Source: Amoeboaphelidium occidentale (Eukaryota). Taken from it: a stretch of 56,412 bases of DNA. The notes below the pieces were generated by a model. The model saw nothing but the letters and a program-made list of their open reading frames with translations. It did no database searches and was not told the DNA's origin. Shown here piece by piece: positions 1 to 56,412 of the stretch; within the stretch, counting starts at the first letter, position 1, and the number at the start of each line of letters is the position of its first letter. The position numbers and the translations under genes are program-made. The stretch covers positions 310,001 to 366,412 of the forward strand of contig JALGPX010000014.1 of assembly GCA_023515795.1 (NCBI GenBank), read 5' to 3'.

Positions 1-3000
1 CCATCCGGATAATATTTCAAAATGATAGACAAAGGCTTTTCCGTATAGCCAATAATCTCACAGAAGTGGGGGAAAGTCGACAGCATAATCATTATTCCAA
101 CTTCTTGATAGAAAGCTTCTTCCATAGCCGAGTTTGTGATTGTAACGACCTTCTGTATAACAAATTCAGCAACTTTCTTTCGTAACGCCGAATCCATCAC
201 TTTTGCTAGGAATACTTCACCACCGCCACCAGATGCGACCTTTTTTACCCTGGCAAAAGCCGAGTGTTCAATTAGGTATGTAGCGTGTTTAGAGATGCCA
301 ATGACAGAGTTGATAACGGTCTGTAAGTCTGTGACAGTAAAATCGGATTTTTCAACGGTATTTTCAGTGACTGTGGAATGTATAATCTTTCCCTGTTGCT
401 TCTTAATCCTTGCCATGTAGGCACCTATGATTGCAACGGCAAATATTGCCGCAACAACGCCTATAATCAGCGAGATTGATCCTTCAAACTTCCAACTGTC
501 GGTTAAGGAAGCTCTGACAGCCCTTTTCTGTCTAGTTCTCGCTTTTTTTGTTTCAATTAGAGCCGTAGAATGGGAGCCATAGCGCACAGGAAGGACTGGA
601 TCAAACAGCAAGACAGAGCGATCCTCACTGCCTGCAATCACCGAGGAATTATGGCATAAAACAGCGGAAACGGACTTTGAGAAACCAGAGTATAAATCTT
701 CATGTTTCTTAGTTACAGTATTCCAACGGCGAACGGCCCCTTCAGATCCACCGGAGAACAATGTATCGAAACAGAAAGCCAATGAAGTAACCGGGCCTAA
801 ATGTCCAGGTGAACTCGAAGACGTCCTTTTGTACCTGAACTTTGGAGACATTTCTTCTAAAGACCATTCGATTATACTCTTATCATCTGAGGCAGAAAAG
901 AGACTGCCGCCGTTAACAAGAAGATCATTAACTTGACCAACATGCCCTTTTAACTCAGATAGCTTTTCTTGGGTTTCAATTCTGAGTGAATAAATAACTC
1001 CTGATCTAGAGCCTGCATAAATCAATGCGTCTGTCGCAGCAACGCATACCAAGGGTGTCTGGAAATCAATAGTGATGGATGATTTTGTAGAATCTTTTCT
1101 GTCTTTAAGCACGACCTTGTCATCATCAGAAATAATAACGAAATTGAAGTTATTAATTGCAAGATCCTTGAGTGGTAGAGACTTCGAGTTGTACACATCA
1201 ATTGATTCGTTTTCTTCTGCAAGCGAAGATTGTAAAATAAGTCCATCAAGGCCCGAAGAATAAAGCGTGCCGTCAATGGCTGACAACGAGGTAACCGTTT
1301 TATCGTGATAGCTAAAGATTTTCATTAAAAACGCATTCTCAACGTCATATGATATAATTGATCCGCTTTTCAAACCAACAAATAACAAATTATTTTCAGC
1401 AGCAAGCGCGGTGACAGACGCATTCCTGTTTTCAAACGAGAATGCCACCTTTCGGGTTGCCATATTCCATTTTTTGATTGTTCCGTCAAATCCTGTGGAG
1501 TACAAAATATTTGATTCATCAAAGCAAAGAGAAAATACAACATCGTTGTGTCCTTGAAACAATTCGATAACCTGAAGCGAGTAAGAATCCCTCACTCTGA
1601 TAATTCCATCTGCGTGGCTAGTGTAAATCCTCATTCCCCGAGAAATCATGTTACCGCATGCAATTGTCTCTACAAATTAGACAGAATTAGTATGATTTTA
1701 CCGTCGATATTCGCCAAGACTTCACCACTCAGACTTGAAAGCCTCACTAACCCATCGGCTGTGCATGCTGCAATAGACTCTTCTGCGATCGAGATAACGA
1801 GAACACTTGCGAGTGCTATGAATTAAACTTCCGAAAGTAGGATTACCATTGAAAGTCTGAACAGTTTCAAGAGACTCGATATTCCATGCACGAATAGAAA
1901 AATCTGACGAACCAGAATACAAAAAGCTTGAATATCGCTGAATAGATTCCACAATAGTAGTGTGTCCTTCAAATAATCCCAATTGAGACCCGGATGAAAT
2001 GTTCCAGTGGTAAATAGAAGTACCAATTGGGACTGCATACACATTGTTCTGATCAACAGCAATTGAGATAATCGCCCTATTCGAACCTAAAATTTTAATT
2101 AATTACAGTAAGAGAATGTTACCAGTGAATGTTTTTGCAAGGGCCATGAGGGCGAGATCCCATTGCCTCACAGTTCTATCAGAACTCCCGGAGTATAAGT
2201 AGTTCTCGCTCGATACTAAGCAATTAATCGAGACTGAGTTAGCGGCGAGAGCGGCGAATGGCTCTGTGCTATCAACAGTTGCATCCCATGCAGTTATCAT
2301 GTCATCTTCTCCTCCGCTTATGATCAAATTCCTCCATGCAACAACAGCTCTGAGTTTAATGCTTCGACCATAGTATGAAAACAAATATGTTCCATTACGT
2401 GTATCCCATCGTAGAACACTGCCGTCAAGCGATCCGGTGTAAAGTGTTTCCTGTCCATAACCCATGCACATAATGGTACCGCCCTGGAAAGCAGGAAATT
2501 TAGCTAGAATTGCCCCGTCAGTCAAATTCCATTTTATGACTTCTTTTTCTGCGCCAGCCGAGTATAGATAACTGTCAAAACCCGCCACTACATAAACTCG
2601 ATTCGAATGCCCTGTAAAGGAACGCTCCAAATCACCGGTCATAACATCCCAAGATAATACAGTTGTATCAGCAGAGGCAGAAAATAATACACCTTGGGAC
2701 AAATAGATTGAAAAAACTGCCGCAGAGTGTCCCACGAAGCCAACAACTCGGTTACCGGTTTCGACAGATATTTTTTCAACGTATGGAGGCGATTCTGCTG
2801 CAACATAGAGGTGATCTCCATCTGCGATTATACTGAACACAAATCCACCAAACCCTACCAAAATTAGAAAGCTGTTTCAAGGTGAACATAACCTAATGTT
2901 TTGACAATTCTTCCAGAATTCAAATCCAATTCTCTAACTTTCGTATCACCGCCACCGCAAAAAACTCGATCATTATCAACTGTAATAGTCTCAATTTGAG

Positions 3001-3349
3001 CCCCAACAGATCCGAGCCATATCCTTTTGAGAACTGATCCTGTTTCCAAATCCCAAACTATGATCATATCATCGTAACCAGATGTGATCATTTTTGTATG
3101 GTTTGTGACAAGAAAAGATACCACCTTACTCTTATGGGCTCTGAATGTTCTTTGAACAATTCCTGTTTGGATGTCCTTCTGGATGATGTCGTTAGATGAT
3201 GTGATCAATATCGAGTCTTCATAAACAGCCATTGAGCGCACGCTGGAAGCACCATCTTGCAACAAGAAACTTTTTCGGTGCTCTAAAGAAGCAACGGAGA
3301 GGCTAAAAGATGACAGTGAGAAGAGGTACACTAGAAGGTTTGCAATCAT
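1..3349 (-). CDS. Receptor-like protein kinase: signal peptide + long WD40 ectodomain + single TM + kinase domain (kinase runs off the window edge)
   Basis: Spliced by hand: exons 3349-2893, 2854-2123, 2086-1847, 1815-1702, 1669-<1; GT-AG introns of 38, 36, 31 and 32 nt. N-terminus MIANLLVYLFSLSSFSLSVA; many GH...SG.D..I..WD repeats; TM SISLIIGVVAAIFAVAIIGAYM (~414-482); then KKVASGGGGEVFLAK, VIQK, EEAFYQEVGIM, HFCEIIGYTEKPLSIILKYYPDG (kinase N-lobe). Confidence 0.9.
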
Positions 3350-3950
3350 TTAGTCTGGTAAGCTTGAAACAAACAGCGCTAGTTCTTGCGGCGCATGTTT
3401 TCAGTTATAGTTGAAGACGTATACAACTCAAGGCGCACTGTTTAAAAGTGACGGGATTGCTCTTAAATTAGAACATAAAGGCTTATCAAATGTCAGCTGA
3501 GTTATCCTACAGTATTATCGGGATCTTAGTTCTTCAAGGCCGCGACTTACAACATTGATGCCACTCCTAAATATTCATACCGAAACAGCCAATTTGTGGT
3601 AGCGTTTGATTAATAGAGAACTTGATTTGTTCAGTGTTCCATCATGGTCATGATGGTTATGAAGAGGCCGAGACAACCATAGACTTCTGGCGCAAAGATC
3701 ATAGCCAACAAGAACTTCACACCGATTACGTGATGCTTGCCATAGTCTCGCCTAATTTAAAATACTTTTAATGGCGGTTAGGCTGGGATCTTTAAGTTTA
3801 CGACACTGGACGTATCAGCTGCATCTCACAAGCGAATGATTGCATTCGTCGGTGGGTAAGCTATAAATAGTTACCGTCATTCAGCAGAACGTGATTAGAT
3901 CAATTAAAATTTGACCACTCTTCTCTCCTGGATAAGCGTTTGTCCGCTAA

Positions 3951-5642
3951 ATGTCGTCTAAACAGAATTATCAGCAATACACTGGTGGTAAAGATCAGTC
4001 TGCACCGCAGAGACCGTATCCAATTTCTACCGTGCCAAGTTCGGAGAGAAACGGATATCATATAAACCAGCAAGCAAGATACTTTCAAGATTCATATGGT
4101 CAGCCGCAATACGATTCACTTCAACAAGAGAAGATGGCACTTGATCAGTCTCCATCTGTTGATAAGTCCATGCTGAGCGATTCTATGCCTGACACAAGAA
4201 CTTCTGATGGACCTTCCCTGGTTGGTGGTGAAAGTAGTCAGTTTGAAAATAGTCCCACAACTACATCTCGTCAAAATGATATTTACTCAAGGATGATGCC
4301 TCCTCAAGAGGTTCCAGTTAGAGGTTCTGACGCAAAGAAAGCTTTTACTCCACTAGATTTGGAAAAATACAGACAAGCTGCACCTCCTTTGCTTTCACCT
4401 CGAGGTACGCGTGGTCCTTTGCCTTCTCCCTCTGATGAACGACGGTTTCATCCGTATTCTCCAGGAAGAGCAACATCTCCGCGATCATATCAGAAATCTG
4501 CACAGTTTGAAGCTATTCAGTCACGAAACGCGCTTAATTATCCTATACAGAATGGTTATAATTACGAAAGATATAATCAGGCTCCTGTGGATAATATCCA
4601 TATGTATGGTGGTCCTCAGATATATGGAAACGCTGGACCTATGCAATACGCACAATTTCGCCCAGTCCCATCTCAAATCACCATCCAACAGCATCAGCAA
4701 CAGTATCAGCGAAATTATGGGTATCCTTACGCAAATCAGATTGTTACTGTACGTCCAGCAATACCTATTCAGGAACAGCTGCGTCAAAATTACACAAGTC
4801 AACTGCAGCGAGCCTCGCCAATGCAAGCAACACAGAGGTTTGTCCCTGGGCAAGAAATGTACAACCCTCAACAAGACTATATGTATCAGCAACGAAATAA
4901 TCAGTACATGGAACAAGAAGCTGCGTTTGCTATTGCATCCTTATCAACAATGTCTCCAGTAGAAAATCGGAGAAGGCCCTCAACAACAGATGATATACCA
5001 CAACGAGGGTATACGCAAAGTTCATTAGGAAATATGGCTTATCAGACAAATTATGGCCTTAATTCATTTCCTAGAACCGGAACGCCTCCAAAGTCTATAT
5101 CACTCACAGATAGGATTCCAAGCAATTATAATCCTATACAGAAGCTTAACCTTACTCCAAAAGAGTTGCAAGCATACAAACAGCACGCAAAGTATGGCTC
5201 TGACGAAAAGCTGTCAACCAATGCTGTGTTTGAAAAGGCTAAATTCTCTTACATTGACCGTGACGCTGCTACTGGGTTAAATTCAATCAAAAACCGGACT
5301 CAGAGTGAAGAAAAGCCGTTGCAGGAAAGCAACGAGAAGAAGAACAGCAGCACATCAGCTCAAGTTTTACCAAGTTTACGACAGGTATTGCTGCCACACA
5401 CTCCTAATCAAGCATCAGTGCAGCGGCCAAGTAAACAAGAGCCTCTTGAAAGTATCCCGGAAACACCTAAAGAAGCTCCAGCGACACCCAAGAAGAGAGC
5501 TATTGGTCGTATCGCTTCGTTACTGACCTCAAGTCAGAAGAAACCTTTCAAGTGTCCTGTGGTCGGTTGTGATAAAGCGTTCTACAAGGAATCTCACTTA
5601 AAGTATCACGTTAATTCTAAAGTTCACAAGAGCGATCGATAA
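3951..5642 (+). CDS. Q/P/S-rich putative transcription factor with a C-terminal C2H2 zinc finger
   Basis: 563-aa intronless ORF, low-complexity body, KPFKCPVVGCDKAFYKESHLKYHVNSKVH at the C-terminus; TATAAA at ~3862. Confidence 0.85.
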   Translation: MSSKQNYQQYTGGKDQSAPQRPYPISTVPSSERNGYHINQQARYFQDSYGQPQYDSLQQEKMALDQSPSVDKSMLSDSMPDTRTSDGPSLVGGESSQFENSPTTTSRQNDIYSRMMPPQEVPVRGSDAKKAFTPLDLEKYRQAAPPLLSPRGTRGPLPSPSDERRFHPYSPGRATSPRSYQKSAQFEAIQSRNALNYPIQNGYNYERYNQAPVDNIHMYGGPQIYGNAGPMQYAQFRPVPSQITIQQHQQQYQRNYGYPYANQIVTVRPAIPIQEQLRQNYTSQLQRASPMQATQRFVPGQEMYNPQQDYMYQQRNNQYMEQEAAFAIASLSTMSPVENRRRPSTTDDIPQRGYTQSSLGNMAYQTNYGLNSFPRTGTPPKSISLTDRIPSNYNPIQKLNLTPKELQAYKQHAKYGSDEKLSTNAVFEKAKFSYIDRDAATGLNSIKNRTQSEEKPLQESNEKKNSSTSAQVLPSLRQVLLPHTPNQASVQRPSKQEPLESIPETPKEAPATPKKRAIGRIASLLTSSQKKPFKCPVVGCDKAFYKESHLKYHVNSKVHKSDR

Positions 5643-5762
5643 CTATGGTGTTACGGTGAAGGAAGCTGCCGGATAATTGTTAGGGTTTTGAAAATTGATC
5701 ATCGTTCTAAGCTTTTCTTCCACGTTTGCGAGTAGCATCTTTTGTTTGGACAAGAATTCGAG

Positions 5763-8700
5763 ATGCCTTTAAACAAAATAAAAGTATTCATTAGCACCAA
5801 CAGGAAAGATTTGCTTCAGGATAAGAAAGAATTTGTTCTGGATGAAGTAATGCCCTTGGACAAGTTTCAAAACAACTTCTTTCAGAAAGCTAAAGTGTAC
5901 TTCGATTACGTCGATGGTTTTACTACTTCCTTTACCAGCCAAAGCCAAAAAGGCTCTTGCTTGACTTTATTGGATTACTGCTTCGGTGCCCTTCTTCTAT
6001 TTGATGTTTCGACCAGGATTGTTCCGGATTCACAACCAGCATCCCCAACTACTGCAGACGGTGCGCCTGGATTATCAAACGATTCAGGCCCAAAAGAAGA
6101 AGCTACTTCGAATGCGCTAGGCCCTGTTTCTGGTCAACAGTCCCCGATATCGATCGAATCCATAACGGCCGGATACGCTCGCATAAAGAAACAGTTTCCT
6201 ACTTCACGCTGCATCATAATAGCGGATGATATCATTGATAATTCGGATTTCAGAATTGTTATTAATAATCGGAATATGGCAAACTGTTTACAGGCAGAGA
6301 TCGAGGATTATGTCAAAGAAGTTGTTACATACATCCTTTCGTCGATCGTCTTGGTTGAGAGTCAAAAAAGTGGATTCCCCAGTTATCAGAAATACTTGAA
6401 AGACGATGAAAAGGTTGTGGAAGAAACATCTGCCGTTGAATCTCCCTTGAGCTCTTTTAATGAACAGCTAAAAGAAAAGAAGCGCCTACCAGGAAGAGTG
6501 CAGAAACGAATAGGTGAACTTTATTTGCTAGGCGGATGTTGGGGGAAAGCGATCATAAGTTTTCAGAATGCAATCGAGTTGTTAAGGAAAATGGATGATC
6601 CGATACATTACTCTTCAACGCTGGAAGGCTTTCTTACTACGCAATTGCTGATAAATCCTTCGTTTGTAACAAGTGCAGAATTTATTGAGAAAGAAGAGGA
6701 GCTTAATCAGCTGTTATCGGATATCGTAGATCCTCTTGTTAAATGTCAACTTGTTTTGCGTCTAAGCAATCTTTATTTAGAGTACAAGAAGGATCCATGG
6801 GAATGTTGTAAAAGGATAATGAAAGTTTGGGATTGTGGAGTAGATGAACTTCTGAAAGAACCAAAAGGCATTGATCAAATTCGTATTGCATCTCAAATGT
6901 CAGACTTGTTTGGTAGGATTAAGTATCAAAGGAAACGCGCATTCTTTACTAGACAGTGTGCTCTGCTTATTCTTGCTAGAGTCATAGATTTAGGACCCAA
7001 AGTGTTGGCGATTCAGGAGAAAAACTTATACTCGCATAGCTCTCGAGGATCTAAATCTTCTTCAACTAGTGTAACACCATTGGATCACTTTGAAGAGGAA
7101 GAAATTGTAAGAACATACTATGAGTACAGCAAAAGAATGGTCGAGTATATTGTTGAGAGTCTAGTAACTTACTGTTGTATGGACAATTATGATGAGTTTA
7201 CTACCGATCTAAAAGAAACTAATCGTGTCCGAAACTCTCTGTTTGTTGTCATTCATCGTCCAAAAAAGTCAGAGGGAAAATATGCTTGCTACGACATGGA
7301 AAAATCTTGGAGGTCTATATTTACTGAAGTGGCAAAGGAAGCTGTTCGAATGTGTGAACTTGTGCAAGAGTATGAGCTTGCTTCTCTTTTTCTTGGATAC
7401 CTTCTTCTTGACTCCTTATCAAACCCTTCAGCGAATGCACAATTTCGATACTGGAATACGCTTTGCAAAATAGCAAACAAAATGACATACAAGCCTTCAT
7501 TGTACACATTTCCTTCAAGGATACCAACAGTTTTGTCTACGAGCGATGAATCGAGATACAGGAGAAGAAAGTTGCCGCATTCTTTACTTGGTCATTTTGT
7601 GAAAAGATATTCTATTGCTACTGAACCTTCTCAGAGCCGTTATCCTTCTAAAGTTGAAGTCGAAAAGGCCAGTCAAGAGGTCATTGCGGCAAAGGATGGT
7701 TTGTTTTTGCATGACCCTTTTGCAAAGAAAAAAGAGTCGACTCAAAAGGTTGAATGGGTCATTGTTGGTGAGACTTTTGAGATGAACTTTGTGATCATGA
7801 ATCCATTTGAATGCAACATTCAAGTCTTGGAGGTTGGACTAGTTGTAGATTGTAAAAGTATAGCAGAGCACGTTCATGTCGAATTGGCAGGGCTTCCGGT
7901 AAACTTTGATCCGAAGGAAGAGTTTGAGCTTACCATTCCTGTGACAATAGTCAAATTTATGGAGAAATTTACTGTAGATGGTTTGATGGTCAAGTTTAGT
8001 AATGGATGGATCGAGTATTTAAGGTTTCCTTCGCAGTTTTCTTTGCAAGTTCATAAATACAATCCGCCCATTCTAAAATTGTTGCGATCATCATTGGTGC
8101 GCAATACTGATTTAATGATATATGAAGGAGAGAGAGCGGAAGTACTATATGAAATGGATTTGATCCCTTCACACGAGCACGGTGATTTGAAGCTAGATTT
8201 TGTTGTGGTTGATACTACTGAGACATGTGATTCTCCAATTACCTGGATTACACATAGATCTGTTGGTGAAGCAAAGTTTGAATCGCGACTGTATGATGCA
8301 TCCGTTACTGCGCTGGCTGTCAAGAAAATCACATCTATGTCAGGAGATACATTGCATTTTCCTTTCAAGCCTGTCAAATCTACCCAAAACAGTGTGAATT
8401 TTATCTTCTCTTGTGTCGGAAAAAGAGGTCTGAATGGCTGCTCGATTAGAATCAAGTACGGACAAATTATCGATGGGACTACATACAGTAGAACCTTAAG
8501 GCTGAAGATAAACACGACCGTCGAATCTCCATTAGAAGTTGTTAATCTAGAGTTCGCAAGAAACTTTATTGGATCTAATCCCACAATTCGGAGCGATTCT
8601 GGCCCAAGGATAACGAAGAGTCTTTCTGTAGAAGAAATCGCATTGATGGATGCGCCTTCATCCAATGCAGCAGATGATTCTTGTCTGTGCGTTATCGACA

Positions 8701-9821
8701 TCCGAAACAACTGGAATTCGCTGTTCTCTGTTAGGTTTTTATTACCTCAGAGCTCAACGGAATCGGAGGAGAATTACTTTGTTGGGCCGTCTGCAGATAC
8801 TACCACGAAAACAGACTTCACTGCAATATACCCGAAGCAAACAAAACGATTTGTGCTACTTGTTGAAAAAATCTCGATTGATGACATTATTAAGAGACTA
8901 CAAACGATCCTTCCGCCTAGACAAGATGATCTCTTCAATTTTAATCTGTTACCATTCGACCCGCTGTATCATTGCGGAAGCTTGAACAAGAGATTGCCTC
9001 CTATTCCGCAACCAAACAAAGTATCTCTTGGTCCAAAGCCTGTAGTAGCAGATACTGCTAGAGACTATACTACCAATCTTACGCTTTACGAAAAGAAATT
9101 AAAAAGTACTGATGCCGAAGTTTTTGAATTAGAGAATGCGAAGAAAGATTTTCTAGAATCTTACATTGCTGAGCGGCAAAGCAGGCTTTCATTCTTCTGC
9201 AAGCATCATTTCTTTCAAACTGGACTTTTAGGAATGGAATGGACTAATAGCGCAAACTCTGTAGTTGATAGCCTCTCTAGAAGTGGCTTCTTTGTGCTTC
9301 GCTCATATGCTTCTTTATCTGCGTCTGATTTGCTTAATCTTTGCAGCCGGGAAATATCTGTTAAGTACGATGTAATTGCTGGAGGAAATTATGTTGCCCC
9401 AACTCAAGAAAATGTTTATTTAGTTCCAAAAGATCACATTACAGAACTGGTATTAAAGGTACAATCAACATCAAGAAGATTGTGTTATCTTCGGACTCAA
9501 TACTGTTATGATGTTTGCGAAAATGATGGTTTAGTGGGCTTTGACATTTCGAACAAAATGCTTGTTAATGGATCGCTTCAGGCTCTCTTGTGTACAGAAG
9601 AAGACCCGAATGAAGGTTTCACATCTAATCATTCTATTTCATTGAAATTCAGAGCTACTGGAAGTTACAAAATGTTATACCACCTTGAGTATATTGAAGA
9701 AATTGATAACTTTGACAAAAGCCAAGAAGCATTAATAACCAGATACAAAAAGCTTTTCGGAGACGACTCTTTAGACGCAGTTGAATGGTGCCAGGAGCCC
9801 ATAATCTTTAAAGTAGAATAG
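5763..9821 (+). CDS. TRS120: TRAPPII subunit Trs120/TRAPPC9-like
   Basis: ~1350-aa ORF (first ATG 5763) with GRVQKRIGELYLLGG...D..HYSSTLEG and FLHDPF..K...WVIVGE...NPF motifs typical of Trs120/TRAPPC9. Confidence 0.8.
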   Translation: MPLNKIKVFISTNRKDLLQDKKEFVLDEVMPLDKFQNNFFQKAKVYFDYVDGFTTSFTSQSQKGSCLTLLDYCFGALLLFDVSTRIVPDSQPASPTTADGAPGLSNDSGPKEEATSNALGPVSGQQSPISIESITAGYARIKKQFPTSRCIIIADDIIDNSDFRIVINNRNMANCLQAEIEDYVKEVVTYILSSIVLVESQKSGFPSYQKYLKDDEKVVEETSAVESPLSSFNEQLKEKKRLPGRVQKRIGELYLLGGCWGKAIISFQNAIELLRKMDDPIHYSSTLEGFLTTQLLINPSFVTSAEFIEKEEELNQLLSDIVDPLVKCQLVLRLSNLYLEYKKDPWECCKRIMKVWDCGVDELLKEPKGIDQIRIASQMSDLFGRIKYQRKRAFFTRQCALLILARVIDLGPKVLAIQEKNLYSHSSRGSKSSSTSVTPLDHFEEEEIVRTYYEYSKRMVEYIVESLVTYCCMDNYDEFTTDLKETNRVRNSLFVVIHRPKKSEGKYACYDMEKSWRSIFTEVAKEAVRMCELVQEYELASLFLGYLLLDSLSNPSANAQFRYWNTLCKIANKMTYKPSLYTFPSRIPTVLSTSDESRYRRRKLPHSLLGHFVKRYSIATEPSQSRYPSKVEVEKASQEVIAAKDGLFLHDPFAKKKESTQKVEWVIVGETFEMNFVIMNPFECNIQVLEVGLVVDCKSIAEHVHVELAGLPVNFDPKEEFELTIPVTIVKFMEKFTVDGLMVKFSNGWIEYLRFPSQFSLQVHKYNPPILKLLRSSLVRNTDLMIYEGERAEVLYEMDLIPSHEHGDLKLDFVVVDTTETCDSPITWITHRSVGEAKFESRLYDASVTALAVKKITSMSGDTLHFPFKPVKSTQNSVNFIFSCVGKRGLNGCSIRIKYGQIIDGTTYSRTLRLKINTTVESPLEVVNLEFARNFIGSNPTIRSDSGPRITKSLSVEEIALMDAPSSNAADDSCLCVIDIRNNWNSLFSVRFLLPQSSTESEENYFVGPSADTTTKTDFTAIYPKQTKRFVLLVEKISIDDIIKRLQTILPPRQDDLFNFNLLPFDPLYHCGSLNKRLPPIPQPNKVSLGPKPVVADTARDYTTNLTLYEKKLKSTDAEVFELENAKKDFLESYIAERQSRLSFFCKHHFFQTGLLGMEWTNSANSVVDSLSRSGFFVLRSYASLSASDLLNLCSREISVKYDVIAGGNYVAPTQENVYLVPKDHITELVLKVQSTSRRLCYLRTQYCYDVCENDGLVGFDISNKMLVNGSLQALLCTEEDPNEGFTSNHSISLKFRATGSYKMLYHLEYIEEIDNFDKSQEALITRYKKLFGDDSLDAVEWCQEPIIFKVE

Positions 9822-9912
9822 ATTTCGTGGAGTTTGATGCACTCTCTCATAAACTTTCAAGATCGTGGAGTACATGGAGAAGGTTTATTACACAGCTTAC
9901 AAAAATCTAAAA

Positions 9913-10863
9913 TTAGTATGCCATCCCTTGTTGATGACTTTTGCGTCTTGGCGGAGGAGGTCTACGTGGAGGCGGTGGACGTGCTGTTGTTGTGCGTGGA
10001 CGAGGAGTAGTTGAGGTTGAAACTGTTGAAGTTGTAAGAGTTAAAGTTGACGTCGTGCTAGAGATTGGAACTGTAACACTGGAAGTTGGAGTAGGGCGCA
10101 TAGGTGTACTGCTAGTAGGAGGTGGAGGAGGTGGAGGTACCCTTGTGGATGACTGCGGAGTTGGACGCGTTGAAGTTCTTGTAATTACCGTTGTGCGCGT
10201 AATTGAAGTAGTCCTCGTGGTTGGGCGGGTACTTGTGGTTGGCGTTGTGCGCGTAATTGAAGTAGTCCTTGTGGTTGGCGTTGTTGTCGTTGTTGTTGGC
10301 GGCGGTGCCATTGGAGTTGTACTAGTAGATGGTTTTGGAAAAGGAACGCTGGTTGAAACAGTTTCTGATGGAGGTGAAGGTGGAGGTGCAATTGGAGTTG
10401 TACTAGTAGATGGTTCTGGAAAAGGAACGCTGGTTGAAACAGTTTCTGATGGAGGTGGAGGTGGAACATATGAAGGAACGCTTGTTGTTGAAGTCTCGTA
10501 TCCAGGAGGAGGTACAACATATGAAGGAACGCAGGTTGAAACAGTTTCTGATGGAGGTGGAGGCGGAGGTGGAACATATGCAGGAGGAGGTTCGGGGTAC
10601 GTAGGAGTTTCAGATGGTGTCGGAACAACATAACTTGGAATTTCATGATAGTCTGTTGGTGGAACTTCGTAAACAAGTGAGGTTGAGGCATCAGGGTACA
10701 CAATTTCGTATGTTGAAGAAGCGGGGTACGCGATTTCGTATGTGGAAGCATCAGGATAAGCAACACTTGAAGTAGCAGCACTTGGACATGGCGCAGCATC
10801 ATTTGGTTCCGGAATTGCCAATTGCAATGAAATCAGAGTTGAAACAATGCACAAGAGCTTCAT
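9913..10863 (-). CDS. Secreted Pro/Thr/Ser-rich (extensin/mucin-like) protein, paralog A
   Basis: Signal peptide MKLLCIVSTLISLQLA, PCPS motif, repeated YPDASTYEI and PPPSETVSTSVP units, Thr-rich stalk; no hydrophobic C-terminus. Confidence 0.85.
   Translation of the reverse strand: MKLLCIVSTLISLQLAIPEPNDAAPCPSAATSSVAYPDASTYEIAYPASSTYEIVYPDASTSLVYEVPPTDYHEIPSYVVPTPSETPTYPEPPPAYVPPPPPPPSETVSTCVPSYVVPPPGYETSTTSVPSYVPPPPPSETVSTSVPFPEPSTSTTPIAPPPSPPSETVSTSVPFPKPSTSTTPMAPPPTTTTTTPTTRTTSITRTTPTTSTRPTTRTTSITRTTVITRTSTRPTPQSSTRVPPPPPPPTSSTPMRPTPTSSVTVPISSTTSTLTLTTSTVSTSTTPRPRTTTARPPPPRRPPPPRRKSHQQGMAY
10310..10456. repeat. Intragenic direct repeat (81-nt period, ~66 nt near-identical) encoding PPSETVSTSVPFP(E/K)PSTSTTP
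   Basis: 10310-10375 and 10391-10456 differ at about one position; further SETVST copy upstream in the gene. Confidence 0.9.
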
Positions 10864-11079
10864 GATACTTGTTTTCTAATATATTTTTGGGAAAACAAAT
10901 ATTACGGGATCTATTGGTCGTTATTGTAAGGCCAGTTGTGTCTGTGTCACCCAGCATTGGTTGGTCTTGTCTGTTGCACAAAGCCTATCAAGCGTCACAC
11001 AATAGATCACACAGACACGATTACGGCGCGCCAAGAAACAAAATACAGAGGAAGTGTAACCAAAGTTTTATTATCGTTT

Positions 11080-11457
11080 AGCTCCAGCTCATGCGTCTAC
11101 ATGCTGCGAGCTGGAGTGCGAATGAGCTTTCTTAAAGGGTGAATATCTAGCTCGCTCTGAATCCAGAAACTTAAGTTCATTCTGTTTACATGAGTTGAAA
11201 CAGACAAAGTTTTGGGCGGTTAAAGTCTAATTTAGATTGCTTAACTGTTTGGAACAGGGACATCAACGCTGCACGAAATATCAGACACGTTTTCTTGGAT
11301 TTGAATGCAAATGAAGGTTAAAGACAGGTGATTATGCTTGCATATTTACTTGTACAGTCTCCACCAGCGTAGCCGAGAAATCGGCGATTCGTGTAACGCT
11401 CTTCTAAGTAAGATTTTGTTCTATTTGAACTAATCCTGTAGTGAAAGGCAAGTTATT
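11080..11457 (+). mobile_element. Non-autonomous Fanzor (TnpB-like) remnant, copy 1: degenerate ZF + RuvC-III coding fragment plus conserved 3' tail
   Basis: Translates SFCLHELKQTKFWAVKV / 2-nt frameshift / NLDCLTVWNRDINAARNIRHVFLDLNANEG* (W codon at 11250, stop 11319-11321); ~93% identical to the reverse complement of 55225-55605. Confidence 0.85.
11322..11457 (+). ncRNA. Putative Fanzor omegaRNA scaffold, copy 1
   Basis: Non-coding region after the Fanzor stop, conserved between copies; nested stems TTACTT/AAGTAA, AGCGT/ACGCT, GCCGA-GAAA-TCGGC and terminal AACT..CCT..AGG..AGTT. Expression not shown. Confidence 0.5.
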
Positions 11458-11511
11458 CTTGTCAAAACGGTTTCATTTGAGTATTGATAGTAATTACAAT
11501 GTTAACTTGAC

Positions 11512-12417
11512 CTAACGCATTCCACCTACGCTAGGAGCCCTGCCATTTGGTCCATAACGGTTTACGCGGTTTACAGGAGGTGGTGGTGGAGCATCAATAC
11601 GCCTTGGAGGTGGCGCGACAGGTACACGAGGAGGTGGCGGAGTTGGTACACTAGGAGTTGTTGTGGGAACTGCAGGTGTTGTTCTCGGAACTCCTGGCGT
11701 TGGTGTGATAGACGTGGTCGTGGTGCTTGTTGTTCGAGGAGTGAATACTGGTGATGATGATGTAACAATTAAAGTTGTCGAAGGAGTTGGCATTGTTCTT
11801 GTCCTTACTGTTGCCGTCGTGGAAGGAGTGAAAGACGTTCTTGGTGTGGTTGCAGTCGTTGTCGTCATGATGAATGAAGTTGTTGTTCTTGTTCTTGTCC
11901 TAGTTCTCGTTCTGGGCCTTGTTCTAGTTCGTGTTGTTGTCGTCAATTGAGTAGACGGCGTTGGCTCAACCAATGTAGAGGTTAATATTGTTGATGGGTA
12001 AGTTGACGGAGTTGGTTCTACCAAAGTGCTTGTTCATGTTGTTGAGAAGGGCGGCTCGGTCGTAGGAGGATACATAACCGACGTGGAAGCTGTACAAGTA
12101 GTTGGTGGTGCGGGATATTCAACTGTAACTGTTGTTTCAACGGAGCTCGGAGGCGCCGGAGGAACAACGTATGAAACAGGAGGCAAACTTGATTCTGGCG
12201 CATCAGGAACAGGAACGCTTGGTGGAACGCTAGGATAGCTTGGCGACTCAGTACCTGGCGCATCAGGAACAGGAGCCTCGGGTGGAGGGCTTGAGTAGCT
12301 TGGTGGAGCAGCATCTGGTGTTGTTGAGCCTGAACTAGGGCATGGTGGTCCACCAGGAACTTCTGGAAGAGCAAAGTAAACCGACAAGAATGATGATACA
12401 AGTAGAACCAATTTCAT
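11512..12417 (-). pseudogene. Secreted Pro/Thr-rich protein, paralog B, interrupted by an in-frame TGA (12034-12036)
   Basis: ORFs 12034-12417 and 11512-12024 share one frame: ...FSTT*TSTLVEPTPST...; signal peptide MKLVLLVSSFLSVYFA and PCPS motif as in paralog A. Could be a truncated gene, readthrough or a sequence error. Confidence 0.7.
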
Positions 12418-12756
12418 TTCTGCAGAAGAGATAAATGATCAAAATGAAATAATAAAGACTTCTCCCTGGAGAGCTTCTTCTTGGTGTCACGCTTGTCTGT
12501 CGCAGACAAAGTCAATTGGTCTAAGTGTCTCACAAAAACCAATCAAATGTCGCACAAGCAAGCTTAGACAACTCAGGTTCCACGGGCACAGCAAAAAACA
12601 GCAATCCCAGACAGCAGGAATATGACCGATCTCACTCCGATAATGCGCTCGTAATTTTCTTGAAGTCTTCTTGGTTTGAATCTGTTCAGAACATACTGCA
12701 TTTCTCTCCACTTATTGAACATCAACATTCAGAAGACTTGTCACTGAAAAAGTTTA

Positions 12757-14814
12757 TTAAATTGCCCCCGTGATGGTTTCATTCACCGCTTTTGTAGAAG
12801 ACACCAATTGATAAAGAGAGTTGAAGAATTCTTCAGGAGGAACTTCGCGAGCGTCGCTATCTTCTAAACTTGAAATTTCATTCAATTTCACCAGAGCACG
12901 GGTATACTCTGCAGATATATGTGAAACAGACATTGAAAGTGTCGCGATTGCAGCTTGAACATTCTTTAAAGACTTTGAGAGCTGCTCCTTACAACAATCA
13001 TCAGGAACACTGGCAAGCAAGGCCTTCACTTTACTCATTCCTTCTTTGAGCAATGATATTTCCTTTTTAAAGTGAATGTCCTTTACTTGCGTTTCTCTCA
13101 AAGGATGCCATTTTTCGTAAAACTTTGCAACTTTCGGTTTCTGTAAGGATAACTGGGACATAAAGAAATGAAACAAAGACTTCCACGCCAAGTGCTTCTT
13201 AGGAGCGTTTTGTTGCCGAGCGATAGGTATTTTTCCCGTTGAATGCCTTAAGCTAGCATAAACTGAAGCCATGTCATTGGGCTTAATTTCTTCAAACTTC
13301 AAAATGTCTCTGATTCTGAAAGCAGGAGGTTTCCAAGCTGAACTGTTCTTCATCCATCCTGCCCTACCCTGGTTCATAAAGAGAGCAAGTTTCAAAGCTT
13401 GCTTTACAAATTCCTCTAATAATTCTCCATTCTCCGATATATCCACAAGAGCTTGATGGAAGAAATCTAGACTGTTACCAACATCTTTAATTAGCTCTTT
13501 GTAGCTGTGCAAAAATTGTAATACTTCTAACCGTAACGTATAATCAGGTATACCGCTAGCCATCAACATGAATCTATCAGGCGGAAGGAGTAAATGTGAT
13601 TTCTGAGCATAAGGTTCAAGTGCCATTACTTCTTGTTCATTAGGAGCAAATCTAACCAAGTCTTTTGCAATTTGTAGGGATATCACATTCAGATCCATTT
13701 TCAGGATACCACTTTCGATGACTTCAATTGAAAGACGCATCTGCTTTAATGTTAAATCTAAAGTGTACTGTTTCCTATCATCAATAACACTAATGGGTTT
13801 CTTTGGAGAACCATTAGGCGAACTCTTGATATCATCACCAAAGTCATCGCCATCGCCGTCCTCGATTCCAGAATCTCTTCTTGTTGGACTAGAAGCTATA
13901 GATAGAAAACCAGATCTGGCGGGTTTCAGACCAAACTGAACTCTAAAATCATCCTTATGCTCTCCAATTAAGCCATCCAGATCTTCATCTAAAATAGTCT
14001 CGTCGAGTTGAGAGAATAAAGAATTGGGATTTCGTGGCACAATAGATAAAGGACACATGCGATATTTTGGCTGAACTTTCTTGACTGGTGAGCTATTAAG
14101 TGCAGATGGTAGTGGCGGAGGTAACGGCGCACTTGGCATTGGTGGAGGTGCAGGAGGTGGCGGAGCATCTGGAGTCGCAAGGACAGTAGCAGCGGATATT
14201 TCCGGTATCTTAGCAGAATCCTCGCTAGACCTGAAACCATCAGGCGTAACAAGATCCCTCTGATCAAGACAAACTTCATCAATACTTTTCAGCTGTGTTA
14301 TCCACTGCGGCTTAGGCGATTCTTCAATATCCGTTTGAACTTCAACAGATACTCCAACGGGAGGCCTAACTTGAATAGCGATCGTCTTCATCTGCTTAGG
14401 CTCATCTGTAACATCAACCTGACAGCCAAACTCCATCGTCTCATGCTTTTTGCCATTAGAGTTCAGAGGCTCCAGTTCTATCGCAGAATCCGCTTTTGTG
14501 ATATCATCAGCTGAACTCTTGTCTGGTCTGAACTTGTCCCCAGAATTAGAGTAGAAGAACATGTAAGTGATCATCCCAAACAGAATCGAAATGTCAATGA
14601 GTCCTTTCAGGCTGTGCTCTAAGGATGAATTCATTTGAAACGGAACAGAATCCACTATTCGATCAGTCAATATCTTGGCCAAGACAACCAACGCACAAAG
14701 AACAGTTATACGACGCTGCACAAACAATCCCATGTTTTGATACAACTGCATCGACGTATCATCCACTCCATCAGGGTTCTCTGTCCGATTACTCTCAGAG
14801 TGTTCGGAGCTCAT
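12757..14814 (-). CDS. Divergent formin (FH1 polyproline + FH2) with two N-terminal hydrophobic segments
   Basis: First ATG 14814; PPPPAPPPMPSAPLPPPLP (FH1) followed by VIDDRKQYTLDLTL...P.EQE...L...DRFM...IPDYTLRL, LFMN and AFRIRDILKFEEIK (FH2-like). Confidence 0.8.
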   Translation of the reverse strand: MSSEHSESNRTENPDGVDDTSMQLYQNMGLFVQRRITVLCALVVLAKILTDRIVDSVPFQMNSSLEHSLKGLIDISILFGMITYMFFYSNSGDKFRPDKSSADDITKADSAIELEPLNSNGKKHETMEFGCQVDVTDEPKQMKTIAIQVRPPVGVSVEVQTDIEESPKPQWITQLKSIDEVCLDQRDLVTPDGFRSSEDSAKIPEISAATVLATPDAPPPPAPPPMPSAPLPPPLPSALNSSPVKKVQPKYRMCPLSIVPRNPNSLFSQLDETILDEDLDGLIGEHKDDFRVQFGLKPARSGFLSIASSPTRRDSGIEDGDGDDFGDDIKSSPNGSPKKPISVIDDRKQYTLDLTLKQMRLSIEVIESGILKMDLNVISLQIAKDLVRFAPNEQEVMALEPYAQKSHLLLPPDRFMLMASGIPDYTLRLEVLQFLHSYKELIKDVGNSLDFFHQALVDISENGELLEEFVKQALKLALFMNQGRAGWMKNSSAWKPPAFRIRDILKFEEIKPNDMASVYASLRHSTGKIPIARQQNAPKKHLAWKSLFHFFMSQLSLQKPKVAKFYEKWHPLRETQVKDIHFKKEISLLKEGMSKVKALLASVPDDCCKEQLSKSLKNVQAAIATLSMSVSHISAEYTRALVKLNEISSLEDSDAREVPPEEFFNSLYQLVSSTKAVNETITGAI

Positions 14815-14913
14815 CAAAGTGATATTCAATGTAGTCGCTGCACAAAGAGAAACAAAAGGTGGTTTGTGCGACAAAGGCTCTGATTCAACGATAAAAATCT
14901 ACAGAGAGTTCTA

Positions 14914-15349
14914 TTAGTCAGAAGGTTGCTGCACCACCAAAAGAAAATATTCATTTTCTACAACAGAAAGTTTAAAACTGACTCCTTCTGAGGTTGATAC
15001 CCACCTGGCGCAATCATTATATCGTGCTTTTTGGTTCTGATCCGTAGAAAACTTAAATCATTCTAATAGACATCAGTAAGAACCGGAAACTTAAACGTTA
15101 CAGTGATATCAATTTCTTTAATAGCATTTCGGGCATTTAAAAGTAACTGTGAAAACAGGGCTGCGTATTGGTTAGTAAGAGAATTATCAGGCAAAGTCGA
15201 TCTGATCGGTGCACCATCTGCATTCACCACAACAATCCCAATAACTCCCTTTTGACTTTGTAATCGTTTAAGCGTTGTTTCTACTTCAGCCTACGACAGA
15301 TTTAAAGTTTAGCTGAGGGAAACGTGTTGATTTTAAGGAAGGTTACCAT
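14914..15349 (-). CDS. DYNLRB: Dynein light chain roadblock (DYNLRB/LC7), 4 exons; missed by the ORF track
   Basis: Spliced [34 protein letters not shown]...[38 protein letters not shown]; first coding exon is the ATG alone (intron 15291-15346). Confidence 0.92.
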
Positions 15350-15447
15350 GTTCGCAATTCCAAAGGGCTTGGGACAAACTCGCTCGACGATCACAAAAGT
15401 TTTCCGTTCGCAATTGAGTCGCTTTCATCACTCAAAGAAATCTGGAA

Positions 15448-16452
15448 ATGTTTCTGAACGTCGGTAAATCCGCTTTAGCTACTCAAGGCAGAAGGTTTGT
15501 CTTTTAGTTTGTCGTAGAAGTAAAATGTCTTTTAATTGCTTAGCTTGCTTTTGAATCAGAGCCGCAATATGGCAACTTTGAAAGAAAGTAATTATTCGGA
15601 ATTATTCTAACTTCATTTGTAAAGTTCAAATTAGATTAAAGTCTGTCAAGAATATTGCCAAGATCACAAAGTCCATGAAGATGATTGCTTCTACTAAACT
15701 AACACGCGCTCAAAAGCAGATGCACACCGCAAAGTCTTTTGGAAAAGCTTCTAATGCGACTTTGAAGATGTTGGAGCCAAAAGTTCCTGAGGATTCCAAG
15801 AAGAAGTTGTTGATTGCTTGCAGCTCAGATCGTGGTTTGTGTGGTGCTATTCACTCTACAGTTTCAAAACCTGTCAAGAAGGCTGTGGCTGCTGATCCTG
15901 CAAATAGTTTGGTCGTTGTTATTGGTGATAAGCCAAAGACTCAGATTCAGAGAACTGCTCGTGAGAATATTGTATTGTCTGTTGGTTCTATCGGAAAACA
16001 GACTCCAACTTATGCTGAAGTTGCCGCAATTACTGATTTGATCTTTGGCTTGAAGTTAGAGTTCGGAGAGGCACAGCTTTTCTACAATGAATTCAAGAGT
16101 GTCATTGCTTATGAGCTTGGTGTAATGAAGGTTTACCCTGATACCGTCTTGTCTGCTTCTGAAAAGTTGACGCAGTACGAGATTGAAGATGATGTATTGA
16201 AGAACTATGCTGAGTTCACATTTGCAAACGCTTTGTACAGTGCTTTGGCTGAAGGTCATGCATCTGAAATTGCCGCAAGAAGAACAGCCATGGAGAACGC
16301 TACAAAGAATGCTGGTGAAGTTATTGAAGATTTGACCATGAAATTCAACAGAGGAAGACAGGCTGCTATTACCAATGAATTGGTTGAAGTTATTACAGGT
16401 AAATTAGTTTATGTTTTTTGTTGCTTATATTCTAGGTGCTTCTGCTCTGTGA
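15448..16452 (+). CDS. ATP3: Mitochondrial ATP synthase F1 gamma subunit
   Basis: Presequence then MATLKEIQIRLKSVKNIAKITKSMKMIAS, SDRGLCG, RQAAITNELVEVITGASAL*; three short GT-AG introns. Confidence 0.96.
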
Positions 16453-16501
16453 ATCTCTTGTTAAAGCAAAGAACAATAAATAAGAACAGCCATTCCGAGA
16501 T

Positions 16502-18631
16502 CTATTTTGCTACTTTTGTTACAAGTTTGACTAAATTAGCCAAAGGAGACTGTATGAAGACGTAAAGGCAGGAACCCAAGAGACAAGACCATAAGAATAT
16601 TCCACCAAGACTCAAGAACAAAGAAGCAAGTCTGAAAGGATACTCACGAAGAACGGTTCCAAAGAAAACATGTAGCACGATTATATGAACAAGATACATC
16701 GAAAATGTGAGTCTTCCTAAAACAGCCCATCCTCTCCATGACGCAAATCGAGTAAGAATGTGTGTGGATTCCGGCGAGACAACAGAAGGTAGAGCCAATA
16801 GTCCTAAGCCTAAAGCCCAAAATATTCTAGATAATCCATTATAAGCAGCATTCATGTAAATACCATGGTCCTTCTCTGTCTCTTTCAATTCTTCAGTTGC
16901 GTTTCGGATCACAAATGGCAAGTACAGAGTGACGAGCAACAATACTCCGCCAAGTATTTGAAGTAAAGGAGTAACAAGTCTACTAATTGTGACTCTTCTT
17001 TTTCTCAGACTGAAACTGTAGTATGCAAAAATCACTCCGATCGTAGATGAATTCAAGTGATTGTAAGGTTTTGTCAAGAACTCTTTTAGGAACAATGGCA
17101 TACCCTTTGCATCTCTATCAAATAATACTGTTGGAATACTGTACTTCATAGTAAGCAACGCACTTGTGCATGACGCTGCAATTATTGCAAGAATTAATGC
17201 GAGGAAACCAAAATATTTCCAGCATTTGCCAAACCACAAAGGAACAATGAAAAGAGGTAGTAGAAGATACAATTGAAAATTGATAGACATGAACCATGAC
17301 CACGGGACACATACATCCTTTGTTTCAGTAGGATAAAAGTTATTGATGTACAATAGATTTGTCCACCAGAATCGCGAGCAAGTAGATTCGACACTATCCA
17401 CTTGTTTGAACCAAACAGGACCATTGCCCATTAGTGGGAACAAAAAGAACCAAGTAAACAAAGTGATAGCATACAAAGGCGTAACTCTGAAAAGGAAAGA
17501 AAATACGTAGTCAATGTAATTGAACATTTTTCTCGTGACATTCTTGGAAAAAGTCAAGTAAGCAGCAAAAAAGGCAGTTGTAAACAAAAAAGTATCAAGC
17601 GACAAGGGAGAATTGCTGAGAATCATCATAGCCGAGTAATCAGTCATTTCCAAAACAGTTTTCAAATCTACAGGAGCAATGTCCATGATCAGAAGAAATG
17701 TAACACCTAGCATTGCCCAAAGTAAAGATATGACTTTGAAGACATTGAATAGATTGACTTCTTCATGAGCTTGTGGTGAGCCTCTAAAAAGAGATGGTAT
17801 TGTAGAGTAAAGCGAGAAGCAAGTAATCAGGCGGAATAGGAAAGATCTCTCCGGTGGTTCTTGGGTTTTGATTATCAAAGGTGTATCTTCTAGAGGTTCA
17901 GCCAATGTGTCTGAACTCGATGAGGACAAATATTCCTTCGGTGGTTTTCCTTCTTCTTGTGTAATATCACAAGTAGCCGGAGTGCTCTTGTCCTTTGCTC
18001 TCAGAGCGTAAACTAGAACATACTCTAGAATTGTAGCGCCAACGCTGAACAGGACAATTATGACCAAACAGCTGAGAAATGTAATCGCAGAAGCTGACCA
18101 TTCAACTTTACCAAAAGGATGTACATTTGTAACATTATAGGAAAAGTTTAACTGTTCATCTTGAACAAAGTTTGAAACAAGTAGAGTGAATGGTGCCTGC
18201 TTGTAGAAAGCTTCTACTTTGGAGGTCATCATAACTTGATCACTCCCATCACCTGGAATCGCACCTTTGATATACTCAATGATCTGATTCACAACATCTT
18301 TGACATCTTCAGTATCACATGTAGATGGTAAGCAAACACCCAAGCTCGATGGCAAAACATTCCCAGCCACAACAAGATCACCTTCAACCAGATTATAAGT
18401 GAAATTGAAACCATCTTCGCTATCATCAACAAGTGAAACACATTCTTCAAGATCACCCAGAGATGTGAATGATCCACGCAGAGCACCAACTGGTTTGCCC
18501 CATGAGTCCAAAGCTTTTACTAACAAAATCTTCTTTTCCAACAAGCCTGAGATAGAGCCAATACATTCCCAGGACAATGATAGAGAGCCAGTAAGCGATA
18601 AGAGTAATATCGCAAGTCTCACAGCCAACAT
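16502..18631 (-). CDS. NRF-6/OACYL-like membrane protein (NRF domain + acyltransferase-3), paralog 1
   Basis: Signal peptide, DSWGKP...LGD..EC...GVCLPSTC (NRF domain), multi-TM region with GPVW...C..FWWTNLLYINN...C.PWSW. Confidence 0.88.
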   Translation of the reverse strand: MLAVRLAILLLSLTGSLSLSWECIGSISGLLEKKILLVKALDSWGKPVGALRGSFTSLGDLEECVSLVDDSEDGFNFTYNLVEGDLVVAGNVLPSSLGVCLPSTCDTEDVKDVVNQIIEYIKGAIPGDGSDQVMMTSKVEAFYKQAPFTLLVSNFVQDEQLNFSYNVTNVHPFGKVEWSASAITFLSCLVIIVLFSVGATILEYVLVYALRAKDKSTPATCDITQEEGKPPKEYLSSSSSDTLAEPLEDTPLIIKTQEPPERSFLFRLITCFSLYSTIPSLFRGSPQAHEEVNLFNVFKVISLLWAMLGVTFLLIMDIAPVDLKTVLEMTDYSAMMILSNSPLSLDTFLFTTAFFAAYLTFSKNVTRKMFNYIDYVFSFLFRVTPLYAITLFTWFFLFPLMGNGPVWFKQVDSVESTCSRFWWTNLLYINNFYPTETKDVCVPWSWFMSINFQLYLLLPLFIVPLWFGKCWKYFGFLALILAIIAASCTSALLTMKYSIPTVLFDRDAKGMPLFLKEFLTKPYNHLNSSTIGVIFAYYSFSLRKRRVTISRLVTPLLQILGGVLLLVTLYLPFVIRNATEELKETEKDHGIYMNAAYNGLSRIFWALGLGLLALPSVVSPESTHILTRFASWRGWAVLGRLTFSMYLVHIIVLHVFFGTVLREYPFRLASLFLSLGGIFLWSCLLGSCLYVFIQSPLANLVKLVTKVAK

Positions 18632-18802
18632 GACCTGTGAGCTGAAACAAGTTTTTGCGAAAGAACAAACAACGCCAAACAATTCCCAGGACCTTAAGAC
18701 CTCTATGAGCCATTAAATTTTAACCTAATCACTGTTGGATGACTCATCCTCTGCAAATTAACATGCGCCAACTCACTCTGTCCTAAACTTTTTACTGAAA
18801 GA

Positions 18803-19771
18803 ATGAGTGATACTTACACGATCGCGCTCAATGATGGTGAGGAATATGTGATCACCAAAGAAACTTTTGATGACCTGCCTTATGACTCGTTGCTTTACAA
18901 TCTGCTCAAAGACAATCAGACCATGTCGACAAAGAACGCTCAAGGCAAGTACCCGCTGATTCTAAAAACTCCACAAGTATTCAAGTACGTGCTACAGATT
19001 CTTACTGAGAGGCAATTTTCGTTATCGGCAATGCGCGAAGAGTTGAAACAATTTGGATTCAGCGCAACTGGCAGCATAGAGTGCCTAAAAGAGACTCTCG
19101 ATTACATGGGCTTATCGATGCCTTTCTACATGAAAGACTATGGTCAGACTCAAATTGATAAAATTAAAGAAGAGATTCACAATATGCCTATGACTACAGT
19201 CAGGGAACAATTGTTTACGCTGTCATGGGAACTTTACAACCATCTTGCACGGCATGTGGCTGCTAATCCGTTTCGTGTAGTGTTTGACAAGCGCTTCAGA
19301 GCTCATGGAAAATTGGTTGGAACAGAGAAGAAAACATGTTCAATTTTCGTCAAAAACGAGAAGGCAAGAATTGACTCCATCGACCTCATGGGGACACAAT
19401 CCACTCCCAAAGAAATATTCTTGCAGAGTTATCCCGTCAAGATCGGGCCGTACAACCCGCGAATAAGCTATCTGAGCCTCTGCTGGCTAATGGATCCCAA
19501 TTTGCTTAAAGATCTTGCGTTGGAGTATTTTACGCCTGTTTTAGAATTGATTGCGACCGAATTGTTGGGTTATGAATTCAAAGGCATCACGTTATTCATC
19601 GCTCCTGAAACTAACTGGGACCTCTGGATAGATTTTAAACTTGAGTATGGGCCAGAGGAGGAGCCGGAAGTGAAGCAAGAAGAGCAGAAGATTGAAGAAC
19701 AGAATGATCCAACAGAGATTGACAAGAAACCCACGAAAAGAAAAGCAGAAAGCTCATGCACTTGTACATGA
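18803..19771 (+). CDS. Hypothetical protein with N-terminal BTB/POZ-like domain
   Basis: 322-aa ORF; I.LN.GE.Y.ITKETF..LP.DSLL..L...P.VFKYVL..L resembles KCTD-type BTB. Confidence 0.6.
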   Translation: MSDTYTIALNDGEEYVITKETFDDLPYDSLLYNLLKDNQTMSTKNAQGKYPLILKTPQVFKYVLQILTERQFSLSAMREELKQFGFSATGSIECLKETLDYMGLSMPFYMKDYGQTQIDKIKEEIHNMPMTTVREQLFTLSWELYNHLARHVAANPFRVVFDKRFRAHGKLVGTEKKTCSIFVKNEKARIDSIDLMGTQSTPKEIFLQSYPVKIGPYNPRISYLSLCWLMDPNLLKDLALEYFTPVLELIATELLGYEFKGITLFIAPETNWDLWIDFKLEYGPEEEPEVKQEEQKIEEQNDPTEIDKKPTKRKAESSCTCT

Positions 19772-19934
19772 TCATTTTTCATGATGGATATGAAGCATTA
19801 AAGCTGATGCGTGACAGGCTCAATAATTCAATAAAACCTTTGGAAGATACTTTTGCCTGAAGCGTTGAAACACAATCTTTGCTCTTTTGCTTTGGTCGCT
19901 CTTCTGTGATTCAAAATTCTCTTAAACCTCAAGA

Positions 19935-20786
19935 ATGAAGATTTACCTGGATAATTTAAAGACTAAAAAAATACAGCCTTCTTCGCTGTATCCGGCTGCA
20001 TCCGTAAACCGGGAGTATGTGAGGAAGAACTCATGGAAGAAGACTATGATCAGAAGCGACATTCCGTCTCTGCTCCATTGGACAAAGAACGAAGCAGAGC
20101 TGAATGATTACGCCAAGTTCAACCAAAAGATGGAAGATTTTATCCAAGTCGAAGGTGTGCTCTCTGATGGCTGGTCTAAAGAAGAGGACGAGTATTTGAT
20201 TAAATTGTGTGCGGCACTTGATTTAAGGTTTCCTATTATACACGACCGGTATGAATTCAACAGAGAGCGCACTATTGAGCAATTGAAAGCGCGATACTAC
20301 ACACTTAAAGGCATCAACTACCCAATGGAGCAGGAGGTCAAAAGGAAAGAGTATGTCAACAAACTGTTAGACAGAGACACAGATGCATGGAACACAGAGC
20401 TGGAATTGAACAGACAATTAAGAGTACTACAGCAGAACATTAAAAGACTTGACAGAGAAAGGGATGATCTGCTTACTGTGAATAATGCTGCTCCTGCGAC
20501 TGGTGCGACACTAATTGATATTCTGCACAAGCACTCTGTGAGCTCAAGTACCGACAAGATGAAAAAGATCAAGAAACCACCTCCACCGCAGCCAAAGAAG
20601 AAACCGGTCACTTTGAGATCTGCTTCGATAACTCAAATCAAACCTAAACTGTATCCGTTGTTTGAAGAATTCCACATTCCGTATGAACTCAGCGTGTCTA
20701 CGGAGAAGACTGTCAAGCTTTACAACGAACTTATACAAGAAGTTAGTGATCTTTATGAACTAAGAAGAAAGAATGCGCAAGAATGA
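19935..20786 (+). CDS. SWC4: SWR1/NuA4 subunit Swc4/DMAP1 (short form)
   Basis: YAKFN and SANT-like WSKEEDEYLIKLC..LDLRFPIIHDRY...RTIEQLKARYY. Confidence 0.88.
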   Translation: MKIYLDNLKTKKIQPSSLYPAASVNREYVRKNSWKKTMIRSDIPSLLHWTKNEAELNDYAKFNQKMEDFIQVEGVLSDGWSKEEDEYLIKLCAALDLRFPIIHDRYEFNRERTIEQLKARYYTLKGINYPMEQEVKRKEYVNKLLDRDTDAWNTELELNRQLRVLQQNIKRLDRERDDLLTVNNAAPATGATLIDILHKHSVSSSTDKMKKIKKPPPPQPKKKPVTLRSASITQIKPKLYPLFEEFHIPYELSVSTEKTVKLYNELIQEVSDLYELRRKNAQE

Positions 20787-20820
20787 ATTGTTCAATTTGA
20801 TCATTGATCGCATTGTTATC

Positions 20821-21936
20821 ATGAGCGAACCTGTGCGAAATAAACGCTTAGCTTTCCGTGTATATCGTTTACTTCAATGGATACTGGAAATATTGTACTT
20901 GCTCTTGATAAAGTATACGCGGAAACCGTTGATATCATTGAAGAAAAGCCATTTTAGTGCCAAGATTGTGCCGGTGTATGATGCAGAGCTCAAAGCCCAA
21001 AAAGACATTCAAGTATTATACCACGACTCAGATTTTATAATTCTAAACAAACCGTATGATATGAACTTTGATAGTGGTGCGCCAGTGGAAGGAAAGACCT
21101 TTGTGCACTTCAGGACAGAAGCAGATGCGAAAGGATATTATGCAAAGAGTACGAAAAGGCCTGATATGATGTCGTGTGTAGAAAGTCACTTTGATGGTTA
21201 TCAGCTAAGGAATGTGCATCAGTTAGATTATGCGACATCTGGCGTGTTCTGTTGCGGTATTACAAAGGAAGCAGCATCAGAAACTAGCTACTTGTTCAGA
21301 AAGAAGCTCTTGAAGAAGACATACTTGGCCATAGTCAGAGGGCATGTTGCTACAGATGATCAAATTATTATTGCCCCAATTGGTGATCATCCTACACATC
21401 CAATGAAGCGACAAGTGAATGGTAACAAAGCTAAACATTGCGAGACGCATTGCATCGTTCTAAAACGAGGATACTTCGAGTCAATGCCTTGCTCTTTGGT
21501 TAAGCTCCATCCGATAACTGGCAGAACGCATCAGCTCAGAATTCACATGAACCACATTGGCCACCCAATAATTGGAGATTTACATTACGAAGAACCTGTT
21601 ACCCATGCATTTAGAATGATGCTTCACGCTTATGAGCTTGAGCTGTATTTTGGCAAAGTAAAGCGCGGTTCAACAAGATTCTGGAACAAGAATATGATTA
21701 AGAAGGCCTCAGATATTCTGGTTTTTATGGAGTTTGTTCTATCAAGGGTTCTATCTGTAGTCAGAAACATTCCTGTTAGGACCGAAAACTTGGTTATCAA
21801 AAGCCCAGATCCATTCTCGAAACTGATCTCTGAAGAGCCTAACGAACAAGCATTTAACGAAGAAGTCAAAGCTCAAAGAATGGATCGACATGAATGGGTT
21901 CAGGCTAATATTGTTTATGGAACGCAGCAGCTTTAA
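20821..21936 (+). CDS. RluA-family pseudouridine synthase (RPUSD1-like)
   Basis: LNKP, VHQLDYATSG (catalytic Asp), KTYLAIV.G, TGRTHQLRIH...GHPIIGD..Y; alternative ATG at 20773. Confidence 0.9.
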   Translation: MSEPVRNKRLAFRVYRLLQWILEILYLLLIKYTRKPLISLKKSHFSAKIVPVYDAELKAQKDIQVLYHDSDFIILNKPYDMNFDSGAPVEGKTFVHFRTEADAKGYYAKSTKRPDMMSCVESHFDGYQLRNVHQLDYATSGVFCCGITKEAASETSYLFRKKLLKKTYLAIVRGHVATDDQIIIAPIGDHPTHPMKRQVNGNKAKHCETHCIVLKRGYFESMPCSLVKLHPITGRTHQLRIHMNHIGHPIIGDLHYEEPVTHAFRMMLHAYELELYFGKVKRGSTRFWNKNMIKKASDILVFMEFVLSRVLSVVRNIPVRTENLVIKSPDPFSKLISEEPNEQAFNEEVKAQRMDRHEWVQANIVYGTQQL

Positions 21937-21997
21937 AATAGAACTATCTCAAAGACGCTTGAAACATGTGCGCCACAAAAATGTCTCAAAAACGATA

Positions 21998-22924
21998 ATG
22001 GACTTTGAAACACAAGAAAATGCAGACAGAGAAAATTACCAGACGCTCCTTGTGAGAGCCCTTGAAAAGGCAGCGCGTTTTAGCGGAAGAGAGCGATTGT
22101 TTATATTTAAGAGGATAACGAGCGGACAAGAACATCAGCTCAAAAGATATGTGCATTTCAGTATCACGAAAGAACAACTTGATTTCCTTTTGGATCATAT
22201 TCACGCGAAGAACACCTATGACACGGAATCGGAAACTGAAGAGCCTGATGCGGTGCCGATTCCTGTGAAGCGAAGGGACAGGCCAAGCAAGAAACAACTA
22301 AAGAAAGGGGTAAAAGCCACGCCTCCGTCGGAATCTGAGCAAGACGAAGACTGTGACGAAGTTAAAATTCCTGTCAACAGAAGAATTACCTTCTCAAGCG
22401 ATGAACCATTTGGTCTATTTTCCACAAATGCTCCAGACCCTAAGCCTTCAGCTGAGAACGAAATTCCTGAAGCAGAAGACGAGCCCGTGCAATCACCGCA
22501 GTTCATGCCAAAATCGCTAAAGCCTGAGCAAAAACATCAACAGCCTCCCATAATCAGTTGGGCAACGGAATCGTCACCACGCTACGATGTGTTTTTGAAG
22601 CATATGTGCACGATACTGAACAGTTTCAAGGACAAGGCGAGTTTCAACCGACAGTACTACATCAAATTCGTCCAGGAGATCAAGCGACTCAATGAAGCAA
22701 ATGCAGAGTGTTCTTCTAATGATGTCACTTACGCCCTGGAATTACTGGAGTTGACTTTACCACAGGGTTGCTTGAGAAACACTTATGACACGAACACTTT
22801 TGAAGACTTGAAAGAGCGCGCAATGTTCAGAGAAGCCATAGGTTACATTTCAATGAATATCAGGGATACTTTCGTGACGGAGAGGTTTAGATCTCAAATG
22901 AGTGACTGGATGTTGAATGAATAG
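21998..22924 (+). CDS. Hypothetical protein
   Basis: ~308-aa ORF filling the gap between neighbours; no family recognised; start uncertain. Confidence 0.65.
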   Translation: MDFETQENADRENYQTLLVRALEKAARFSGRERLFIFKRITSGQEHQLKRYVHFSITKEQLDFLLDHIHAKNTYDTESETEEPDAVPIPVKRRDRPSKKQLKKGVKATPPSESEQDEDCDEVKIPVNRRITFSSDEPFGLFSTNAPDPKPSAENEIPEAEDEPVQSPQFMPKSLKPEQKHQQPPIISWATESSPRYDVFLKHMCTILNSFKDKASFNRQYYIKFVQEIKRLNEANAECSSNDVTYALELLELTLPQGCLRNTYDTNTFEDLKERAMFREAIGYISMNIRDTFVTERFRSQMSDWMLNE

Positions 22925-22940
22925 AATTGTATTTCGTCTA

Positions 22941-24204
22941 ATGTTTCGCTTGTCAAGGCTTTCGATCGCGGTGTTGGTTGTGGAAGTTGCCCTTCTGTTT
23001 CAGCTTGGGCTGCTGGACTTCTGGTCCCACAGCACAGCAAAATTGCCCTCGGTGCTGTTCTGTCCCAATTACATCCCTTTGGATTTGGGATTTGTTACAG
23101 ACAGACCAAACGCTTCATTCCCTCTGACAACTCGTGGACCGAATGAAGTGCACACAACTCAACAAGAGAAAGAACTTATAAAAGTAGTCAAATTAAATGG
23201 GGAACTCATTCAAGTTACGCAACCCGTGAATCGGTATCCAGGTCGCAGAGGTTCTGTTTGAATTACTGCGAAATTTAGCTCATTGTTGTGTAGCTGGTAT
23301 GCCAATTGAAGCATACATGTATTCATGGTTTCCTGCTGATACTGTTCAAGCGATAATTGTCGAGCCTAAAGTTATCATACTGGGCGATGGCTATCATGAT
23401 ACGCCTGCGGGTGATGCAAGCGAGAAGGATTTGGTTGTTACGCATGTTTTGACTCCCAGAGAGCGGTCATTAGTCGTGCCAAATGTAAAGGGCATAGGAA
23501 AGCTGGAAAATAATCAGATTATGAAGCATACGAAGAAAGAGCAGGGCAAAAGGAAGAGTAACGGAGACAGTGAGAAGGACAAACCAACTGGATTTAGTCG
23601 TATTTTGTCAGTTCAATGCCTTCATGTTCGTTCAGATGGTAAAACGGAACATTCGTGGCCAATAGCTTCTGAAAAAGAGAGCGCTGCATATTATCATGCT
23701 CAAATTGGGACTGTGCTTCTATGGAAGAATGGTTGTCATGTTGTCGATCCATATCATTCTGTTCCAGCTCGACCGGACGACTACATAATTTGTGATATTG
23801 AACTAACTGGGGATGGGAATGGTGTTCGGGCTTTGGCGTTCGAAACTGGCAAATATTCATATCAAGACTTGAAACGGTTTATACATCTGCAGGAGAATAA
23901 TTGGATTGATGTGTTGGTTAAGAATGTCATTAACGTTGACAGCTGCATTAAAATGCTTATTAAGAATGCTTATAACTTCATTGCTTCTACAGTTTTTGGT
24001 TTATCAGTGGATGAGAGCTCAAACGAAAGTACCGCATGGTCACAATATGTTGTTGATCGGTTGGAAGCAGTTCCTCAACTGTCGCAACAGAGTATCGGAA
24101 AGAGAATGAGTGTCACATTTCGAATGAACACGGATGGTACAATTTTGCAGTTTGGAACAAAGGCTGCTGCGATACTATGCATTGTTGCAACTCTTTTCCT
24201 ATGA
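22941..24204 (+). CDS. Hypothetical secreted/membrane protein (2 exons), hydrophobic N- and C-termini
   Basis: ORFs 22917-23261 and 23299-24204 join through a GT-AG intron ending at 23293; N-term LSIAVLVVEVALLFQLG, C-term AAAILCIVATLFL. Confidence 0.65.
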
Positions 24205-24245
24205 CTGTCGAATTAAACAAACTAGCAAATCTATTTTTCATTGTT

Positions 24246-24617
24246 CTACCTTAAACCTAAACCCAGGTTTCGCACGCGTCTAAGATGTTTCAATTTCTTT
24301 GGAGCTTCAATCCAAGAATCTTCTGACAGGTATTTTTCCCAGCTAATTCTCGCAACAGATTCTTTGATCGGCATTTCTCGAGCCACAGCGTTGTAATATC
24401 GCACAAGCTGTTCATCAAGCGGGTCAGGACAGACCGGATCAATACTTGGATTATTGTACAACGCGTAACAAGTAACAAGAAGTTGTCCGTCTTCATTTGA
24501 ATCCAGAACATCGTCCTTCAGGAAATGTCCTTCTCGCGCGTAAAACCAATTGTAGGTATTCATCGACATGACGCAAGCACTTGACAAAAGTAAAACGAAA
24601 GAAGATTTGAATAACAT
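24246..24617 (-). CDS. Small hypothetical secreted protein
   Basis: MLFKSSFVLLLSSACVMS signal-like start, 123 aa. Confidence 0.55.
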   Translation of the reverse strand: MLFKSSFVLLLSSACVMSMNTYNWFYAREGHFLKDDVLDSNEDGQLLVTCYALYNNPSIDPVCPDPLDEQLVRYYNAVAREMPIKESVARISWEKYLSEDSWIEAPKKLKHLRRVRNLGLGLR

Positions 24618-24723
24618 TTGAGGAAAACATCTTTTCGTGGGAAAATTTTCTTCAACTCCTGTGCTCGTGATCGACATGTGACAGCCGTGAAGCAATAGTC
24701 TTCCCAAACAGAGAAATGCATTT

Positions 24724-26256
24724 CTATTTTCCGACTAGACGACCCATCATACCACGCACCATCGGTGACATGAATTCATCATGTTCTGGGTAAAGACTCA
24801 TCATCATTCCGAATGCGATCATGCTAACAACCGTGTGAACTGATGAAGGTAGCTTTTTGTGATAAACACTTTCAACTCCCTTCTCAAAAGCATACAATGC
24901 AAGTTCACCTCTTCTCTTCTTGTCTTCCACATAAATTGATACAATCGCACAAATGAAACCACCAAAAGTATATACAAAATTATGAGCTGGTTTCGTTGCC
25001 AAAATATCATGCAACCATATTGGAGTAACTGAAGGCAGAGACAACAACCTATGAATACAAATAACAACCTGATAAACTGCAACATAAACTCCCAAGAATG
25101 CAGAAGATCTTGATGCATGATACAATGATTTAACTACAACCGAGCTTGGATTCTTCAAAAAATCCTTCATCTTCAACAAAACAGAAGGTACAACATTCAA
25201 CGCCAAATTTACAGGAAAGATCTTTCTAAATACATCGACTACAAGCCTAAGAGAATTGAATGTACAGCTATCAAATTTGGGGTGTATCACAGAACATGGA
25301 ACAATGATTCTTCCTTCATTGCTCATTACATAATCTTGACACTTGTGCATGGCATCGACACTTCCACCAAGTAGATATGTAAGCGCAGGGAGAGTATCAA
25401 ACGCATTACCGACATACCCATCACTCTCAATGATTCTTCGATTCTCCATCAATGCTTCATGATGAACATCACACATGCGCAACATGAAGTTGTAATATGA
25501 CTTTGGCAGCGATTGATAATCCATAGCAAAATGATACATGATGGGCATACATGATAAAGCAAATAACAATGAGTCTCCGTGTGGAAACGATATGCGACCT
25601 TTTGACTTGTTGTAATTATACGTCATTTGCAGAGCTCTGAGCATTGTTTGAATAGAGAACGCAGCTCTGGTACCACGAGGTAGGAAGACAAGTGATAAAG
25701 ATGCAACAGAACCAGCAACACCTGAAGACAACCTTTCTGATAATTCATACTTCATCTTCAAAGCGTATCGTATCAAGTACCACAAGAACGAGAAGCCACC
25801 CAATGAAGCTCCGTATTTAAGAGAATCTTCCTTGAACAGCGCACTGGTAACAGCCTCAACCAATGAGTACTTGTTTCGAAACACTTTCATAAGTTTCAAT
25901 AACAGAAGGAACCCAGAGCGCAAAGACAAACCAAGAATGAATGAACGTAAGCCTTTCTTAACAGCATAGAGAAGCAGAGCCTGATAATTCGCAAAGTTTC
26001 GAACTTTCAAAGGAGATTTTGATGCAGCGATATTCTTCTGAGCAGGTGCAGCATTAGTTGAAGGCAAGGCACTCTTCTTTGGTGTCGGCTTGATTCTTGC
26101 GGGATCAGGCAACGACGTCAATACCAAGTCAGCCACTGTTTCAGTACCGGGAGTCCGTGGGCTGACGTAATCCGGAGGTTCCTCATATGCCAGTCGTTCA
26201 GTTTCAATTTTCAAATCTCCGGGAAACGTGAGGGAATCCTCTGCGACTGCTCTCAT
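24724..26256 (-). CDS. TMEM135/PXMP4-like peroxisomal membrane protein
   Basis: LPKSYYNFM, PCSVIHP...SC, RSSAFLG.YV, VEDKKRRGELALY motifs; multiple TM helices. Confidence 0.85.
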   Translation of the reverse strand: MRAVAEDSLTFPGDLKIETERLAYEEPPDYVSPRTPGTETVADLVLTSLPDPARIKPTPKKSALPSTNAAPAQKNIAASKSPLKVRNFANYQALLLYAVKKGLRSFILGLSLRSGFLLLLKLMKVFRNKYSLVEAVTSALFKEDSLKYGASLGGFSFLWYLIRYALKMKYELSERLSSGVAGSVASLSLVFLPRGTRAAFSIQTMLRALQMTYNYNKSKGRISFPHGDSLLFALSCMPIMYHFAMDYQSLPKSYYNFMLRMCDVHHEALMENRRIIESDGYVGNAFDTLPALTYLLGGSVDAMHKCQDYVMSNEGRIIVPCSVIHPKFDSCTFNSLRLVVDVFRKIFPVNLALNVVPSVLLKMKDFLKNPSSVVVKSLYHASRSSAFLGVYVAVYQVVICIHRLLSLPSVTPIWLHDILATKPAHNFVYTFGGFICAIVSIYVEDKKRRGELALYAFEKGVESVYHKKLPSSVHTVVSMIAFGMMMSLYPEHDEFMSPMVRGMMGRLVGK

Positions 26257-26328
26257 TTTTGTTCTCTGAAAACCTGATCGATGAGCTCAAACAACCGCCA
26301 CTCGAAGACGACGACAACGACCAGTCTG

Positions 26329-27038
26329 ATGCTGCTGATGCTTTTGGCTTTAGCAAAGTAAATTATGCGGAATTTAAAGCGATTCTCTTAAATATTTTAA
26401 AGTTTCTGTGGACTGCGTATAGCTGCTACCACGCCATTCGAGCTTTTTACCGGAGAACTGGTAACGCCAAAGAATGAGTCCATCGAAGCAAGAATACAAG
26501 TAATCCCAGACATGACTTATTATCCAACAGATTCTAATGGAAGATTTGTTATACCTATGAGGCCTGGACAGTTCTCTTTGTATCCATGCTCTTTAACACA
26601 CAAGTTCAATCCGATTAGAGTAGAAGTTGGTGCTGATTTAGATGTGACTTTGTATCAGATTGTGCCTGGTATGTTCCTAGTTGTGCTATTGCGTAAAAGT
26701 CTAATTATCGTTTCGTAGGCGTCGAGTATGATACTGCAGTTCCTATTCAGACAAGTTCAGGTGTATTCAGATGGTATTCAATTGGAGAGAATGATTATTA
26801 TACGGTAATGTTTCATGGTCAAATACACGCGTACTGATATTCCAAGGCTAAAGCTGGTTTCGCTCTAACAGGTTTACTACTCAACCCAATGTTCCTATTG
26901 ATGGGATTCTCAATGCTTTTAATGTTCGCAATGCCTAAACTTATGGAAAACATGGAAGAAATGGTCAAAGAAGAAAAGCAAGCTGCCGCTGTAACAGCTC
27001 CAGCTCAAAACAAAGCGCGAGCCACGCCAAAGAAATAA
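26329..27038 (+). CDS. EMC7: ER membrane protein complex subunit 7 (4 exons)
   Basis: Spliced MLLMLLALA..., TDSNGRFVI...PG.F.L...HKFNPIRVEV, LLLNPMFLLMGFSMLLMFAMPKLMENM. Confidence 0.82.
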
Positions 27039-27223
27039 AGCTCTTACTTGTGTCCTTAAAGAAGTATCAGTTTCAAGTGGAGGCCTTATAGGAGATCGAC
27101 TTAAAGTGGTTCAATTACAGGTCGTTCCCTGCGGTTGTCTTGGGGCTTTTGCGACAAAAGCTTCTGCACATTGATCCGCACAATCTTTTCCTTTCAGTTT
27201 TCAAAGCCAAAGATTTATCGAAG

Positions 27224-27534
27224 ATGACTGCAGACGCTTCTTTGGAACCTCCGAAAATGATCGCAACGAATGAGGAAATGGACGCTGCCAGAATTCCTGT
27301 CGCTTACAGGGATTACTGCGCTCATTTGTTTATTAAATTTCAGGGCTGCCTACGGAAAGAGTTTTTCCATTGGCGCTGCCATCATGAGGAATTAGAATGG
27401 GAACATTGTTCTTTAGCAGAGTGAGTTTAGCCTTGGCTTTAAAGGGTTTTGATTAATCTCATTATAGGTCACAAAGGAAGCGACGTGTCAGGGATAAGCA
27501 AAGGATGGAATCTTATTTGGCACAGAAAGAATGA
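27224..27534 (+). CDS. NDUFB7: NADH:ubiquinone oxidoreductase subunit NDUFB7 (B18), 2 exons
   Basis: MIATNEEMDAARIPVAYRDYCAHL...C...C...C twin CX9C; intron begins at 27421. Confidence 0.92.
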
Positions 27535-27593
27535 ATACCCACCATCGGACAAATAAAGTTTCTTACTTTGAGATCTTAAGTTCTATGTTATTG

Positions 27594-30388
27594 CTATTTG
27601 TCCCCATCTTCTTCTTCTTTAGCTTCCGATGACGCAAGTATCGGTGGTAACTTCAACTTTGATCCAGCGCGAACAGATGGAACGGATCCCTGCATCGCTG
27701 TTGGTATCAGCACAATAGGTCCCGGCGGGGATACCTGTTGGTTCTTTGTGTTTTCTGATCGTTCTTTCCATATTTCTCGGTTCGTTTCAATGTTGTTCAT
27801 CAAGACTTTAAGTTCCTCGCCGAAAAAGCTTGTCCACGGTTCAAACAGAGGTTTTACAATATAATCGATAAATGCCTAAAATAAATTTAAACTACAGCAA
27901 CAACTGAAATACTTACCACTTGTGATTTTGGAACATCTGCATTTACTCTGTTCATAAACGCGGATATTGGTAAGCCTCTCCGCTTCTCCTCATCGCCTTG
28001 CAAAAAGAACTCTTCAGTTATCAGTTCGGTCCATTTAACGCATACGTCGAATGGCTTACTTGCATTATTCACATCAGACGCTTTCATGGCCAAATTCAGT
28101 ACTAGTGTTCTATCGGCGGGTTTCGTCCAGTCGAATCCAGCCTCTGTAATCAACCTGTTCTTGAACTTTCCGATCCATTCAAAATGCTGTGCCATATCTG
28201 TACTCAAAACCATAGAAATAACCAGTTCACGTATCCGTTTCTTCACATCTTTCTGAAGACCAGCCATAAAATCGGTTGATTTATCATCCATCGCTTCGAA
28301 AGCAGACGCAACATGAAAATGCTCCAGCACCGCAGAATCGTTGTATCGAACCGCAAGGGGATCTAATGTGTTAACATGGAAGGCGTTGTTTAGTCCAGGA
28401 TGCTTGTAGTCGTGAATGGCTGCAGCTATCAGTGCAGCAAATACCTCTTCCGGATCGAACTTCAAATCTGTAGCAAACTTTTTCCGTGTTAAAAAGAAGT
28501 ACATCATATAAACCACGTCAGCAGCATGCAAAGCATTATGATAAGGATTCTTAGGCAAGTAACCAGATTCGATTCTCTTTGTCCAGGCCAAAAACTTTTC
28601 CGAAGGAATCTGCAAAAGTTTTGCACATCCAGACTTGTTGATAGCAGCCATAAAGATAATCAAGAGTGGTTTTTGTATATCAAGATTACTTAATTCCAAA
28701 ACATTTAAATCTCCATAAGGAGAGTCCAGCTTTTCAAGGAAAGAGATCCCTTTTGGATCCATATGAATAGAATCATGCTTGTGTCCAGATGGCGAATGAT
28801 CAATTTCTCTGTTAGAACTGGAAACCAAGCTTTGATTTGTATTCGATAGAGTCTGAAGAACATTTTGCAGAAAGAACCGAACATCCTGATCTACAGGTTT
28901 GTCTCCAAGCGTTGGTTTATACAGTTGATCAGAAGCAAGCGCAATTAAGACCTTATCAATAGCCTCGATATCTTGCGGCGTCGTAAGATCCTTCCTTATT
29001 TCTTTCAACTGCTCAATGGCTTTTACCAATGGAGATACGATGTCCAGTTGATCTCTGGAGCCAAGTTTGGTTAGTCGTTTTCGAAGTTCAGCATTTGCTT
29101 GCTCCATTGTGATTAAATGGCGTTCTCTTTCTAAAAATTCCACTGCAAAAGCCTTTATGAAACGTTCTAAAGCTATTCCATTGATGATAAGATGAGAACA
29201 AGCGAGGATCAAAATCCCTTCGTCTGGCCATACTATTCTTAGCGAAAGATTTGTATTTGATGCTGAGCATATCGAGCCTAGAACATCATCACACGCAAAA
29301 ATCCTCTCCATAAATGATACAATAAGAATATAGCTGGACAAAAATATAAACGAGAATGCAAGTAAATGTCGATGCAAATCTACATTTCCAACCTGGAGGA
29401 AGATCGCAAATATTGACACATACCACAGAACCATTATCAACATATGAGCCCTCCTTGAATAAAATAGTAGGATACCGAATGGAATAATTGAAGTGTAAAG
29501 AGGAATAGCAGAGAATGGATTCACAAATCTGAGTAGTCTTGATGCTTGAATGTCCAGACAAAATGCAACGATGTAGAACACAATTGACGGCAGCTTCAGT
29601 CTGGGAGACCACGTTAACTGTGCAGTTATAAATATCACAATAAAAGACACATAGTGCAATAGAGATTGCCATAGAACTGAGCCTTGCAACGGTCTGGTGC
29701 TCATCTGATAAGCTGCACGCTCATTAGGATCCGCGCTTGGCTTTCGAAACATCGGTACAAACTTTCTGTGAGATGATGTAGCAGATGCGGGCCTCTTGGC
29801 ACTTCCTGCATCATTCACTCGCATACTTGGTGAGCTTTGAGGATTAACTTGTCCATGATTTGAAGACATTAAGTTCAAACGTGCTAGAGTTCCAAGAGTA
29901 ACATGTCCACCTGTAGGATGAGAAAGTGGCGCAACTGAAGCTCTTCGACTATCCCTATTCGGGTATGGTCGAAAATCATCCAATTCTATGCTTCCGTGCC
30001 GAACAGCTGGTCCTCTAAAGGCTGCTGGGTTGGTGATCTCATCATTGCCAATGCTGCTGGATTTTACTGGTGCTGTGTTCTCCCCAAAATGGTTCGAATG
30101 GTTCCTTTTCATCAATCTGTCTGGTTGTGATTGTAACATAGATCTCGTTTGAATGGATGGCCTGATCATTTTCTGCTGGGCCCTGACCCTAAGTCTATCC
30201 ATTTCCTTCTCCATTTCAGAGGATTTTGATGATGTTCTTCGCTCAGATGTTCCATTGATGTGATGCATTGATTTACTCGAACCTGCTGAAACCTTGATTT
30301 GAGGTTGATGAGAACTTAACGAAGCATTAATATCCTGACTGAGTGAAGTATCTCTACGCCGAACTTCATGGCTCGATGTACTTTTCAT
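27594..30388 (-). CDS. Class I cyclic-nucleotide phosphodiesterase with a multi-pass TM region
   Basis: YHNALHAADV, HDYKHPG.NN, LE.FH, TDMAQH, SDVNN, EEFFLQGD; ~6 hydrophobic helices upstream; last intron joins KSQV|AFIDYIV. Confidence 0.92.
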
Positions 30389-30924
30389 CTCGTTATGGCT
30401 GCAGAATCGTGGGCTGCAAACAATATTCCAACAATCCTTAGACCATAAGATGATTGATCAACGGCGACTTCGATATAATTAGATTTCCGTTTGTATCGTC
30501 ATCATCCCCACAATTTGAAACAAAGCTTAACTTTTAGCGCTTCAAGATCATTATGACATTACCACCATATCCTTTTCTCTCGCTGAACCTGTTCATCTTT
30601 GACAGAATTCATCTTGTGCATCAAGTTTAACAAGGTGCTTCCCCGAACCTCATGGTCTGTCCTTAGATATATTAGAGACAGTTCATCAACAAGCGGCTTA
30701 ATAGAATTTTTTTAGAAACTTCAGGATCCCGGCAGCTTGGTGCAAAATCAAACATCAATTGATAAAAACTTTCACACAACTCACAAAGATGAAACTCCTT
30801 AATAAAGATCAGTATTTGATGTGAGAGCATGATATAAGCTCCATTAAAACGACTTCGAAAGATCAAGTAAACTAGCAGATGCTTCGGATCTCAAAAAATA
30901 CGTCTATTCAAGGATAATAGATCT

Positions 30925-33789
30925 TTACGGAGCCATTTTGTTGGACTTGGCAACCGAGTTGTCAACATTGCCGCCCAACATAGCGATGGCTTCTTCGTCA
31001 TCTTGTTCCTCTTCAGCTCCTTCAACTGCAACCTTTGCGATATATCTTTCACGTTCAATAGCCAAACGAACTTTCTCAGGAACATCAGGAACGAGGTAGG
31101 CCAAAAGCAATTTAATACCAAACATCAAGTGCTCATAGAAAAGAACAAAGCATATTCTACCAATTAATTTCGAGTTTCTGTCCAGACTTCTCAAGAAAGT
31201 ATACTCAAACCAGTCGCTGGAAAACGCAACAAGAGAAGCATTGGTTATAACTGCAAGATAACTGATACTTGTCAAGATCGACATCCAAGAACCAATACCT
31301 TCAGAGCCACTAGGAACAGGTCTCTGATATTCAATTAACAACTTCCTTGCATCCAGACGGATCTCTGTCAAATTATTCAGTAACGCACACAAAGCTCCAA
31401 GAGGGAAAGCAGAGACAAATAAAGTGACGTATCCAAACTGCAAAGCCATCTCATTGTACTCTGCGGTTAAATCAGTAAACTTGTTTAGAGCGTCGTCTTT
31501 AGCGTATTGAGGAATATGGTCATCGTCTTCTTCAATCTCCAGCTGCTTTTCGTCGACTGTTTCACCTGCGGCACGTTTCGCTTCAAGTTCTTCAATTCTA
31601 CGCTTTTTCTCTGCTTTTGTCGCCAAGTAACGAGTGCCCCAACTACAAGTTAATCATGTCATCGAAAAAATTACGGTATCAATCCTTCCATAACTTGACC
31701 GATAGCTTGACTTCCAACAAAAATGAAGACAAGCGAAATGAACAAGTCGTAAATACAGGATCTTCCTCCTTGTGAACAAGTATCCTCCCAACCAAGACCG
31801 AGGACATTCTGACCTGCGTACTGTTTGATCAAACCGACATAAAACAAAGTGGAGTAAGAGTTGACAAAGTCAAACAAGAATCTCTTAGAAATCAATGCGT
31901 CTACATATCAGCATGAATGTTAAAGATAGAAGTACTTTCGAAATCTGTTTCAGTGCGATGATTCTCCCAGTTCGTCAATTTTAGCGAAACACCTTTGTAA
32001 ATTGCACCCATGATTTGAATCGTAACTAACGATAGGATTGAAGCAATAACGGCGGCGCCTACATCGGACTCCTTGAATGAATTTGTTACACCCGCCTAGA
32101 GATAAGAATAAACCGAATGCACAACATACCTTAAAGACAATAATGCCACCGACGACCGCGATAACTATAAAGATAGCCAAAACACCAACTAATACCGATA
32201 CAAACTTTTTAAATTTATACTCAAAGTCTGGAACGTATTTCTCAAACTTTCCAGTAATTGGAGATTTTCTAGCACTTGTCGGCTAAAACGGTCAAATCAA
32301 ACATTCCTGAGGCTTACCTTCCATTCGGGTCTAGCAACCTCTTCTTCTTCATAATCAAGCATTCCCCAACGGAATGATAAGGTAACACTTCTTCTCTTCC
32401 AGAATTCAAGGAACAAAGTTGTCCAGATAGACATTGCCAAAGTGTAAGCAAGGGTAAACGGATGATCAAATATCTTCGAAGCACCGCTAGGAGGCAATTC
32501 AAACTCATTGGTAGAACTTGGATCGGTTGAATTAGCCATAGTTCCATTTAAAGAAACAATTGGCAAAGGATCACTTGCATAATCTGAAACACCATACAAA
32601 AAGGCGATGAAGCCAACAAACGAAGCAATGGTCAGCCAAGCTGTATAAAAGCCCAACCATGCAAAGTAGAAAGCAATCTTCTCTCCATAGTACTCTCTGA
32701 TATCATCATATGGTTGAACAGAGAACCATTTTTGAACCCAAGTTCTGTTCAAGTGGGCTCTCATATTGGTGTACTGTGGGTCTTTTTTAAAAGTGCCATC
32801 ATGCAAAGGATAGTATTCTGTGAACACTTTCATATCTAGCAAATTTCTAATACCACGTTTGGTCTTTTTCTTAACACCAGTTATACGAACATGACTGATT
32901 ATGTGGTTCGTAATCAAGATCCTTTTTGCAGTTTTAAAGAAATTCTGCTGGACAATAGCAAGACCCAATTTCTTGACATTGCCATTCGCAAAAGAGCTCA
33001 ATTTTTCAACTCTGAAATATGCACGAGGCTTGTTACTTTCTGTGGATCCCATGAAGATCAACTGGGTGATTTGGTCAATAGCATTCGTGTTGTCATCATT
33101 TTCAATTGGTTTATCGAGAAAGAAATTCAATTTCATATCCTCAGCATTTTGAGCCATGACATCAAATGGAGTGATCACTTTGATGTAGACCTCATCACCT
33201 TTTGATGTTGGTTCATATTCAAAATACAAACCAGCATTCATCATCTCATCTTCAAACTTGGTGCGATATCTTTGGAAATCATCCTTTTCATCTTCGCACT
33301 TATACTTCAAGATGTAATCATAAAAGGGTGCACCATAAACTAACTTCACAATCGCATCACCATTTGGTTCACCTCCTACAGATAATAATGATCACACTAT
33401 TGATCACACACAGAAGCTTACCATACTTTTGCAAGGCAGCCAAATAATTGTTTTCTTTGGTATTTCCTCTATGGAAAGCTTCGATCCTTTCAAACAGCTC
33501 AACATCCTCCAACTTCTTCAAAACCACAAGTCTGTTTTTCATTCTCTTCATCACTCTTTCATCAGTCTTCTCTGTAGTGTAGCGAAACATATTTCCAGCC
33601 TCTTGATCATCGGTTTTATCACCCCTGGTCAAAGATCCAGCCATGATCATGCTTGGTGGTTGCTGTGGGGACGGCACTTCCGGAGTAGGCATATGAGGAA
33701 TCTCCGGTGTGGGCATGCGCTCAGTTGTAGGATCTTCTCTGATCTTAAAATTTATTAGGGATTTATTAAAGTAAACTTACAGAGGACAT
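30925..33789 (-). CDS. Anoctamin/TMEM16 family Ca2+-activated scramblase/channel (multi-exon)
   Basis: QPYDDIREYYGEKIAFYFAWLGFYT, FLEFWKR, FDFVNSY, EYNEMALQFGYVTLF...FPL...NN..EIRLDA; start MSS|IREDP. Confidence 0.93.
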
Positions 33790-34176
33790 CCTTTGATCAG
33801 TTGGTACTTTGAAACAAGTCGTTTGGCTCCCGGTTGTTTGATCATGGCAACAGCGCCGCAGCGGGAAAGCCCGAAGAATCTAGTCATTTCGTATAAGTGG
33901 TTGTTAAGGAAGAGGACGATAATCCAGTGGTATTTGGATAGTTACTTACATATTGTCTTGATTGTTCACTCGAGTGGTCGACAAGTTGAAGGTTCAGTAT
34001 CGTGTTTCAAGCTAAAGCAACAATCCTGGTAGATATGAATCCCTATAGGCTTTCCATGATATCATTTACTTGAGAACTACAGAACATTTATCAGGAAAAC
34101 TCTCGGCTTAAATCGCCAATTAAACCCAGCTTCTGATTGGGGACATGAAAAGCACTTCTTCCACAATTTTCAAGGA

Positions 34177-34283
34177 ATGTGGCCGGCTCTTTAAAGTCCT
34201 CTCCTTCTGCCTTTTACCGAAGTAGACCATGGAGTCGGTCTTAAGCATTCCTCAAATTTTTGAGTCTCCGCCCATACGGGCTA
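34177..34283 (+). ncRNA. U5: U5 spliceosomal snRNA
   Basis: Invariant loop I GCCTTTTAC (34209-34217) closed by CTTC/GAAG; lower stem GGCCGGCTC/GAGTCGGTC; Sm site AAATTTTTG (34254-34262); 3' hairpin GCCC-ATAC-GGGC. Ends approximate. Confidence 0.9.
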
Positions 34284-34448
34284 CTTTAAATCTGTCTTTA
34301 TGTCTGTGAGCTTAAAATTATCGTAATTTGAAATTCCCTGTAAGCTCCTGCAGTCTTCCCATCGACGCAAAACCTAAGTTACCCACGTGCTTTCCCACAC
34401 GCTGCCATTAAAGCACTTCTCTTCTCGTCAGCTTTTTTTGTTTACGGA

Positions 34449-36122
34449 ATGACGACGCACGAAGCCAAGAAAGTTGAAACGACGCCCTTCAAAGACCAGA
34501 AGCCTGGAACTTCCGGTCTGCGCAAGAAAGTTAAAGTCTTTCAGCAGTCGAATTATACGGAGAACTTTATTCAGGCCATTTGGAATTCCATCGAGCACAA
34601 GGGCTGCACATTTGTCATTGGCGGAGATGGTCGCTTCTTCATGCAAGACGCAATTCAAATCATTATCAGAATGGCTGCCGCTAACGAAGTAAAGAAACTT
34701 GTAATTGGCAAAGATGGTATTCTGTCTACACCAGCGGCTTCGAATCTGATAAGAAAGCGCAAAGCTTCCGGAGGAATTGTTTTAACTGCGAGCCACAATC
34801 CAGGCGGACAGAACGCTGACTTTGGTATCAAGTACAATGTTTCTAATGGTGGTCCTGCGCCTGAGGCCGTGACCAATAAGATTTACGAGCAATCGAAACA
34901 GTTGCAGCATTATTTGATATCGCAGTTTGAACCTGTTGACTTGTCGAAGCTTGGTTCTGTTCGTCGTGGCAATTTGGTAGTCGAAATTGTGGACAGCGTT
35001 GAAGATTATGTTGAGCTGATGAAGGAGATATTCGATTTCGGCATGATCAAAGAATTCTTTGCTGCACGCCCTGATTTCAAGTTTGTTTTTGATGGAATGA
35101 ATGGTGTTACAGGTCCTTATGGTCAGCGTATTTTTGTGAAGGAGCTTGGTTTGCCAAAAGAATCTGTTATTAGAGGAGAACCTTTGAATGACTTTGGTGG
35201 TGAACATCCAGATCCTAATTTGACTTATGCTAAAGAGTTGGTTGACAAGGTTCAAAAGGAAAAGATTTCATTTGGTTGTGCGGCTGATGGAGATGGTGAC
35301 AGAAACATGATAATTGCTCACGATGTTTTTGTTAATCCTTGTGATTCTGTTGCTATAATTGCTGCATACGCTGACAAGGCCATTCCTTATTTTGCTAAAA
35401 CTGGTGTGAAAGGTTTGGCTAGATCTATGCCTTCAAGTTGTGCTCTTGACCGTGTTGCTGCGAAACATAGTATTGAAATATTTGAAACTCCTACTGGATG
35501 GAAATTCTTTGGCAATTTGATGGATGCAGGTAAATTGTCTATTTGCGGTGAAGAAAGCTTTGGCACTGGTTCTGATCATGTTAGAGAGAAGGACGGATTA
35601 TGGGCAATGTTGGCATGGCTGTCCATTTTGGCGTTTATAAACAAGACAGATAAGACTGTCTCTATTAAGTCTGTCTTACAGAAGCATTATCAAGAGTATG
35701 GACGTAACTTCTTTTCCAGATATGATTACGAAGAAGTAGATTCCGATAAAGCGAACAAGATGATGGATCATTTGAAGCATTTAACCAAAGACGGCTTAAA
35801 AGATTTCGTTGGACAGACTATTGGCGATTTCACAGTTGCAAAGTGTGATGACTTCTCGTACACTGATCCAATTGACTCTAGCGTCTCATCAGGTCAAGGA
35901 ATCAGAATTATATTCACTGATACATCAAGACTGGTTTTTAGATTATCAGGTACAGGTTCATCAGGTGCTACTATTCGTGTTTACATTGAGAAATACTCTA
36001 ATGACAAGGCGCAATATGATAAAGATGCAGCTGATGTATTGAAACCATTAATCGAAACTGCATTGAAGATATCCAAACTTGAAGAATTCACAGGAAGACG
36101 TGAACCAACAGTAATCACTTAA
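34449..36122 (+). CDS. PGM: Phosphoglucomutase
   Basis: [42 protein letters not shown]. Confidence 0.97.
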
Positions 36123-36251
36123 AATAAAATCGAAATTTTCTAATATGAAAGCTCTGTACGACGGTTACAGTGTCGTGATACCGTTCCTGTCGTGTTGATT
36201 GGCAGCGAGCTTGTTCAAAACAAGATTTTCAGTAAAAAACGACTTGCCGCA

Positions 36252-37256
36252 ATGTCTGCCCAGGAACAACAGAGGACAATATTTCAAATGTTGGCTCAGG
36301 TCTATGCTCTGGACAAGAACCAGAAGTGGAGCCCATTGACTCAAGACATAATAACAGTATCATTCATTTGGAACGAACAAACTGGTGTAACGAGACTATT
36401 TGGACAGGATGATAAAGGAACAGTCATTGTGAACTCAACTATTCTACCAAATATGGCATACCGACGCCCATCCGATACTTTTGTGCAGTGGTTTGATAGT
36501 CAACATATTCTATTTGGCCTGAATTTAACTTCGACATCTGATGCGGAAGCTTTTGAGAGGGAATTCGAAATTGCTACCGGAAAGCGAGGAAGGAAACCTA
36601 AAGCCGGAAGTTCTTCTCCAAGCCCTAGTCAAAAGCTGATGAATTATACTGCTGCTTCAACGGAGAAAACGACATCTCCTGCATTGTCAACAACAACAGC
36701 AGCAGCGAATGTGAACGGAACTGGAGCGACTGTAACGAACCAATCAGCAAACGCTACGGACGCCAAAGAGAAAGTTATCGATAATAACATGCCGGCAGAT
36801 AACAAATCAGAACTCGGCCAGAACGCAACATCAACCACGCAATCCATCAAGCTGCTACGATCAGATGTAAGTTTTTGTTGTTTATAGGAAGTAGTCCTCT
36901 AACAATTTCTGTAGGCATCACAACAATCTCTATCAGACATGAAACAAATGACTCAGCTAAAAGCAAGAATCAAAGAACTTGAATTGCAAAATGTCACTTT
37001 GGAAGCAGAGAAAAGCTCTTTAAATGAAACGATCGCTTCTCAAACGAAAACCATCAGTGGCCTGAACACGATAATCAAACAGTTGGAAGCTGACATTGAC
37101 AAATTGAAGGCAGCTTTCCAACAGAACGCATCAAATGTCTCTATTTGGAAACAGCAACTTCAGACCTATCAGGAAGTCAATGAACAGCTGAGCAGGAAAA
37201 CAACGGAATTGGCAGAATTGTACGAACGCTTTGGGGAAATTCTGAGACGAGATTAA
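36252..37256 (+). CDS. Homer-like scaffold protein (EVH1 + coiled coil), intron 36867-36914
   Basis: EVH1 with VIVNSTILPNMAY...FVQW.D...FGL; coiled coil KLKAAFQQNASNVSIWKQQLQTYQE resembles the Homer LT.AL.ES.ANV.QWKQQL..YQE segment. Confidence 0.8.
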
Positions 37257-37318
37257 TTAATTGCGAACTGTCCAGCAATAAAACCTGTTTTTTGTATTTT
37301 CCAAATTTGAAACAGCGA

Positions 37319-38763
37319 ATGGACGACGATACAATTTCGAACTTTATGGCGATTACCGGTAACCCTTTCAATTGGGCTTCCATGCCCCCAATTTCTGACT
37401 AGTTGTTAACGTTTTCCCTTTACAGGCGCAACCACAGAAAAGGCTACACAGTATCTCCAAGTGGCAGACTTCAATTTCGAACAGGCTGTTAATTTGTACT
37501 TGGAAACAGACGGAGGCCTTCAGCTGGAAGCTCAAGATTCTGTCAGCGCTGAAGTCAGATCTCCCACAAGTGACAATTTAGACCAGATCGGCACAATAGC
37601 GGATGCCCTGCAAAGTAGAGCGTCTGAAATGGAAGAGTTTCATGATGCTGAAGAGTTTCTGGATACTTCCTTCAGGAGGTCTGGCGATTTGCAGGAAAGA
37701 ATTGCTGCTTATGATCCCACCTCTTTACGCTCAATGCACGACTTCTTGGCTGGCGGTATGACAGGAATCCCTATGCCGCTTAGACAGACAAATCGCCCTG
37801 TCGCAATTGGTGATGGCGAGGAAGATGGTAATTGTTTCACTTTGAATATTAATTGGTAATTTTGGTAGAACAGGGAATGCGTTTGGCAAGGCTGTTTTCG
37901 CCTCCTTATGAGATTATGTTCAGAGGTTCATTCTTTGATGCCAGGGATACCGCAAACAATGAGCAGAAATGGTTGATTGTTACCCTGCATGATCCACAAA
38001 TATTTCAGTGTCAAGTCATGAACAGAGATTTATGGAAGAATTCTGCTATTATGGAATTGATCAAATCTTCTTGTATCTTTCAGCAGTTTGTTGTAGAGAC
38101 ACCAGAAGCTCTTGCTTATCGGAATTTTTATCCGGTTGACAGTATTCCACACATTGCAATTATCGATCCACGAACAGGAGAGCGTGTGAAAGTTTGGAGT
38201 CATGCTCCTGATGTTAGCGAGTTTTCTGTGGATTTGGCTGACTTTTTGGAATCAAATTCATTGCACAAGTTCACTGCTGCAAAGAGTAAAACAGAGCATG
38301 TGGATTTAACTGAAGATGAACAAGTAGAATTGGCAATGGCACTTTCAAATGACGAAAAATCTACGAAAGAAAAACCAGATGAAGTTGTTATAATTGACTC
38401 TAACGCCCCGTCGCCATCAAAATCTGCACCAACGGCTGCGCATATATCATTGTCTATACCCGCAAAAGAGCATGAAAATCCACCTGCTGATAAGCCATCC
38501 ACTTCGATACAGTTTAGATTTTCTGATGGTCAGAAGATTGTAAAAAAGTTTTTGAAGTCAGACATGGTACGAGCATTGTTTGAGCATTTGAAAGCAGTCA
38601 GGGAAGATTTGAAAACGAAACCTTTTGAGGTATGTCAATTTCATTATCGATCGTTCTTACTGTTTAGATTATGTTTCATAGAGATCAACTCAGCACCAAA
38701 TTATCATCTACACTCGAGGAACTTTCAATAGTTTCTGCAATGTTGAATGTTGATTTGGTCTAG
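37319..38763 (+). CDS. UBX domain protein Ubx5/UBXN7-like (UBA-UAS-UIM-UBX)
   Basis: ISNFMAITG...A.QYL...FEQAV (UBA-like), LARLFSPP..IM, FQCQVMNRDLW, IIDPRTGE, TSIQFRFSDG; three introns. Confidence 0.9.
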
Positions 38764-38840
38764 GGCTTGAAAGATGCAATCCGGCAGAGAATCTAAAAAT
38801 AAATTTCATTTCATTTCAATATCATTCTGCGTGTTACAAG

Positions 38841-40303
38841 ATGTCAAGCTTACAGACACCAGGCAATCCAGAAGATGTGTATCAGAAAGTTGTTCGAATC
38901 GGAAAGGGTTCGTTCGGTGAAGTGTTCAAAGGGTAAGCATCATATTGGTTGTGATGATCTTCTAAAACCTCTTAAATAGACTCGACAAGAAGACCAAGCA
39001 ACCTGTTGCCATTAAGATCATCGATTTAGAGAGTGCTGAAGATGAAATCGAAGACATCCAGCAAGAGATCAAGATTCTCGCTACTTTGGACTCCGAGTTC
39101 TGTACCAGATACTTTGGTAGTTACTTGGATGGAAGCAAATTGTGGATCATCATGGAGTTCTGCGCTGGTGGAAGTTGTCTCGACTTGGTAAGATGGAAGC
39201 TCGATAAGGTCGCATTAACTTTTGCAGATGAAACCTGGACCTTTTGAAGAGGTCTTCACTGCCATTATTTTGCGCGAAGTTTTGAAGGGTTTGGAGTATC
39301 TTCATGATCATCAGAAGCTGCATCGTGATATTAAGGCAGCTAATATCCTACTGACTGCTACTGGCGATGTGAAACTTGCTGACTTTGGTGTCTCTGGTCA
39401 AATCACTGCAACCATGACCAAAAAGAATACCTTTGTCGGAACACCATTCTGGATGGCACCAGAGGTTATCCAGCAGTCAGGATATGACTATAAAGCGGAT
39501 ATTTGGTCTCTAGGTATCACTGCTATCGAAATGTCCAAAGGAACACCTCCATATGCTGACATGCATCCAATGAGAGTCTTGTTCTTGATCCCAAAGAACG
39601 AACCTCCACAACTTGAAGGAACTTTCTCTAAAGCATTCAAAGAATTTTTGGCATTGTGCCTATTGAAGGATCCGAATGCGCGTCAACCAGCAAAGGAATT
39701 GTTAAAGCACAGATTCATTAAGGCTGCAAAGAAGACATCATACTTGACTGAGTTGATTGAACGTAAGGAAAGATGGACTCAAGAGCACGGTGACGAAGGA
39801 TCAAGTAACTCTGATGACGAAGAAGAAGGCGAGGAAAATGCTGATAAAGCCGGTGGGGCTGGATGGGATTTTGGTACCACCAAGGCAAAACCAGGTGCAC
39901 AATCATCAGAATCTACTCTTGGAAAGGACAAAGCTATTGCTGCTGGAGGAACTATCAGAGGTAAGTTGCAGCTTCTAAAAATGACTAATTTTTAAGCTCC
40001 ATCTGGTGCTCCAGCTCCTGGCATTGAAGCCAACAGTAAGTTCTTTCTGATGCTTATTAATATTATAGAAAAATCTGGAGATGCTTCTCAGTCAAAGTTC
40101 AAATCTGTTGTAGAACCAATATTGTCAAAGGTACGCGTTTATTTCTAAAGCGTCGATTAATGTTTTAGTTGGAATCAAACACTCCAAAAGCTCAATCTGC
40201 TTTGCAGGCTATCAAGAAAGCATTTGAAGATGCAGAGAAGGAAGATCCAACTGTCACGGAAAAGTTCTTAATCGAAATTGCTCAAAAATTGTCAACTTCT
40301 TAA
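38841..40303 (+). CDS. STE20/GCK-III kinase (MST3/MST4/STK25-like), multi-exon
   Basis: [62 protein letters not shown]-terminal [13 protein letters not shown] helix. Confidence 0.93.
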
Positions 40304-40384
40304 TTCCGAAATCACCAATAAAAAGTTTTCGAAGGTTTCACGGCCAAAGTTGTAAAAATAGTTTTTTGTGATAAAACCAAATAT

Positions 40385-43300
40385 ATGGAGTTTCAGTTAC
40401 TTTACAGCCACAAGCCTAACCGAAGACTTGCGATAAGACCCAGAGGAAGCTCTGATAAGAAGGCAAACTTTGTGCTAGTGCTTGAAACAATCGAAAGATC
40501 ATCAAAATCAAGCTCAAGTAACAATGTCAATTGCACCGCACGTTTTCAACCAGCCTCATCTTTTCAGTTAACCGACTATTCTCCCTTGACTAATGCGACG
40601 ATATATGGATGTTTGGGCCTAGTGCTCGTTGATAATGGTAAGTGATATCAGAAGTTTCTAATGTGATTTTATTGTTAGAACCTTTCGTATGTCTGGTAAC
40701 AGATGGACAATCAGTTGGTGATATCGAGGGCTCGGCGATCTATCGTATCAATAATGTCATGTTCTTTTCGCTGGTATCAGATAAGTATGATGAGCTCGTG
40801 GAGAATGGAGCGTCTTATCTCCAACAAAGGGATCCTGGGCTGCAACCTATTTCTCTGGACAACGCGAACGATCAAATGGAAACATTGAGGCATCCATGCC
40901 AGCCTTTGCAAAAGTTCTTACAGTCCGGATCATTCTATTTCTCATATGATTTTGACTTGACACGACAAGCTTCAGTGCGTTTGAAAGGAACAGAATACTC
41001 AAGCATTTGGGAGTCATCTGATGAAAGATTCTTTTGGAATCGTCATATCATTAAAGAGCTGCTTAAGTTTAGAAAACAATTGCCCGAGTATGATCAAAAG
41101 GTTTTGGACTCTGAGGGAATACTCGTGATGGCGATCAGTGGTTTTGTTCGTATCGATGATGTTCAGTATAATGGCGACAATCTGAAAGTAGCATTGATTT
41201 CGCGTTTGTCTTGCAAGAGAGCCGGAACTCGTTTCAATGCGAGAGGTGTTGATGATGATGGTTGCGCAGCGAACAATGTTGAAACAGAGACGCTACTTTA
41301 CACTAAGGACTTTTGTTATTCACACGTTTTGTTGAGGGGATCAGTTCCATTATTTTGGGAACAGCAGGGATTGCAGCTTGGTCAACATAAAATTCAAATC
41401 ACAAGAAGTTTTGAAGCTACACATCCAGCGGTCGAAAGGCATTTCAATGATTTGATCGACAAGTATGGAAAACAACATGTAGTAAATCTACTTAGCACAA
41501 AAGAAGGTTCAGCAGAACTACAATTGTCTGAGGCATTCAGAACTCATGTCATAAAGTTGAATCAACCAGATCTGATATCAATGACTAATTTCGACTTTCA
41601 TGCCCACGTGAAGGGAAACCAATATGAGAACCTTAGCATGCTGACTAGTATGCTGAGAGATGCTACAAAGTCTTTTGGATACTTTTTGTTTAACAGAAAA
41701 ACAAAAGAGGTCCTTTTAACTCAATCTGGCACATTCAGAGTAAATTGTCTGGATTGTCTTGACAGAACAAATGTGGTCGAAGGTCTCCTCTGCAAAGATA
41801 CTTTGAATTCTTTTCTTGTTAATTTCATGAGATCAAGTGCGGATATTCTGTTCAATATGTGTCTTAACGAGCAATGGGCTGATAATGGAGACGAGTTGTC
41901 AAGAATTTATACTGGCACGGGAGCCTTGAAATCAGGATTTACCAGAAGCGGTAAACGGACTCTCGCAGGACTAATGGATGATGCCAAGAAGTCTGCAACT
42001 AGATTTTATCAGAACAATTTTCAAGATAAGTATAAACAAGAGGTGATTGATCTTCTGTTGGGAAAACTTGGTGATCGCAGCGAAATTCGGTTGTTCAATC
42101 CTATAAGAGAAGCTGTGATGCAGTCTTTACAAAGTCGTTTCTCAGAGTTTGCCAAAATTGTATCTTTGAAAACGCACGTTGCGACATGGAACGTTAACGG
42201 GAAACAACCACAAGGAGAAAGTCTTCTTCCATGGCTCACATTTGACAGCAACTCATCGCTAGCAGATATATACATTGTAGGCTTCCAAGAAATTGTTGAA
42301 CTATCTCCTCAACAAATGATGGCCACAGATAACTCCAAGAGGCTAGGATGGGAGGAACTGTTGCTCAAGACTCTAAATAGTGTTTCAGGCTCAAATTTCG
42401 TGCTTCTCCGATCTGGCCAATTAGTTGGAGCTGCACTTATTATACTGGTCCGAGCTCCTCTTGCGGCAAACATAAGAAATGTTGACATCGCCACGAAGAA
42501 GACTGGATTTGCTGGTCTTGCTGGAAACAAAGGTGGTGTAGCCATTAGAATGGAAATCTTTGATACTTCTGTTTGCTTCTTATGTGCTCATTTGGCAGCG
42601 GGGCATTCTAATGTAGAAGATCGTAATCAAGATTACAGAACCATAAGTGAAGGTCTTGTATTTAAAAAAGGAAAAACGATTAGAGACCACGAAATGATAT
42701 TTTTCTTTGGGGATTTCAATTACAGAATTGACATGGCTTATGAAGATGTTCTTAATTGCATAGGAAAAGGAGAGATTGATTATTTGTTGAAATATGATCA
42801 GGTAAACTTCAGTCAAAGTAACGCTAAATATTAGCTTTTGAACCAAATGAGAAAGGAGTACACGTTCCCCCAATACTCAGAGGGCGCAATCAAATTCTTA
42901 CCGACCTACAAATACGACAATGGAACAAACCAGTATGACACTAGTGAGAAACAAAGAATCCCAGCTTGGACAGATAGAATTTTGTTTACTGGCAGCGGTA
43001 TTACTGTGCAAAAATACGAAAGAGCTGAGCTTCTATCATCTGATCATAAACCTGTTAAAGGATTGTTTCAGCTTGATGTTCGTGTGGTCAACAAAGAAGT
43101 CAAAGAAAGAATACAACAAGAACTGTATAGAAAATACACTGAAGTTGGATCTACTCTTACTGTTCCGCCTGCAAATACTATGGGTTCTTCTAAGAGTAAG
43201 TTTATGTTTGTACTTATGCTTAATGTTTAGGTTTGAATAGTTTGACACCATCTGTCCCAATTGCGCCATTAATTGACCTAGGAGAAAACACGTCAGCCTT

Positions 43301-43844
43301 TACAGCGCCTGCAACAGTACAGCCTACCAAAGTTAATGCATCTTTTAATTGGTGGGAAGATAATTCAGGTGATGTGAATGCTTTAACCACGCAAGCAAAA
43401 CAGTTGGATCTGAATTCCACAGCAAAAGCATCGCCTCCAGTTCCAAAGAAGCCGGCATATTTGGTTAATAACTCAAACGTGCAGTCTTTCTCAAGTCCAG
43501 TGCAAACTTTTGGGTTTCCGCCTCAAAGTCAGAACTTTGGACAATACGGTGCATCACAACCTCCTGCATTACCACCAAGACCTCAACCTAACGCGTTTTC
43601 CTACCAAGACACGAGCCTATTTGGAAACAGCAGTCACAGTACAGGAAATGGCTGGGCTGTACCTACTGCAAGCGTTAACCCGTCAAATTTCGCTCATTCT
43701 CCGCTTCTGGTCCAACAAAGGGTAGACGTAGGCAACATGAAAGTTGATCCTTTAAGAATGCAACCACCAGCAAAGAACGCAATGAAACAGACTGTAGACC
43801 CCTTTGGAGATCCTTTTGGTGACCCATGGGCTTCATCAAAATAG
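40385..43844 (+). CDS. Synaptojanin-like polyphosphoinositide phosphatase (Sac1 + 5-phosphatase + Pro-rich/DPF tail)
   Basis: RAGTRFNARG, RVNCLDCLDRTN, GNKGGV, FFGDFNYRI, PAWTDRIL, SDHKPV; tail DPFGDPFGDPW. Confidence 0.95.
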
Positions 43845-44002
43845 ATTGATAGATTCATCGATAAGCTTTTCTGGAAGTTTGTTTCAGCTTTCTGAACATG
43901 ACAGATGATCATACAAGACATGAGAGATCTGCGAGTGATCATGTACAGGGCAGAGTGAAAACCATTCATAATAAGCGAGTATCAAGGTTTACTTTGCATC
44001 GG

Positions 44003-45304
44003 ATGTCTTCAAGTCAACTGTATGACGATTTTGATCTGGCTTTTCCAAGTGCCTGGTTGGAAGAAGAATCCAAGCCACTGCCTGAGGAGGATGTTTCGCA
44101 ATCCGGGTCAATATCAAAGATCGTGGTACTTATAAATATTTTCCTGTATGCTGTTGCCGTATACCTGTGGAACCCTTTGATGAGCAATCACATTGCTGAA
44201 TTGGGAGGAACTTCTGTAGATTATGGATACGTTTCAGGATTTTCTTCGTTGATGCAAATGATCGGTGCTGTGTACATAGGGTCTTTAATCGATATGAAGG
44301 GCTCATTTCTGCCTCTGGTTGTTGCATTTGTATCATTGATCATTGGACAATTCACTTGCTACTTGGCACCAAACACTCTTCTACTTGGCCTGACTAGAAT
44401 ATTTGTGCTGTTTCAACAAACTATGCTTGCTTCACGAGCATGGATATCTGCACAATCTGATGATACAGCTCGTGATATGGGTCTAGTCTCATTAGTTTAT
44501 GGTGCCGGAACAATGGTTGGACCTGCATTATCAAATTTGATCGTGAAAGAGACCGGAAGTGTTCGTGGTACTGCCTTGGCTTCCGCTTTAGTATCTGCTA
44601 TATCTCTGATTCTTCATTTACTCTTGGTATCAAATGCTCAACCTAAACCTCAAGAGAAGACTAAACGGAGGAAAAGTTTTATGGATGATGCTTCCAAGAC
44701 ATGGTTAAGTTTGATTACTTACGCAAATCTTTTGAAAAATAACAAACACCTACAAAACACATTTATCGTTAAGATGCTAACTTCCTTCGCAATGTCTTTA
44801 TTTCATACAATTTTGTCGTTACTTCTCGTGGAAGTTTATCAAGTTCCGCCGACTCAATCCGGGTTTATTTACTCACTTATCGGAGTTACTATTGTTATTG
44901 CACAAGGCGCCTTCCAAGTATGGCTATATCGGTGTAGAAGCAAAATGTTGTTGGTTTTATCTTGCGTTGCAATGTCAGTATCGATTCTATTAATGTTCTA
45001 CACAACAAAAATCACTTCATTTCTTGCTCTGATTTGCCCCTTGTTCGCCTCTGGGACCATTATGTACTCAGTCAGTATCGGGAAACTGACCTCTGGCGTT
45101 GAGAAGAAAGATCAAGGATCTATTCTTGGGCTTGACATGGCACTTACACAGCTCCAGAGAATTATTGCTCCTTTAGTTGCGACAAGATTAGCATCAGATT
45201 ACTCGCTCCAACATGTTCTTGTTCTATCAGCAATTATGTGTTCTATTTCGATAATATTCTGTCTAATTGATACCGACAAGGATCATGTTAAAAAAACTGA
45301 CTAA
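44003..45304 (+). CDS. Major facilitator superfamily transporter
   Basis: ~12 TM helices, G.LID.KG motif A variant; alternative upstream ATG at 43898. Confidence 0.85.
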   Translation: MSSSQLYDDFDLAFPSAWLEEESKPLPEEDVSQSGSISKIVVLINIFLYAVAVYLWNPLMSNHIAELGGTSVDYGYVSGFSSLMQMIGAVYIGSLIDMKGSFLPLVVAFVSLIIGQFTCYLAPNTLLLGLTRIFVLFQQTMLASRAWISAQSDDTARDMGLVSLVYGAGTMVGPALSNLIVKETGSVRGTALASALVSAISLILHLLLVSNAQPKPQEKTKRRKSFMDDASKTWLSLITYANLLKNNKHLQNTFIVKMLTSFAMSLFHTILSLLLVEVYQVPPTQSGFIYSLIGVTIVIAQGAFQVWLYRCRSKMLLVLSCVAMSVSILLMFYTTKITSFLALICPLFASGTIMYSVSIGKLTSGVEKKDQGSILGLDMALTQLQRIIAPLVATRLASDYSLQHVLVLSAIMCSISIIFCLIDTDKDHVKKTD

Positions 45305-46555
45305 GACATCAGCAAGTAGTAAATTCCAGTGAGCCATCCGCTTATTGTTATTAAACTTAAAAAGTACTGCAGAATAGACACACAAGAAACATTCCAGCCT
45401 TTACCGGATGGATCGAGAAGTTGACTGAGAAGGATGACCATTTGAGCTGTAGGGACTAAAGACTGGAACATCAAAACGAATCGAAGCATCTTGTCTTCCA
45501 TACTTATCACTGACAACGCCTGGGTCATCATAAACTCCCAGAAAGCAATACCAATAATAGGAATAAGAATTAATCGAATAAATGAGACAGAAAGAGCTTC
45601 CATGACATTTTGCTTGGAAATACTATTTGATCCATCATAATCATCATCCTTCTTCTTCAACGAAGCTGTAAATCCTTGAATAACTCGCATAAAAGAAGCG
45701 CCAATGTTCAAAACCCCCATTTGAACACAAGCATCACCAAGAAACTCCGTCGTTTCCAAGAGAAATCCCAACGGAGCTTCGGCTGTTCGTTCAGTTGGTG
45801 TCAAACTCGTGTCTGGCGAAATAAAGATTGATCTAAACACTGGAACACCACCTAGAATTAATGCTGCAACCATTGCGATATTTGGCGGATTAAAAAGCTT
45901 CTTGGTAAAGTCCCACACAAACTCTTTAAAATTGAAAGAAGGTCTTGCTTCCACAGGCGGCTCGATTGTTACTCTGTCAGAATTCAGCTGCAAATTATCT
46001 TCAGCATGATCAAAATCCTTCTTAAGAAGTCTATAGCCTGCCGAAAATAGAAGCAGCGTGGATGGGAAGTTGAATACCGAAGTGTACGCAATACCGAGAT
46101 CAATGTCCCCTTGCTTGAAAGGCGGATCATTACCCAAAGCCATAATCACCGCATTAGTGAGATCGCCCCAATTCCCAAAAGTGCACGCAACAACGTATCC
46201 ATTCCAGAATGTCTTTGGTGGTTTAACGAACACTCTAAAGACCAAGCCCAGTATACCACCAAGAAAGACATAAAACAGGTTTGATAGTAGAAGATAACCA
46301 AGTGAAGAGACTTCCATAATTTCCATTGACCAGAGTGTTTTAGAGAAGAGTAGACAAGGGGACAGGATATGCACAATAATCTTCGAAATCACCCTCGAAC
46401 CAGAAGTCGTTATGATGTCAGCGTAAGCGCAATATGCACCAGCAGCTACAGAATAATGATCAGCTGTATCGGAGGCTTTAGGGCATACCCAAAACTAGAA
46501 ATACTTTAATGAGAGGCCTCACAGATACCCAAATTAAATCTCCAGCTGAAATCAT
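45301..46555 (-). CDS. Auxin efflux carrier / PIN-like (Mem_trans) transporter, 2 exons
   Basis: SVRPLIK, LSPCLLFSK, FGNWGDL, G.AY, NPP..A, RLILIPIIG, VPTA motifs. Confidence 0.88.
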
Positions 46556-46741
46556 CTTGAAGACACGAATATCACGATCGATCTGCAGCTTTTTTTAACA
46601 GGGGTCATGCACCCAGACTTGTTACAACTAAGACAAGTAAACATTGAACGCGACAGCTATTCGTAGATTCCAAACGTCTATTTATAGTGAAACGTTTGCG
46701 TTGCATTTCTCTTCTATAAATCAATATCTTGCGCTCACAAC

Positions 46742-48028
46742 ATGGAAAGTCGGTTAGAGGGAATGATCAGGGCTGATCCCATGGCCATTCAGAAGACTGT
46801 ACTTAATCTCGACGGGCTGAACTTAAGTAGTATGGGAGCACAGAGACATCATTCGGAATTCATGCTGATTGCAAGATTTTCCCATTTAAAGAGCCTCAGT
46901 ATGGCATCAACAGGATGTGTTTCATTGTATGCTTTCCCGTTTCTGCCAAAATTAAGAAAGGTACACTTGATCTGTTCGTGTCTGATGAGTAGATGAACCT
47001 GGCCAACAACAAGATCACAACGACTGAACCTCTACTTAGGGCTAGATTAACACAACTATCTAGTTTGAACCTTTCAAATAATCCAATATCAGACTTTAAA
47101 GCCATAGAATCTTTGGCATACTTTCCATTGGTCAACTTGAACTTGAGTGGATGTCCTGTAACACAGATCAAGGAATACAGAGAGATGCTGTTCTCTTTGA
47201 TCCCAACCCTAGAGGTTTTAGATGAAATGGATAGGTATATCGTACAATATAACGGGTAATCTGATGGTTTGTAGTCGAGGAAAGCCCGTTTCAAGTGTGT
47301 CGTTGGACTATGATGATGATTCTGAGCTTGACGACGAAGATCAAATAGTGACATCGCCAGTTATACGCAGAGCCGGAAAGGGATTGATGTCTAAAAGCAA
47401 AGGAAAAGGAAAGAACGCTGGAAAGAAAACTATGGGAAAGTCCATGAAACGCGGCGAGACAAATGATATTGATGAAGAACAGGAAGATTACAGCGAAGCA
47501 GAGAGCATTGTAGAAGCAGAAGAAGAAGTATTAGATGCTTTAGGAAACGACGACAGCGTGTCTGGAAGCGAAGATGAAGAAGATTCAGAACCTCATGATG
47601 TAGAAGTAAGTGTTAAACCGTTTGATTCTAACCTCTAGAGCGAATACGATGAAGGAGATGATAATGAGTTTGAGCTTGAGGAGTCAAGTGAGCCAGATAA
47701 TGAAGCGGTGTTACATGAAATTTTCAGTCAGATGCAGAATGAATTCCAAGAGAGTGCATACAAGTATCAGGAACAAGTTGCAGCAGAAAATTATGCAACC
47801 TTTAATCTGAACGATACAACAGTTGTCAATTCAGGACCTCAAGGGGACGACGACGATGATGTTTTGAGTGATAACTTTTCCTTGCACGCGCACAATAACG
47901 ATGAACTATTAGCCGTGCATCAAATGAGTAACACAGCAAAACGAAAACAAGACTACGTGAATGAGGAACATGGATTCAATGGCTATTCCCCCGAGTCAGA
48001 GTACAATGATTTTAAAAGGCGAAGATAG
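46742..48028 (+). CDS. ANP32-like LRR protein with acidic tail (4 exons)
   Basis: LxxLxLxxN repeats, LRRcap CPVT...YRE..F..IP.L.VLD, Asp/Glu-rich C-terminus ending KRRR. Confidence 0.8.
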
Positions 48029-48124
48029 TGATTATGTAAGTGTTACATGATAGATTCAAAGTATAATAAAAATTCGACTGTTTCCAAAGATTAAGCCGTT
48101 TTAATACGTGTTTTTACAAGTACA

Positions 48125-49555
<1,431 letters not shown>

Positions 49556-49616
49556 GTGTCGCAGAAGTTGTGTCGAATTGCTTTTTCCTTCCGGAACGAT
49601 TCACGCAAAAGATTGA

Positions 49617-50870
49617 ATGGAAACAGAAACGGCCAGAGCGCAGGTAATTCTTCGACTTCCAAAAGAAACTTTAATTTAAAAGAAACTCGTGGAAGAACAG
49701 TACGCATCTACTGATCATTCCGAGCCATTTGTATTGCACAGCTTGAAACATCGTGGATATGTTGCTAAAGTCTTGCTATCGTCGAAATTGCCTTTAAGTA
49801 AACGGTTCGTATCGCTGGATGCTTCTCAGCCTTGGATTTGCTATTGGGCTATACATTCTTTAAACTTGCTTGGATATGATATCACGCTAGATTTTGAGTT
49901 TGCTAAGGATTCTGTGTACCAACGAGCTATTGATACACTTTCGTCATGGCAAGATCAAGATCATGGTGGGTTCAAGGGAGGCAATACTCAGATACCTCAT
50001 ATGGCTTCAACTTATGCTGCAGTGATGTCCCTTGTGTCGATATCTAGCGAGGAACATCCAGAAGCCCTCGATGCCATAAACAGAGAAGCTCTGTACGAAT
50101 TTCTGTTAGCAATGAAGCAAGATGATGGCAGTTTTATAATGCACAAGAATGGTGAGGTCGATATACGAGGAGTGTATTGTGCATTATCTATGGCATCCAT
50201 CACGAACATTCTAACAGAAGATCTTGTTTCAAATACAGGGAAATGGTTGGGTAAATGCCAAAGTAAATGGGAGGGTGGGTTTGGCGGCTTGCCTGAAGCT
50301 GAAGCCCATGGTGGTTATACTTATTGTGGCCTTGCAGCTTTGTGTGTGCTTATAAGCTTTTATAAAAACAGAAATATTAAGGACCTGATGAAAGAATGGG
50401 ACATCAACATCAAAATGTTGAAGAATTGGCTAGTTAAGCGCCAGATGGCATTAGAAGGCGGCTTTCAAGGCAGGACAAACAAACTCGTCGATGGATGTTA
50501 TTCATTTTGGGTTGGTGCTTCCTTTCCTCTTATAAGATCATTCTTTAAGCTTAACGGCGACACAGATGAACCTTTTGATATGAGCACTAAGAAACTCCAA
50601 GAATACATTCTGACGTACTCACAGGACCCTGATTATGGAGGGTTCAGTGATCGTGCCGAGAATGGAGTTGATTTCTATCACACTTGTTACTGCCTTTCAG
50701 GATTATCTTTAGCATTTGATGATGTTCTTGTGAACAAGGAGAGCCTTGAAGGACATAAATTGAACAAGGAATCTGAACTAAAAATCAAAAGATCTCATCC
50801 TTTATTTAATTGTTTGTTAGACAGATCAAACTTTGCATTACAGTACTTTAGAAAGAAGAGCGCAAAATAA
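49617..50870 (+). CDS. RAM1: Protein farnesyltransferase beta subunit
   Basis: LDASQPWICYW, GEVDIRG.YCA, EAHGGYTYCG, GRTNKLVDGCYSFW, DFYHTCYCLSGLS; short first exon METETARAQ. Confidence 0.93.
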
Positions 50871-50872
50871 AA

Positions 50873-51943
50873 TTAGTAGTTTCTTTTCTTCATTGCGTGC
50901 TCTCTGTACACAGCCATGACACGAATAGCGTATGCTTCCAAATGATAGATCGCTTTACTGCCCAACTTCAAACGGTGTTCATAAATAGCAGCTTGTTTTA
51001 CAATTTCAGGAACAAGCTCCTTATCAACTCTCTTTAAAAAGCACATGGTCATGTATTCAAGAATTGTTTCAGGAGGAATGCAATGAGTGATAAGTTCATA
51101 CAACTTGGAACGAACCAATAAAATACGTTCCTGCGATTGTTCACCCAACACCAAAGCAGCAACTTGTTCAACAAATTCTTCCCAGTCAGTAACATTAACT
51201 GGAGCTTTTTCGTCAAATCTTCCACCAGATTGAACATTAGTAGCCTCCAACATCAATAAGGCCTGTCTCATGTTACCCTTGCAGTGTGCATGAACTTTAG
51301 TCAAGTAACCTTCAGACGGAACTTCAAACTTCTCTTTTGATGCAATACGACTAACAACCAAAGAAAGATCATTAACAGAAGCCACAGGAACACGAACAGT
51401 GAAGCAACGTGAGCGAATCGGTGCCATGATGCGACTAATCTCATCTGCAATCATTATGATTCTCAGATTGCCCATATACTTTTCCATGGTCCTACGCAGT
51501 GCCTGTTGGGCATCTCTACTGAGATTGTGGGCTTCATGAATTACAATGACTTTAAAGTGCTTTCCTTGGCCACGAGTAACATCCATCGCTTGTGTCTGAG
51601 CCATTTCCTTCACTAGAGTCTGCACAATAATTCTGTCATAGGAACCAACATCGCTAGGATTCAGCTCCAAGTGAACAGGAGACGAAATCAAATGAAGAGT
51701 GAACTTTGTACCGGAAGGCGTCTCGAACTCACGAGCGGTAATGGTGAGCTTGTCTGCTGTTGGCCCAAACATTTCCGACATTAGCGCACGGACTCTAGTC
51801 TTCCTTCCGGAGCCAGACATGCCGTAAACCAGTAAATGCGGAAGATCATCCTGCTTAGCCAACTGCTCAAATCTTTTGTTTAAGTCCTTATGGAAACTTA
51901 AATCCTCCAAATGTTTTGGTGAATGTTTGTCGACCCAAAGCAT
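50873..51943 (-). CDS. RFC5: Replication factor C small subunit (yeast Rfc5 / human RFC3)
   Basis: MLWVDK, PHLLVYG..G.G.KT, AQQALRRTMEKY, PIRSRC, GSKAIYHLEAY. Confidence 0.94.
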   Translation of the reverse strand: MLWVDKHSPKHLEDLSFHKDLNKRFEQLAKQDDLPHLLVYGMSGSGRKTRVRALMSEMFGPTADKLTITAREFETPSGTKFTLHLISSPVHLELNPSDVGSYDRIIVQTLVKEMAQTQAMDVTRGQGKHFKVIVIHEAHNLSRDAQQALRRTMEKYMGNLRIIMIADEISRIMAPIRSRCFTVRVPVASVNDLSLVVSRIASKEKFEVPSEGYLTKVHAHCKGNMRQALLMLEATNVQSGGRFDEKAPVNVTDWEEFVEQVAALVLGEQSQERILLVRSKLYELITHCIPPETILEYMTMCFLKRVDKELVPEIVKQAAIYEHRLKLGSKAIYHLEAYAIRVMAVYREHAMKKRNY

Positions 51944-51981
51944 CTTATTATTAAACAAAAGAATACAAAGCGCATGAACCT

Positions 51982-52905
51982 TTATTGTCCTTCTTCGTTA
52001 CTCTTCTTCATTTCCGATAATGATCCTGTCTGATCTAAAGGTGCACCAATAAAGACCAACTTACTTAGCGCAGTTGTGTCAGATCCAGACTGATTATCCT
52101 CAATAAAGATTACCATACTGGAGACATTCTGGAATCTGACAAAACGCAACTCATTCGTAACCTTCTCTTCAAAATCAGCTGGGGTCAGGACCAAAGTCTG
52201 CGTAGGCTCAATTGAACCAACTTCATCAAAGCCCAAATGTGAGCGATTAACAAAGATCTTGACTGTCTTTGGCCCATTATCAGCAGGCGCAACAAATTTC
52301 AAAGAGTGAATCTTCACAAACTGATGAAAGTTAATGGAAATTATCAGCTGTTCATCGCAGTCAGACTCCACATTCGTTTTGTTCTTGAGGTCGAATATCG
52401 AGTTGATCTTTGCGTTCGATTTCAAGTTCAAGCACTCCAACTGCTTAGGATCAATAGACGCATTAAGTTCATGAAAGCCAACTAAGCCATACGCAGACGG
52501 AACACCACCAGAAGCAGCTGCTGCAGCAGCGTTTCCGCCTTCAGAGTGCAATTTAACATAATCCTCTAGCTTTTTCTTATCAGCACCAGAGAACTCTGCA
52601 ATCTTCTTGCCCTGCTTGTAAAACTGAAATGTTGGCATGGCTTTTACGCCGGCAACCTGTGCGACCTGCTGAAGTTCATCCACATCGACTTTCAGAAAGT
52701 TCACTGAAGGGTATTCATTAGAAAGCTTTTCGAAAACAGGGCCAATAACTTTACATGGGCCACACCATCTGCTCAAGTTAGACTTTAAACCTCTTTAAAT
52801 AATTAAAAGTTACGCTGCAGTGAAGTCTACAACTACAAGCTTCTGTCCTGAAGGGGACAAATACTTTAAAAATTCATCGGGAGATTTGATGTGAACGGAA
52901 GGCAT
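51982..52905 (-). CDS. TXNL1: Thioredoxin-like protein 1 (thioredoxin + PITH domain)
   Basis: [13 protein letters not shown] across an intron; PITH motifs [26 protein letters not shown]. Confidence 0.93.
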
Positions 52906-53099
52906 GGCTGATGAACGTTGTAAGGAAAAATAACTATGGAAAAATTGCAGAACACTTTAAACTTTAATTAAATGCAGTTGCTCTTCAGTTGCAGCCGTGG
53001 CGAAGGATTACGGTAATGCCCCGCGTGTTTTGACGCTGAAACGTTATCTGAAGCGGCCACATGATGACGTAAAACAAGTTGCCACTTTAACACTTCATT

Positions 53100-55229
53100 A
53101 TGAAATCATTCCGATTGGCCCTGTGGGCTGCGCTCTCTGCCTCCGTTGCATTTAGTATCTCTGATAACTGCACGGCTGATATCCAATCCCTCTTGGCGAA
53201 GCAGACGTTGCTTACTCAAGCGATCGACTCTTTTGGTAAGCCTGTTGGTGCTTTTCGTGGTTCCTTCTCTTCTCTTGGAGACTACGTTGAGTGCACAGAG
53301 TTAATTGATGCAGATCTCGAGAATCCTTTATCATTCCGATATGCTTTGGTTGAAGGTGCATTGATTCTGCAAGCTGGAAATGCTCCAATTCCTCCTTTGG
53401 CTTCATCGCTTGGTGTTTGTTTTCCTTCTCAGTGTGATAAGGATGATATCACGGAAGGAATGGGTCTGATTTTTGAGTTCTTGAAGAGTAAATTGGGTGG
53501 TGGCGGTGGTGGTCCTCCTGGTCTTGACGGTGTTTCACAGTTAGCTGGACAATCATCATCATTTTTCAGGACTGTAGCAAATACCGCGTACTCGGCGCTA
53601 TTTGACGAGAGTGCACCTGAGCAGCCTGGCCTTAATGTTGCGTATATTGTTAATAGTGTTAATTTTGCGTATGAAGCAGATTGGGATACTCCATCGATCG
53701 TTGTTTTGTCTGTATTGGGAGGATTAACGGCCATCTGTATTTTGGCTACTCTGGCTGATTATTTGATGAAACGCTTTACCGAGTCGGAACTGGATAAGGA
53801 AGCTCTTTCAATGCTTGGTCATTCTGGTAGTGATGCCACGCTGGGTGAAAGATCACCATTGCTAACTGATCTATCTGCTTCTCGCGCCACCGATTATTCC
53901 GTTCATCCAAGAAAGAAGAATATTTTCGTGAAAATATTGCATGCATTCTCATTGTACAAGAATATTCCAATTTTGTTATCTAACAAAACACCCGCACCTG
54001 AGTTGAATATCCTTAACCTTTTGAGGTTGGTCTCAATTTGGTGGGTTGTAATGGGACACACTTTCCTTACAACGGCTTTAGAGTATGCGCATGTCGACTT
54101 GTTGAATGTATTCAGTGTTACCAAAGATTCATCTGTAATGATATTTTTAAATGCATTCTTTTCTGTTGAGACATTCTTCTACTTGAGTGCTTTCTTGGTC
54201 TCCTATATTGCATTCAACACCGAGAATTTCCTCAAGAAGTTTAACTACTTGAAGTATGCATTGTTTCGTTATTTGAGATTGACTCCGTCTTATGCATTGA
54301 CTTTATTCTTTTGGACTTATGTTTTCAAGAATCTTGGTGAAGGTCCTGTTTGGTTCAGGAAAGTTCAGAATATTAAGGAATCCTGTAGTAATTATTGGTG
54401 GACAAACATGCTTTACATTAATAATATTTACATGGATAAGATTGAGTCGGTTTGCATGCCATGGTCTTGGTACTTGAGCGTTGATTATCAGTTGTGGTTA
54501 GCATTGCCATTGTTCTTGCTCCCATTGTTTTACCTTTCGCACAGAAAATGGATCGGATACTTGTGGTTGGGTGCTGGAACCATTGGTGGTCTAATTTCTG
54601 TAATCGTCTCCAATTACGTTGAAGAAATTCCTGCTACGTTTACAGGTCAAGGCGATGGCTCTATGCGTTGGATGACCTTGTTCTACTTTAGGCCTTACAG
54701 TCATTTGTCTGTTTCATTGCTTGCAGTCTTTGCTGCTGCTTGCGCCTCAAGTTTGAGAGCAAGAAATTACAAGATCAATTATGTTTTAATTGCATTGAGT
54801 CAAGCGTTGGGAGCTGTTTTAATGATAATCACCGTGTACTATCCTTATGATGAAGTCAAGAATCCTGGAACATGGACCAACTTGAGAAATGCAATGTTCA
54901 ATGGCTTCTCAAAGATCTTATGGTCTCTTGGGTTATCATTCTTCATCTTGCCATCAATTATTAACCCACAAAGAACAAGATTATTGACAACTTTTAGCGC
55001 TTGGTCTGGATGGAAAGTTGCTGCAAAATTAACTTACTCGGTTTACTTGGTACATTACATGCTCAACTACGTTTTCTTTGCTTCTAGATTGAGAGAGGAA
55101 GCTTACAAACCTGCCACTTTTGTGTTTAACTTTGGTGGCGTCTTATGGTGGTCATACTTGGCAGCTGTTCTGATGTTCCTGTTCATTGAAGCACCCTTCG
55201 GAAACTTGCTGAAACTCTTGAAGAAATAA
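53100..55229 (+). CDS. NRF-6/OACYL-like O-acyltransferase (acyltransferase-3), paralog 2
   Basis: Signal peptide, NRF domain, LRLVSIWWVVMGH (R-x10-H), FFSVETFF.LS, RYLRLTP, WYLSVDYQL. Confidence 0.9.
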   Translation: MKSFRLALWAALSASVAFSISDNCTADIQSLLAKQTLLTQAIDSFGKPVGAFRGSFSSLGDYVECTELIDADLENPLSFRYALVEGALILQAGNAPIPPLASSLGVCFPSQCDKDDITEGMGLIFEFLKSKLGGGGGGPPGLDGVSQLAGQSSSFFRTVANTAYSALFDESAPEQPGLNVAYIVNSVNFAYEADWDTPSIVVLSVLGGLTAICILATLADYLMKRFTESELDKEALSMLGHSGSDATLGERSPLLTDLSASRATDYSVHPRKKNIFVKILHAFSLYKNIPILLSNKTPAPELNILNLLRLVSIWWVVMGHTFLTTALEYAHVDLLNVFSVTKDSSVMIFLNAFFSVETFFYLSAFLVSYIAFNTENFLKKFNYLKYALFRYLRLTPSYALTLFFWTYVFKNLGEGPVWFRKVQNIKESCSNYWWTNMLYINNIYMDKIESVCMPWSWYLSVDYQLWLALPLFLLPLFYLSHRKWIGYLWLGAGTIGGLISVIVSNYVEEIPATFTGQGDGSMRWMTLFYFRPYSHLSVSLLAVFAAACASSLRARNYKINYVLIALSQALGAVLMIITVYYPYDEVKNPGTWTNLRNAMFNGFSKILWSLGLSFFILPSIINPQRTRLLTTFSAWSGWKVAAKLTYSVYLVHYMLNYVFFASRLREEAYKPATFVFNFGGVLWWSYLAAVLMFLFIEAPFGNLLKLLKK

Positions 55230-55605
55230 CTGGCCCTTCGCTACAGGATTAGTTCAAATAAAATCCAAATCTTACTTAGAAGAGCGTTACACGAATCGCC
55301 GATTTCTCAGCTACGCTGGCGGAGACTGTACAAGTAAATATGCTGCCATAATCACCTGTCATTAACCTTCATTTGCATTCAAATCCAAAAATACGTGTCT
55401 GATATTTCGTGCAGCGTTGATGTCCCTCTTCCAAACAGTTAAGCAATCTAAATTTCAGACTTTAACCGCCCAAAACTTTGTCTGTTTCAACTCATGTAAA
55501 CAGAATGAGCATAACTTGCAGGGTTCAGATCGAGCTAGATATTCACCCTTTAAGAAAGCGCATTCGCACTCCAGCTCGCAGCTTGTAGACGCTTGAGGTG
55601 GAGCT
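55225..55605 (-). mobile_element. Non-autonomous Fanzor (TnpB-like) remnant, copy 2
   Basis: One frame on the minus strand: CKLCSFCLHELKQTKFWAVKV*NLDCLTVWKRDINAARNIRHVFLDLNANEG* (TGA at a likely Cys, 55455-55457; RuvC-III motif 55401-55433; stop 55362-55364), then the conserved structured tail. Confidence 0.85.
55257..55262 (+). promoter_or_regulatory. AATAAA polyadenylation signal for acyltransferase paralog 2, lying inside the Fanzor remnant
   Basis: 28 nt after the TAA; AATAAA also follows stops at 16475, 19830, 27552, 36123, 37277, 38798, 40317 and 48065. Confidence 0.6.
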
Positions 55606-55638
55606 CTGCGCGATCAATTGATCGATTAATTTTGAGCA

Positions 55639-56289
55639 ATGAATTCAGCATCTGTGCTCTTTGATGCGAGACAAAACAAGCATATCCTGAAAACTTTAAC
55701 TCACTTAAGAATGCTTATAAATCAATTTCATTCAGAACGACAGAAAGCTATTAATGTATTGGTGCTCATACAGCGCGAGTTTTACCAGTTCAACGCGTTT
55801 TCGTTTGTGCAAGAGTACAAAGAATTTCCTCGTGCTCGCCTCGAGACTGTTTGCGCGACCGCTATAGAGAAGTTCAGACGAGAACTCTTAAATATCATGT
55901 AAGGCTGACTGATTTTGCCGAATAATTTGTATAGAGAATCAGGACTTGAAGAGATTTATAAGAACGTGGCCTCCGAATCCACTAAATTAGGCCAGAACTG
56001 GAAAATGTTACAAAGCAACGGAGTATCACTTGAGTCCATAGCATTTAGACGAGATTTGGCTGAAACTTTGGCGGCATCTCAATTGACGCAGATTGAACTT
56101 TGGAACTCTTTGAGTAAAGACGTTGATGCAGACAATATCCTGTCAGTTATAGATGAATGGGAAAAGCCCCGATTTATACGGCGCGATGTCGGTAAGACCT
56201 GAAGGGCGAAGGTAGCTGACTTTTTCTTAGAGAATTGTATTTTAGATTCCTACAGAATAGCTACCATGGTTTCAAAGCTCAAAGAATGA
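55639..56289 (+). CDS. Hypothetical protein (3 exons)
   Basis: ORFs 55639-55902 and 55915-56202 join through a gtaagg...tatag intron; a second gtaaga...cttag intron leads to TGA at 56287-56289. Confidence 0.65.
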
Positions 56290-56412
56290 TAGCCTGCTTG
56301 TTTAACAGTGTTAGTTTTTTAATTAAGGAACACTTTTTGTTATAAACCTCCTGGAAAGTGGCACATGGCTTGTGACATTGAATGTAAGCGATTTCTAAGT
56401 TTGATGGCACGC

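Follow-up and report, generated by a model that had tools for sequence, protein, structure and literature searches.

A duplicated 380-bp Fanzor1 remnant resembling a nuclease-less transposon derivative in the aphelid Amoeboaphelidium occidentale

The window analyzed here is the whole 56,412-nucleotide stretch of Amoeboaphelidium occidentale DNA (GenBank assembly GCA_023515795.1, contig JALGPX010000014.1, positions 310,001 to 366,412 of the forward strand). It carries a compact eukaryotic gene set that includes Trs120, a formin, an ATP synthase subunit, a phosphoglucomutase and an RFC subunit, among others, and a Pfam scan of 41 ORF pieces found no transposase in it. Two minus-strand ORFs rich in serine, threonine and proline lie in tandem (9913-10863 and 11512-12417); they have hydrophobic N termini, internal repeats and no Pfam match, and possibly encode secreted wall or adhesion proteins. 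Moreover, two paralogues of the NRF/acyltransferase-3 type are present, one on the minus strand (16502-18682) and one on the plus strand (53100-55229).

A unit of about 380 bp occurs twice in the window as an inverted pair, copy A on the plus strand and copy B on the minus strand (Table 1). By repeat search and blastn, the copies are 92.65% identical over 381 alignment columns (E = 3e-158) and differ at 28 of them, with 25 mismatches and 3 gap columns. A preliminary description of this DNA had counted about 28 differences by hand, or roughly 93% identity over about 380 bp, and the count was exact. It had also stated that the ORF track shows none of this, and indeed, no ORF of at least 100 aa lies over either block, save for the last 5 bp in copy B, which are shared with the end of the host acyltransferase-3/NRF ORF and include its stop codon (55227-55229). 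Those last five shared bases of the unit read TTATT, and they may be a target motif instead of element sequence. Within the window, neither self-blastn nor a six-frame search with a hidden Markov model (HMM) of 24 relatives found a third copy of the unit, and the HMM found no Fanzor pieces beyond copies A and B. Metagenome contigs, scanned for exact 30-base matches to the unit, likewise gave 0.

The edges of the unit are sharp in both copies and the flanks are unrelated, which rules out a segmental duplication that included the neighboring genes. Anchored extension scores were equaled by 202 of 300 random window pieces for the left flanks and by 22 of 300 for the right flanks, and the latter figure rules out right-flank similarity as a mark of guide-directed insertion. 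A host ORF begins, with ATG, 33 bp past the left end of copy B. Removal of copy B in silico leaves about 30 bp between the two host ORFs, as expected if copy B inserted into a compact spacer. Both copies are antisense to their two neighbors (10863-11512 and 55229-55639), each with its right end toward the 3' end of a host gene and its left end toward the start of the next. We note that a 14-bp perfect palindrome (55611-55624) sits immediately outside the left boundary of copy B. We further note an AATAAA at 55256-55263 in copy B, on the host-gene strand and about 27 nt past the acyltransferase stop, that is absent from copy A. Speculatively, copy B may be the source of the polyadenylation signal of the acyltransferase gene.

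Table 1. Features of the two copies of the unit, in window coordinates
Feature	Position	Strand	Remarks
Copy A, Fanzor1-derived unit of about 380 bp	11080..11457	+	Flanked by two Ser/Thr/Pro-rich minus-strand host ORFs
Copy B of the unit	55225..55605	-	Inverted blastn match to copy A
5' module, copy A (candidate left end)	11080..11167	+	88 bp, not Fanzor coding; Fanzor homology begins at about 11168-11171
5' module, copy B	55518..55605	-	By alignment to copy A
GC-rich hairpin at left boundary	11081..11117	+	9-bp perfect inverted repeat in copy A, interrupted in copy B
Fanzor1 C-terminal coding remnant, copy A	11168..11372	+	tblastn and HMM, against P0032
Fanzor1 C-terminal coding remnant, copy B	55311..55517	-	tblastn and HMM, against P0032
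Predicted 12-bp hairpin	11324..11353	+	All three differences between copies fall in the 4-nt loop
Predicted 5-bp hairpin with GAAA loop	11372..11385	+	One difference in copy B, C-G to U-G
85-bp tail, copy A	11373..11457	+	Placed and sized like a Fanzor1 guide-RNA scaffold; compared with Spu-1

The middle 205 bp or so of the unit corresponds to the C-terminal end of Fanzor1, with its zinc finger and last RuvC motif. The copy B peptide, with X at its TGA, matched Pfam Cas12f1-like_TNB at an E value of 0.003 and three NCBIfam TnpB models at 4e-4 to 0.06, all under the curated cut-offs. Alone, the window peptide reached an E value of 1.3 against the PDB, and a word-index search with the 80-aa peptide gave nothing among 11 candidates. 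A phmmer search of 1.84 billion representatives returned 30 matches, and a Pfam scan of 16 of these found the TNB domain in 15, above the cut-off in 14. One match, P0022, was set aside as an unrelated repeat protein without the domain, and full-length proteins of the Fanzor type are among the phmmer matches. The top match is a 90% cluster that holds KAI3658458.1 (P0001, 66 aa), KAI3657174.1 (P0032, 325 aa) and a 54-aa IMG fragment. Both accessions are named Amoeboaphelidium occidentale, in line with the earlier proposal that this genome hosts or hosted a Fanzor family. Copy B is identical to the last 68 residues of P0032 at 62 positions, and copy A is identical at 44 of 47 and 18 of 19 positions on either side of a frameshift.

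The protein P0032 has the RuvC D-E-D, with E253 just ahead of the zinc finger, and its catalytic residues D95, E253 and D289 do not vary across 24 aligned sequences. It fits the motif D-X(125-275)-[TS][TS]-XX-C4 zinc finger-X(5-50)-RD through D95, T256-S257, C260/263/278/282 and R288-D289. When a profile of the 24 relatives was searched in the PDB, SpuFz1 (8gkh), PpFz1 (9cf0) and GtFz1 (9cer) ranked at the top with E values of 3e-26, 8e-18 and 1e-14, and TnpB fell far below the Fz1 structures at 4e-3. The check that the preliminary description had proposed, a comparison of the peptide with Fanzor/TnpB profiles, was positive: the profile matched the window peptide with 99.3% probability (E = 1.4e-20), over residues 28-80 only. 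Moreover, four proteins 34-44% identical to P0032 (P0037, P0038, P0047 and P0051) match FZ1-labeled rows in the table of Saito 2023 (PMC10432273). Judged from sequence, by profile ranking and published FZ1 labels, P0032 appears to group with Fanzor1 and not with Fanzor2 or TnpB. The TNB and TnpB models, phmmer and the PDB profile ranking thus agree with the earlier reading of a zinc finger plus W-N-R-D as Fanzor1.

Neither copy has the makings of a functional nuclease, as each holds only the last catalytic Asp, both contain stops and copy A is frameshifted. Copy A has W-N-R-D at 11250-11261 and a premature TAA at 11319-11321, followed by the P0032 tail up to a TAG at 11370-11372. Private to copy A are a first zinc ligand changed from Cys to Ser and a 2-nt deletion that shifts the frame at 11228, in the codon of the third zinc ligand. 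Copy B reads W-K-R-D and has two stops past its N-E-G motif; private to it are a TGA at the third zinc Cys, the N-to-K change and a second stop. One zinc ligand is lost in copy B and two in copy A, and RD is kept in both. The peptide had been described with a stop or frameshift at one position, and its translations agree: copy B reads through with one TGA, and copy A is frameshifted at that codon. Relative to P0032, both copies carry S to L, G to E and K to stop, and because these changes are common to both they are older than the duplication. Fanzor homology also starts at the same codon in both copies. The shared start codon, the shared premature stop and the two shared substitutions thus indicate that the unit likely multiplied after the gene died.

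The C-terminal tail of P0032 and the window copies (11322-11388) is unlike that of relatives: it is absent from 12 other relatives in the alignment, and P0001 and P0031 keep the usual ending. In a post hoc test, the usual 10-residue ending was located, frameshifted, about 36 nt farther on, at an edit distance of 6 in copy A (0 and 4 of 150 shuffles did as well) and 7 in copy B (18 and 26 of 150). The result suggests that a 36-nt hairpin-forming insertion, holding a 30-nt GT..AG stretch, displaced the usual ending. P0001 itself starts matching Fanzor at the lysine of the window copies (11304-11316), and its first four residues are an alternate reading frame of the window N-A-N-E codons. It may be that P0001 comes from a tandem copy of the 380-bp unit, or from a third one.

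The 5' module precedes the Fanzor homology, and we infer that it is the left end of the element. Its hairpin begins 1 nt inside the edge, within the 0-2 bp from the end that characterizes Helitron2, and its folding z score is -3.0 in copy A and -1.3 in copy B. The module had no match among Rfam and tRNA models and none among 141 loci. A tRNA- or SINE-like head was ruled out, as there was no ARAGORN gene and no Rfam match near the gathering score. A diverged copy of the 3' module was ruled out as well, since 198 and 682 of 1,000 shuffles score equally. Diverged Fanzor coding sequence was suggested by a loose tblastn extension, but the profile starts at residue 28 and the HMM at nt 55517, and this origin was discarded too.

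Local alignment of the unit ends found no terminal inverted repeats (TIRs) in either copy (993 and 979 of 1,000 shuffles score equally), and the exact inverted words within the unit are internal only. No word duplicated at both junctions, as a target-site duplication would be, is common to copies A and B. Thus, the TIRs and target-site duplication that define Tc1/mariner or other DDE-dependent MITEs are missing. Moreover, no Helitron2-type 3' asymmetric inverted repeat matching the 5' end was found (659 and 949 of 1,000 shuffles score equally).

The preliminary description had suggested many more copies and possibly an intact master copy; two DNA copies were seen in the window, and no master copy was found. 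P0032, the closest protein, is a 325-aa model without the N-terminal half. In word-limited searches, the best identity to P0032 was 53% among proteins of 178-569 aa (9 matches) and 50% among those of 570-2000 aa (21 matches), and none of at least 570 aa exceeded the latter value. Other Fanzor families of A. occidentale do have full-length models (P0047, 749 aa; P0051, 804 aa). Five A. occidentale Fanzor models (P0033, P0037, P0038, P0040 and P0046) contain scrambled internal duplications, the result either of misassembly or of tandem rearrangement that is real. P0046 and P0032 are both assigned to a 32,803-base contig, with locus tags close together.

From a metagenome scan, 80 of 236 relatives were kept, with a top identity of 63%, and none of those 80 had a DNA-level match to the 5' or 3' module (best E = 0.09). 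Viral scans returned distant relatives only (51 and 10 loci). Imperfect inverted repeats of 32-34 nt bracket the Fanzor ORF in 2 of 10 relatives' loci (L069 and L076). At locus L063 (2018-5165), an IS630/Tc1-mariner-type transposase (DDE_3 + HTH_33) lies directly upstream of a full-length Fanzor1 of the same clade, with no clear TIRs, and at L078 a DDE_1 piece lies about 4 kb downstream of Fanzor. These were the only two transposase matches in the scan, which took in 88 of the 165 frames listed for 31 of the 80 loci, and the same scan found no HUH, serine- or tyrosine-recombinase near relatives. We note that another Fanzor1 relative (L102, 449-1768) has a giant-virus major capsid gene about 3 kb away.

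We think it probable that the unit is a non-autonomous Fanzor1 transposon derivative with an internal deletion, and that it was copied as a whole once its gene was dead and is probably inert now. The reading starts from the Fanzor1 identity, the lesions, the boundaries common to both copies and the lack of relation between their flanks. A deletion would have joined the left end of the element, the 5' module, to the codon that precedes the zinc finger, after which the remnant would have acquired one stop and two substitutions. A transposase presumably encoded elsewhere would then have carried the unit to new intergenic sites, and the copies would have drifted about 7% apart. The tail may once have been transcribed as a guide-RNA scaffold, with a guide from flanking DNA, as in Spu-1. 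Further points in favor of this reading are the 85 nt from stop to boundary, close to the Spu-1 arrangement, the inverted repeats at L069 and L076 and the transposase at L063. Against all of this stand the lack of TIRs and of a common target-site duplication, the sighting of only two DNA copies and the unmatched 5' module.

Perhaps, no transposition was involved. A dead Fanzor fragment fused to unrelated DNA could have been pasted by break repair or ectopic recombination, in which case the 5' module would be no transposon end. The absence of TIRs and target-site duplications favors such pasting, as do the scrambled duplications in the five A. occidentale models, which point to rearrangement or assembly trouble near these genes. 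Random capture, however, would not favor a hairpin that starts 1 nt inside the left boundary, nor a right boundary where the right end of a Fanzor element is expected. We regard this account as rather unlikely.

Alternatively, the unit might still work as a guide RNA. The distance from stop to boundary is 85 nt, and in Spu-1 the region after the stop is 80 nt with a scaffold of 75 nt, according to Saito 2023 (PMC10432273). Both the 12-bp hairpin and the 5-bp GAAA-loop hairpin are predicted in copies A and B. When the 11 substitutions of copy B were placed on the predicted 3' fold of copy A, 0 pairs were broken (P = 0.007, uncorrected), a pattern that challenges present inertness. When neighboring changes were treated as single events, 0 of 9 broke a pair versus 2.5 expected (P = 0.034 with the minimum free energy [MFE] fold and 0.004 with pair probabilities), and the antisense strand gave no signal. 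The reciprocal test on the fold of copy B, however, did not reach significance (P = 0.23 and 0.11), and the two sequences went through 12 comparisons in all. Moreover, shuffled sequences fold as well as the 3' module does (z = -1.55 and -1.19), and 0 of 44 predicted pairs show a compensatory change. No clear counterpart was assigned in the unit to the 7-bp first stem described for Fz1 omegaRNAs in a Cell 2024 paper (PMC11423790).

If the tail does work, the protein would be dead and the 3' part would remain an omegaRNA for an intact Fanzor1 made elsewhere, with a flank-derived guide directed at the empty allele. The place and length of the tail and the unbroken pairs of the copy A fold are in keeping with such a role. 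Ghost omegaRNAs are functional in Spizellomyces punctatus, as given in Saito 2023 (PMC10432273), and other full-length FZ1 proteins exist in A. occidentale. The dead coding part, however, has diverged less (6 differences in 152 nt) than the 3' and 5' parts (21 in 226 nt, P = 0.065), and the word-limited search found no cognate full-length protein among those of 570-2000 aa. We are doubtful of a working guide and give preference to the inert, internally deleted derivative.

A more ambitious idea, and a long shot, is that the unit belongs to a family of TIR-less, hairpin-capped aphelid Fanzor1 mini-elements that depends for movement on a non-DDE enzyme (of rolling-circle or recombinase type), supplies flank-programmed guide RNAs in trans and inhabits a small genome with many Fanzor1 families. 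Finally, it is hardly credible that the peptide is a chance look-alike, that a piece of a host gene was duplicated or that the assembly is at fault. Sub-threshold Pfam, NCBIfam and PDB scores for the lone peptide speak for such an account, but chance identity is refuted at the level of sequence by the profile match and by about 90% identity to a protein with three RuvC catalytic residues, and an artifact is countered by copies that are 7% different and have different flanks.

Part of what lies at this locus is already known. KAI3657174.1 is a Fanzor HMM match in Table S2 of Yoon 2023 (PMC10711439), relatives are labeled FZ1 by Saito, and nuclease-less ghosts have been described, with 134 ghost loci in Saito 2023 (PMC10432273). 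Given that its nearest protein match has been published among the Fanzors, the unit is real but mostly ordinary. The Saito table mentions A. occidentale 26 times, with the FZ1 label in 16 of the 18 rows listed. An 11-residue family motif is absent from the Saito tree table and occurs once in the Yoon supplement, in KAI3657174.1 itself. Jiang 2023 (PMC10530073) gives 20 extra fRNA copies in Chlamydomonas, and the available parts of two of its supplements hold no mention of Amoeboaphelidium. No paper with both Fanzor and Amoeboaphelidium in its main text was found, and preprint supplements could hold further lists; a search of Amoeboaphelidium with "transposable element" found only unrelated reviews. 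Nor was a published description of the 380-bp unit found, the published table rows listed being of proteins only.

Why the unit is of interest depends on its state. A dead remnant is of little importance. The unit does, however, show where the right end and the guide-RNA region probably lie in an aphelid Fanzor1 family tabulated only as protein, and these would be needed for nuclease testing. Should the tail prove to be expressed and the unit to move without inverted repeats, there would be a bearing on a question from Saito et al., namely, of what use Fanzor is to its transposons and whether nuclease-less copies are a guide reservoir.

We conclude that the 380-bp unit is a real Fanzor1 remnant that resembles a ghost or MITE derivative, although it fails the inverted-repeat test of Spu-1. 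Closest to it are the A. occidentale Fanzor1 proteins in the published tables (PMC10711439 and PMC10432273), with which it shares an unusual tail and is about 90% identical across the final 68 residues; the window copies differ in being unannotated non-coding DNA remnants. SpuFz1, PpFz1 and GtFz1 head the family profile's ranking but are distant in sequence, and the window has only the zinc finger and last RuvC motif. The ghost Spu-1 elements of Spizellomyces punctatus (PMC10432273) are likewise multicopy and nuclease-less and keep the region past the Fanzor1 stop. They are about 550 nt long, however, with 30-nt inverted repeats, a CA motif and no ORF, whereas the unit measures 380 bp, still contains about 68 dead codons and shows no detectable inverted repeats. 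Bao and Jurka 2013, who defined the Fanzor motif, place Fanzor1 in TIR, Helitron2 and TIR-less elements (PMC3627910). The Helitron2-type Fanzor1 elements CRe-1/2/3 of Chlamydomonas reinhardtii (PMC3627910 and PMC10530073) differ from the unit, which has no 3' asymmetric inverted repeat matching its 5' end, no target-site duplication and left flanks that are not TTTT in both copies. Like the unit, however, CRe-1/2/3 lack symmetric TIRs and have a 5'-terminal hairpin, and their 3' ends are retained where the remainder is truncated or deleted.

Follow-up and report, generated by a model that had tools for sequence, protein, structure and literature searches.

A multi-copy, internally deleted Fanzor1 element of Amoeboaphelidium occidentale whose right end probably encodes an inherited omegaRNA scaffold

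Analysis of a 56,412-nucleotide stretch of an Amoeboaphelidium occidentale contig (the window) revealed two copies of a short element with defined ends, a broken Fanzor1 remnant, an internal deletion and flanks that vary from locus to locus. The explanation we prefer, with moderate confidence, is that the segment under study forms the right end of a Fanzor1 transposon, ~380 bp long, present in many copies and internally deleted, and likely encodes an inherited omegaRNA scaffold with three predicted stems. An earlier note on this DNA had classed the segment as a Fanzor-derived non-coding 3' end with locus-specific flanks, and that class holds for Fanzor1, whereas three of the four stems, the G-U evidence, the conservation argument and the stop codon on which it had been built do not. 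The window itself is a gene-dense eukaryotic contig bearing formin, anoctamin, TRAPPC9 and synaptojanin-like genes, among others, with short introns and the standard code. Host open reading frames use all three stops, which ruled out stop-codon reassignment as the cause of in-frame stops. An Rfam search returned 2 chance matches at E 9.7, neither inside the element, and a tRNA search found none. Copy 1 is flanked by two Pro/Thr-rich genes (9913-10863 and 11512-12417, the latter on the minus strand) whose starts resemble signal peptides and for which Pfam gave no match; the second has an in-frame TGA at 12034-12036, after which the frame goes on for 173 codons.

The second copy aligned to the first at 55605-55225 on the minus strand with 353/381 identical positions (92.7%), and the window held no third. 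We set the bounds of the element at 11075-11452 for copy 1 and 55612-55230 for copy 2 (minus strand), each between TTAT-like motifs, because the consensus of the left contigs extends a few bases past the two-copy alignment. The element was also found at many loci in three sequencing runs (X1, X8 and X13), with a sharp right boundary and unlike flanks; run X1 is perhaps the window's own source and so does not count as independent support. Summed read depth in X1 was 3,000-55,000 across the element versus 107 on the flanks, which indicates many copies, although summed depth gives no copy number. Exact element patterns had no match in the viral or metagenome contigs searched. As the earlier note had stated, similarity fades after AGTTATT: the two-copy alignment stops there, and at least 19 contigs (8 from X1 and 11 from X8) diverge at that motif or at most 5 bases further out, with an agreement among their flanks of 0.49-0.61. 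At least one X13 contig diverges 5 bases earlier, reading CTAG after CAG. At the left end, 12 X1, 2 X8 and 1 X13 contigs agree on TTTAT plus the first element bases.

Copy 1 thus lies between a left TTAT at 11071-11074 (+), for which the family consensus reads TTTAT, and a right TTAT at 11453-11456 (+) following G11452, the last base of the element by the contig boundaries. Both motifs are likely copies of the target site. Copy 2 reads TGAT on its left and TTAT on its right (55226-55229, minus strand). Because no empty site was seen, we infer, rather than observe, that TTAT is a target-site duplication. Terminal inverted repeats were absent (0 pairs), with no inverted pair of 11 nt or more. 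The left-end module of copy 1 (11075-11163, +), whose counterpart in copy 2 is intact, is not Fanzor coding sequence and holds a 10-bp hairpin at 11081-11117 with a predicted pairing probability of 0.99 and a folding z of -2.5 for 11075-11180; as DNA, the hairpin is stable in either strand (-10.7/-10.4 kcal/mol). Decay of coding sequence was ruled out as the origin of this module, as an X13 contig has true codons there (RARLVNEHNT) and joins at 11163; tblastn extended into it only at noise level.

Beyond the right boundary, the locus-specific flank at 11457-11476 (+) would be the guide of copy 1. Identity between the copies beyond 11457 was 18/43, and, with up to 4 mismatches allowed, the best matches listed for this flank in the window included no second target with a TTAT motif. 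In both copies the right end faces the 3' end of a host gene, copy 2 lying on a stop codon and copy 1 55 bp from one, and the target reads AATAAA-like on the opposite strand; with n=2 in a compact genome, this placement may be due to chance. The host NRF/acyltransferase open reading frame at 53100-55229 (+) takes its stop codon (TAA at 55227-55229) from the complement of the right TTAT of copy 2, and a paralog at 16502-18682 has no element at its end.

The coding remnant (11164-11318, +) comprises the last ~50 codons of a Fanzor1 gene, including the zinc finger and the RuvC-III WNRD motif. It is dead in both copies, with a frameshift near 11228 in copy 1 and two in-frame stops in copy 2 (55230-55612, minus strand). 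In a tblastn comparison with P0034, 18/19 and 44/47 residues were identical in two frames, and P0002 was 87% identical to the remnant; NCBI labels both proteins Amoeboaphelidium occidentale. The remnant's Pfam match to Cas12f1-like_TNB had an E of 0.001-0.002, below the cut-off, a word-based protein search with the short remnant gave no match, and a first viral scan yielded 14 distant TnpB-like loci. An unindexed protein search returned 31 relatives at E<=0.001, several of them 675-739 aa long, and a profile of these relatives had SpuFz1 (2.5e-17), PpFz1 (5.3e-11) and GtFz1 (1e-9) as its best PDB matches, ahead of TnpB. On the homology of its TNB zinc finger and RuvC-III (WNRD..AA.NI) to Fz1, we class the family as Fanzor1. 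P0034, a family protein of 325 aa, keeps all three RuvC motifs in a rearranged form (LDPG, VNEHNTS and WNRD), with a nearly invariant alternative Glu, E253, just before the zinc finger. The window copies lack both RuvC-I and the alternative Glu. No full-length protein of the exact family was found, none of the 21 matches to P0034 being at least 570 aa long and above 50% identity, and tblastn detected no full-length Fanzor1 gene in the window.

Other Fanzor1 families of A. occidentale are 34-44% identical to P0034. Several named A. occidentale Fanzor1 models (P0045, P0046, P0054 and P0062) are built of fragments repeated in tandem, reaching 1744 aa, and represent either concatemeric elements or assembly artefacts. 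The remnant of copy 1 is itself predicted to form hairpins of 15+6 bp and 7 bp, at 11209-11255 and 11181-11204, respectively (p 0.8-0.9, computed with no controls).

The TAA at 11319-11321, which the earlier note took to be the Fanzor stop, proved to be a deletion product rather than the stop of the family. It lies at the joint (11316-11325, +) left by a deletion of ~75 bp between two 10-bp near-direct repeats and appears to come from the downstream repeat. In place of the 2 letters that the window has at this joint, an X12 contig has 77, and contigs of X1, X8 and X13 have loose ends on either side of it. P0002 and P0033 are of the long form, with the C-terminus GGKRPLAFSRK(T/N)RA, and P0034 reads through the short form, its C-terminus GGKRQVIMLAYLLVQSPPA being identical at 16/16 residues to 11322-11369. 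Thus a coding member of the family carries the same deletion, and its frame runs 50 nt into the candidate RNA.

Positions 11322-11457, the right end of the element, likely encode the family's omegaRNA scaffold, for which a fold with three helices common to both copies is predicted. The first, a predicted stem-loop at 11324-11353 (+), begins right at the deletion joint and has 8 + 4 bp with two G-U pairs (p 0.97-0.99 in both copies). The three adjacent copy differences here all fall in its tetraloop, CUUG in copy 1 and GCAG in copy 2, both of which we take to resemble stable tetraloops. Its energies were -9.8/-10.9 kcal/mol (copy 1/2) as sense RNA, compared to -1.4/-1.0 as antisense RNA and -1.4/-2.4 as DNA, and among 30-mers this strand bias was matched by 5 and 3 of 200 shuffles and by 3 and 2 of 200 genomic stretches. 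The predicted GNRA hairpin follows at 11372-11385 (+; p about 1.0 in copy 1 and 0.32 in copy 2), and a one-base insertion inside it, after 11382/11383, is common in the family (X1, X8 and X13). The predicted terminal stem, which has a variable interior (11393-11456, +), pairs 11393-11404 with 11443-11456 and closes over the boundary TTAT (p 0.77-0.96; matched by 12 and 5 of 150 shuffles), with one C-A mismatch in copy 1. As DNA, the right-end stems are weak (-1.4 to -3.8 kcal/mol).

For the region as a whole, the folding z was -1.67 in copy 1 and -1.00 in copy 2, reached by 12 and 30 of 200 shuffles, respectively. The strand-specific structure support that had been claimed for it was lost, since 21 of 200 composition shuffles reached it in each copy. 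Variant events were gathered from the contig tables and the two-copy alignment; of 14 such events, 1 fell in the first and terminal stems versus 4.9 expected (P=0.019), a depletion that was gone when the GNRA stem was added (4/14, P=0.22), and these stem statistics are post hoc, marginal and partly circular. Compensatory changes were absent under either fold model (0 pairs changed on both sides), the two full sequences having too little divergence. The part after the stop is about as conserved as the coding part, as had been reported (125/137 positions after 11321 versus 186/198 in the remnant; Fisher p=0.39), and because the remnant is dead in both copies this equality speaks for common age and not for selection.

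Comparison with related Fanzor1 families suggested that the placement of the target site within a terminal stem may recur. Related loci were fetched for the best 80 of 187 metagenome matches plus 9 viral ones, and the post-stop region had no nucleotide similarity to the 103 related loci. Paired copies defined the right end in 10 families, at least three of which, two of them related to each other, end at G-TTA-N. In the G-TTA-N families, 12/14 sequences had a best fold in which the TTA paired with a UAA lying upstream of it, across loops of 4 to about 55 nt (locus L044 was left out of this count), compared to 21/150 control window stretches ending in GTTAN that paired likewise at p>=0.4. Transposases lie beside three close Fanzor1 relatives (L015:1-870, L016:289-1236 and L020:1033-1947) and are Pogo-like (DDE_1) or IS630/Tc1-like (DDE_3); in L016, transposase and Fanzor stand together between 25-nt inverted arms. 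The presence of DDE transposases beside three relatives, one of them within inverted repeats, suggests that the clade rides different transposons. In L045, a 13-bp duplication (1051-1063) flanks a 5'-truncated Fanzor1 copy that ends on the right near 2135, and L046 shows the same arrangement. The duplication begins with TTAT, that is, the target motif plus the first guide bases; it recalls the variable duplications of truncated CRe-1 copies and could record repair at a Fanzor cut.

We propose that the scaffold was inherited from the full-length element, with the last of its three stems closing over the TTAT target site. As in characterised Fanzors, transcription through TTAT would yield a scaffold of ~133 nt followed by ~15-20 nt of flank as its guide, and a full-length Fanzor of the family would use that RNA to cut empty alleles with a TTTAT-like TAM; passages of 10.1101/2023.11.20.567912 describe the cutting of vacant sites as a retention device for TnpB. 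The filled right junction would be spared because it reads GTTAT, which is not TTTAT-like. A transposase that still recognises the ends of the short copies would account for their spread, and most of these copies, both window copies included, would be drifting passengers and at best guide donors. The window copies are read as passengers because both have stem-weakening changes, namely the C-A mismatch in the terminal stem of copy 1 and a private C-to-T in the GNRA stem of copy 2, and because their flanks are predicted to pair back on their own scaffolds (p 0.58 for 15 nt in copy 1 and 0.83 for 20 nt in copy 2).

Other explanations differ from this proposal in the fold, in the activity of the short copies or in the nature of the stems. 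Every motif that the earlier note named lies where it had been placed, and its nested fold could in principle be held by the protein against the free-energy minimum, as proteins can remodel RNA. All 46/46 cells of that fold pair in the two copies, and of its stems the GNRA hairpin is shared with our prediction. However, the probability that TTACTT pairs with AAGTAA, AGCGT with ACGCT or AACT with AGTT on the sense strand was 0.00-0.02 in either copy, the pairing of AGCGT with ACGCT is stronger in the antisense orientation, and the terminal AACT..AGTT hairpin appeared only when the whole copy 2 element was folded (p 0.57-0.70). The forced fold is 13-15 kcal/mol less favourable than the minimum, the inner pair of its first stem is broken by an A-to-C variant found in 4 X1 contigs, and its stems mutate at chance (5/14 variant events versus 4.7 expected). 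It is literally true that the copy differences in these stems keep G-U pairing on the sense strand, but as evidence of structure this comes down to two single changes, a private C-to-T at a CpG in copy 2 (C in 10/10 X1 contigs) and a minority A in copy 1 where the family majority is G. We therefore regard the three-stem prediction as better supported and the nested fold as very improbable. By analogy with SpuFz1, for which passages of PMC10432273 describe ghost omegaRNAs whose scaffolds work when co-expressed with the protein, the short copies might instead form an active library whose transcripts a master Fanzor would take up in trans, with the scaffolds under selection. The deletion stopping exactly where the first stem starts, the avoidance of the first and terminal stems by variants and the retention of all three RuvC motifs in the 325-aa P0034 would fit such a library. 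Yet the 21 matches to P0034 included no full-length cognate, stems are weakened in both copies, the 3' part is no better conserved than dead coding sequence and no source of transcription was identified, so we think this rather unlikely.

The stems could also be DNA-level end signals for a single-strand (HUH-type) transposase, the real omegaRNA having been crippled or lost with the 75-bp deletion. Such a mover would be in keeping with the absence of terminal inverted repeats, with a left-end hairpin that either strand can form stably as DNA and that resembles Helitron2 left hairpins (PMC3627910, in part), and with short direct motifs at both ends that resemble the Replitron termini described in parts of PMC10288648. 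Passages of PMC3627910 define Helitron2 by a 5' hairpin, an asymmetric inverted repeat 20-30 bp from the 3' end and then a 3' hairpin. The aphelid element has a 5' hairpin but no inverted pair of 11 nt or more, and we saw no asymmetric repeat with a 3' hairpin of this type. The weakness of the right-end stems as DNA, the sense-RNA specificity of the first stem, the DDE nature of the transposases beside the nearest relatives (L015, L016 and L020) and the occurrence of the same deletion in the coding member P0034 further argue against this explanation, which we judge improbable. No more probable, in our estimate, is a more far-reaching version of the guide library, in which dispersed copies sit in AATAAA-like sites (TTTATT on their own strand), often at gene 3' ends, and would supply guides antisense to the gene end that arm a few master nucleases in trans, the mover being a transposase of a type not yet tied to Fanzors.

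Among known systems, the Spu-1 ghosts of Spizellomyces punctatus are close in layout. As passages of PMC10432273 present them, they are likewise Fanzor1-related and exist as numerous non-coding copies in which both ends and the 3' scaffold region are retained, with a guide taken from the flank and a TAM that includes bases upstream of the left end. They are ~550 nt long, with 30-nt inverted repeats, no Fz ORF, a 75-nt scaffold and the TAM CATA, unlike the aphelid element of ~380 bp, which has no inverted repeats, a C-terminal remnant, a predicted scaffold of ~133 nt and TTAT ends. With respect to the ghost definition given by Saito (PMC10432273, in the passages available), the element keeps both ends and has no functional Fz ORF, but inverted repeats are absent and ~50 Fz codons remain. 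By its sequence, then, it is ghost-like in layout, but a partial-gene deletion derivative.

In the predicted arrangement of its RNA the element resembles the SfAV-1 and HAgv-1 group. Parts of 10.1101/2023.08.09.552727 describe insect-virus Fanzor1 RNAs with three stems, a ~120-nt scaffold and a TTAN duplication inside the guide-side stem, and, together with parts of PMC3627910, insertion at TTTAN with TTAN at both ends. The target-site bases lie within the stem next to the guide in both cases, here in a predicted fold. According to the same two sources, again in part, members of this group combine an intact 606-aa gene with inverted repeats of 13 bp; the aphelid element, in contrast, has no inverted repeats, draws the partner strand of the stem from ~60 nt inside and has its gene deleted. 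The first stem is predicted at 8+4 bp here, compared to 7 bp in three Fz1 structures (PMC11423790, in the passages seen). Like the Helitron2-borne Fanzor1 elements CRe-1/2/3 and the Replitrons, as portions of PMC3627910 and PMC10288648 describe them, the element has no inverted repeats, a T-rich target and end hairpins or direct repeats. Unlike them, on those same portions, it lacks the asymmetric repeat with a 3' hairpin and no HUH gene was seen, and its ends are fixed rather than variably 5'-truncated.

Proteins of the genus have been tabulated before. Saito supplementary file 3 (PMC10432273), in the part available, labels Amoeboaphelidium proteins of 749, 783, 804 and 1744 aa as FZ1, which match P0055, P0046, P0059 and P0045 by length and, in three cases, also by start. 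They belong to the same clade and genus, but are 34-44% identical to P0034. That file lacks the accessions of P0034 and P0002, and passages of PMC10432273 report neither an omegaRNA nor element ends for the tabulated Amoeboaphelidium proteins. We found no main text that combines Amoeboaphelidium and Fanzor, and the two supplements of Jiang (PMC10530073) contain no Amoeboaphelidium.

In sum, the concept stands unchanged, as ghosts and flank-derived guides have already been published. For an aphelid Fanzor1 clade previously listed, in the parts of the literature consulted, only as proteins, these results add ends, a predicted TTTAT-like TAM and a predicted scaffold. The predicted folds suggest that a guide-side stem incorporating the target-site TTA extends well beyond insect viruses. 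With its compact genome and many short copies, A. occidentale is a good place to ask whether Fanzor copies without a gene are expressed and put to use in their native host.
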